A stretch of 64,000 nucleotides of DNA from Eledone cirrhosa. Its lineage: Eukaryota. Under the pieces are notes generated by a model, which saw only the letters and a list, made by a program, of their open reading frames with translations, ran no database searches and had not been told where the DNA came from. The position numbers and the translations under genes are program-made. Position 1 is the first letter of the stretch; each line of letters starts with the position of its first letter. Below are positions 1-64,000 of this stretch, one piece after another. Where the stretch lies: the NCBI GenBank assembly GCA_964016885.1, contig OZ024741.1:299584001-299648000 (forward strand), in the 5' to 3' direction.

Positions 1-674
1 AGTAATTGTGGACAACAACATAAGCTGGGCCACTCATATAAACAGCAATATTGACATGGCCCGCAGAATGTGTTCCTGCTCGACCCCACTTTGAATACTG
101 CTGTTCACTATGCTCTCCCCACACGAAACAAATTATCATGAAAGTTGAAGCACCCCAACGTCAATTACAAAAAAGATAGATGGCATGACCGGCATTGACT
201 ATTGGAGTCGATTATAAAAGCTCAACCTTTATCCATCCAACCTCCCCGTGTGCGCTACATTATCTGCATGATATCGAAAATATTCCAACAGTTTTGCTCG
301 AATGCTGTTGGCATCACCTTTAATGTACACCCAAGGCTTTGGCCCCGTGCTATCCGCCCACAACAAAAATCTCACTCGCATCTCATAAGAACAATGCGGG
401 ACAATTATTTCAACTCAATTGGGCCCGCTCTCTTTAAAATTACGCCGAAACACATTAAAACAGACAAGTTCAAGAAGTGTTTGGAGAAATTCCTTCAAAA
501 AATACCGGATAGGCCTCCTACACCTGGATACCCCTCCGTCGTAAAAAATAATCCTCTACTTGAGTGGGCCATGGTGCCCAAATCCTGATTTGAAAGACTT
601 CACCAGGTAGTGGTATTAAGTTAGACATAGCCTGGGCCAATACTGGCCGAAACCTATCAAAGTTATCAAAGTTA
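1..674 (+). mobile_element. 3' fragment of CR1/L2-like LINE (degenerate copy of the family at 28651-31133)
   Basis: Colinear with 30387-31133. ORF 202-588 ends ...DRPPTPGY...LLEWAMVPKS like the 758-aa ORF. Shares the 3' UTR and TCAAAGTTA tail running into (TA)n. Confidence 0.9.
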
Positions 675-2454
675 TATCTATATATATATATTAGAAAGTG
701 AGATTTTCTTTACAAAATGAAAAATAACCGAAGTGTCCTACACGAGTGAAAGTATAAGGAAAAAAGTTGAAATGGAAAATGCAGGTGGAGTCTTATTTAA
801 AAAAAATATATATATATTTATTTGGAACCAAATAAATATATATATTTTAAAAAAAATAAGACTCCACTTGCATTTCCGATTTCATCTTTTTTCCTCATAT
901 ATATATATATATATATGTTTATATCTGTGTGTGTAAGTGTATGTGTATGTGTGTGTATGTATGTGTAGGTCAATGCGTATGCGTTTATGTGTGTGCATAG
1001 GTGCTTCCGTGTGGCTTGTAAGAATACGGTCATCCACGCATACAATGCTGAATCCAGAGATCTTTGAAAGTGGCCTAAATATATTAGGGAACCATGTGGT
1101 GCTACTCCTCACAATGAGTGACCTGTTTTAATAAACTGAATTAATAATGGATCCTACTGTTACTCCTAACGTGGAAGGGGGGAAGATAGTCAAATACGGG
1201 GCATTGAATAACTACTTCATTTTCGTGCCGGTCATCTGCTCCGAAAGCATTGTTTTTTTCTGCAAAATTGAGAGGAGATAATCTCGCCTGATAAAGGAAC
1301 ACGGGAAGTTATTTCTCTGTTATAACGCGAGACACTGGCTGGTCTCTGAAATATCGCCTTCAACAATTTGTCCATGTGAAGTAGCTGAGATATACCACCT
1401 AAACTGAGGTGTAGAATCTGCCGTATTCTTCCCATTCCCTTCACTAATTAAGATTGTTTTTTTTTCGTTTTCATTATTTTATAGTAAACATTATATAATC
1501 CCACTGAGATGAACTAACAATTTACTCTGAGTCTCTCTCACAATGTTACACACACATACACACCCATATATGCATACAACTTTGTTCACTCATTGTTTAT
1601 ATTCTTTCACTAGTTGCATTCATTGAACAGAACGTCACAATACGTTCCACATTTCAAAATATACACCCAACTTAGAAATCACTAAACGTTAGTGACACAT
1701 TATATATGATATAAAATGATAATTATATGCATTTTTCAGAAATATTAATTTCATGATATTAAATCATTGGTACGTTTGATATAACGCGGGAGCGTCAATA
1801 ATTTGAATTAACCTTATGGGATTAATATTCATTCTACCCGGTGAGACACTGGATGTTACAGCGTTGGCAAATGATCGGAGAAATTATAACAGACGATCCT
1901 ATAGTCCGATCAAATATTTGACAACCTCTCTAGTGTTGCTGTAATGAAAAGAACGTAAAGTAGTATTTGTGGTGCCATAAAATATCGCTCCCACTGCAGC
2001 CTGTAAAGTTTTTGAAGCTGGAAATTGTATCTAGCCGTAGAAACACCGACGGATATGGAACGTATGAGCAAGAAACAATCGCTTTGGCCAGTCTGATCGC
2101 AGAATGTGAGAATTCCTGCAAGCTATGCCACCGTGGAAAGCGAACGTAATATGATGTCAAGGATAACGGTGTTTTCCTCCAATCATACACAAACCTCTGG
2201 ACACAATGGACAATGTGATTTTTAAAAAACTACCAAACGGTATTGTCATGGAAGATAACTTTCCGATAATAGGTCTACTCAATACCACGTGACGTGGGAC
2301 TGAACAACTACAACTACAAGAATGCATTGCAAATATGAACAACATAGCAAACACGTAATGAAAAGAAACAAACATCAACATTCTATTGATTGAAGATATT
2401 TGTGGATAATTAAAAAAATTGAAATGCTATCGTCTCAAAGCAGTTGCCTATAAT

Positions 2455-3625
2455 AATAATTGTTTATTATTTAGGCACAAGGCCAGCAATTTGGGCGTGG
2501 GGTTGGTGGGTGGAAGTCGATGAAATTGATTCCAGTCCGTGACTGGTACTTTATTTTATCGACCCTGTAAGGATGAAAGGCAAAGTTAACCTCGGCGGGA
2601 TGTGAACTCACACCATAAAGGGCCGTAACTCTTTGCAGCAAAGAATCTTGTCAGACCCTCTACCGATACTGCCAATCCACCGCCCTATAATAATAATAAT
2701 TGTTTCTACTTTTGGCACAAGGCCAGCAATTAGCCAGTTCATTACTGGTACTTTATTTTATCGACCTGGTAAGGATGAAAGGCAAAGTAAACCTCAACGG
2801 GATTTGAACTCATAATAATAATACTGGCTTCTGTTGATCGCACAAGACCAACAATGTTTATAAGGTGGAAAGTCAAGTAAATTGATCTCAGTCGGTTACT
2901 GGTACGTTATTTATCGACCTCGTAAGGATGAAGGTCAAAGTTAACCCTGCCGGAATTTGAACGCAAAACGTAAAGGGCCATATCGCTATGCCACAAAGCC
3001 TGTTGTCGGACAATATTAATGATAATAATTGTTTCTACTTTTGGCACAAGGCCAGCAAATAACGAGTGCATTACTGGTACTTTATTTCATCGACCCTGTA
3101 AGGATGAAAGGCAAAGTTAAACTCGGCGGGATTTGAACTCAGAATGCCAAGGACCGTAACTCTATGCGTCAAAGCATGGCGTCCGACCGTCTACTGATAC
3201 TCCCAATCCACCGCCCTTATTAATGATAATAATTGTTTCTACTTTAGGCACAAGGCCAGCAATACCCAGTGAATTACTGGTACTTTATTTTATCGACCCC
3301 GTAAGGATGAAAGGCAAAGTTAACCTCGGCGGGATTTGAACTCAGAATGCCAAGGACCGTAACTTAATGCGTTAAAGCATGGCGTCCGACCCTCCACCGA
3401 TACTGCCAATCCACCGCCTTTTTATTAATGATAATAATGGTTTCTAATTTAGGCACATGCCGAGAAATTATGGGGTAGGGATAAGTCAATTAACTAGGCC
3501 ATATTTCATCGACCCCGTACGAATGAAAGTGAATTCTAAACTCGGTGTTATTTGAATTCAAAGCGTAAAAGAATGTAACTATTTACCACAAAGCATAATC
3601 TCCTATGGCGATCCACCGCTCTTAA
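2455..3625 (-). mobile_element. Tandem array of about 6 tRNA-derived SINE copies (Deu/Nin-domain-like)
   Basis: Repeated 120-235 bp units. The minus strand reads GAGTTCAAATCCCGCCGAGGTTAACTTTGCCTTTCATCCTTACGGGGTCGATAAAATAAAGTACCAGT (pol III B-box followed by a Deu/Nin-like core), with (ATT)n tails. Confidence 0.85.
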
Positions 3626-4180
3626 GATAATAATAATAATCGATTACTATAAATGCTAGTTTTAAAATTATTATTCATAGTAATCGACTATTATTATAAT
3701 AGCCAACTGCTTTCGAATGACTACATTTCCGATCAAGAAAATATTGATTACATGACATAACTCATTAATCTCAAGTCTAAGAAAATGGTAGGTTGATAAG
3801 CAATGTTATATTTTAAAGAATATATTTAATATCGGAAGAGCAATCGAATGTATTTTACAAGATATATCTAAACCTCTTTGAACTAAGATGATGTATGACA
3901 TTTTATTTTTTTTTTTCAAAGTTTGTTTTAACAAAAAGGAAATAGGTCATGCGCACACCAGTGAATTTCTTAAAACACAAACGATTTTAGAAACGCATAT
4001 AGGAGGAGGAGAAAAACGCAGCTGAAAGAAATTCTTTATAATATGCTTTCCTATAATCCGGTAAAACAAATAAATCACATTATACAGATACATACGTTCT
4101 TATAATCCACCCATTTTTGTATCTATCTATCTGTCTATATCTATAAACACACACTCACTCGCGCACACATATTCACACAT

Positions 4181-4261
<81 letters not shown>

Positions 4262-4392
4262 TATAAATATTATATATATATATATATGGGACCCGGCAGC
4301 TGAGCTCTTGCCGTTTCAAGAGCTAGATCCGAACTGCATCGCTAGTATTCGGGTGGAAGGAAAATACCTGGCGTCCTCATATAAAAATATAA

Positions 4393-4498
<106 letters not shown>

Positions 4499-4667
4499 AG
4501 TATATTTACCAACATATGCGTACAGATGTACACTAATGCTAGCAAATACATAAGTTATGTCATAGTACCTAGGAGGTTCAATGCAGGGGGATGCAGAACA
4601 ATTATATGAAAGACGTAAAATAAGAAAATTTTAAAAATTAAAAATTAACTTACTTACTAAAATTTTC

Positions 4668-4749
4668 ACTCCTACTAATTAGTTTCTGTAATTGGATAAA
4701 GATAGTTACGCAATGTAACCATCGAGAATTCATTACGTCATCAGGGAGT
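4668..4749 (-). ncRNA. Type I hammerhead ribozyme (intact core, GUA triplet)
   Basis: Minus strand: ACTCC-CTGATGA-CGTAAT...ATTACA-GAAA-CTAATTAG-TA-GGAGT. Stem I is ACTCC/GGAGT; stem III is the palindrome ACTAATTAGT. Confidence 0.85.
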
Positions 4750-5205
4750 CTATTCTCAGCTAAGTCTGCAAGCAATGCGCGGACACTAGGGACTCATATA
4801 AAAATAATAATTCGGTGGATGGAACAGCTAGTGGGGACTGAATTCCATAGCACTGAAAAAGTTCACTGTCTATGGTCAAGTGGCAGATTCTAAAGAATCA
4901 ATCACGTGACACTGAGGCAAGTCAGTAGGAGTGGGATGGTATTATGACAAGAGCCTACTTCCACTACAATGAGTTAGCAGTGGATTTGGCAAGTTTGCTC
5001 AACAAATAAATAATTTGGAGATAAATATAGAGAATTAGTATATTTACCAACATATGCGTACAGATGTACACTAATGCTAGCAAATACATAAGTCATGTCA
5101 TAGTACCTAGGTGGTTCAATGCAGGGGGATGCAGAACAATTATATGAAAGACGTAAAATAAGAACATTTAAAAAATTAAAAATTAACTTACTTACTAAAA
5201 TGTTC

Positions 5206-5287
5206 ACTCCAACTAATTAGTTTCTGTAATGGGATAAAGATAGTTACGCAATGTAACCATCGAGAATTCATTACGACATCAGGGAGT
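5206..5287 (-). ncRNA. Hammerhead ribozyme copy with mutated core (CTGATGT)
   Basis: Same fold as 4668-4749 but with A9>U and a GUU triplet. Confidence 0.7.
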
Positions 5288-5688
5288 CTATTCTCAGCTA
5301 AGTCTCCAGGCAATGCGCGGACACTAGGGACTCATATAAAAATAATAATTCGGTGGATGGAACAGCTGGAGGGGACTGAATTCCATAGCACTGAAAAAGT
5401 TCACTGTCTCTCGTCAAGTGGAAGATTCTATAGAATCAATCACGTGACACTGATCTACTGCTAACTCATTATAGTGGTAGTAGGCTCTTGTCATAATACC
5501 CTCCCACTCCTACTGACTAGCCTCAGTGTCACGTGATTGATTCTTTAGAATCTGCCACTTGACCAGAGACAGTGAACCTTTTCAGTGCTATGGAATTCAG
5601 TCCCCACTAGCTATTCCATCCATCGAATTATTATTTTTATATGAGTCCCTAGTGTCCGCGCATTGCCTGGAGACTTAGCTGAGAATAG

Positions 5689-5770
5689 ACTCCCTGATGA
5701 CGTAATGAATTCTCGGTGGTTACATTGCGTAACTATCTTTATCCCATTACAGAAACTAATTAGTTGGAGT
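5689..5770 (+). ncRNA. Type I hammerhead ribozyme (intact core, GUU triplet)
   Basis: ACTCC-CTGATGA(5694)-CGTAATG...CATTACA-GAAA(5752)-CTAATTAG-TT-GGAGT. Confidence 0.85.
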
Positions 5771-8149
5771 GAACATTTTAGTAAGTAAGTTAATTTTTAA
5801 TTTTTAAAATTTTCTTATTTTACGTCTTTCATATATATATATATATCTATATATATATATAAATATGTATGTATACATAAGAATCAATCTATCTAACTAT
5901 AAATCTACCTGTTTACTTATAACAGTATCGGGGATATGGAGATAAAGGAGGCAATCTTCACCAAACAATACAAATATTCCCTTAAATGACAATATGTTTG
6001 GGGCGAAGCAACGTATCTAATCTATCCAATGGCCCAAATATGAATTAGGCCTTAACCATCACCAGATCTCAAGCGAACATGGTCTCTAACGCCAGACAAC
6101 GTAAAATATATCTCCACTATCTCTGTGATCAATAATCCTAGTCTGCACTAGTCCATGTAACAAACATATATGGACAATTTTCATCGCTCATTAAACCCTA
6201 TATCTCAAATACACATTCCGATCCTCACGCACATCCGTTCGCTAAACAAGTTGAACTGCTTCCTGAAGTTCGGCAACATAGATATAATTACATCATAGCT
6301 AGATATTTCTCAGTCAACATTATACACCATATCCGATCTTCACAAATAATACAAATATGTTATATCTGGATCGTGTTATGGAAAACTTTTTTGCAATTTC
6401 AAATGAAAGAAGAAGTGACTATTCTTATTTATTGTCAGTGTAGTTTCCTATCACTCAATAATATAGAGCAGCCGCTACAACAACAAGCAGTCGTCCAACC
6501 AGAGGCCAACATGACTAAAAGGAATACATCTTCGATTCCCTGGAAGATGACCAACTAGAAACTGCGACAAACTACGACAAAGCAAAATGATTAAGGACGG
6601 TAGTCTTCGTTTTGAAGTACAGCGTTACCTCAGTACATATCTCATTTTCATGAGAGCTTACGAGTAGAAAAGTGGTAGAAACAGTAGAATGACCAGCTAA
6701 ATGACGTGCTTTCTTTTATATTTTGAGTTCAAATCCTGCTGTATTCATACATACAATGTAATGCATTAAAACAAATAATTCTTTAACTTACATATTTGTG
6801 GCCTTCTGGTAATCTATGAAATCTGAATTAATAATATTATATCTTAAAAATCCCTGTCAAAAAGAATAATAACAATAAACTAGGCCTTAAATCTGATACA
6901 ATGTGGGATCAGTGATGTTAGACATAATTATTTGTTGTAAGAAAACTCTAATAACACATCTATTTTATTGTTAGGTGTTATTTCGTGTCTCAATATTAAC
7001 ATATTACGCGATATAGAAGCTTCATGTATCGTATTTTCTCTATGCATATAGTGACTGGTAGTCAATTTATATCTATTGATCAAGTATTACCAAGCATAAG
7101 TTGATTTCCATAATAGTTGCTACAAGGCTGGAATCAAATTCTAGAAATTCTATTCCTCTCACAATGTAAAGACGATAGATACTAAATATGTATTGACATG
7201 ATGAATGCTTACCGAAATACAGGTTAATTAAAAGTTCTGATTAATGTAATAGCATGCCTTTACCATCTAGTCTGTTCTTAATTTAACACAGCCTAATTAT
7301 TCTTATTGGTTAAATTGTGAAGCCCTAATGTTGGATGGAGAAATTACAACATAATAGCCTGGACATTTTAATGTGAAGTCCCGTAAATACTCTCCCAGGG
7401 TCAAATATGTAGTACCATTTGCAGCCCATCTAGGTATAATATCTAATACATAATTCCATAATTTTCCTTCAAAATAATCTAATGATATAAAAGATTTAAA
7501 TCCTCTAATAGCGTATATATTTTCTCCGATAAAACGAAGAAAATCTATCCAGCCGTTAAAGATGGTTACAATCAGCTAATCCTCTAACATCATTAATACG
7601 TATCACAAAAAATATGGTAGATTCCTATAACTACATAAATGATGAGGCTACGTCTATTGCCTGAACGTTATAAAATAAACATGTGGATAGAATACCTACT
7701 CTAACGTGACACCTCTATTTCTCTGATGAGGAGCAAGGCTGAATTCACCAACAAACCCAGCTATAGATTACAGCACCACATCAGAACTAAATTAGGATGA
7801 GCTAGTTAGAAAGTATTAAAAGGTATATATATATGTGATATATATGTACACAGTAGAGAACACATTAACCTCTTACAACTGATCATGACATAAATCTTAT
7901 AGTTGATCAGTGATATTGCCTATTTTGGCATTGTGGAGTTTATCCTTCAATTTCTGAACCACCATTAGTGACAGATTTAGAATAGCTCCGTTGGTTCAGT
8001 ATTATCAGGGATCTTGAAATCCATGCCACGATGCACGCCTTCTATGTGGGTAAAGAAATCCTAAACAGAACATCAATTTCTTGTCTTTGGGTATCATAAG
8101 ACAACACTGATGCATGACTTGGTTGGATTAATATTCTTGATATACTAAA

Positions 8150-8700
8150 GAATAATTTTTCCAACTACGGACTTGCGTTATTGAAGACATCCAATGGTTA
8201 AACCTTAGACAAGAGAGGTAAATAATGTTAGCAACCTTCTATAAAGCAGAGCGAAATATCACAATGGTCACTAACCTCATTAATGCTAGTTTCTTAGATG
8301 TAATACTCGATCTAACTATATGTTCTTAAATTTCCTTCCATAAGCAAAATGAAAATACGATTAAATTGGTCTGTGTCCTATTCCCATCTTCTAAGAACTT
8401 AATCTCTAACACAAGCCACAGGAAATCAAATATATACTCCTTTAAGAAAGTATTTGAAATAGGGATCCCCTAATATAACAAGGGCTTCCTAGAAGGCGGC
8501 TTGGAGCATAAGATATACTATATAACAAATACTCCCTCACGAAATATATATACGTATAGACATAGGCAACCTATCTGCTTCACACTCATTTTCTTTGTAA
8601 TTGAATAAGAATAACACAAGCAAACAATTCCTAGAATTAATATATTTACATTTCATCCCTTGCACACAGTACCATGGTAAATCTGTAAGAATTACATTAA
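8150..8700 (+). pseudogene. Highly decayed Penelope-like RT fragment
   Basis: Residual motifs ASFLDVILDL and FHKQNEN correspond to FLDVTLDL...PYHKPNE in the better-preserved copies. Many stops and frameshifts. Confidence 0.55.
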
Positions 8701-10755
8701 GGACACACGTGTCTGTTCTTAATTACTTAGACGTTGAATTAATTAACGGATTGTTCTGCTCATCGAAAAGCTGGATGAAGCATCGTCGAAACCGACTGAT
8801 TTCCGAAATATACATTGGTTACATTATGGTCTTAACCACCAGAACTCCAACCATAATGATAAGAATGAATAAAATGGCGATGATAAAGATCATTATAACA
8901 CTGATCATAGTCATCTCACTCCCACGCCTTTGGTGTAACTTCCATTAAAATTACGGGTTATAAAACATGAAATTTTATCAGAGTTTTATCGAACTCCAGT
9001 CGGGATTTACTGTCGTGTTAGTATCTAACCTGGCGTTTAGCCTGGTCTTCACTTTGGCAATCTGACTAAAATCGAGAATAATATGATCAATAAATATGTG
9101 ATCATAATGATGGCTGCTTTTATGTGGCTAGGAAGTTGTGAAACATAGTCGAGCAATATTGTTGTGAATTTAAACAACACAATTCTAAAGACTGGGAATG
9201 GTAATGAAGGGGAGTAGACAATTACAAGTGGATAAAAAGGCGGATACAATGTCATTTTATGATGGTAGGAAATGGAAAATAAATCTAATTAATTACATCT
9301 GTATTGGATGACCGAAATTTAAAATGGTGAATTTGAAATCACTTAGCGTTTAGATTTCTGTATATAAATGCAACTCATTTCATGAAGAACAAGGACATAA
9401 GACGTTAACTTAATTGTGTAGATAAATATCACCATAAAACTGTATTAGCATACGATTCATTACAATATTTAAAATACTCTTAGCTATTTAAGAAATTTGT
9501 TTCGGTGAGTAAATCTCGAATTTGATTTCGTTTGAATTGTTGAAATTATATATTCTATTTATGATATCCGTGGTCATGTAACAGAACGTTTGACAAGTGT
9601 AAACCATACAACGCCCCTCTGTTACTTAAGGCAATTACTTAAATGAAAAAAATATATATATAACGTTAGTATGGTTTATCATACGTTTATTGGAATTTCA
9701 ATGTGGGTTTCTAAAGTAAATTCTCTACATCGAAATACGATATTATGACACATCATTCAGGAATAAATTATTAGATCATATAATACAAAGAAACGTAATA
9801 CCATATTTTACAGCAGAAACAATATCGGTATATAGAAGCAAAGAAAGTGATAAAACTGGTAGAACTCTGAACATTACAATAAATTTGAATTAATTGTTAT
9901 AGATAGTTACAGTACATTCTTCAGTTTTGTTAGGCATATTATGAGTGCAACATTTAAAAAATTATTTCACAACACCCTCTTCTTTTACAACCTTCCCTGA
10001 ACGTTTTATTCAACCACTCACTTGTGTAATAGTAGGTATTTTACGTGTTCCTTGGATACTTTTCTTGGATACTGAATATTCTAGGTTTCTTTTGTCTAAA
10101 ACCCTTGTATTTAAAAAATTACTTGTTCATGCCACTATCACATTATCCTACACCTATTCAATTTTATACAAAATGAAATGTCTTTACCTTCTCTATTCAT
10201 AAGTAGAAAACACATGTTTTGAAATTGCCGCCATCCACTCGTAAATAGAAATAATATAATTATTTCAATCAAACTAATCACCTTATATGATTCACAAGAC
10301 ACGACACAGCGAAACATAAGGTCATCTTTGAGAAATGAATAACGTATGTGAATAAATGTCCTCTTAAGTTATAATCACTGACATTGATTATGTTTGTACT
10401 AGTGTCAATTTATTGCAAATAAACATAGATAGTACCAGATAACATTAAAGAGAGGGTTCTACATTGAAAGAAACATTACTTTCAATGATCATCTACACCA
10501 TTGTGCTTTTAGCCCTCTGCGTTTGAGAGCTACATATGAAGCAAAATAAATGATGGTATATATATATATATATAACAGAACCACCTGCCTCTTTGAGGTC
10601 AAATACCTACACTATTACGATCTACAAACTCACCAATGAGAATGAAGACTATTCCTGCTGACAGCAATAAATTATTCCTAACAAGCTCATATGTCCCAAG
10701 GCTCTGATACCATCAACACTATAAACACAGAGCTGGCATATCTAAGAACTGACTA

Positions 10756-10811
10756 ACTGCCTGATGAGGTCGTAGACATTCAATGGCTATCATCGAAATA
10801 TATATAGCAGT
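10756..10811 (+). ncRNA. Type I hammerhead ribozyme in a ~285 bp unit (10573-10857) between (TA)n tracts
   Basis: ACTGC-CTGATGA(10761)-imperfect stem II-GAAA(10795)-TATATA-TA-GCAGT. Confidence 0.75.
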
Positions 10812-10878
10812 AAATAAAGGATTATGAGTTCATGCAATTGACTTATGTTTCGTCACTATATATATATATATATACATG

Positions 10879-11065
<187 letters not shown>

Positions 11066-11825
11066 GCAATGACTATGATACTTTATAACTGCTGCTTCTT
11101 TTATATCTCCAGACAGGTGATATCTACAGATGTTAGTCTATTCTGTCTGGTCTTTGAACCTCTATAAAATCATTTCCTTGTTTGATGTTTCAATATGGTT
11201 TCCTATATGAGAACATCATGTGGAAAGGCAATTATTTCATGTTATCAAAGAAAGCTAAAAATGTGTGTATATACATACAGGATCATACCGATGTAAGGGT
11301 GAAAAGTCCAAGCCAACTTTTTAGAGATTATGCAGAAATCGACTAATAAAAATCTGAAACTCGTACAAAATAGAGAGTGTTGTCGTCAAGTGTTAAGGAA
11401 AAATGTGCTTAATGTGCAGAAGGATGGGAAATATCTATTCATGACAAACAAACGCCCTGATCGACATTAGGAAAAGCTTAAAAGAGAAAAAAATCACATA
11501 AAATAATGTTGCAGTAACTTTTATTGATTTCAGAAGAAACCTTTTGTTATGTAGTTGCTTTGAAAAATTATTCAAGTCAAGAACCATCCTGGTATTACAA
11601 GTGTGCTAAACTGAATAATATTATGAGCTAGGTCTACTGTATTTATAACAGCAAGTACAAAAATAATTGCTGCAAATGACACAAAGAGAACAGCAGAATC
11701 AACATCTAACGATAACAAAAGACCCAGCTGCTACTGCAAAACAAAATAATAGTAATAACCAAAAGTGATAACGATGATGATGATGATAACAAGAACAACA
11801 ACGACAACAACACCACCAACAAAAA

Positions 11826-11826
11826 C

Positions 11827-11900
<74 letters not shown>

Positions 11901-11921
11901 TAACAATAATAATAATAATAA
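11826..11921 (+). repeat. (TAA)n microsatellite, likely target site of the Dong-like LINE
   Basis: AAT repeats directly abut the 5' end of the element. Confidence 0.9.
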
Positions 11922-14867
11922 ATCCTCGATAAGAGTGTTTCAATGTCGAACTTAACAGGTCGAATAACGGTGAAGTGGAGACTGGAATGTCATGTGACAG
12001 ACTCTCACCCAGCAGGTGCTCCCTGGTTCAGCAGCAGGGACCTGGCTGTCAACCAAATACTGCTGGTGTCGGAGGAAGAAGAAGGAAAGGGACCAGAACC
12101 AACTGTACGAAAGAATTGAATAGAACTGTTATGCAATGTTACCTGAAGAGTAACCCCAAGGAAAAAGGCTATAGGAAACGGATGCATAACATCTGGAATG
12201 AGATTCGTCTATTTAAATTAGATGTACAAAAATTGGCCGGGCAGGCTCGGGTAATAAGAACTAATGGGTGGATAAGCGAGCTGGAACTGGAGGAACTGAG
12301 CAGAGAGATTAGGTTGGAAATGGAGAGTGGAGTATGTCAGGCAAATGAGCCAGTGGGAAATGGAGGTGAAGAGGTTGAGAGAACGGAGAAACAATCCGAA
12401 GCAGACAATGAACTGAATGCTGAAATAAATAATACCTGGAACAAAGATACGGCCATTGAGGAGATGAATGCTGACGGGCTAGGACAAGATTTGGTTGATA
12501 TCCTAAACTTAGTGGTCGATGAAATGAACAAAGATATTGGGAAACCTATGAACCTAAGATTTGTAGACAGGAAAAATGTAAAAGAAACAACAGCTAAGGT
12601 AAACAAAGTCATCCCATACCTTGAGGCGAGGAGCCTTCACCAGTGCAACAATATCCTCAAAGCAACAGCAAATGCGGCGAGGAAATTACTTGGCATAAAA
12701 GCGAGAGGAAACAACAAACAAGAAAGATCAGAACCTTGGTGGAAGAAACGACGGAAATGAGAAATGACATTGGAAAGCTTGAGTCTCTACTGAATGGGAC
12801 ACTAAAAAACATAGACACTAAAAATAGACTGGAAATAAAGTACAAAACTAGAAGGAAAGGCTAAATATTATCATAGAGGAACTGAAGCAACGCATCGTAG
12901 CAAAGAGTGCAACAATTAGGCGATACGAGAGCAGAGTCAGTCAGTATAGACAGAACCGCATGTTTGACAACAAACAGAAGATGTTGTTTGGACAGCTTGA
13001 AGGGAAGGAAAGAGGCAACGACTTGATCCTTGAGGCGAAACAAACTAAGACATTCTGGAGAGGAATATGGGAGCAGGATGTTAAACATAATGACCAGGCA
13101 GTGTGGATTGAGACAGTACAAAATGAGATTAGTGAAGAGGCACACCAACAAACTAATTTGAGTATCACAGTTGAAACTCTCAAGGGTCAGGCCAAAAAAC
13201 TAACCAACTGGAAATCACCAGGCCCAGATGGTGTGCATGGGTATTGGATTAAAAATGTAACATCCCTCCACCCGAAACTGACAACCATGTTCAATGACTA
13301 CTTGATGTCAGGTGAGGTAGCAGAGAGGTTGACAAAAGGTACCACAGTTCTGATAATGAAAGACCGAATCAAGGGTAATGATGTTACCAACTATAGACCT
13401 ATCACATGTCTGTCCGTAATGTGGGAACTGTTGACAAGCATTGTGTCTAAGGAAATCTACCATCATCTTCACACAAACAACTTGTTACCGGACGAACAGA
13501 AAGGATGCCGAAAGAAGTCCCGTGGTACAAAGGACCAGTTACTTATTGATAAGATGGTAATGAGGAATTGCAAGAGGAGACACACTGGTCTTGCCATGGG
13601 ATGGATAGAATACAAAAAGGCATTTGACATGGTGTCTCATTCTTGGATCACCAAAAGCCTAGAGATCTTCAAGGTGGCATATAACATCAGACAGTTGTTG
13701 AGCAAAGGTATGAAGTCCTGGAAAACAGAGTTAACATCAGCTGGAGACTCCTTGGGAGGCGTGTCCCCTCTGCTGTTTGTCCTTGGAGTGATGCCCCTGG
13801 CCATTATACTGCGAAAAGTGAGAGCAAGATACAATTTGGGAAAGGGAGAGCTTACCATCAATCACCCCCTCTTCATGGACGATCTTAAGCTCTTCGGGAA
13901 GAGTGAGAAGGAGTTGGATGTGCTTGTTGAAACTGTCCGTATTTTCAGCAATGATATATGTATGCAATTTGATAATAGTAAGTGTGGAGTCCTTGTGAGC
14001 AGAAGCAACGGAATCCAGGTACCAACAGGTGAGATGATAAAGGAAATTGACACTGAAGAAGGATACACGTATTTGGGTATTCTGGAGGCTGATGACATCA
14101 AGAACAAAAAAATGAAGGAATTGATGAGATCTGAATACATTCGGAGAATAAGGAGCGTATTAAAGTCACATCTGAACAGTAGGAATGCCATAAGTGCAGT
14201 AAATTCCCGAGCTGTGTCTATTATTGGGTACAGTGCGGGAATTCTGAGATGGAATGTTGCTGAACAAAAAGAAATGGATAGGAAGACTCTACTTAAGGAG
14301 ATCTGAAGGTGGAAGAGGTCTTATCAGCATAGACGACTGTGTTCAGATGGAGAAAGACAACCTACACAAATACGCGATCGATAGTAAGGAGCCAATGCTC
14401 AGAATTGTACTGAAGGAGAGGACAATAGACCAGGGGATGTCTAAGGAGGAAATAACAACGAGGAGAAAGAGCAACCTTCATGAAAAATCCCTTCATAGTA
14501 CCTTCTTCGAGAAAACGGAATTCGAAGATCCACAGACATGGAACTGGTTCAGAAGAGGAGACCTTAAAAAGGCTACCGAAGGAATTCTAATGGCTGCGCA
14601 AGAGTAGGCCATCAAAACGAAGTGGATGAAACACTATATTTACAAGGAGGAAGCTAGCCCACTGTGCAGGATCTGTGGAGAGAGAGAGGAGACTGTGGCT
14701 CACATTGTATCCGAGTGTAAACACCTAGCCCAGACTCACTATAAAGGCTGGAGACATGATGTGATGGGCAGGGTGGTCCACTGGCACCTATGCAAAGTAA
14801 ACAATTTACCACATTCTGAGAAGTGGTATGAGCATAAGCCAGAGTCGGTGATAGAAAACGATCAGGT
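11922..14867 (+). mobile_element. R4/Dong-like non-LTR retrotransposon (RLE clade), frameshifted and 3'-truncated
   Basis: N-terminal GYRKRMHNIW and EPWWKKR. RT motifs WKSPGPDG, YRPITCL, AFDMV, LFMDDLK. CCHC knuckle CRICGEREETVAHIVSEC and RHD. Sequence stops before the PD-D endonuclease core. Confidence 0.9.
12960..14306 (+). pseudogene. Reverse transcriptase domain of the Dong-like LINE
   Basis: 448-aa ORF with RT motifs. An internal deletion removes the GIFQGD motif (reads GDSLGGV|SPLL). Confidence 0.85.
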
Positions 14868-14926
14868 GAATTATGCCGTACAGTGTTTAGGAAACGTGAT
14901 TGCCTAAACACTGTACGGCATAATTC
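14868..14926. repeat. Perfect 24-bp-arm hairpin
   Basis: GAATTATGCCGTACAGTGTTTAGG, 11-nt loop, CCTAAACACTGTACGGCATAATTC. Confidence 0.95.
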
Positions 14927-15014
14927 GGGCTGTTTGTTTGTTTACAAACAAACCGATCATTAAAATAAATGTTCGGTAAACCGATACGTATATATATATA
15001 TATATGTGTGCATG

Positions 15015-15108
<94 letters not shown>

Positions 15109-16159
15109 ATTAAAATAAATAAATATCAATGGTTTAATAAATTATTTAATTGACAGTTTTTTCATTCAAGTGCAGAAGTAGGTAGCATTCTATTCTCCTA
15201 TATAGAATTCATCAGAATCATTAAATAATATAAAAGGAGATGTTATTTTCCCTAACTAATAAAGTTACGACCAATTTTAATTCTATATATAGTATGGTAA
15301 GGAAAATTAATATAAAATTATAGACGTTTAAATTAGTAATATGATGTTGGAAGATTTCTAATAGGACGATTTCTGATTCTTAAGACCTAATAACTTAAAC
15401 GTTAAGTATATTTTATTTAATATTGTGTATTTGAATGAATATTGTGTATTTGAAAGAAACACATGTAAATGAATTAAAGCTAGGCTAGTTATTTACTCAT
15501 TTTATATACGCCCTGCGATTTTGTAAAACTACTATGAAAATTTAAAAATTGGCGGAAATTCAGAACTATCTTTTGTCAATCTTACTGTGGAAAATAAAAT
15601 CGCATTCCAGCTTTAAATATCTGTCTGCCTTATACAGTTGTATTATAAACTCATCTGACCTACTTTGTATAAGTTTATGTAGTTGTTTTGTAAGATTCTT
15701 GATGTGAAATTGTGTGTTAAAATCGATATTGTCATATTTAGGGAGTTTAATATTTCCAATTTAAAAACATACTCACAATATAATTTTCACCATTTCACTT
15801 TATCTTTATTACCAGCTATTCTTTCGTTCATCGAAGTTCTCGTCACATTCTGTGAACTCTACAATAAGTATCTGTTCTATGTTGTTCCCTCATCTTCCTA
15901 GTCTTAATCTGTTAATCAATCTTGTCTTTTGTCTATATGTACGTCAATACACTACAATTAACGCAGGTCCGGCAGGAAAGGGTTTGTACTTGGAATGAGG
16001 CACCACTGAAAAAAGTAGTTTTTCATCGCTGATCGCAGATATCGTTCCCAAATTGCGCGACGTTTTGTGTTCTCAGGCGTCAAGAAATTTTATGTTACGC
16101 TTATAAATAACATTTTATGTTACAGCTGATAAATAAAAAAATGAGGATGGAGTAACAGA

Positions 16160-16420
16160 TTAAGAACAGAGAGGAGAGGAGGCACAAAGAGAGCAGATAC
16201 TCATGCAGGAGGTCACAGAATGGCGAACAAAATATTTTGACGAGACGAACTAAGCAATAAGTAATAATGAAAATAAAATGAAAGAGTGAAAATTAAATTG
16301 TACAAGTGTTTTGTTTGCAAATACTGTCAACATGACCATTCCCAAATATAACAATATAACAATATACATGTATATATTGTTATGTATGTATATATAAGAA
16401 TATATATATATATATATATA

Positions 16421-16481
<61 letters not shown>

Positions 16482-16695
16482 ACAATATATATATGTATAT
16501 TGTTATATTGTTATATTTGGGAATGGTCATGTTGACAGTATTTGTAAACAAAACACTTGTAAAATTTGATTTTAACTCTTTCATTTTATTTTCATTATTA
16601 CTTATTGTTTAGTTCGTCAAAATTCTTTTGTCGCCATTCTGTGACCTGAATGAGTATCTGCTCTCTTTGTGCCTCATCTTCTCTCTGTCCTTAAT
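16160..16695. repeat. Imperfect inverted repeat (~225 bp arms) around a (TA)n spacer
   Basis: 16160-16385 is the reverse complement of 16477-16695. A related fragment lies at 24765-24792. Confidence 0.85.
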
Positions 16696-16840
16696 ATATA
16701 TATATATACATATCCCATGTACGTCAATACTCATCTTTTTCAATTTATCTGAGGATTCTGAACCCCATTATCAGGCTAAAATTGAAAGCAGTTCTATTTT
16801 CTAATTTCAAGCCTGGTCACTGTTTCAAAACATACTTACT

Positions 16841-16999
<159 letters not shown>

Positions 17000-17022
17000 A
17001 TATATATATATATATGTATATA

Positions 17023-18163
17023 GCAGATCCTCAGCTCGTAATGGTCATGGTTATATGGAATAGGGAGGACAACCGTATGAACGCGCAGGTGCAGAAACGG
17101 TCACTTCACCCAGGCAATATAAAACTGCGGCCGAACGGTGTAAGGCAAATAACTGCGAAAGTGTCGAAAAGTTCTAGTTGATAAGAAAATTAGGATTTTG
17201 TTGTTATTCAATCCGGAGCTTTGTAGTTATGTAAGAGGTGTTTCCAGACATGTGGGCAACCTGTGAAGATTTCAATACTTGGTGTTTAGGTAATCGCTGT
17301 TAAGTAATCTCTTTAGAATATTTATCTTTTCATCAATACATAGTCCACAAGACGGAGGTTCCTTGCGTAAGGCTTGGACTTAGTGATGGCTTTCCATTGA
17401 ATGGAGTAGTTTATACTTGAGTCCTTGAGGGACCATACGTGGCTCGCGAGTTCGTGGATGATATTTTCGGGTACCTAAAGGTCGACTGATGGTTCAGGAA
17501 GCGTTTCGTAAATCAGCCCTCCGCCATTACCACATAGGATTTGACCTCCTGTGGTTGATTTTGTCGGTTGGAAGTGACCACAGCTTCATAAACTACAGCG
17601 GCTGTGTTGCATTGCTGTTGAAGGGGACAAGCTTCAGGCTTTCGGCAAGAGCACCCTGGTGCGGTGTTGCTATTCGAGCTGTTGGTGATGTGGGCCTTCA
17701 TATTCTTAGCGCAGGAGTACCCTAGTTTTACTTTCTGTCTGTTAGAGATGGAGCGGTATTTGTGACCTATGGGAAAGTTTCTAGCTATGATGGCTAAAAA
17801 TATTGTTCCTACATTGGTTTTAACGTTGAGTGAAAAGGGAGGAGAGAACCAGATAGCCTGTCTATTGTTACGCTTTCTTTTCTTATTGCTGTTGTTGTTA
17901 TTGGGAGAGTAAGTGATAGGTTGCAAGAAGCCGCTGTTAGCTAACGCCGTGTTATAGTAGGGTGCCGCTCTATCAAAGATAGCTTTATTAGAGGAGAGGT
18001 TAGAGATTCTAGTACTGATATTATTTACGAAGTTTCTAAAAACAGTGGGAGGGTGGCATGAGTCCTTGTAATAATTGAGTTTTTCGTTAAGCTTATGGAA
18101 GGGTCTGTATGTGTGTCTGCGAAGGTCTAAATTAATGTCTAAGAAATCTACGCTAGAGAATGT
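17023..18163 (-). mobile_element. 5'-truncated Penelope-like element (Naiad-like): RT C-terminus plus GIY-YIG
   Basis: VDFLDINLDL...RPFHK, IWFSPPFS, CSCRKPEACPL linker, VVYEA...YVVMAEG. Inserted between microsatellites. Confidence 0.9.
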
Positions 18164-21100
18164 TATATATATATACATATATATATATAGAGAGAGAAAG
18201 TGAGGGGGGAGATACATACATATTACTACAGAGTTCCAATGGTTATTTTACTCAGATTCTTTACTTTGACTTAATATGCTGTAAAACAATTGTATATTTA
18301 TAAAATAGTTATCTTTTACGTTTTATAGCAAATATTAAATATGGTTAATAACGACAGCAAAGCAGCCGTAGAACTAGTTGTAGGTCATGTAATAATGAAA
18401 TTATAGCAATATCCACGGCCTTATTAATAACAGTAGCCGTTTTTGAAAGGCAAAGAAGAAGGTTTATAGCAACAAATGGAAAACATTTTAAGGGAATAAA
18501 AGAGAGAAAAGTTTCCCGATGAAATGCAGAATGAAAAAAGAATGGAAGAAATGGGAATGAGAACAGAACAAACATGAATAATTAGAATTCATATTGAAGA
18601 AATACATGAGTCGAAAGCATGAGAAATATATGAAAGAGGACAATGAAACTGAGCATGGCTATATTACTGCTGAAACTGCTGGTGGTGATGATGATTATCA
18701 AGCAGTTTAAAAAGGAAAATGATCGGAGAAAAGGAATGACAATTTGCAGAAGCAACTCGTCCTTCAATTAGCATGTTTGATGTAAGACGCTGGCGTATTT
18801 GATGGCAATATCATCGGAATATCAAATTACATACAATTACTTCAGTCAGAATGTTTGTGAATTAGTAATCCCATTAGATTATGGGAAAAAGAAATGAAAA
18901 AGATTGAAAAAAATAAATTTCATTATAAAAACAAGCACCTGCCAAATATCAAGTACGACACAAGTTTAATGTATTCTCAAAAAAAATCAATGTCACTTAA
19001 ATTATTTAATAATCCACTACAAGTTAAAAATTTGAACATGAAAAAAGAGTTATCTTAAAAACAATAAAAAACATTGTTATGAAACTACAAATAAAAACAA
19101 ATATTAACATAAACATGTCTAGAAATTGCTAAATCGAGGTGGAACGTTATAAAAAGTTACATAAATTCTATATATAATAAAATTGATACTATATATATAT
19201 GTATATTTTATAGGTATATACATATATTACATTCGATCGTAACTTTTCCCGAGTTTGTTTTGCTTTTACCAAGTCATATATTTTAAACTTTTTAAGAATA
19301 ATTTTTCGTATGCACAAATAATATGTTGTTCCCCACCAACACATCGTAAACTCCTATCTATGTTCGTTAATGGATATTGATGTGTATATATATAAAAACA
19401 TACGGAAATAAATTTATGCCTCTGTATATATATATATATATATATGCATATATATGGAGGGGGCGTTTGTTTCTGTACGCAAAAGAGAAAAATTCAATCA
19501 AGATATGATGTGGATTTAAATATATGTGTAAAATGTATTAGTACTTTCACTTATGTCTAAATTAATGTCTGTTTCTTATGAGAAGTTGCAGACATCTATT
19601 ACGGTCTAGAAATGTTTATACCCTCAATTGGAGTATTATATTTTCAATTGTACTTGGTAGTATATACAGTATTAAAGGGGAGATTGTAACAGTTCTCTCA
19701 AGATAAAGACAATTATAATATTAAAAATACAGATGTTTTTTTTATTTAGCCACTACTCCAGAAATATATGAGAAATCGAACATTCGGTTTCATCAACTCT
19801 AAGTACCTGCCTGGTATGTTCTTGTATCGACCTCTAAATGATGAAATGCTGAATTTAAATCTGCAGGATTACAATCCAAAATGTAAATCGTCGGAACAAA
19901 TGCAGCAAATCATTTGTTCAACATTCTAATGATTTTGTTAATCCTCCAACTTCAGGCTAAAATCTACATACTTTGGAGTAGAATCAGTACAACCGATTAG
20001 TAGTTTTAATTCTGATAGTACCTTCGTATTTTTACCTCTATTTTTTTTGCTTTTCATCCATTACGGTTCTAAAATTCATTAGAAGTAAGATTTACATTCG
20101 GTAATATATTTAAAGAGAATAGACAAAGTGTAAAAATGATGTGACAGGAAAATATGTAAACTTGTGGTCTGTGTTTACAATCTGAAAGTTTAAGCTTTGC
20201 AAGGTTGTTCCATTAAATTATCTATATTGATTGAATCCATCCTCCTCTCTTATTTGCATATATATTAGATATTCCTCCAGGGTATCCAATTAATAATGGT
20301 GATATATATCAACTAATACCTTAACACTTCACACAAAGTAGAATATTTTATTTTAATCATTTTCTAACCCAGAAAAGAGAGAGAGAGAAAAACAAAAAAG
20401 GAAAAAAAAATATTTTTCTTCCTAATAATCGTCTCTTTCTCCCTGTTTTCATATATATATATCTTAACTCGTGTGCCTCCTCTTCACATTTCATTATTAT
20501 TATTATTCACCCCGACACGAGATACAGAAAATGCCTACTAAAATAAAAACAGACTCCACTCTCATTAGCATCAATCAAAAGATACTCCAAGAACTACAAA
20601 CTATTAACTCTAATTTGTCAATACTCACCAACAAATTAACTCTACAAGTGAAGAAACAATCCCCAAATACACATCCTATGAAATCAACAACAATATCAAT
20701 AACTTATGTGAAACAATAAAAACACACCTGAATAACAACACAAACCCTATTCAAACGAACGAAAAAACACATGACACTAATACACTTACAACTTAACAAA
20801 TAAAAAAGAAATTAATACCACAATGGTAGACATCTCTTAAAAACAGGAAATTCTCCTTTTGGAAGATAATACAAAACAATAACAAAGCGGAGATCTATGA
20901 AAAATTGATTAACTCATCCCCATTAATCTTCCCCCGCAAACTACAAATTAAAACCATCCCAAACGAACCAGAGACACAAAGACGCCTCAGGGAAATAATG
21001 GCACTTGATAACATAAAAACCGAAATTGAACTCCTTAAATTAAGAGCCGAAGCAAAAGAAGATAGGATCAAATCAATCGACGATGAGATTAATCAACCAA

Positions 21101-21669
21101 TTATCAGTATAACCAGAAACACCACCCTAGAAAATATTTCAATATTATGGTTAGAGGACTGTAATACGGAAGAATTAAAATCCCTTCAACGCGGAGAAAT
21201 AAACGAAACCTGGTTCTCTAACTATGAAACACATTTCCAAAAGGAACACACATCGAAGAACCCCTTCAGTGAAACCATAATAACAAGAGAACTCAATCAA
21301 CACCCAATCACCACACAACAACCAACAACAACAAAAAAATAATACCTCCTCACATACCAACAAAAGAAGGCATCACCTCGCCCCTACCTCCTACATCCTC
21401 CACACAACTACCACACGGACTCCCAAGCAACAAATATAGTAATAGAGAAACATCAGCTACAAGATAGACACTACAACTTCTCTCCTACCAGGAGAAACCA
21501 TAAAATCCCCCACACTTACAACCCCCCTTACATCCCCACACAACAAACCCACAACCATCATTACTTCAAACATAGAACCCAAAATACACAACTACCACAC
21601 ATGTCACACAGGGCCTCACAACCACACACCAGCTATAAGGAAACCCTAATCTACCCTCCCCCACTAACC

Positions 21670-22075
21670 ACATCCTACTACTACAACACCAGCAGGGGAC
21701 AATACAACCACACGAGACACCCTTACCACTACAACCACTATAGCTACACACCATGTAACAGCAACAAGAGGACTCAATATGACCACACAAGACAACACTG
21801 CTACAACTACCAGCAAGTCTACACATCCTACAACAACAGCAGTGCTCAACACAACCATACGATACAACCCAACTTCAACAACCACGACAACTTCACACCC
21901 TATAACCACGTCCATCAAATCTACACACCCTACAACAACATCAGCAGGGATCAATACAACCACACGATACAGCCTAAACTCAACAACCACCACAGCTACA
22001 CACCATCTTACAACAACAGCAGGGGCCAATACAACTACAACAGACATCCAAACTTCAACATACATCACAACTTCC
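21670..22075 (+). repeat. Degenerate ~75 bp coding minisatellite in Penelope ORF1 (Y/H/N/Q-rich)
   Basis: About five recurring YTPYNNSRGQYNHT-like units in ORF 21601-22122. Confidence 0.75.
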
Positions 22076-24433
22076 GTAATCATTTTTTAGACACAACACA
22101 CAGACACAGGATTACAAGATAACACAAAACACACAGGAGACACAAAATGCAATAAAAATTGTCAATTTAACCTCTAAAGAATTAACAATAGACCAAATCA
22201 ACATACTCTCCAAAGTTCTAAAATTTACACCAACTCCCCAACAACCAAACTACCCCGAAATAAAGGTAGATATTGCAGAATTCTGTAGAAAACTAAGACT
22301 CAGCGAACAACTATACGACAAATACAATGAGGATGACTCACTAGCCAGAAATAGAAGCAACTACACCCGACCAAAAGGCAAGAATAAATTCCTCGATCAA
22401 TTCTGCGAACACATTACTAATTACCCAAACCACCACCTACACAGACATAAACAAAAACCAAACCTAAGCAAAAAAGAATGGAATGGTCTTAACAGTCTAA
22501 CAAACGACAAACCCCTAACAATCAAAGAGGCAGATAAAGGAATTGCAGTAGTCCTTATGGAGACAGATTATTACATTATCTAGTACATAAAACCTAGAAA
22601 ACTAAACATATTATGAAAAGGCCCAACACTACACACAACACAAAATAATGAGAAACCTAAAATCGCTAGCAACCCTTTACAAAGAAGGATTACAGACAAG
22701 GAATACAACTACATCACCAATTTCAAAAGCAGAACCAGCCTCTTCTACGGTATCCCCAAGACACACAAAAGAGAAGTAATAGGTAGCGCCTGCAAGCAAG
22801 CCACAGACATTTACATCGATATAGCCTCTCCTGATGACCTTAAATTAAGACCCATAATAGCAGGCACCACATGTGAAATCCACCGACTAATCTAACTTCC
22901 TAGATATTCTGCTTAAACCTTTCCTAAAACAGATACAAAGCTTCATAAGGGACGACCTTGACATGCTCACCACCTCCCAACAACACTCAATAACGAACAT
23001 ACGCTACTAGTAACCTTTGATGTCATCAATCTATATTCCAATATCCCACACAACCTAGGTATAGTGGCAATACAATTCTGGATGGAAAATTTCCCTAGTG
23101 AACTCCCACAGCGCATTCCTAAAGAATTTGTGTTGGAGGGACTCAAATTCATCTTGGAAAACAATTTCTTCGAATTCAATGCCAAATACTACAGACAGAA
23201 ATCTGGGACTGCCATGGGCACGAAAGTGGGCCCCTCATACGCCAACCTTGTCATGGGATATTTGGAAACCACTCTTTACCGCAAAGTTCTAGACAAATAC
23301 GGCAACCACTTCTCCAACACATAGAAAATAACTGGAAGAGATATCTGGACGACTGCTTCATCACCTGGCATGAAAGTATAGATAGACTGTCTGAGTTTAA
23401 AACCCTTCTGAATGGACTCAACACAAACTTACAATTCACAATGGATTACAGCCATGAACAACTCCATTTCCTTGACATCCTCATCAAGAAAACAAGAAAA
23501 AAAAATAGAAACAGACATATACTACAAACCACAGACTCCAAACAATACCTTCCATTCAACTCGTGCCACCCTAGACACACCAAATGGCAATTCCTTATAA
23601 GCTAGCCAGAAGGATCTGCACAATAGTTTCAGATAAATACACATGCTAGAAGAATTAAAAAAAACACTTATCAGCAGAAAATACGCCCCATCCCTAATCA
23701 CCAATGGATTCCAACGTGCCCTAAAACTAGATACCCAGGAACTCAGACACCCCAAATCCAGGAATGAACCGCAACAAAACACTCTACCATACATCTCCAC
23801 ACACAACCCCCTCAACAATGAGGCATTCGAGACCATCCTCCAGAACATTCCTTTACTAAAAAGAGACCCAAGAATGAACAAAATCCTCCAAACACACAAC
23901 ATCATAAAGAGCAAAAGACAACCTAGATCCATAAAAAACATCCTCACACAAGCCAAAATCCAACAAACCCTTACAATGAACCCTACAGTAACAAAATGCG
24001 GAAGGCCCAACTGTGGCACATGCATAAATCTAAAAATCGGACCAATCTAAAACTGCAACAAACAATCAAACATTTACCTAATCCTTTTTCTTAAATAAAT
24101 TAAATATCATCCAGCAAGAATTGCTTCCCCCTGCATATTAACTCTCTAAAAAGGGAAAATGTTATCAAACCTCAGTTCACCATTTGCCTTCATCGTGGAA
24201 TCATGGATCAACTAAGCACTCTTGCTATATTAACACATTTTGATCTGCTTAACTTCAATAACTCTGCCTGTAAATAACATTATTTTTTCTTCCACATTGA
24301 TATTTTATGCTCTACGTAATGCACGGTTTTTTTCCTTTTTCTTTTTTTCTTTTCACTTCATAAACCTTGTTTTTAAATAACATTAATCTTTCTGCACCTT
24401 CTGTTTAACATGTGCGGCACCACACTAATACAT

Positions 24434-24483
24434 TTGACTATCATTTGTAAATGCATAAAAATGCTGAAACCGGTAATAGACAA
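24434..24483 (+). ncRNA. Degenerate hammerhead remnant in the Neptune-like 3' pLTR
   Basis: TTGACTAT...CATTT/AAATG..GAAA-CCGG-TA-ATAGACAA. Stems I-III are recognisable but CUGANGA is missing. Confidence 0.5.
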
Positions 24484-24786
24484 TTATTAAATATATAAAT
24501 AGATAAATAAATGCCATTGTTAAATAATAAATAAATCAACTAATATCTTAACACTTCACACAAAGTAAAACATTTCGTTTTAATATTTTCTAACCCAGAA
24601 AAGAAGAGTGAGAGAAACAAAAAATGAAAAAAAGATATGTTTCTCCCTAATAATCGTCTCTTTCTCCCTGTTTATATATATATATATATATATATATATT
24701 TCGTTTCTGAATTTGTTTAGCAAGATTCTTTATCTGAAATCGTGTGTTGAAACCGTGTTATTGGCAACATGACCCTCCCAAAGTAT

Positions 24787-24882
<96 letters not shown>

Positions 24883-24957
24883 TAACTCGTGTGTTTCCTC
24901 TCCACATTTCATTATTATTACATATATATATCTTTATTATTATATATATCTATATCA

Positions 24958-25062
24958 AAGGTTAACTTTGCCTTTCATCCTTACGAGATTGATACAAAAA
25001 AGTACCAGTAATGCACTGGGTAATTGCTGGCCTTGTGCCTAAAGTAGAAACAATTATTATTA
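24958..25062 (+). mobile_element. Truncated Deu/Nin-like SINE
   Basis: GGTTAACTTTGCCTTTCATCCTTACG...GCCTTGTGCCTAAAGTAGAAACAATTATT. Confidence 0.85.
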
Positions 25063-25199
25063 TATATCTGTATATCTATAGAGTTTTAATATAGATAAGA
25101 TTCTACAGGACTAGAACTGTTTCATTCTTTATGTATATATATATGTATATATATAGGTGTATATATGGATATATTTGTATATATTTCTGTATGCATGTA

Positions 25200-25277
<78 letters not shown>

Positions 25278-25363
25278 TATATATGTACACATGTATGTAT
25301 GTGTGTATGCATATGTATGTATATTTGTATGTGTGTGTGTATATGTATGTGTGTATGTATGTA

Positions 25364-25429
<66 letters not shown>

Positions 25430-25432
<3 letters not shown>

Positions 25433-26134
25433 GGATTTAAATGGATACAGTTCAGTAAAAGGAATTTATTGACACGTGTTTCAATAACAGTTATATAACC
25501 TTAAAGCAGCTGCTATCTACAAAGTATTAATTATGCAGACACTCAATATTTCAATGTTATTTTCATCTATCATTTCATCAGAATAATCTCATTGAGAACT
25601 TGTTTGGTTTTTATAGAGAATATTAAGAGGGAGGAGTGAAGTTAGAAGAATAGTTAAGGGAGTGGATAGAAATTTTTGATAGCAGTGGATAATTAGATTC
25701 CCATCTGTTGTTTTGACATTTTTTATAGAATACATTATTTGGTGTTGGTTATTTTTCTAAATCTATAGAAGGATTTAGAGACAGTAAAGATATGAATGGT
25801 TGGTTTTGTGTTTGCACTTAATTAACATACAGACTTAAATTTTTCTTTCAAGTGTGTGTATCCGTTCGCCCACACATAGATATATGTGTATATATACTTA
25901 TTTTTTAAAAAAAACATACACATTCACACACATACATATATGCACACCTCTACAAATACATACACTCACATACACATACTTACATGCTCATACTTACATA
26001 CATTACATACATATATGCATTTACATATATATATATATACAGTATTTTCCGTTGTGTTGTAATATAAATATTACACACAGTAGATTAACAGCTCACGTGG
26101 AGTTTGCTCGACGGTTCCAGTTGTAGTTCCAAAA

Positions 26135-26215
<81 letters not shown>

Positions 26216-26267
26216 TATATGTACCTACATACGCATTCATGTATATACACTTTCATACTCTACTTAT

Positions 26268-26320
<53 letters not shown>

Positions 26321-26372
26321 AATATACATATACATGAATACAAATACGTTTAATTATACACATCAAATATAT

Positions 26373-26451
<79 letters not shown>

Positions 26452-26503
26452 AATATACATATACATGAATACAAATACGTTTAATTATACACATCAAATA
26501 TAT

Positions 26504-26565
<62 letters not shown>

Positions 26566-27225
26566 TCACCCACTTATTTACTTATTTATATACATTTTCA
26601 CCTATATACATACATATGGTCGCTTTTAGACACATTCATTATAGCATATTCGCACCTATTCTTACCAGCATATTTATCCATTATTGGTGTGATAATTTAA
26701 GGTTATTAATAGTACATATATATGTTGAGAAGTGATTGTTTTTATATTTTTCCAACTAGATTGAGATTTGTATAGTTGGGAGGATGTCCCTCGTTTATGT
26801 AATATTCAGCTTGTAGTGGGAAAAAAGGGTTTTAGTTCGGTAACGGCAGAATAATGTTCGTTCAATTCTGTTATTAAGCAGTTTCTTCTTGTGTGTGATT
26901 ATGTAATACATCTCAATATTACATAATTTGCAGAAATTTTGGCTCCTGGAAAAGCTTTGGGTTTTAGCTAATTTCTCCCATTTTAGGGTAAACTTTTGAT
27001 CGCTATCCCTGAGTGTCCAAGCTTTTTCTGCTAAAGTTGTTACATTTCTTTGGCTCTGGTGTTTTATTGAGTAAGAATGCCTATATAATCGAGATTTAAA
27101 TGATGTTGCCGTTGATCCCACGTAATACCACTCGTTGCCTCCGGATTAAATGGTACACTTATAGATGATATCTTTTTCAAGGCAGTTATTGCTGAGAGGG
27201 CAATTGTCAGGATAGGTGCAGTTAC
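25430..27225 (-). mobile_element. 5'-truncated Naiad-like Penelope copy (GIY-YIG end, 3' UTR, pLTR); same family as 37465-39960
   Basis: CNCTYPDNCPL, YYVGSTATSFKSRLYRH. 26580-27225 matches 37530-38175. 25430-26135 is the reverse complement of 39330-39960. Confidence 0.9.
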
Positions 27226-27301
27226 ATATGTATGTGTGTATGTATGTATGCATATATATATATATATATATATGCATACATACATACACACATACATATA
27301 C

Positions 27302-28198
27302 ACATTCTTTATGTAGGCGGATAGTACCTGATTTTGGAGTCGCAGAAACCAAATACTGGATTTTACAAACAGTCCAGGATCCGGGTAAATTATCAATCAC
27401 ATATATATTTATTGTCTGACCCGAATTACTTGGTCGTTTATTTTGGCAGTGCGGATGATCTGTTTAACCATCATCTCAGTGTGTTTGGCCCTTAACGTAT
27501 GTTGTAGCTCTGATTCACATGAATCATCGAGCGCTTGCCACACATATCGGACGTTGATTTTCGTTAATTCCTGAGCTGAAATACGATTCTCGCTAATTTA
27601 TATTTGTATTAATCACCAGAGTCTAGCTATTGAGCAGTTAATTTTATTGATTTTTTTAGTTGCTTCTATTGACTGTTGAATAGCTCTGTTATGTTTAACC
27701 ATTCTGTCGAGAGCTTTATTCGATTTGTGATATTTTGCATTCTCGCAATATTATACATAACTGAATTCATTCGCCTAATATAAGTGTTGCCTCCCTTGCT
27801 GAACTCCACGTGGGGTCAGTAATAGCCACACTTATGTATAGCATTTGGAGCAAAAACCCGTTGATAACACGGCTTCCTTGTTCAATCATCTTACCAGAAG
27901 CCCAACATTCTTTATGTAGGCGGACAGTACCTGATTTTGGAGTCGCAGAAACCAAATACTGGATTTTACCAACAGTACAGGGTCCGGGTAAATTATCAAT
28001 CACATATATTTTTATTGTTTGACCCGAATTACTTGGTCGTTTGTTTTGGCTATGCGGATGACCTGTTTAACCACCATCTCAGTGTGTTTGGCCCTTAACG
28101 TATGTTGTAGCTCTGATTCACATGAATCATCGAGCGCTTGCCACCCATATCGGACGTTGATTTTCGTTAATTCCTGAGCTGAAATACGATTCTCGGTA

Positions 28199-28202
<4 letters not shown>
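27302..28202. repeat. Direct repeat, ~300 bp shared, ~604 bp period (pLTR-like)
   Basis: CATTCTTTATGTAGGCGG...GATTCTCG.TAATTTATAT occurs at about 27303-27603 and 27906-28205. Confidence 0.85.
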
Positions 28203-28253
<51 letters not shown>

Positions 28254-28361
28254 ATATTACTAACATATGTATATATATATATATACAATATATTACTATT
28301 TGGAAACTACATTTATAAAACCATATTTATTTTATTATATATATTTCAAGGGAAACCAAGG

Positions 28362-28435
28362 TAAATTACAGATTTGTTTTATAAATAAATATTGACATAC
28401 CCAGAAAAAGGCAACCTTAACCGTTGGAGCTTCCT

Positions 28436-28493
<58 letters not shown>

Positions 28494-28620
28494 CTGCATA
28501 TATATATATATATAGCTGCATATATATATATATACATATATATCCAGGAAGCTCCAACGGTTAAGGTTGCCTTTTTTCCGGGTATGTCAATATTTATTTA
28601 TAAAACAAACCTGTAATTTA
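28362..28620. repeat. Inverted repeat (~80 bp arms) around a (TA)n spacer
   Basis: TAAATTACAG...GAGCTTCCTGGATA pairs with TATCCAGGAAGCTC...CTGTAATTTA. Confidence 0.9.
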
Positions 28621-28650
28621 TCTGATGAGAGTGCATATATATATATATAT

Positions 28651-31130
28651 CCCAACTGGTGCTCGAACCAACGAGGTGCCACAAAAACGTCCTAGACTTA
28701 ATGTTCAGCAATCACACTGACAATATCCACAATATGACAATATCCACAATATGACTCTCTGGTCATGACATGGTTCTCTGTGATCTGAGATTCCACCGTC
28801 CAATATACAAACCCAATGTCATCTCTCCTGTCCATCCGTTTGACGCTATGGATTTCCACAATGCAAACTGGGAAGCGATCAGTCATGATCTTGCACATGT
28901 CGACTGGTCCTTCACGCACACTCATACACCCACTAACATCAAAAAGTCCTGGCAGACATTTGTGGACACTGTTACAAACATATGTGCTAAGCACACCCCA
29001 TTAAGAACTATAAACAAATCTAAGAGCAGAATCCCTAGAAGTAGAAAAATGCTCATCAGAAAAATTAAGAGAACGAACAAAAACATCAACAAGCTGAAAT
29101 ACTGTCAGCAGCAACACATCAACTTGACTGCCATTTCATCACTAGAGATTAAAAAACATAACCTCCAAAACAACATAATGTCCCTCATCAACAATCAGAG
29201 AAGAGCTGAAGAGGCCTGGGCCATTGAGAAGATCAAACTCAATCCCAAAGTGTTCTTTTCATTTGCAAAAAAACACAAAATCACTGGCTCTACTGTTGGC
29301 CCTCTAATTGATGAAAATGGCACTCTTCAAGACAATGCTAAAACCATGGGTGAGATACTGCAGAAACAATACTGCTCTGTTTTCAGCAATCCTGATATGG
29401 CCGATCTGGGCTGTATCGGCGATGTTACTCCCCATTACACCTTATCGGACATAACGTTTGTCGCCCCTGATGTCTTAGCGGCAATAAAGGAAATCAAGCA
29501 TAATTCAGCAGTAGGTCCCGATAGGTTCCCTGCTTGTGTCTTGAAGGCGTGTCAACACCAACTTGCATCTCCTCTTGCCAATCTGTGGCGGAACTCACTG
29601 GATGCTGGATATGTGCCAGAAAACCTTCTATGCCAGTCTGTTGTCCCAGTTTTCAAAAAGGGAAACAAATCCCTTGCCGTGAATTACCGTCCAATCTCAC
29701 TCACCTCTCATATCATTAAGGTATTTGAGAGAGTGGTGAGATCGCGAATGACCCACTTCCTTGAGAGTAACAATATGCTGAACTCCAACCAGCATGGATT
29801 CCGTAATGGAAGGGATTGCCTGACGCAGCTACTGCATCACTTTGATGACATTTTGAGAGCCTTGGGAGAGGGTTCCAACACTGATGTTATCTACCTTGAT
29901 TTCAGCAAGGCCTTTGACAGGGTTGATCATAACATTCTACTGAGAAAGCTGTCCAATATTGGTGTCACTGGAAAGCTGTTGCAGTGGATCAAGAGCTTCC
30001 TGTCAAACAGAACCCAACATGTTGTAGTTGAAGTAGTCAAATCCAGCCCAGCCAAAGTCAGTAGTGGGGTCCCACAAGGCACTATGTTGGGCCCACTTCT
30101 CTTCATCATCTATATTAATGACATCACTGACATCATCAAACACAGCAACATTAACATTTTCGCTGATGATTCCAAGCTCCAAAAGGTCATCAATGGCGTT
30201 GATGACCGGATAGGCCTTCAGTCAGACCTACTGGCTGTTACCCAATGGGCGGAAAAGAACAACATGTTACTGAACGAAGACAAATTCGAACTGATCCACT
30301 TTGGAAAAGAGGATGCTCTGAAACTCCCGTACTCCCTTCCCTCCGGGGAAACTCTCGTGGCATCTAACAACATCAGAGACTTGGAAGTAACCGTGGACAG
30401 CAACATAAGCTGGGCCACGCATATAAGCAGCAAAGTTGACATGGCCCGCAGAATGTGTTCCTGGATCCTCAGAACCTTCCAGTCGAGAGATTCCCACACC
30501 ATTATCTTTCTCTTCTCTACTTTTGCCCGACCACACCTTGAATACTGTTGTCCAGTGTGGTCTCCCCACACGAAACAAAGTATCATGAAACTTGAAGCTC
30601 CTCAAAGGGCAATCACGAAAAAGATAGATGGCATGTCAGACCTTGACTACTGGGGTCGACTAGAAAACCTGAAACTTTACTCACTCCAACGTCGCCGTGA
30701 GCGTTATATTATCTGCATGATGTGGAAAATGTTCCATCATCACTGCCCAAATGATGTTGGCATCGCCTTCAAGATACACCCAAGGCTTGGGCCCTGTGCT
30801 ATCCGTCCCATACAAAAATCTAAATCGCAACTCATAACAACAATACGGCACAATTATTTCACCTCAAACGGCCCTGCTCTCTTCAACATCACACCAGGAC
30901 ACGTCAAAACAGAAACTGACCACACAAAATTCAAGAAGTCTTTGGACAAATTCCTCCAAGTAATCCCGGACAAACCACCCACACCCGGATATGTCTCCGC
31001 AAACAGTAATTCTCTTCTCGAATGGACCATGGTGCCCAAATCCTGAATTGAAAGACTTCGCCAGGTGGTGCTATTAAGTTAGACATGGCCTGGGCCAATA
31101 CTGGCCAAAACATTTCAAAGTTATTCCAAG

Positions 31131-31133
<3 letters not shown>
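28651..31133 (+). mobile_element. 5'-truncated CR1/L2-like LINE
   Basis: End of APE domain (PTR..NVLDL..SGH), full RT and 3' UTR. Flanked by (TA)n on both sides. Confidence 0.92.
28770..31046 (+). CDS. LINE ORF2 reverse transcriptase (758 aa, N-terminally truncated)
   Basis: Motifs GPD, NYRPISLTS, QHGFR, YLDFSKAFD, SGVPQGTMLGPLLF, FADD, RPHLEY. Confidence 0.92.
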   Translation: MVLCDLRFHRPIYKPNVISPVHPFDAMDFHNANWEAISHDLAHVDWSFTHTHTPTNIKKSWQTFVDTVTNICAKHTPLRTINKSKSRIPRSRKMLIRKIKRTNKNINKLKYCQQQHINLTAISSLEIKKHNLQNNIMSLINNQRRAEEAWAIEKIKLNPKVFFSFAKKHKITGSTVGPLIDENGTLQDNAKTMGEILQKQYCSVFSNPDMADLGCIGDVTPHYTLSDITFVAPDVLAAIKEIKHNSAVGPDRFPACVLKACQHQLASPLANLWRNSLDAGYVPENLLCQSVVPVFKKGNKSLAVNYRPISLTSHIIKVFERVVRSRMTHFLESNNMLNSNQHGFRNGRDCLTQLLHHFDDILRALGEGSNTDVIYLDFSKAFDRVDHNILLRKLSNIGVTGKLLQWIKSFLSNRTQHVVVEVVKSSPAKVSSGVPQGTMLGPLLFIIYINDITDIIKHSNINIFADDSKLQKVINGVDDRIGLQSDLLAVTQWAEKNNMLLNEDKFELIHFGKEDALKLPYSLPSGETLVASNNIRDLEVTVDSNISWATHISSKVDMARRMCSWILRTFQSRDSHTIIFLFSTFARPHLEYCCPVWSPHTKQSIMKLEAPQRAITKKIDGMSDLDYWGRLENLKLYSLQRRRERYIICMMWKMFHHHCPNDVGIAFKIHPRLGPCAIRPIQKSKSQLITTIRHNYFTSNGPALFNITPGHVKTETDHTKFKKSLDKFLQVIPDKPPTPGYVSANSNSLLEWTMVPKS

Positions 31134-31187
<54 letters not shown>

Positions 31188-31196
<9 letters not shown>

Positions 31197-31445
31197 CGTA
31201 AAATAAGAAAATTTAAAAAATTAAAAGAATTAACTTACTTACTAAAATTTCCACTCCAGGAGTGAAAATTATAGTAAGTAAGTTAATTTTTAAAATTTTT
31301 AAAAATTTTCTTATTTTACGTCTTTTATATTATTGTTCTGCATCCTCCTGCATTGAACCACCTAGGTACTATGACATAACCTGTGTCTTTGCTAGCATTA
31401 GCGTACATCTGTACGCATATGTTAGTAGATATACTAAATTCTCTC
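31188..31445. repeat. Fold-back fragment of the 4493-5833 pLTR/retrozyme family
   Basis: 31259-31440 is the reverse complement of about 4495-4672. 31190-31257 is its inverted copy; centre at 31258. Confidence 0.85.
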
Positions 31446-31453
31446 TCTCTCTC

Positions 31454-31485
<32 letters not shown>

Positions 31486-31555
31486 CATGCACATAAATAT
31501 ACATATACATATACATATATACACACACATATATATATATACACATATATATATA

Positions 31556-31704
31556 TAGGAACGAGTGGACCCCGACGGCTGAGCTCAAGCCGTTTCGACG
31601 GCTAATTCTGGACAGAATAAATTCCAATTAACCACTCTACTACCCTAAGTATTGAGTACTTTGGTGCGTTATTGTCCACCTGGTTCCTTACCACATTTCC
31701 TCCG

Positions 31705-31706
<2 letters not shown>
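31556..31706 (-). repeat. Short repeat with a half-hammerhead; family also at 4288-4380 and 53255-53440
   Basis: Minus strand GAAA-CGGCT(TGAGCTC)AGCCG-TC-GGGG. Shares GTGCGTTAT.GTCCACCTGGTT.CTTACCA with the 53400 region. Confidence 0.65.
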
Positions 31707-31780
<74 letters not shown>

Positions 31781-32009
31781 GTGTATATATGTATATGTAT
31801 AAGTATATGTATGTGTATGTGTATATATATGTATATATATGTATATATATGTATATATGCACATACATATATACACATACATATATATATATAAATGTTT
31901 GTATTTATATATTTATAAAGCCAAAAGAATGTTGGTATGGACATAGAATATGAATGCAAATGCAAAAGATATTGTTGACAATTAGTCTTTTACCTTAAAT
32001 TTATTTAAA

Positions 32010-32053
32010 TCTCCTTAATTTTCGAGATAATATCTCTTCTTCGGAGGGAAGTA
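32010..32053 (-). ncRNA. Candidate minimal hammerhead variant (CCGAAGA core)
   Basis: Minus strand CCT-CCGAAGA-AGAGAT(ATT)ATCTC-GAAA-AT-TA-AGG. Stems I and III are weak. Confidence 0.4.
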
Positions 32054-32124
32054 AAGCGGTTAAATCAGCGTTTTAAATAGCTTGCCAAGTCAGGCTGACA
32101 GAAAAATATATGTACATATGTGTG

Positions 32125-32181
<57 letters not shown>

Positions 32182-32364
32182 GCATGTGTGTATATATGTG
32201 TATATATGTATGTATATGTGTGTATATATATATATGTATATGTATATATATATATGTGTGTGTGTGTATGTATATAATGGTAAGTTCTTCCGGGTTTAAT
32301 CGGAGGTAACCACAGTAAGTAAGGTACTCATACATAGAAGAGTATAACAGTTATAATATAGATG

Positions 32365-32415
32365 AGATTCTACAAGACTAGAACTGTTTCATTGTCTAGA
32401 AATCCTCAGGAATCT
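32365..32415 (-). ncRNA. Type I hammerhead ribozyme in a pLTR-like repeat
   Basis: Minus strand AGATTC-CTGAGGA-TTTCTAGACAAT-GAAA-CAGTTCTAGTCTTG-TA-GAATCT. Stem I is a perfect 6 bp; stem II is weak. Confidence 0.7.
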
Positions 32416-32838
32416 GGCTTTCCAAAATAAATGTTGTGGCATTTATATCTTTTCAGGTGGTAGGAGAGGGTGGAGGTCATTGGTTGAAAGGAAAGGGAAT
32501 TCATTAAAAGCTAATTCTTTAAGGCCAGAATTTATATTTAGAGTGACAAATGCAGAAATAATTCTATAAAGAAGTTCAGATTGGGGTGCCACTTCTTATC
32601 TTTAAGTTTCTCTTATGCTAACAATGCCTATATTTCAGATGTCTATAAGAGGGTTGGGGGTCGGTCATGGTTGATGGATTTAAAGAAACGGGAAATTCTC
32701 TAAAAACTAATTCTTTAAAGCTCTACTTAGAGTGACAAAGGCCAAGAGAATTCTATGAACCAGTTCAAAATATTGGGTGCCTATCATATCATCATTGTCA
32801 TGTTTCTCTTAAGCTATATTCCAGGTGTAAACAGACAC

Positions 32839-32910
<72 letters not shown>

Positions 32911-32918
32911 ACACACAC

Positions 32919-32949
<31 letters not shown>

Positions 32950-32998
32950 CACATATATATACACATATATAAATATTAATATATATATATATATATAC

Positions 32999-33030
<32 letters not shown>

Positions 33031-33141
33031 GCTTATATATAAATATATACACATATATAAACATATACAAACACATCTACAGATATACACATATATACAC
33101 GTATACAAAAACATAAATACACATACATAAATATATATATG

Positions 33142-33228
<87 letters not shown>

Positions 33229-33355
33229 GTATATGTATTTATGTATTTTGTATATGTGTATATATGTGTATATATGTAGATGTGTTTGTATATGTTTGTA
33301 TATGTGTATATATTTATATATATATATATATATATGCATATATATATATATATGC

Positions 33356-33445
<90 letters not shown>

Positions 33446-33605
33446 GTGTATATATATATATGTGTGTGTGTGTATGTGAATGTGTCTGTTGACACCTGGA
33501 ATATAGTTTAAGAGAAACATTGTGTATATGTATTTATGTATTTTGTATATGTGTATATATGTTTATATCAGTAGATGTGTTTGTATATGTGTGTATATGT
33601 GTATA

Positions 33606-33689
<84 letters not shown>

Positions 33690-33906
33690 CATATATATTT
33701 ATATAGAAGGATTTTAATGGATACAGTTAAGTTAAAAGGAATTTATTGACACGTGTTTCTATAACAGTATGTACATATCTACACATATATACATGTACAT
33801 ACATACGCGTTCATGTGTATACATTTTCATACTCAACTTATCTTTATATACACACGTATAGACACACACATATATACACACATACTCCAGTCTTTGTGTA
33901 TATATA

Positions 33907-33965
<59 letters not shown>

Positions 33966-33977
33966 TTAATATAGATG

Positions 33978-34028
33978 AGATTCTACAGGACTAGAACTGT
34001 TTCATTCTTTAGAAATCATCATGAATCT
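33978..34028 (-). ncRNA. Hammerhead copy with C3>A core substitution
   Basis: Minus strand AGATTC-ATGATGA-TTTCTAAAGAAT-GAAA-CAG(TTCTAGTC)CTG-TA-GAATCT. A truncated copy lies at 25099-25130. Confidence 0.6.
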
Positions 34029-34495
34029 GGGTATCAAAAAATAAATATGGTATTTATAGGTCTCTACAAGTGGTAGGAGAGGGTGGGGAGTGGGATGGGT
34101 GTAGGTCATTGGTTGATAGAAAAGGAATTCATTAAAAGCTAATTCTACAAAGCTATAGTTTATTTTTATTATTAATTTTTGTTTTTAGTAACAAAGGTAG
34201 ACAGAATTCTATAAACAGGTTCCGGATGGCATACCATTCCTTGTCATTAAGATTCTCTTAAGCTAACAGATGTCTATAAAATCAGTGGGGGGTCAGTCAT
34301 GGTAGATAGAATTAAAGGAAAGGGAGATTCTTTAAAAGCTGAATTCATTAAGGTTCTACCAAGTGACAAAGGTTTAGAGAATTCTGTAGACAGATTCAAA
34401 ATACTGAGTGCATATCTTACAATTATCTTCGAACTTCTCTTAAACTAATCAACTATATGCCAAAAATCAACAGACACATTCACAAAAAAACACAC

Positions 34496-34605
34496 TCACT
34501 CACACACTCGCGCGCAACCATAAACACACATACACATACACATATACACACATAAAAAAACACACACATATATAAATATATTTATATATATATATATATA
34601 CACAC

Positions 34606-34648
<43 letters not shown>

Positions 34649-34779
34649 CATATATGTATACACACACACACACACACACACATATATACACATATATATA
34701 CACTCACACACATACATACATACACACAAATATACATGTGTATACAAATACATACATATACACATACATATATATATAT

Positions 34780-34839
<60 letters not shown>

Positions 34840-34893
34840 CATACATATACACACATATATATATATATATATACATATACACACACATACACA

Positions 34894-34967
<74 letters not shown>

Positions 34968-35002
34968 TATATACATAAACAAATATATACATATCCATAC
35001 AC

Positions 35003-35033
<31 letters not shown>

Positions 35034-35069
35034 CACACACACATATACACATATATAAGGAAAAAGCAC

Positions 35070-35139
<70 letters not shown>

Positions 35140-35623
35140 TATACACATATATACATATACAAATATACATATACACACATATAAACACATACACACACAC
35201 ACAATATATATACACATATATACATATACACACACACACACACAAACATACACACATACACACATACATACATACATACATATACAAATATATATACATA
35301 TATACGTATACACACATATATATATATATATATATATACATACACATATATACATATACATACATACACATACACACACATATATACACATATACACATA
35401 TATACACACAGACACACACACACATACACATGCATATATATAAATATATATATACACATATATCTATATATATACATATATACACATACATACACAGACA
35501 TATACATAAATATACACATATATACAAACATATATACGCATATATACACACATATATACATATATATATATATATACACTTATACATACACAAATATATA
35601 TACACACACTCTCTCTCACGCAC

Positions 35624-35715
<92 letters not shown>

Positions 35716-35747
35716 CTGCACACATATATATATACACACACACACAT

Positions 35748-35814
<67 letters not shown>

Positions 35815-35843
35815 CATACACATACAGATACATACACATATAT

Positions 35844-35932
<89 letters not shown>

Positions 35933-36060
35933 TATACATATATACAAATATATACATACATAAATATACACACATAACACACATATACACACATAGATAT
36001 ATATATATACATACCCATACATATACACACATACACACAAATATATACACATACAAATAA
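34496..36060. repeat. ~1.6 kb compound (TA)n/(CA)n/(TACA)n microsatellite
   Basis: Direct inspection. Confidence 0.95.
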
Positions 36061-36099
36061 ATAAGTACTCAATAAATATACGCATATACGCAGGCACAT

Positions 36100-37450
36100 A
36101 AAAACACCTCTACAGGCAGAAAATGTAGATAGGAAAGAGGTACTCACATAACCATAGTGGCCGTATTTCAGGTTGAGGAGGGGTGGTGGTAGGGTGGGAA
36201 TGAGGTATAGGGGCCAATAGGGGGAGGTCGTTTTTAGCCATCGGGCTTTAACACTGGCTTAAAGTGTTTGAAAGTTGCAAAGTTCTTGTGCATGCAGTTC
36301 GGGCAGTGTTCAGAGAGTTTGTTCAGTAGCGGACCCTTGGCGAATAAAATTTCGTAGCTTTCTGAAATACAAAGGTCGCAGCCCTTGTGTCCTCCGTGGT
36401 AAGCGCGCGCTTTCTGGAGTATTTTCCATTTAAGCGTGAAGGGGGTGGAGTTCCTTTTGAGGTCCTAAACGTAGGAGGCGAGTGTTGTCTGATTTGATTT
36501 GTCCCGTTTTTCTGAAGGAGTGGGTATGGGCATACCAACGGGTCTTAAAGTTGTTGGAGGTCATGCCGATGTAAGTTTTTTTGCAATCCTCGGTGCCTGA
36601 GATGACATCGCATTTGTATACGATATCATTTGTGAGGTATTTGTTTTCAAGTGGGCATGCTTCCTTATTTAGGCAATTACATAGAGCCCCAGTCCGGGGA
36701 TTGGGTTCGGAGGTGGTTGGCTTATTTAATTTTTTAGAATTGTGGTTGGCTATATTCCTAGCTAGGTTAGGTGTGGTGGAGTAAGACAGTCTTATTGTGT
36801 TCTTATTAAAGATGGTATGGTACCTATGTTGTATGGGGAAGTATAATTTCGGCAAAGTGAAGAAAATCCTAGCTATCGGAGTAGATACCTCTCTATTGAA
36901 GGGAGGGTTGTACCAGCTAATCTGCCTATGTCTATTCCTCCTCTGCAATCTTGCGGTGGTTTCTAGGTAAGTTATCTTATCTTTAAATCCGCTACGGGCG
37001 AGGGCGTCATTGTAGTAGGAGGCAGATGCATTACAAATATCTTTGTTGGCGGAGAGGCCAGATATTCTAATAGAGACGCTTTTTACTAGGTTATCAGTGA
37101 TGTTTTGGGGGTAGTTTGAATTAACATTAATATATTTAAGGGACTCGTTAGGTTTGTGGTACGGGTAATAGAGGGAAGTATCTAGGTCGAGAGTGACATC
37201 TAAGAAGTTGGCCCTAGTCAAATTAGATTCTATAGTTATACTAAATCCTAGATTAGAGAAGAAAGAGCTTAAGTTTTTCCGAAACCCATCGGTGGTTCTG
37301 GGGTTAACCTTATGCAGGGCGAAGAGGCCGTCGTCTCGGTATAAACCTCCCGTTAGGCCGGTAAAGCGGTTCTTCAGGTGATGTAGGATGTACAGGCCCA
37401 CAAGGTCGCTAATTTCAGCCGAGTCACTCGCCCCCATGCTTACGTCAAAT
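36100..37450 (-). mobile_element. 5'-truncated Naiad-like Penelope element (RT plus GIY-YIG)
   Basis: FDVSMGASDSAE, GLYRDDG, FLDVTLDL, WYNPPF, CNCLNKEACPL, YIGMTSNNFKTRW. Confidence 0.92.
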
Positions 37451-37464
37451 GTATATATATATAT

Positions 37465-39957
37465 ATAAACACTTTAATACATGAATGCACTTACATCTAA
37501 CTATACACATCAAACATATATATATATATACTTATTTATATACATTTTCACATATATATACATACTTATGGTCGCTTTTAGACACATTCATTATAGCATA
37601 TTTGCACCTATTCTCATCAGCATATCTTTCCATTATTAGTGTGGTAATTTAAGGTTATTAATATACATATATATGTTGAGAAGAGATTGTTTTTATATTT
37701 TTCTAACTAGATTGAGGTTTATATAGTTGGGGTGGATGTCTCTCTTTTATGTAATATTCAACTTGTAGTGGGAAAAAAGGGTTTTAGTTGGGCGACGGCA
37801 GAATAATGTTCGTTCAATTCTGTTATTCAGCAATTTCCTCTTGTGTGTGATTATGTAATAGATCTCAAGATCACACAATTTGAGACATTTTGGCTCCTGG
37901 AAAAGCTTTGGGTTTTAGCTAATTTCTCCCATTTTAGGGTAAACTTTTGATCGCTATCCCTGAGCGTCCAAGCTTTTTCTGCTAAAGTTGTTACATTTCT
38001 TTGGCTCTGGTGTTTTATTGAGTAAGAATGCCTATATAATCGAGATTTAAACGATGTTGCCGTTGATCCCACGTAATACCACTCATTGCCTCCGGATTTA
38101 ATGGTACACTTATAAATAATATTTTTTTCCAGGCAGTTATTGCCGAGGGGGCAGTTGTCAGGATAGGTGCAGTTACAGTTGTGTACGTTGGGTTTTCTCT
38201 GGAGTAGTATTGCGAACGAACTTAGGTGTGGTTTATTTATGTTCTGTAGTGTATTGTCTACTGTTTTTTTTGTGTTCTTTGTACTTAAGTTTTTAGTGTT
38301 TTCGTTTAACCTTCTAGTATTGATCTTTTTTATGTGTTGTTCAAGGTTTAACGCTGTAGAGTATGACAGTCTTATAGTGGTAGGGTTTAGGATTTTGTGG
38401 TATTTGTGTGATGTAGGAAAATGTCTCTTAATTATTTTAAAGAAGAGTACTGGTAAATGTGTACTAATGGAACTATTGTATTTTGGGTTATACCATAAGT
38501 ACTCTTTGCATCGCTTTCTATTAGTTTTGTTTGTTGGTTTATTGGTGTGTATACTATGGTAGTAAGTGTGGTTTGGTGTTGTGTTATTATATCTACCTAT
38601 GTGGGATTTAATTTGGGTGTTTTGATTGTTCTCATCTATATACTCTATTTTGTTGAGGTACCCTGCTTTACTAAGGGCGTTATCGTAGTACTCGGCGTGT
38701 TCCTTAAATACTTGTATGTTAGAAGATAGACCCGAGATTCTAAGGGAAATACTTTTATGGATAGATTTAATTATAGAGATGGGGTGGTTAGACCCAACAT
38801 TTACGTACTTGAGATGTTCATTCAATTTATGAAACGGTTTAATCAGACCAGAGTTTAAATTGAGTGTGACATCCAGGAAGTTAACTACTTTAAGGTTGTA
38901 TTCATATGTTATAGTTAGTCCTATTTCGAGTAGTAGTTTTCTTATATCTTTGCGCAGTTTTTCTAGTTTTTGGTTATTTAGGTTTTTAACTAGGAGCAGA
39001 ACATCGTCGCGGTATATTCCGCCGTGGAGATTGCTGAATTTTTCCTGGAGTCTAAAGGCGATAAATAACCCCACAATATCAGTTATTTCCGCCGAATCGT
39101 TAGAGCCCATTGTTATGTCAAAGTGAGAGGGTCTATCTTTACGTACCCAATAACTGTTCTCAAATTTGACTATAGTTTTCCTAGCTTCTAATATAATCTT
39201 AATTTCATCGTTTGTAAGGTCAGAGTTATCCTTAGGAAACTTAATGGCTCTATTTATACACATGAACGCGTATGTATGTACATGTATATATGTGTATATA
39301 TATATGTATGCATGTGCATATGTATGTAAGTATGAGCATGTAAGTATGTGTATGTGAGTATATGTATTTTGTAGAGGTGTGCATATATGTTTGTGTGTGA
39401 ATGCGTGGGCGAAAGGATACGTACACTTGAAAGAAAAATTTAAGTCTGAATGTTAATTAAGTGCAAACACAAAACCAACCACGCATATCTGTACTATCTC
39501 TAATCCTTCTATAGATTTAGAAAAATAACCAATAATATATTGGTCAAAACAACAGATGGGAATCTAATTACTCACTGCCACCAAAAATTCTCACTGCTAT
39601 CAAAAAACCACTCCCTCAACTATTCTTCTAACAACTTCACCCCTCCCTCCTAATATTCTCTATAAAAACCAAACAGGTCCTCAGTAAAATTATTCCGACG
39701 AAATGACAGTTGATAATAACATTGAAATATTGAATGTCTGCATAACTAATACTTTGTAGATAGCAGCTGTTTTCAGGTTATGTAACTGTTATAGAAACAC
39801 GTGTCAATAAATTCCTTTTAACTAAACTGTATCCATTAAAATCCTTCTATTTTTCTCCGGATTACTTTTGGAACTACAACTGGAACCGTCGAGCAAACTC
39901 TACGTGAGCTGTCCATCTACTGTGTGTAATATTTATATTACAACACTACGGAAAATA

Positions 39958-39960
<3 letters not shown>
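37465..39960 (-). mobile_element. Naiad-like Penelope element, 5'-truncated, with an inverted pLTR at 39254-39960
   Basis: 470-aa ORF. The segment upstream of the ORF is the element's own 3' region in inverted orientation, as judged from the 25430-27225 copy. Confidence 0.9.
37851..39263 (-). CDS. Penelope RT plus GIY-YIG endonuclease (truncated, C-terminal frameshift)
   Basis: FDITMGSNDSAE, GIYRDD, FLDVTLNL, CNCTYPDNCPL, IIYKC..YYVGST. Confidence 0.9.
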   Translation of the reverse strand: MCINRAIKFPKDNSDLTNDEIKIILEARKTIVKFENSYWVRKDRPSHFDITMGSNDSAEITDIVGLFIAFRLQEKFSNLHGGIYRDDVLLLVKNLNNQKLEKLRKDIRKLLLEIGLTITYEYNLKVVNFLDVTLNLNSGLIKPFHKLNEHLKYVNVGSNHPISIIKSIHKSISLRISGLSSNIQVFKEHAEYYDNALSKAGYLNKIEYIDENNQNTQIKSHIGRYNNTTPNHTYYHSIHTNKPTNKTNRKRCKEYLWYNPKYNSSISTHLPVLFFKIIKRHFPTSHKYHKILNPTTIRLSYSTALNLEQHIKKINTRRLNENTKNLSTKNTKKTVDNTLQNINKPHLSSFAILLQRKPNVHNCNCTYPDNCPLGNNCLEKNIIYKCTIKSGGNEWYYVGSTATSFKSRLYRHSYSIKHQSQRNVTTLAEKAWTLRDSDQKFTLKWEKLAKTQSFSRSQNVSNCVILRSIT

Positions 39961-40025
<65 letters not shown>

Positions 40026-42129
40026 GTGTGTGTGTATGTGAATGTGTCTGTTGACACCTGGAATATAGCTTAAGAGAAACATAACAATAATGATATGATC
40101 GGCACCCAATATGTTGAACTGGTTTATAGAATTCTCTTGGCCTTTGTCACTCTAAGTAGAGTTTTAAAGAATTTCCCGTTTCTTTAAATCCATCAACCAT
40201 GATCGACCCATTGTTAGCTTAAGAGAATCTTAAAAATAAGGAGTGGCACCCCAATCTGAACTAGTTTATAGAATTCTTTCGGCTTTTGTCACTCTAAATA
40301 AAAATTATAACCTTAAAGAATTAGCTTTTAATGAATTCCATTTCTTTCAACCAATGACTTTTCAATTTTCTGGTCACCTGTAGTGCCATACATCCTGTTT
40401 GCTTTAATGCTTGGTCGTAAACAATTTGTTCCGTAACTGTGCATTGCAATGGGTTTTTATTATTATTGTTATTGCTAATATTTGCAGAGAGGCAGTAATA
40501 TCACGTAATGTTTACTCTTTTTCATATAAATATAAAATGAATTCATGATGTATCCTGTTTATTTCCATGTTTAACTATGTCATCAATTATTTTCACTTCA
40601 AATTTATTGGAAATAAGAGATTATTTGCGTTTCCTTTCATACGTTTCAAATTAAACATAAGTTGGTAAAGTTAATTCCTTAAATATCTTCTCTTAAATGA
40701 AATCTCATAGAATAGAAAAACACAGACGCAACAAAATATGTAATACAGATTATATTGAATCAGAAACAGTCAAGGCAAGGAAATAATTCGAAACAAAAAA
40801 TGTATTCTACCAGCGTCATTAATAATATCACATCAAAGATCATCCTCTGTATTGGGTCTAACAAACTTGTAAAATTACTAACTATCCAGGTCACCATCTT
40901 TGAATTAATCACACAAAATGTTATCACTTCGTTATAATACGGCTATGTTTTTTAATAGGACTCTCCAATTAAAACAAAGAAAGTAGAGGAGATAATCTAG
41001 AATTTGTGTTTATTTGTAAAATAAGGTGTAATTTAATATTGAATATCTGTTAACATTCAGTTAGCTACTACATTCATGCTGAGGATTTCGGTGAATTATC
41101 TAAACATAAAAGAATATTATATCCCACTGCCAAAGAATATACAGTCACGCATATATAATATGTCACTACTGATGTCAGAATAAGTCTGAAATATGCGTGG
41201 AATTGTGTTATACATGTTGGACTTTGAAAATAGTATTTTTCATTTATATCGCTTCTTTGTGAAGAGAATATTATTCCCGGTTATCGTTTTAATGTTCCAC
41301 ACTTTAAATCTACAAACAGCAGCACATGATATGTATCATCATTATGAATTAATTGGAGACAGATAAAACATTAAAAATGAAATAATATATTTCTTATCTC
41401 AGGAATAAAAGTCACCAATAGAGTTTTGTATATATATGTATGAATACAGAGAATCCTACGCAATGTTGCTTATTAAAATAAAATCTGCATTAATTGCATT
41501 ATAAGGGGGATATCCTACATAGCAGGTGAGCACTATTTAGTATGTAGGTTTAATTCATACAAGCTGCCCTTTTTTCTATATCAAAACCACATTCCTAATA
41601 CATAGAGACACATATACTTGCATACATACATATATACATGCATAGATACATACATACATGCACACAGAAAAAATGGGTACGCCTTAGTTTCGAGAATTGC
41701 TCTCCCTTAATGCTCTTAACATGCATGGGCGACACGAACATGACATTTTAGTATTTCCAAGGACTCAGATTTCCTTTTGCATATGCTGCAGTGAAAGACA
41801 AAAATGAAACGGCCATGCTCTCGCAACACACATTAAAGTAGTTTACTTCAAGTGATGCCTGCGCTTGAAGCTTTTTTAAGCGAAGAAAGGTCTTGCAATT
41901 GACCAATCTCACTCTATTAACAACGGTATCGAAAAAGGAACTGGTCAACATCATTCCCTGCCACTGAGTCGCAGGGTTTTCATCATAATTTCCTTCACCT
42001 ATAATCATGTCTCAACAAGAATTAAAGGTGTCTCATTCCGATGGGATAACCACGCGCTCGGGCATGAAACATAGTTTTTCCATGCTCTCGTGCATACTTA
42101 CATGCACACATACATGTTGATTGCTACGT

Positions 42130-43955
42130 CTTGTCAGAAGCGTGCTATCCCTTCATTGAACATTGCAGGATCATGTGCAAGTTTGTGACGTTTCAAACCC
42201 GCTTTTGTTGTTGATACGTTCACAGATGTGACACTTGAACTGTCTCTCTCCTTCCAATACGGCCGGGGTATGTTTTTATGTATTTTACCATGGCAGGGCA
42301 GACCACCCGATGACTTGAAAATCAAGCCACATTCACTGCAAATATGCTGAGGAGTGTGTGGCAGTAGAACCATCTGATAGTTGGCTCGTGTAATTCAGAT
42401 AGTTAAGAAAACAAGCTCGTATCAGAAGAAATCGGCCACATACATTGTACCTCAAATCTTGCTGAAACTTAATCCCACTTACAAACTGAACGCTTCAAAA
42501 CAGTATACTCCACTCGCTTTTTCTCAAAGACATAACAACCATATTTGATTATCTTTCTCTTGAACCAGTCTCTCTCAGATCTCCATATCAATCTTCAGAG
42601 CTTTAAGATTGTCTTTTAAGGCATCCTTAAACCGCCTCTTTGGTTTATGCAGTGGCCTTTTTCCTCTGGCGAGCTCTCCATAAAACATCTGTTTAGGCCG
42701 ACTTCCATCCTCCATCCTGACCACATGACCAGCGCACCTGGTTCATAATAATCTTCCTCTCAATACTAGTGCTTCCAGCTTTCTCAAGTACCGCAGCATC
42801 AGGTGTGTAAGAGGATCACTTGATGTTCAGGATACGTCGTATACAATGCTGATGAAATATTTCCATCTGCCTGATATGAGGCCTATAGGTTGTCCACGAT
42901 TCACATCCATATAGCAGGGCTGTAAGAACACAGGCCTCATACACAGAGAATTTTGTGTTTTTCGTGATACGCCGATTTGACCAGCCTCGCTTGTCAAGCT
43001 TCCCGAAAGCAGGAATTGCTCACGCAATCCTGTGATCTATTTCAGCATCGAGAGTACAATATGTACTAAGTGTACTTCCAAGATACACAAACTTGTCTGC
43101 CACCTCAAGACTTTTTTCTCTCACGAAAACATCTGGTTCCACATACACTTTCCCAATTGGTGGAGTGTACATGACCTTTGACTTTTTTAGACTAATATTT
43201 AGCCCCAAAAGAATACATGCATTGGAAAAGGTGTCCAATATCAACTTCATGTCCTCTCATGTAACAGCCACAAATTCTGCATCATCAGCATACAGGAAAT
43301 CCCTAACAAGGGTGCCGAACGTTTTGGACTTGGTGTTAAACCGTCTTAGATTAAATACTTTGCCAGTGGTTATCATTTGCAAGTATACACCGATTTCGAA
43401 ATCTTGGAAGGCAAAGTAAATGGGAAACAGTGTGGGTGCATATTTATCACCTTGTTTAACATCGATCTCCACAGAAATTGGCTCTGAAAGTCCCATTAAA
43501 ATTCGCTTTTGCTTTCATATCTTGAAGGAGTTTCTTGAATATTCCAAGGAATCGATGGAGGCATGCAAGGTTCCCTAATATGACTCACAATGCACTACAA
43601 TTAACAGTAGCAACAGCTTTGGTAAGGTCCACAAACACCTGATAACATGGCGCTTGCTGCTCAACACATTTCTCCATAAGCTGACTGGCTGTGAAAACCA
43701 CGTCGATAGTGTCCCACCCAGATCTGAATCCATGCTGCGTCTCAGCGATGGCACCGTGGCAGATCAATTTTATTAGACGATTCAGAAAGACCTTGGATAA
43801 GACTTTTCCTACAATTTCGAACGGACTTATACCACGATAAAAACAGCATTACGACTTGGAGCCTTTGCCCTTGTAAATCGAGAGTAAAATAGAATCTACT
43901 CAGTCTTGCGGGACAGGCTCACCATGCAATACAGATAAGACTAGCACATGAATGG
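42130..43955 (-). mobile_element. Decayed RTE-clade LINE
   Basis: Fragments ETQHGFRSG, FVDLTKA, VKQGD..APTLF, GKVFNLRRF, FLYADD, FVYLGSTLS, and a C-terminal C2H2-like CSECG..FKS..GL..H. Confidence 0.9.
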
Positions 43956-43959
43956 CCAA

Positions 43960-44200
43960 AGGGTCATTCCATCTCAAATCACCCAAAGGGTCCCAGGTTA
44001 CCCCCCTTAGATCCCCCTGAAAAACATCATGCTGACTCGTGAACCTATATGATGGAAAAATAGCAAGAATTAGGTCAATGTCTTTGATAGTTTTGAAATT
44101 GTAAGCCTTTAAAATATTAATTAATTATTCTTTTTTTTTCCGAATGGACCAGCTTGGACCAACTTGAGACATCCATTTCTCCTTTAATAAGGTAAGCTCA
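43960..44200. mobile_element. Possible DNA-transposon/MITE end
   Basis: Abrupt start GGGTCATTCCATCTCAA after the LINE and MITE-like subterminal composition. No partner TIR seen. Confidence 0.3.
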
Positions 44201-45529
44201 ACTTTGTAATCGTGTGTTTGGGGTTAACGCTTTCTATAAGTTCAAATATCACATCAAGTGTATTTTGCATATTATTCCATCTACAGGCCTCTGATTATTG
44301 CCAAGAATTAAGTGTACAGCATATGTATGCCTCTTTTATGTATTTCTATCTCAAGAATGGACCAATTCGTTTAAAAGGTTGTAAACGTGTAATTGGGACG
44401 CTAAACACAGACGGTAGACAGAATGAGTCATTCTAAATGTCTGATATGGAGTTCCGAAAATATCATAACATCAAACCGAGAAAGATACTTCTTGCAATCA
44501 ACGAACAGGAAACCCCACGAAGTAGCTACGGCACAAATGTGGAAGGTCATCGCTTGATAATAAACGTAGCCTGTGCAAAACAAATACTGAATATGGTAGC
44601 CATGTTATTGCCAAATGTGAAACAATATTCTCTCATTACTAACTCCCCGTGATGCATGGGATATCTAGAAAGATCTGGACAGCATTACGAAAATAAAATC
44701 ACTTATGTAGGAATATTTTGGGAATGATTGTTTATAGGAATACTAGCAAATTGAAGCACAATTGGCCTGGTATTACTGTTTGGGACCACACATTAAAACA
44801 TGATTTGTTGTAGAATTAAGCTGTGCACGTGGAGCCAATATTGAAAGTAAAATGCATCAGAATGAGGATATCCTCCGACCATTGATGGGGAGTTTCCAGA
44901 TCCAGTATACAAAATACACATTCAGCTTCTTCCATATTATTATTGTATAACGGATCTTCAATTTGTAGGGAAAGAATGTAACTCCTTAATTCATATTCTA
45001 CAAATTGCCGCGAACATAGAACCTTTAAAACCTGTAAAACATTTTTACAATTCAAAGGTTGAAAGCTTACACAAGCAACAACGACAATTTCCTTTTCTTT
45101 ACAACTTTCCTATCGTGAAGATGGCCTGTCGAAAATAAACCGAAAATTATGTGAGAGAAGAACCAATGTACGTTCTTACAAACAAACATATAGGAAAACC
45201 GTCTGTTGGCAATAAAGGTAGTCTGTGCAAACCAAGATTATACCTATTATTATTCATACTGCAGTATATATAACAAGAATAAGGTATGACTCTAGTAGCA
45301 TTTGTGAAAAGAAAGAACGCATCCCTTTAATTCATAAGCTATAAATGGCCACGGCATCTGGAATGATGAAATTCTGTGAAACAGTTTCGCGATTGAAAGA
45401 ATGAACTTTTACACGAAAGGCAACGAATGTGAAAAGTAAATTCAAATTTAAGACATACATATATACATAGATTCAAACATAAACGCAAGCATACATAAAC
45501 ACAAATACACACAGACATAAATATACATA

Positions 45530-46305
<776 letters not shown>

Positions 46306-46591
46306 CCACACATATCTCTCTGCCACACTATATAAACAAGACGCACATGCGTGCCAGTAATATACCATTTGAACTATATAACCGCTTATCTTCATGTTGT
46401 ATTTTAACCTGTATTTTTGATTTTTGATTGTACCTCTTAATATAAATGTAATCTCGAAGTGTGTACTGCCACTCTAAATTCTGTAATGAATGTTGACCCA
46501 CAATGTTTGAATATGTATCAATGTTTGAATATGTATCGGTATGTCTCTCGGCTGAAAAGGAGGTCATATAACTGTCCATGCATTAATAAAT

Positions 46592-46638
46592 TGCTCCGAA
46601 GAATCCAAACCTCGGTTTGGAGGAAACAGCTGTAAGCA
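46592..46638 (+). ncRNA. Type I hammerhead ribozyme variant (CCGAAGA core)
   Basis: TGCT-CCGAAGA-ATCCAAAC(CTCG)GTTTGGAG-GAAA-CAGCTG-TA-AGCA. 7-bp stem II and palindromic stem III. Confidence 0.7.
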
Positions 46639-46669
46639 CAATAATATTTTGAACAGTTCTTTGATTCTT

Positions 46670-46709
<40 letters not shown>

Positions 46710-46737
46710 CATACATATACGTATATATATATATAAT

Positions 46738-46771
<34 letters not shown>

Positions 46772-46773
46772 AT

Positions 46774-46828
<55 letters not shown>

Positions 46829-48205
46829 ATATAAATATATATATACGTATATGTATGTATGTGTATATATATATATATATATGATTATATATATGGTATA
46901 TATATGATTATATATATGATATATATATATATATGATTTGGAAATTTCATGCATCCGAAATAAAAGCATATGCCACCAGTTGATTTACTAGTCACCTTTT
47001 ATTACTAGCCAGATAACTAAGCTCTTATTGGTTTATCAACCAAATGCATATTATTTGTCATCAATTCTATTTCATTTGACATTGTGTAATATACTTAATG
47101 TCTTATTTTGTCCTCTATTTATCCTCGTCTCTTTGTATTTCATTGGTGTGTGTGTGGTGTATACATGTGTGTATGCACCTTTGTGTGTCAGCGTATGCTT
47201 TTTGTCTTTTATGTTTCTCTATAGTGAACGTCTCTCTGGGAATACTGTGAGTTTGTGTATACTCAAACATCTCCTTACATTTGTATATAAGTAGGTTGTT
47301 GTCTATACTGTAATTCCCATCTACAAGCTAATCGCTGCTTTCAACACACTCCTCTTTCTCCACCACTGTTTTGCTATACTATGTTTATAATCCACCCCAA
47401 CACTACGACCTAAATTAAATTAGACTTTATAGGTGATTTTAAGTCAGTTTACATTGACTTAAATCGAAGCCCTAACACTTGAACAACTTCCCCACCTTTT
47501 GAGATAAATTAATATTATTATATGCTGCATGTAATTTGAAGAGTTTTATCATTTGTTTCATTTTTACAACGTTTTATCAACAAGTTTTGAAATACTCATT
47601 AATTGTTTTCAGTATGAAAATATGCATTTATGTAGAGGTGCGCTGATTTAATTATTTCAAATATATATGGAATTGATGTATTACAATTGTAACATATGAA
47701 AAGTATTCAGTAAATATGGTTGAAAGTTTTTTTTCCCCATATACATTTGCAAGATTTCTAATTAATTTACATTTAATGAGAGCGTTGTACATTAACGAGA
47801 GATTAAAACTATTAGCATGAGATGCTAGGATAATGGTAGTTGTTTCATCCGTTAATATTACATCACAATTACGGCTTTCTTGATATTGTTACAATGGTTA
47901 ACCGATTGTGGTTCAAACAAACGGGATTAATATTTACATAATTGATGTTGATTCCCAACCTTCCAAACCAGTGAGCATAAATATGCATATATCCCTCGAT
48001 TTACATGTGTCCAGTTACACACCCACCCCTATATATGTATATATCTATATATATATATATATATTGAAGAGTTAAACAAAATTCAATGAGTATATCAAAG
48101 AATGAGCTTTACAATAGATAGGAAGCACTCTACGGCAAAATAATTTTCCTGAGTTATTAATATTAGAATATAAATAAAATAGATGTATATGTCATGTATC
48201 ATTAT

Positions 48206-48258
48206 ATTTTGTCTGATGAGGTCGTACTTTTCTACATCCGAAATATGTATAATAAAAT
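48206..48258 (+). ncRNA. Type I hammerhead ribozyme in a ~240 bp unit (48062-48302) between (TA)n tracts
   Basis: ATTTTGT-CTGATGA(48213)-GGTCGTA..TACATCC-GAAA-TATGTA-TA-ATAAAAT. Confidence 0.75.
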
Positions 48259-48424
48259 GCAATTGATCAAAAGAACATTTATTTTATTAATATTTATATT
48301 CTAATATATATATAAATACATATAAGGCTGGGTGGGTGGTGGGTATCTATCTATCTGACTTCCCTCTCTCGCTCTCTTTTTATTCCCCCCCCTCTCTATG
48401 TATATATATACACATATATGTATG

Positions 48425-48489
<65 letters not shown>

Positions 48490-48502
48490 TATGTATATAT
48501 CC

Positions 48503-48535
<33 letters not shown>

Positions 48536-48951
48536 CATATAGAGAGAGAGAGAAAGCGAGGGGGAGAGAAAGAGAGTGAGAGAGAAAGAGAGAGATAGTA
48601 TTTGTTAATATTTTCTTTATGTAGATTATTTTGGTGATATTCTGTATGCCTATTGGTTTCAGATGCACTCATCTCAGCGCTCCTATGAAATTGTTTTAAT
48701 AACAACTTGTGATGTATTACTGAATAATACCTTAATCGACAAGATACTGCGGCGTATCTCATTAATATGCATGTATTTTATCATATGTTAAACTATATAT
48801 ATATGAAAAATATGGGGAGAAGAATACTGCATGGTTGCACATGGATTACATGTTATAAAATGAGTCCCTCGTCAGTGATTTTCCAACGATCATTGGTATT
48901 TCATCGCATTAAAAATCAGTATATATATATATATGTATATATGTATATATG

Positions 48952-48982
<31 letters not shown>

Positions 48983-48983
<1 letters not shown>

Positions 48984-49053
48984 AAAGGAATTCCAACTGT
49001 GTCTGATTTACTCTTTAAAACGAGTAAATCAGAAAAAAGTTGGAATTCCTTTT
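48983..49053. repeat. 71-bp hairpin
   Basis: AAAAGGAATTCCAACT..TCTGATTTACTC pairs with GAGTAAATCAGA..AGTTGGAATTCCTTTT. Confidence 0.9.
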
Positions 49054-49097
49054 AATAATATAATTTTCTATACACAATCATACACACCCGTGTATAT

Positions 49098-49270
<173 letters not shown>

Positions 49271-49311
49271 TACATATATACATATATACATATATTATAT
49301 ACTGTATATAT

Positions 49312-49359
<48 letters not shown>

Positions 49360-49364
49360 GTATG

Positions 49365-49460
<96 letters not shown>

Positions 49461-51654
49461 CATACACGTGTGTATATGTATATGTGTATTGATTGAAATT
49501 ATCAGTATGAAAACACATTAAACATTCCCTTTTAAAAATAAAACCTCTTTAGGGATTATTCAATATTTTTGATTCGTACAAATCAATGAATTTACAAATT
49601 ACGTCCAAGATGAAAGGCTATCTTTGAGCGATGAAAGTTATATCGAATACTGCTGCGACTACTACTACTACTGCTGCTACTTCTGCCATTGCACACAAAC
49701 ACAGAGGAAAATCAAAGGATTGAAATAGAGATTGCCCTAATTTCAGGATGCAGATGGTTTCTCCCCATTGAATGTTACAACAACACGTTTTGATGTAACA
49801 TCAGTAACAAACACACATTCTTCTTATACAACACTAAACGAAATATAGAAACCTAAAGGCAAGGGAACATATAATATAGTAATCAATAAATGTGAATTTA
49901 TCATTTATCAGAAATAGGTATTCTGGCGTGTACACAATTCTATATTGTTTGATGATTTCTTATGTTTTGACAAGTTCCATTATTATTAATATATTTTCAA
50001 CAGTTCAACCACGCTGGCTTCTTCCTTTACACTAAGTACAACTCCTATGCTAATGCTGTTGTTGTTTAACCCCAGGTTCATCTTGCCTGGATAGCTCTAC
50101 AACCATAGGCACGTCAGGTATAAATATCGCCTTATGTATAAAGAATTATTGGATAACATCATTTAATATATTATTTCCATTCCAAAGATCATAGGAGATT
50201 AGGCTGCTATTTCATTAAAATTGAATGACCACATTGGGATTCACAAATTGTACTGAAGTGCACAATCTTGTTTGAACTATGCAGATAATATCCATGGTGC
50301 TGTCCGTGTTTGTATGAAACACCTGATTTGTTTTCTTGTGAGGTTTGTTCTCTTGCTTCCGCTGTTTTGTCAGTTTGTTGACTATGTGAAGTATGAGATG
50401 TTATATTTTCGTAAGTGATAATTACATTTGCATGTGTTTGTTTGAGATATGGTCTGTGTTTTCGTGAATGCTGATGATTGTTTGGGTTTTCTTTTGCGTA
50501 AATTGTATTACATCATTTGATCGATTGACAGATTCGGCAGAGCGTTGCACAGGAAATTAACATGCAATATAGGTCCCGGGCTTTTACGTCGTGAGGCCAA
50601 TCCCATCAAGGTCAACTTTCGCTTTGATGCTTCCACCTCGGTTATTTAACATGTCAGTTAAGTAGTGGGTCAACATAATTAGTCATTTGTTTACCCAAAT
50701 TGATATTGTGCCTAAATTAGATGAAGAAAAACAATAAAGACTTAAGCAAAATGACGAATAGCAACGATAAGCAAAATAAGGGACTATATCGCTATCGTAA
50801 TACAGACAGTAGAAGTAGGGATAAAAGTATCGGCGCCGTCACGAGCAACATAGTTATAAGCGGGAAAATAGCTCGCCATCGTATCGGCAACAAACAGTGT
50901 GTTGAGAAAATTAAGTACATATTCCTCCAGGACTCAATTCCCATTTGTCTTATTCCTTCACTTGAGAAAAAAGTTTTTTTCATAATTTTCATTTGTTCAT
51001 TCTTACATAATTTGCGGTCTACTTGTAGGCGTTTTATATTAGTTTACTAGTTGTATAATGAGCTAATATCCTTTTCTCTTGGTTCATATGATCTGTCACA
51101 CGCACTGGAGAGAACGATAACAAAGGACATAATTTACTAAAACGTAGTCTGACCACAAACATACTGTTTTATTTTAATAACAATTGCTCCAGGGTACATT
51201 ACGCTTCTCATTTTAAATGCCACTGTAAATCAAGGAAACACTAAATGAACTGTAGTGGTATATGTATTCCAAATGTGAACTAGTTATGATGTCTTACTGC
51301 TCCGAATTTACATTCTTTATGATGATACACTTCACACCTCGCGAAAGGAATATTACACATTCGTATTCATCCGTTGAAAACATTGGGGTATTTCAATATA
51401 AAAGAAATGAATATGAAATTTCCCGAAAATGTCATCATTTTCAGTCCTTATTTTACAAACATATCTTAAATAGTAGATAGCATTGCCATTCGTAATAACA
51501 TCTTTCCATACCTATAGGAATTATATCAAATGATAGTACATCCATTATATAATAACTGCGCTGCTTTGACTACTATATTGTTAAATTATATATATGTATA
51601 GTATCTTCCAGACTCACAGAATTATCAAGAATGATAACTACTATTCAATGAATA

Positions 51655-51965
51655 TATGGCTTAGTGGCTATAGCGTTGGACTTGCAATCTTTAGGTTGTG
51701 AGTTCAATTGCCGAAATGGGTGATGCGTTGTGTCCTTGAGCAAGACACTTATCTCACGTTGCTTCAGTTGACACAGCTGTAGAAATGAGTTGTGACGTCA
51801 ATGCTGCAAAGTTCTAGTGACTTGTGAACAATTGGTAGCTTGGAGAGGGGAGACATATATACATAGGTAACTGCTTCTCTTTCGCAAACAATCTTGCCCG
51901 CACTTGGGCCTCTAGGTGCAAATCCCATGGTCAATCGTAACCGAAGGGGATCTTTACCATTTACT
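51655..51965 (+). mobile_element. tRNA-derived SINE
   Basis: TGGCTTAGTGG A-box, GAGTTCAATTGC B-box-like, GTGTCCTTGAGCAAGACACTT core. Confidence 0.8.
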
Positions 51966-53254
51966 ATTTATATATGTGTTATTTCATATCTCCCTGTTGT
52001 GAAACGTAATAACTACATTCTCGTTGCAGCTTTCGATTAATGTTCTACGATTTGAATTTTGTCTTCTTAGGTTAACTCGTTTAAACAAAGTTGCTTATCA
52101 GCTCTGAGAACACAAGTTATTTTGTTGATATATAAATTTATTTACACTTCGAAAAACGAAGGACAATATGTGTTAAAATCTGTGGCACATTACAAATATA
52201 TAGCCAAATTCATCGCTATTTCACTGCAATTTACTATGTAACATTCAACTGTAAATAGTGTGGAATATATGATATATCGAAGATTAATTCCGAAATCTGG
52301 TGAATATTGTTTAAAATATTGTCGTGGATTTCTGATTTATTAGATTGACAGAGAAAGAATCACGATCATTATTTAATTCATAGTTGTTTCTGCGTTTCAT
52401 GCTTTATAGAAACATAGATAGGAGGTAATTTAATGCACTGTTACGGCATTACAATTTCAGATTTTATGACTTTGATAATAATTACAAAGTTTATTCGTAT
52501 AGCGTCGCAAATTCCAAAGACTTGAAGAGATCATAAGTCTTTTTCGTTTTCAAATAGAAATGTGTGAGCAGAGATACTTTATATTCTCTGATATAGCTTT
52601 CCAAATTTTAAGTTAACTCACATAAACAGTCTCAAAATTTCATTCATATTTCGTGTGTCGGCTGTTGCTACTGAGATTAGTAGCAGTTACGTTCTACAAA
52701 TAACAACAGTAATATTTAACTTTTCTCTTAATATCCATACAGTTTCATGCGATGTTTATCTAATCTAGTTAACTATAGAATTATATTCGAATTGAATGAT
52801 ATTATCGCCCTACAATGTGTCAATATATTCTATACTATGTTTCATATAGGGACGCAGGCCACGCAATAGTTTATATCCGTGACTGTGAAAGGGATCATTG
52901 ACTCCCGCTAAATCTCAATGGAGACTGTATATGGTTCAGTAAAATAACCAGATTGAGGACAGATAACTGTCTCGATGTATTTATGTTGAATGTATATATA
53001 TATATATGTATCTATATATCATCATCATCCCCATTCTCTATCTCACTCATTCAATCTCTTTCACATTCTCTCTCTTCTTCATTGTATATATATATATATA
53101 AGAAAGGTTGACATATGTTGATGCCCTAAGGACAGACAATGGTCTCTTGGAGACGCAGGACATGGAAGCGATGATGAGAGACAGAGACCGCTCGCTGGAG
53201 AGAACTCGCCCATGGATCTCGACAGATTTACCCACCCTAGATAGATATATATAT

Positions 53255-53365
53255 ATAGGAAAAGAGTGAGGAGCCCGACGGCTGAGCGCCGGACGTTTCG
53301 GCAGCTAGATCCGAGCTGCCGAAACGGCCGGAGCTCAGCCATCGGGATCCTGACTCTTTTCCTAT
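53255..53365. repeat. GC-rich ~52-bp-arm hairpin built from hammerhead halves
   Basis: ATAGGAAAAGAGT...CGTTTCGGCAGCT-AGATCCG-AGCTGCCGAAACG...ACTCTTTTCCTAT. Confidence 0.85.
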
Positions 53366-53938
53366 TACCCACGCTACTACCCCAAGTATCGCGTACTCTA
53401 GTGCGTTATGGTCCACCTGGTTTCTTACCAAACTTTCTTTGTTATATCTATTTTTACGGAAAGGCTTTAATTTTCAAATATATAATATATGTCGTATATA
53501 ATAGACATATATATTTACATATGTAATTTCTATTTCTATTGTTTATATAATGCGAGCCAATGATGATACTATCATAGTTTGCAGAAATCCTCACATACTA
53601 TTGGCTAGATCTTAAATCGAAGAAATGGATGAATGGTGAATTGAAATTTAATCTACATCCAAATGGAACCTCTCTATGCTTGCAGGATTCGTCAACTAAA
53701 ATAGATGCATTTATTCTTTTCAAAGTATGAGCTTGTACGAATCCTGAGGAATCTAGTAGAGCATTGCATTGTATTAATTCTTAATATTTTGTCGCGAAGT
53801 TTCGATTAAATAAAACAGTGAAACGATAAAAGTGGTGAGTATATAAATAATGAATTAGACTTCAACCTTTTGATGTCAACACGACTAAAACATGCACTAG
53901 TTCTCTGAAACAGAACACTCTCTTTTAAAGGCTTGCAA

Positions 53939-54875
53939 TCTATATATATAAAACTGTGGTTGTCTGTCTGTCTATCGATTTTTGGCACACATCTCCTCTT
54001 AGAATCTCTCACGGAATTGCACCGAAATTGCTATACTTGTACATTGAGCCCTAGCGAAGACATCGGAAAAAAAAAATTTCAAATTGACCCGCCCTATGTG
54101 ACGAAATCGAATATAATGTATCGATTTTTGAGCGTAAGTTATCAGTTATTTCCCTTTGTTCTGTTTACATTGAGCGTCTTACGTAAAAAATTACGCTGGC
54201 TTTCTCAGCCTTTAAAATGACATTAACACAATTGTCGAGCCAGCAAAATATTGACCTGCAAAATTCATCAGTTCGAACACTAAGCTTCCGTTTTGCTTCA
54301 TTTCCATTTAAAAGCATTTTAAAACAATATTTTTACTTGAAAACAAGTCTATTTAAAGACTACGTAAAACAAGCAAATATTTCGTCGTTAGGCGTGCAGA
54401 CAGACAGTCGTGCAGACAGACAGTCGTGCAGAGAGGTGATATACGCGTGCAGACAGATAGTCGTGCAGAGAGGTGATATAGGCGTGCAGACAGACAGTCG
54501 TGCAGAGAGGTGATATAGGCGTGCAGACAGACAGTCGTGCAGAGAGGTGATATAGGCGTGCAGACAGACATAACTGATAATTTGGTTACGCTAATGTTTT
54601 TCTCAGCGTTGCAGTGTTTACATTTTCGATCTTTGTTAATAAATAACCAGTGCAGTTTCTATCCCCAGCATCCTCTTTTGTTATAACATTCGGGTTATCG
54701 TTATGTTTTCTTAACTTCATAAGGCATATTGTTGGTTGAGGGAATATTAATCAAAAACACCACATGCAAGTCTGCACAGTAGACACTACAGTTTTTAAGC
54801 CAAGAAAGAAACTTAACATTGTAACTTTAACACAGCTACTGAGCGACCCCGAGCAACGCCGGGCTTTACTGCTAG
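53939..54875 (+). mobile_element. Non-autonomous Helitron, copy 1
   Basis: 5' A|TCTATATATATAAA; 3' hairpin CCCGAGCAACGCCGGG followed by CTAG; internal 37-bp minisatellite. Confidence 0.88.
54390..54570 (+). repeat. 37-bp minisatellite inside the Helitron (also 55337-55426)
   Basis: Unit AGGCGTGCAGACAGACAGTCGTGCAGAGAGGTGATAT. Confidence 0.9.
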
Positions 54876-55732
54876 TCTATATATATAAAACTGAGGTTGT
54901 CTGTCTGTCTATCGATTTTTGGCACACATCTCCTCTTAGAATCTCTCACGGAATTGCACCGAAATTGCTATACTTGTACATTGAGCCCTAGCGAAGACAT
55001 CGGAAAAAAAATATTTCAAATTGACCCGCCCTATCTGACGAAATCGAATATAATGTATCGATTTTTGAGCGTAAGTGATCAGTTATTTCCCTTTGTTCTG
55101 TTTACATTGAGCGTCTGCGTGCAAAAATTAAAAAAATTACGCTGGCTTTCTCAGCGTTTAAAATGACATTAACACAATACACGATTTAAAGACTACGTAA
55201 AACAAGCCTTTTAAAACAATATTTTTACTTGAAAACAAGTCTATTTAAAAACTACTTAAAACAAGCAAATATTTCGTAAAAAAAAAGCAAAAATTATATA
55301 AGTTTATTTAAAATATATGTATCTGTAAATTTTGTTAGGCGTGCAGACAGACAGTCGTGCAGAGAGGTGATATAGGCGTGCAGACAGACAGTCGTGCAGA
55401 GAGGTGATATAGGCATGCAGACAGACATAACTGATAATTTGGTTACGCTAATGTTTTTCTCTGCGTTGCAGTGTTTACATTTTCGATCTTTGTTAATAAA
55501 TAACCAGTGCAGATTTTATCCCCAGCATCCTCTTTTGTTATAACATTCGGGTTATCGTTATGTTTTCTTAACTTCATAAGGCATATTGTTGGTTGAGGGA
55601 ATATTAATCAAAAACACCACATGCAAGTCTGCACAGTAGACACTACAGTTTTTAAGCCAAAAAAGAAACTTAACATTGTAACTTTAACACAGCCACTGAG
55701 CGACCCCGAGCAACGCCGGGCTTTACTGCTAG
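54876..55732 (+). mobile_element. Non-autonomous Helitron, copy 2 (tandem)
   Basis: Begins TC immediately after the CTAG of copy 1. Ends hairpin plus CTAG|T. Confidence 0.88.
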
Positions 55733-55849
55733 TTCTAATTAAAATCATCCAGCATAATTTTATATAAGAAGTATATGTTAACGTAATATGTTAGTAATGA
55801 AAGAGTTCAGTATCGAAAATACCTGAAATCTCTTCATTAATTAACGATT

Positions 55850-56185
55850 AATGAGTTCAAATCCCGCCTAGGTTGACTTTGCCTTTCATCCTTACGGCGT
55901 CGATAAAATAAAGTACCAGTAATGCACTGGGTAATTTTTTGCCTTGTGCCTAAAGTAGAAACAATTAATTAACGATTTCTACTATAGGCATAAGGCAAGA
56001 AATTTTGAGGGAGGTAAATGTCGATGACATGGACACCAGTGCATTACTGATACTTTAATTCGTACGGATAAAAGGCAAAGGTAAGCTCGTCGAGATTTGA
56101 AATTAGACCGTAAATGGCAATAACTCTATGCTGGAAAGCATAGTGTCCAACGCTCTACCGATTTTGGCAATCCACCTTCATTAAT
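55850..56185. mobile_element. Tail-to-tail pair of Deu/Nin-like SINEs
   Basis: Plus copy 55850-55963 is flanked by the 14-bp direct repeat ATTAATTAACGATT. An older minus copy occupies 55975-56180. Confidence 0.8.
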
Positions 56186-57319
56186 TAATCGAAATATATT
56201 ATATTTGATTAGATATGCGGTCACAATATGATTAAAGGATTCTTATTTTAATTAAATCCTCTAGAATAATCTAATATTAGAATTATAGGTTGACTTCTTA
56301 TCTTAGTGAAATAGCTAATTTTAGTATATCTCTCAAAATTCTTCTTTAATTAATTGGAATAAATATCTGTCATTTGAAATGTGATAGCAAAATGGTTAAG
56401 GCTCATGCTCCGCCAATAAAACAGACAATGTACACATAGTCAATGTTTCCCCAGTACATGAATATCTTATTGCCAAACTTTATATGCCTAAAGACAGAAT
56501 ACCGCATATCTGAAAAAAAAAAGAAAAAAAACACAACAGGATTAAATTTAACTTTCCTTTCTAAAAGATTAATTCCACAGTCGTTCAAGCAACGAAGCAG
56601 CTTGCTTATATAATTAACGTGCATGTGGTTGAGCATTCCACAGATATCTGAACGCTTAATGTTGTTTCCACACGAATTCCGTGGGACACGGTACATCCTT
56701 TGAATTACTGGTACAAATCATTTTTAACAAATGATTTGGTTGAAGCAGCATGAAATAAAGTGTTTTTCTAAAGAACACAACGTTCTACCTGAAATCAAAT
56801 TCATGACCATACGACCAGGACCTTAACACGCCTACCCAATAAGCCACGAACCTTCATGCTAGAGGACTTAATTTTAGAAGATATATCTGACACCCCTGAA
56901 AATAAATAGAAAAATGGCTCACATAGTTCGAGTGTTATGTTCTACGTAGACCTATGTTATATTCACATATACGCGTAAACTTTTATATCATATATAGACG
57001 TCAATTTTTATGTTACACAAATAAATCTCTGAATAGAATGAGCGAATAACAAAAATAGTAAGAACGAAGGCAAGCAACATAAAAAAATGAGAATAACATA
57101 AAATCATTTAAAATGTAGATTACACAAACCTAGGACATGCTAAAAACAAAATGATAATAACGCATTACAGCCCTTAGATACTTAGAGACAAGGCAGACTC
57201 ACTTCCCAGTCCTTATCCACCTTCTGCCCAAATTAGGTTTTTATATTTGTTGCTCTCGTTACATTACCCGAAATGCTAAGCCCGCATTTACTAATCTAAG
57301 TTTAGTTTAAAATGTGTCT

Positions 57320-57580
57320 CCAGCCAGTAGGCTCATCCCGGCCGGGCCTTGTCACGTAGCATGAAGAAGGAAGCGATTGAAAGTATATGACCGGCCCCAT
57401 GACAAGGTGCCAGGCCATCGCGGGATTAAAGCCCAAGCTACGGCTGGTGTTCCATTTCAGCTGGATATACTGGAGCAACAGGAAATGAAGTGTTTTGTTC
57501 AAGAACACAACGCACAAGCCAGCCTAGTAATCGAACCGATTACATTATGATCATAAGACCAACGTACTTACCACTAGACC
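57320..57580 (-). mobile_element. tRNA-derived SINE (second family)
   Basis: Minus strand GGTCTAGTGGTAAG A-box, GGTTCGATT B-box, GTGTTCTTGAACAAAACACTT core. Confidence 0.7.
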
Positions 57581-59874
57581 GTCTGGATTTACTGCTAGTC
57601 ATTCCAAATTCATCCACGTCAAAATAATCTAACAAGTCATAACACTATGCGATCTTCTCTATTTATATATTACAACAGCGCCTTCAGATCTCAAAAATGC
57701 TTAAATATTTATTTATCAGAGAGAATTATTATATATCAAGCTCACCATACGAATACGTATAAAGCTAAGATCAATTTTAGTTTTATAGTATTCCTCTCTG
57801 TGACTTAAGCCCTAGGCAGCTAACTAGCTGGCCTCACGTTAGCATCAGCACTGATAACGAATTAATCACCAATAAATGTCGAATCAATACAATCCAAAAC
57901 GTTTGATAAAAGAGAATATGAGAAGGAATTTAGATAAAAATATTCCATGATGAATATTTTGAATATCAAAATAATTAAAAATTATAATTGTAAAAGAATA
58001 CAATATAATAAACATATATTCCTCTGAAATAAGGAAAGACAACTTCCACGCCGATAAAACGTAACGGTAAAATAATAATACTATTTATAAAGCTAATCCA
58101 ACCAGGGGTGAAAATAACATCACAGGCATGAAGGAAGGAATTTATGCAGCTGTTACAGAGGTTACGAAGGAAAGGTTGGAGTCACTTAGATTTTGTCATA
58201 TAGAAATATAAATTCCCTAGCAAAATATCTAAAACACTCACACAACACAGGGAAACGTAGAACATAAGAGTGAGCATCTTTTTTTATCTTTAATAAACTC
58301 ATTAATGGAAAGTTACAATTAAATAGAGGAGAAGAAATATTACAGAAATTTTCCAAAAGATCGTAATAATCTTAATCAAAGAACAGCTGCGACAAGTAAT
58401 CCTCACTAAATTGCAAAATTCCGTCTGAATTAAAGGCGATAACGATTCTTTGAACCAAACACACATTTGAAACACCAACAAAACATTTGAGCAAAAACCA
58501 GTGGAACATTAAATACTAATCAATAAAGCACTAGCACGAAAAGAAATAGAAACTATCCGGGAAGAAGTATGGACAGCAAATCTATCACAACACACGAAAC
58601 ATTTCAACCAACGAACGTGCCAGCGATACAATCGTGTGATGGCATATAATCATCAGAAAGGGCTTAGATATCACAGATTCTGAACTCAAAGATTGCGCAA
58701 GGAAATATCCATATCCCAAACATGTAGATCAGATATTTTACAGGAATGCATAAATGTGCTAGCAGATTTTTTAAATAATATCCTCAAGAATCAATACTGA
58801 ATAACACTTGACTGAAACGCCATCTTAAGCCAGGTACTCAAGGTAAAGCCTAACATGTACCATCTCCTACCATGCTTATTACACGCCTTGTGTGTAATAA
58901 TAAGGCAGAGGTTAAGTAAGGAACCCAATTAAAAGAAAAACAACAGTTCTTTTCAGAAAGACAAATCACAGCTCAAACCGAAGTCGCTACTAGAGAAGCG
59001 GTTAAACCAGACTGAAAGTATATTTTGAAACAATGGCATAAAGAAAGAAAAATTAGGTCTAAGTTTTATTATTGAAAATGCGTGTTGAGGACCGTAATTA
59101 TCTGTAAGCTGTTTTAACTCTCCGTGGTGTAAAGTGGGATAGTGTTGAGATATATAGGTAACAATCAAAACGGCTCTACTCGAGCCAGCCTTCAATTATT
59201 TCTATAGACATAGCTATGTAGTTTAATTACAGATCATATATACACTCCGATGCTAACTGGATATTTAAATGTTAGCATGGAAACAGCTGCAATTAATGTT
59301 GATATTATTATCGGGAATCATGGTTGTCTGTTGTATCATCATATTTCATCAATGTCTAATAATCATGTTTGAATGCTACTACAAGTGAACAGCATTCAGT
59401 GGAGGCTGAACAAGACACGAACAATATATTTCATAAACAATATACCTAAAATAGCCCCCATACTGTTACGCATATGTACAGCGTCCTTTAGTGTAAATTA
59501 TTAGTAGACTAAATGCAAAAATTATTAGTAGCCAATGCAAAAAAAAAACATAACATTTGAAATGCCAGTGATATGAATTGGTACGCGATCTTCGATAATC
59601 TGTCATACATACAACAATAGTAAATACAGATTCAAATATCGTAAATAGATGATAGAAAGGGAAAAGTAAAATAAAAACAGATTCTCTACTTAGCCAAACA
59701 AGTATGATAACACAGATAGAAGTAAGCTTTCCAGAAATATTTGGAAAATGTACTAACAATTAATATGCAAAAGAGCCTTTCCAGCATAAAGTATGAACAA
59801 GCATGAAAACTCTCAAATACGGTGAAACCCAATATATGTTTCCTTACTTAATTGATAAAAGAGAAAGGCTTTCA

Positions 59875-60640
59875 AATGGTTTCAAATTTTGGCAAAAGTT
59901 CAGCTACTTGAAAGGGGTCGATTCAATTCAGAACTTGACTCGTAATTTATTTTGCGATCCCTGAATGGTGAGAGAACAAAGTTGATCTTGGCAGGAATTG
60001 AGCTCAGGCAGTAAAACTCCGAGACAAATACTGATAAGCTTTTGCCTGATGATCTAACGATTCTGCAAAGCCACAGCCACGCTCTAACTTTTAAATATGA
60101 CAGCTAAATCAAAGCTACATTTTACGAAACCACACTAAATTACGTATTTGTACAACCACAAATAACAAAGACGACAATAATCGTTTGTTATGTAGGAACA
60201 AAGCCAGCGTTCTTGTGGGAATCTGAAACATCGACTGAATACTTGACAAGTACTATATTTTGTCAATCCTGGAAGAATAAAGACAAATTTGACTACGGTG
60301 GGATATGAACTCAAGAAGTATAGAGACTGAACCAATGTTGTAATGCATATTGTTCGCTGCTCTCTCAATTCTGCAAATCCACACTCCTGACAGAGATGAC
60401 AATTTTAGCAATTTCTTTTGATTTAATTTAATTATTATTATTATGTTATTTTGTTTTCATGACTTACATTTTTATGATAACGATTTCTGGCACAACAAAA
60501 AGGCACTGAATCCGTTTTAGGTAAAGTAAAATTGAATATATCTACCGTAGTACTTTACGAAATCAATTTATCGACCTCCTAATGGCTAAAAGTATGCTGA
60601 TGTCAGTAGAAATTGAAATGAAGCATGATGGCGCTCAACT
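59875..60640 (-). mobile_element. Several degenerate Deu/Nin-like SINE copies
   Basis: Diverged matches to ...ATCGACCC..GGATGAAAGGCAAAGTT..CTCGGCGGGATTTGAACTC at about 59880-60080, 60230-60380 and 60480-60640. Confidence 0.55.
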
Positions 60641-63600
60641 AAATTATGTATACGTTTCGAGTTTTTCATTACCAAGAAAGCCTAAACGGAGTGGATTTAC
60701 CTATTATAAATATCAGCCTTTCAAACAATTCTCCACTTAAAAATAGGGAATCTAGATTTGGATAATGCATATTTAACTGCTATATGTTTGTTTACAAGTT
60801 GGGATGGCCACGATTGGAACACATGTCATACAATCAGGAATAGTTATGGTGTTTTCTCGCATATCGTAATAACCTACCATATTCATAGTAATTATGGTTT
60901 CACTTAAATATATAGCAGAATTTATGATGCACTACATATATGTGGCGTATTAGCAGTTCTAAAATTGCAACAGAAAGAATTCAATCTTCTGCAAATTGTA
61001 TAATAAGCTGAGATATATAAAGAAATAACAAATATATATAAAATAGCTGAGCATTTATCATTTTATATTCTTGTGACCTATAGCAGAAAACTACTCCCTA
61101 ATTTCCTGTTACGCGCTCAAACACAGTCTAGTAACGTTTTGCACTTACCTTCAACTTTCCTTTGGTGTTTCCGTGTTTAAATAAAGATGCACGCTGAATA
61201 ACTCTCATTTCAACAGCTCAATGATGCGAATACATGTTTGAAATACATTCTTCGAATATCGCCTCACTTTCTATATTAGTTTTTATATATCGCTATACAT
61301 TTTATATGGCAGTCATTTTAGATATACATTTAGATGCTCTATATTAAGTTATAGCGATTGTTGAGCACCAGTCAAATATTGATGGGGGCACACATATATA
61401 ATGAGATCGTTTATTCTTAAATGAGTACCGTTGATTGTTTTCTACAATTCTATGCCTCGCTCTCATAGTTTGAGTATAACGACACATATACAATAATTAT
61501 ACATGCTATTGGATATACGTGACTACACTTCACGGCCTAAAATAATAGTTCATTTAAAGTGATACAGACGAATTAACATTTTACAAATCTATTTCCTGAT
61601 GAAAAAAAACAAACAATTCTAACTGTTTAGGAGATATTAGATATTCGGTTCACAGCAATAGATTATGCTGTTGCATTCGCTTAATAAAAAAACTAAACAT
61701 AGCTATTTATATAACTTCCATTCATATATTCGATTATATGTAAATTTATATACGGTACCTAATGCTTGCAAAATATCAATCAATTTTCAATCTCAAAGGG
61801 CAATAGTATTTTTAGGCGCATGTATTTTGAAAATCTCATTATACCCGGGATTAGAATAACGTTTGCTATTTTTAATCAAGGAAAGGGGTGTGCGTAAATT
61901 GGTAAGTTGTGAGTATAATAGTTAGAAGAATAAAAATACAATTATTACTTCAGAATGTCCCAAACATGTAATGTTTGTTATTGATTTTCTCTTGTTAACA
62001 ATCAAGTATGATTGATTTCAAGTGGATGTAAGGACGTGAGGTATTTAAAATAACACATCATCAACATTTAGGTATTCATAGTGTGAAGTTAGGCCCAAGG
62101 ATTATAGCAGAAAAATAGCTATAACAACTTTCAAAACACCTCACAGTGTGATTGAAATTAACAAAGAACCATGAAATTACAAAGGCTTCTTATACTGTGT
62201 AGGTCTTTTGTGAATACAGAACAATATTGAATTGAAATCACTGTCACATTCTAATTTCGATATGAAATCCTTGAATCTCAATGTATCAAATATGACAGTA
62301 TTATTATGCTGAATATCGTCTCGTGAGAGAATCATGATAAACATCTAAACATAACATATATGTACGATTGGTCTCTTTCACGTTAGAGGAATTCAGTGGA
62401 ATAATACCACTGACTATTTATGATATTAATTGAGTACAATGCTACAAAATAAATTATATATGTATACAACTGTCTATGTGAGTTTAAATTACACGAATTA
62501 GTTGCGTTAAATATGTTAATAGTTAATTTATCTTTATTTAAATTCATTTTAAAGTACAAATTTCCAGAAATTGAGCCGTAATTATTTACAGGTTATACTA
62601 ATTTCACGCTCCTTTCATAAATTTGATTCATAATTGTTTTTTTAGAAGCTGTCGTAATGAGAATGAGAGGAGTTGAAAAAGTAAATACCTCATAAGAAGT
62701 TTTATAATAATCGAAATATTGATTTATTAGTTAAATACAAGATTGATATTTTATAGTTGGTTGTATGTTATTGAATGTCGTCCATATATTTTTCCAAGGA
62801 ATTAATGGCGACTGTGTAGTGAAATAGCTTCAACCGGGTCAACCGGAATCATAATCGCTTCTTTGAGGTAAGTTACAGATGGTTTACTTCTTGATCTTAA
62901 AATGTTGAAAATATGATATACAAGTCTATTAATGAACTCTTACAGTTTTTAATCACCATTATATATAGAATTATAGTAAAGGTTTACTTTAAATGAGAAT
63001 AGAGCAATGGATATTGTGTGTATTTTTACTTGTATAGTTCAAACACATTTCTATTTCTCAAGAATCAATATCTTTATATGTTCTTTAACTATACTCTATA
63101 ATCTAATCGAGACATTTTCAAATGAACTATAAAGTTCTCAAAACTTTCAGATGTTAACAAATTAACCACTTTATTGGTTAACATAAAGGCATGACCTCTA
63201 ACCTACGCTTTCAATTTATTAGGTACATCAATTCGAAGATATTCGTGGCTCAGCATTAAGACAATATTAAAGAGAGTTTTTATTGTTTTTGATTTTTTTC
63301 ACTGATGTTGCCGCTGTTGTTGCTGTGGCTGTTATTGCAGACAATGAAATCGATATTTGAATCGTTCGGTAGGGTTACAAGTGAAGCAAAAACAAATTAA
63401 ATGAAAATGTAATTGAACGGTGACAAGCTATGCAGAGAGACGGTCAACATTTATCTCCAGTCCTTATTCAAATTCAATACACCATTCAATAATATCTAAA
63501 GACCTAGTCTTTAAATTTATCAGAGAATACCCTGTCGCGACAGTGAGCTAAAGACACACGCATTAATCTATACATTATAGCTATTATATTGTGTTTTCTC

Positions 63601-64000
63601 ATCTGTTAAAATAATATTAAACATTACCAAATCCTGTGAATCATTGCATTATTAAATGATCTTACATCAGTTTTCTTATATATATATATATGTATACTAG
63701 CAGAAAAACCACCCTTCGAGTGGTTTTCTACTAGCATGTGTAGTGTGTATATTGATATTATACCCAAGTATATATATACATGTAGATATGTTACATCAAA
63801 TAAAATCGTAAGTGACAATATATAATACATAGAAATTGAACGAAGACTGCGTAATACAGTCTTATTTAATCAGTAACGTAATCCATGATTCATTAAAAAA
63901 GACGATATTATATATAAACTGCCATAGAAGAAAATTAGTGACAGAAAATTAGTATGTTTATTTAAGCGATGGCCAACCGGAAGTGTTGATATTTCAGAAA

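Follow-up and report, generated by a model that had tools for sequence, protein, structure and literature searches.

The palindrome CACTCC-A-GGAGTG, read directly from the sequence at positions 31252-31264 of the window (the whole 64,000-nucleotide stretch of DNA analysed here), is an insertion of a non-coding, hammerhead-bearing retroelement in head-to-head form. It is present as the earlier note described, centred on the A at 31258, and it belongs to a class of junctions at 16 sites genome-wide in which both arms start at the first base 3' of a predicted ribozyme cut. We read this junction class as a footprint of partial self-cleavage in vivo (probability about 0.8, judged from sequence patterns).

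Positions within the element are numbered from the predicted hammerhead cut, with +1 as the first base 3' of it and the unit at 4490-5030 of the window as reference. Aligned to this unit, both arms start at +1. GGAGTG corresponds to the first bases 3' of the predicted cut of the 4668-4749 hammerhead, as had been claimed. The following parts were identified in and around the insertion.

28755-31046: ORF of a LINE-type RT (RVT_1, E=2.7e-30), with its 3' end just before the left TA flank
31123..31190: (TA)n microsatellite target, left flank (sequence)
31187..31257, minus strand: inverted arm A, +70 back to +1 (alignment to unit)
31258: lone centre base A (sequence and genome-wide spectrum of centre bases)
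31259..31444, plus strand: direct arm B, +1 to ~+183, equal to arm A plus a 'tail' of ~110 nt (alignment)
31445..31557: (TC)n/(TA)n right flank (sequence; target-site duplication unreadable)

The inverted repeat spans ~31187-31330, with 89% arm identity over 140 aligned bases, and the last 4-5 bases of the shorter arm A overlap the TA repeat. The arms are 4 substitutions and 2 indels apart and both stop at the standard ends of the family, which makes an assembly fold-back unlikely. None of four public contig sets compared spans the junction. The centre A could have been added without a template, or could be one arm's -1 base, since the window copy has GUA, a minority triplet in this family. 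Thus, the earlier statement that nothing upstream of the cut is present holds for both arms, but possibly not for the single centre base.

The hammerhead that defines the numbering lies in a second insertion of the window (4490-5835).

4490..5453, minus strand: direct arm B, ~1.8 units, 5' end at -242 (alignment)
4668..4749, minus strand: type I hammerhead, predicted cut between 4673 and 4672 (motif and covariation)
5453..5835, plus strand: inverted arm A, -312..+70, then TA repeat (alignment)
5689-5770: full hammerhead with GUU triplet, inside inverted arm A

The hammerhead at 4668..4749 consists of stem I (ACUCC/GGAGU), CUGAUGA, a stem II that is long and mismatched (C.A) at its base, GAAA and a palindromic stem III. 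The upstream unit of arm B carries the core variant CUGAUGU. This insertion inverts at -242/-312, far from the cut. Further palindromes or inverted repeats of the window (753-899, 3627-3700, 28359-28623, 45864-46305 and 53257-53365) are possibly head-to-head insertions of other families.

The host genome is 3.0 Gb and rich in TA repeats. The unit of the family is ~540 bp and non-coding (no ORF of at least 120 aa was identified within it), and occurs as monomers, short tandems (e.g., with 539-540-bp spacing in locus L017) and long arrays. Exact matches to +1..+20 number 6174 genome-wide. An array of at least 30 family units of ~555 bp, at G000:C1:301,308,547-301,327,435, is a candidate source locus.

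The motif has a CUGANGA and GAAA core, a NUH triplet and three helices with an open stem I, as expected for a type I hammerhead, and the core is invariant or nearly so across 32 diverse copies. In these copies 89.8% of pair cells are standard and double changes number 72 (24.7 after shuffling), falling in 11 of 23 pairs; the shuffles overstate this support, since the structure was drawn from one aligned sequence and the rows are related. The triplet is GUU in 213 of 223 family hammerheads in the loci examined and GUA in 3, so the GUA described earlier is correct for the window copy but is not the family norm. Stem III has 3 bp and is self-complementary (palindrome ACUAAUUAGU), the form expected of a dimeric fold. 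At the base of stem II a C.A opposition precedes a G-C pair, and the A is invariant in the 32 copies. The ribozyme assignment is based on motif and covariation. No hammerhead is among the 150 of 163 Rfam matches listed for the window. A single-strand MFE fold did not recover the hammerhead (z -1.9) and was not used; such failure is common for motifs of this kind. The C.A mismatch and the 3-bp stem III suggest that the family ribozyme is probably weak and dimeric, by analogy with PMC4209133, parts of which describe animal PLE hammerheads as poor cutters in vitro and a bulged 5' base as usual in them. An unrelated type I hammerhead-like motif occurs at 10756-10812 (+) of the window, with stem I ACUGC/GCAGU, CUGAUGA, GAAA and an (AU)n palindromic stem III.

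Judged by its sequence, the element is retrozyme-like and not an autonomous Penelope. It consists of non-coding tandem repeats with one hammerhead per unit, as in animal non-LTR retrozymes, and the ORF-free unit does not encode the RT and GIY-YIG protein found between the pLTRs of autonomous Penelope-like elements. Three ORF fragments of the window (36430-37473, 37851-39452 and 17513-18247 (-)) are presumably PLE-like, with RT and GIY-YIG-like motifs; Pfam named no family for them. Relatives of these fragments lie near several family loci, and none of the PLE-like ORF pieces found near family loci is contiguous with the arms. Among the 197 loci screened, no autonomous partner sharing the pLTR was identified.

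Exact ends of the form '+70 then TATA' occur at 2692 sites genome-wide. Our breakpoint sample comprised the first 100 of these (99 loci) and 53 loci from two variant anchors, and 149 arms were analysed after removal of two duplicates and one edge case. The first 30 loci, which are biased towards full hammerheads, were excluded from every breakpoint count. An inverted partner was identified for 99 of the 149 anchored arms, and 50 are solo (a few of these were probably misplaced by the gap filter). The partner arms mostly end at +175 to +193 in local alignments, with a natural end at ~+182. The family therefore has two fixed 3' ends, +70 and ~+182, with TA-repeat flanks. The inverted 5'-truncated arm, the optional 3' tail and the microsatellite target are those of a PLE-mobilised insertion. 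Overlaps at the junctions are mostly 1-8 bases. A second RT start is the best reading of the fixed +70 end, since this matches the two start sites and the two-strand extension described for the anole PLE in parts of PMC11167929. Solo arms (e.g., L046, L116, L127, L147, L153, L181, L189 and L196, which are partnerless) often begin at +12..+18 directly after the TA repeat, and 9 of the 50 begin within +1..+18.

Breakpoints are found along the whole unit, yet their distribution is non-uniform. Of the 198 ends in the anchored sample, 30 lie in +1..+18, where 9.4 are expected after allowing for the arms that pass each position (p=7e-8, a value that is too strong because a junction's two ends depend on each other); in -18..-1 the count is 10, with 8.4 expected. 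Junctions symmetric within 6 nt make up 14 of the 99 (3.6 after shuffling). The asymmetric junctions (n=79) are not enriched in the interval -2..+18 (12 vs 8.9 expected, p=0.18), and thus the excess at +7..+18 stems from the symmetric class. At -2..+1 the asymmetric junctions have 5 ends where 1.3 are expected (p=0.010).

Most ends lie outside +1..+18 (168 of 198, 85%), and most arms read through the cut at their first encounter with it (85 of 98 inverted and 64 of 76 direct arms). We conclude that cleavage marks a minority of junctions. The proposal that the cut is the mechanism of Penelope inverted pLTRs is contradicted by the 75 of 99 head-to-head junctions with neither end within -2..+18, and by the insertion at 4490-5835; cleavage was accordingly rejected as the general cause of inverted arms.

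For single-base resolution genome-wide, we required mismatches at -12..-9 before an intact +1..+20 and classified the resulting 43 arms by hand. Within the range -8..+1, 33 of the 43 end at -2..+1: extension upstream of the cut is 0, 1 and 2 bases in 10, 9 and 14 arms, and 3-8 bases in the other 10. The same design applied at the base of stem II (31 arms) gave a flat spread, in which 13 of the 31 arms extend by 0-2 bases, and a rate of 0.0029 per base that matches the sample baseline. This control replaced an earlier one at -85, which was dominated by a subfamily variant. The cut differs from the control with Fisher p=0.003, or 0.046 without the longest (8-base) class, and the excess at the cut is ~1.6% of arms, using estimated pass rates. 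Thus the histogram of breakpoints against the cut that the earlier note had called for is non-uniform and, in the sample and the genome-wide patterns together, peaks at the predicted cut to the single base. If all ends were at +1 and any further match were due to chance, 63/23/12% of arms would have 0, 1 or 2 extra T, unlike the 10/9/14 arms found. Untemplated A's on the cDNA or microhomology are needed to account for the extra T's, or else a stop at -1/-2. Three of the 43 matches are short +1..+11/12 repeats ending at +1, as if RT had jumped from an RNA end; such repeats lie right before a second +1 at G000:C3:99945375, C4:2934968 and C26:18660617.

The 16 exact sites join both arms at +1 with 0-2 centre bases (8 with A/T, including the window; 4 with none; 2 with G/C; 1 with AT; 1 with AA/TT). 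Inspection of all 16 showed different flanks, several subfamilies and, in 15, two complete arms. In the four blunt +1/+1 joins, bases from upstream of the cut and microhomology are both absent. The copies at one CTG centre and at both G/C centres that were checked resemble a subfamily whose triplet is followed by an additional G. This junction class is beyond chance.

Palindromes aid joining, strongly only just inside the cut. The word AAAATTTT at +7 is the point of exact join in 11 of the first 50 of 156 matches (~34 if scaled). The same word at +41, where the anchor is better conserved and which every arm reaches first, gives an exact join in 5 of 38, and the +7 copy, 34 nt away, is used ~7x more. 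An exact join was found in 1 of 6 cases for TCACGTGA at -236, and in 4 of the first 50 of 74 matches for the stem III palindrome, which is 12 bp long and lies immediately 5' of the cut. The +41, -236 and stem III controls led us to reject a palindrome effect as the sole cause of the junction.

We consider it probable, with somewhat less confidence than for the footprint itself, that both arms ran off self-cleaved RNA as two separate cDNAs that were then joined. A Penelope-type RT/GIY-YIG protein would act in trans, and two cDNAs would be primed from both ends of a cut (TA)n target, with reverse transcription beginning at +70 where one target end primes and at +182 where the other does. The cDNAs would each halt at a variable point, and their 3' ends would join head to head, mostly via 1-8 bases of microhomology. 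If both templates were cut, both cDNAs would end in CACTCC-3' and could be joined blunt, via one added base (as at 31258), or at AAAATTTT (+7), the first self-complementary word reached when the ends are trimmed. Cleavage would be partial, with most templates read through the ribozyme, and the cut would set the 5' end of ~2% (exact) to 15% (including +1..+18) of arms.

The earlier note instead proposed that a cDNA made on a cleaved template snaps back or jumps at +1 and copies itself into the inverted arm. The surplus of symmetric junctions fits this, as do the locus-private variants common to both arms at the symmetric junctions L130, L143 and L208, which indicate the same RNA or source locus, or later homogenisation; the arms of L138 differ at a recurrent +9 A/C site, and those of L135 also differ at a recurrent site. 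Self-priming has been proposed for palindromic PLE junctions, according to parts of PMC3846280. But a self-copy has no reason to end at +70, which is also the end in asymmetric junctions, and the inverted arm carries more than 15 nt absent from its partner in 49 of 99 junctions, so that arm A was not copied from arm B. These 49 favour two cDNAs. In L139, L143 and L207 the inverted arm is one whole unit longer than its partner, with both arms at standard 3' ends. A loop of 0-1 base, moreover, cannot be closed by a base-paired fold-back. Snap-back is thus disfavoured as a general route and is improbable overall, though it may apply to the symmetric class, whose arms share private variants.

Pausing of RT at the folded core of uncut RNA, with AT-rich palindromes capturing the ends, is about as improbable. 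Extension by 1-2 T past the cut in 23 of the 33 peak ends fits pausing, as does a slight elevation of the bins that cover stem II (0.39-0.42 per 100 nt). Against it, no peak occurs at the base of stem II, which is the longer helix, stem I is already unwound before a stop at +1, and the four blunt joins have no usable microhomology. A second non-coding family with the same two-arm layout (L131, L134, L136, L140, L142, L144 and L238-L257) bears on this reading. It has a hammerhead-like core (CUGAAGA ... GAAA), a hairpin stem III and a mispaired stem I. Symmetric joins in this family fall within the stem III hairpin, on the 5' side of where the cut would be (12 of the first 50 stem III-palindrome matches), which suggests that the region draws junctions regardless. 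Their position would fit a dead ribozyme that is read further upstream or capture by the hairpin, and the family is a possible natural dead-ribozyme control. That the 31258 join was merely drawn from broad breakpoints, or that a longer palindrome later lost its centre, is very improbable. The large share of ends outside +1..+18 and the lack of any exact +1/+1 join among the 99 sampled junctions are in its favour, but chance does not account for 16 independent exact sites, for the rarity of neighbouring symmetric joins upstream (one AT centre in 16) or for the peak (p=0.003-0.046), and the chance or rearrangement reading is already largely refuted.

Returning to self-cleavage, the 16 exact sites and the peak make a fossil of in vivo cleavage likely, for a minority of junctions. 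The claim that the RT template was the 3' cleavage product is similarly supported by the single-base peak but does not extend to the read-through majority. The peak indirectly supports the idea that such weak ribozymes cut in the cells that transmit insertions. The cut is shown to be dispensable for insertion. The twin fixed 3' ends tie retrozymes to the PLE insertion machinery by mechanism, beyond phylogeny, and the breakpoint test can be applied to any genome rich in such elements. We give about even odds to a broader proposal, in which breakpoint maps report germ-line hammerhead activity and, in this family, a dimeric Penelope-type enzyme, priming once at +70 and once at +182 and uniting the two cDNAs, uses cut RNA as a genuine if lesser template. 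If true, cleavage in vivo could be gauged for each subfamily from how high its +1 peak stands, and the main route of retrozyme spread would be twin priming on partly cut linear multimers.

The following comparisons draw on parts of the cited sources. The role of the hammerhead in Penelope-like elements is described as unclear (PMC8557442). Our search, mostly of papers open without subscription and of main texts, found no published map that sets the inversion junctions of PLEs or retrozymes against the cut of the hammerhead. Animal non-LTR retrozymes (Cervera and de la Pena 2020, PMC7229834; Li et al. 2026, bioRxiv 10.64898/2026.07.22.740005) resemble the family in that their tandem units are non-coding, low in GC and each equipped with a single type I hammerhead; these retrozymes are proposed to be non-autonomous derivatives of PLEs. 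Their units are 150-450 bp, compared with ~540 bp here, and the available parts of these descriptions make no mention of inverted arms or twin fixed 3' ends, nor do they place breakpoints with respect to the cut (the words 'junction', 'tail' and 'TPRT' do not occur in the available text of the bioRxiv paper).

Like the family, EN+ PLE insertions (PMC8557442, PMC3846280, PMC11167929) show partial tandems, two RT starts and (TA)n targeting, together with a head-to-head inverted arm that is the shorter one at the 3' end and whose junction has microhomology or palindromes. They differ in that the family has no ORF and a tail of ~110 nt (30-40 in EN+ PLEs). PMC3846280 explains palindromes by self-priming on an antisense template, whereas the family data favour two sense-templated cDNAs. 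In PMC11167929, purified anole PLE protein cut the two target strands, extended each of them and initiated at two sites inside the RNA; cleavage of the RNA was not needed in vitro, and RNA-seq yielded no reads that begin at the cut. The anole PLE thus gave no in vivo sign of cleavage there, whereas the genome of the present family carries one.

The two-arm architecture is already known from PLEs, and ribozyme-shaped 5' junctions are known for R2 (Eickbush et al. 2013, PMC3774820). As in the family, the position cut by the HDV-like ribozyme of R2 is reflected in genomic 5' junctions. [quoted passage not shown]
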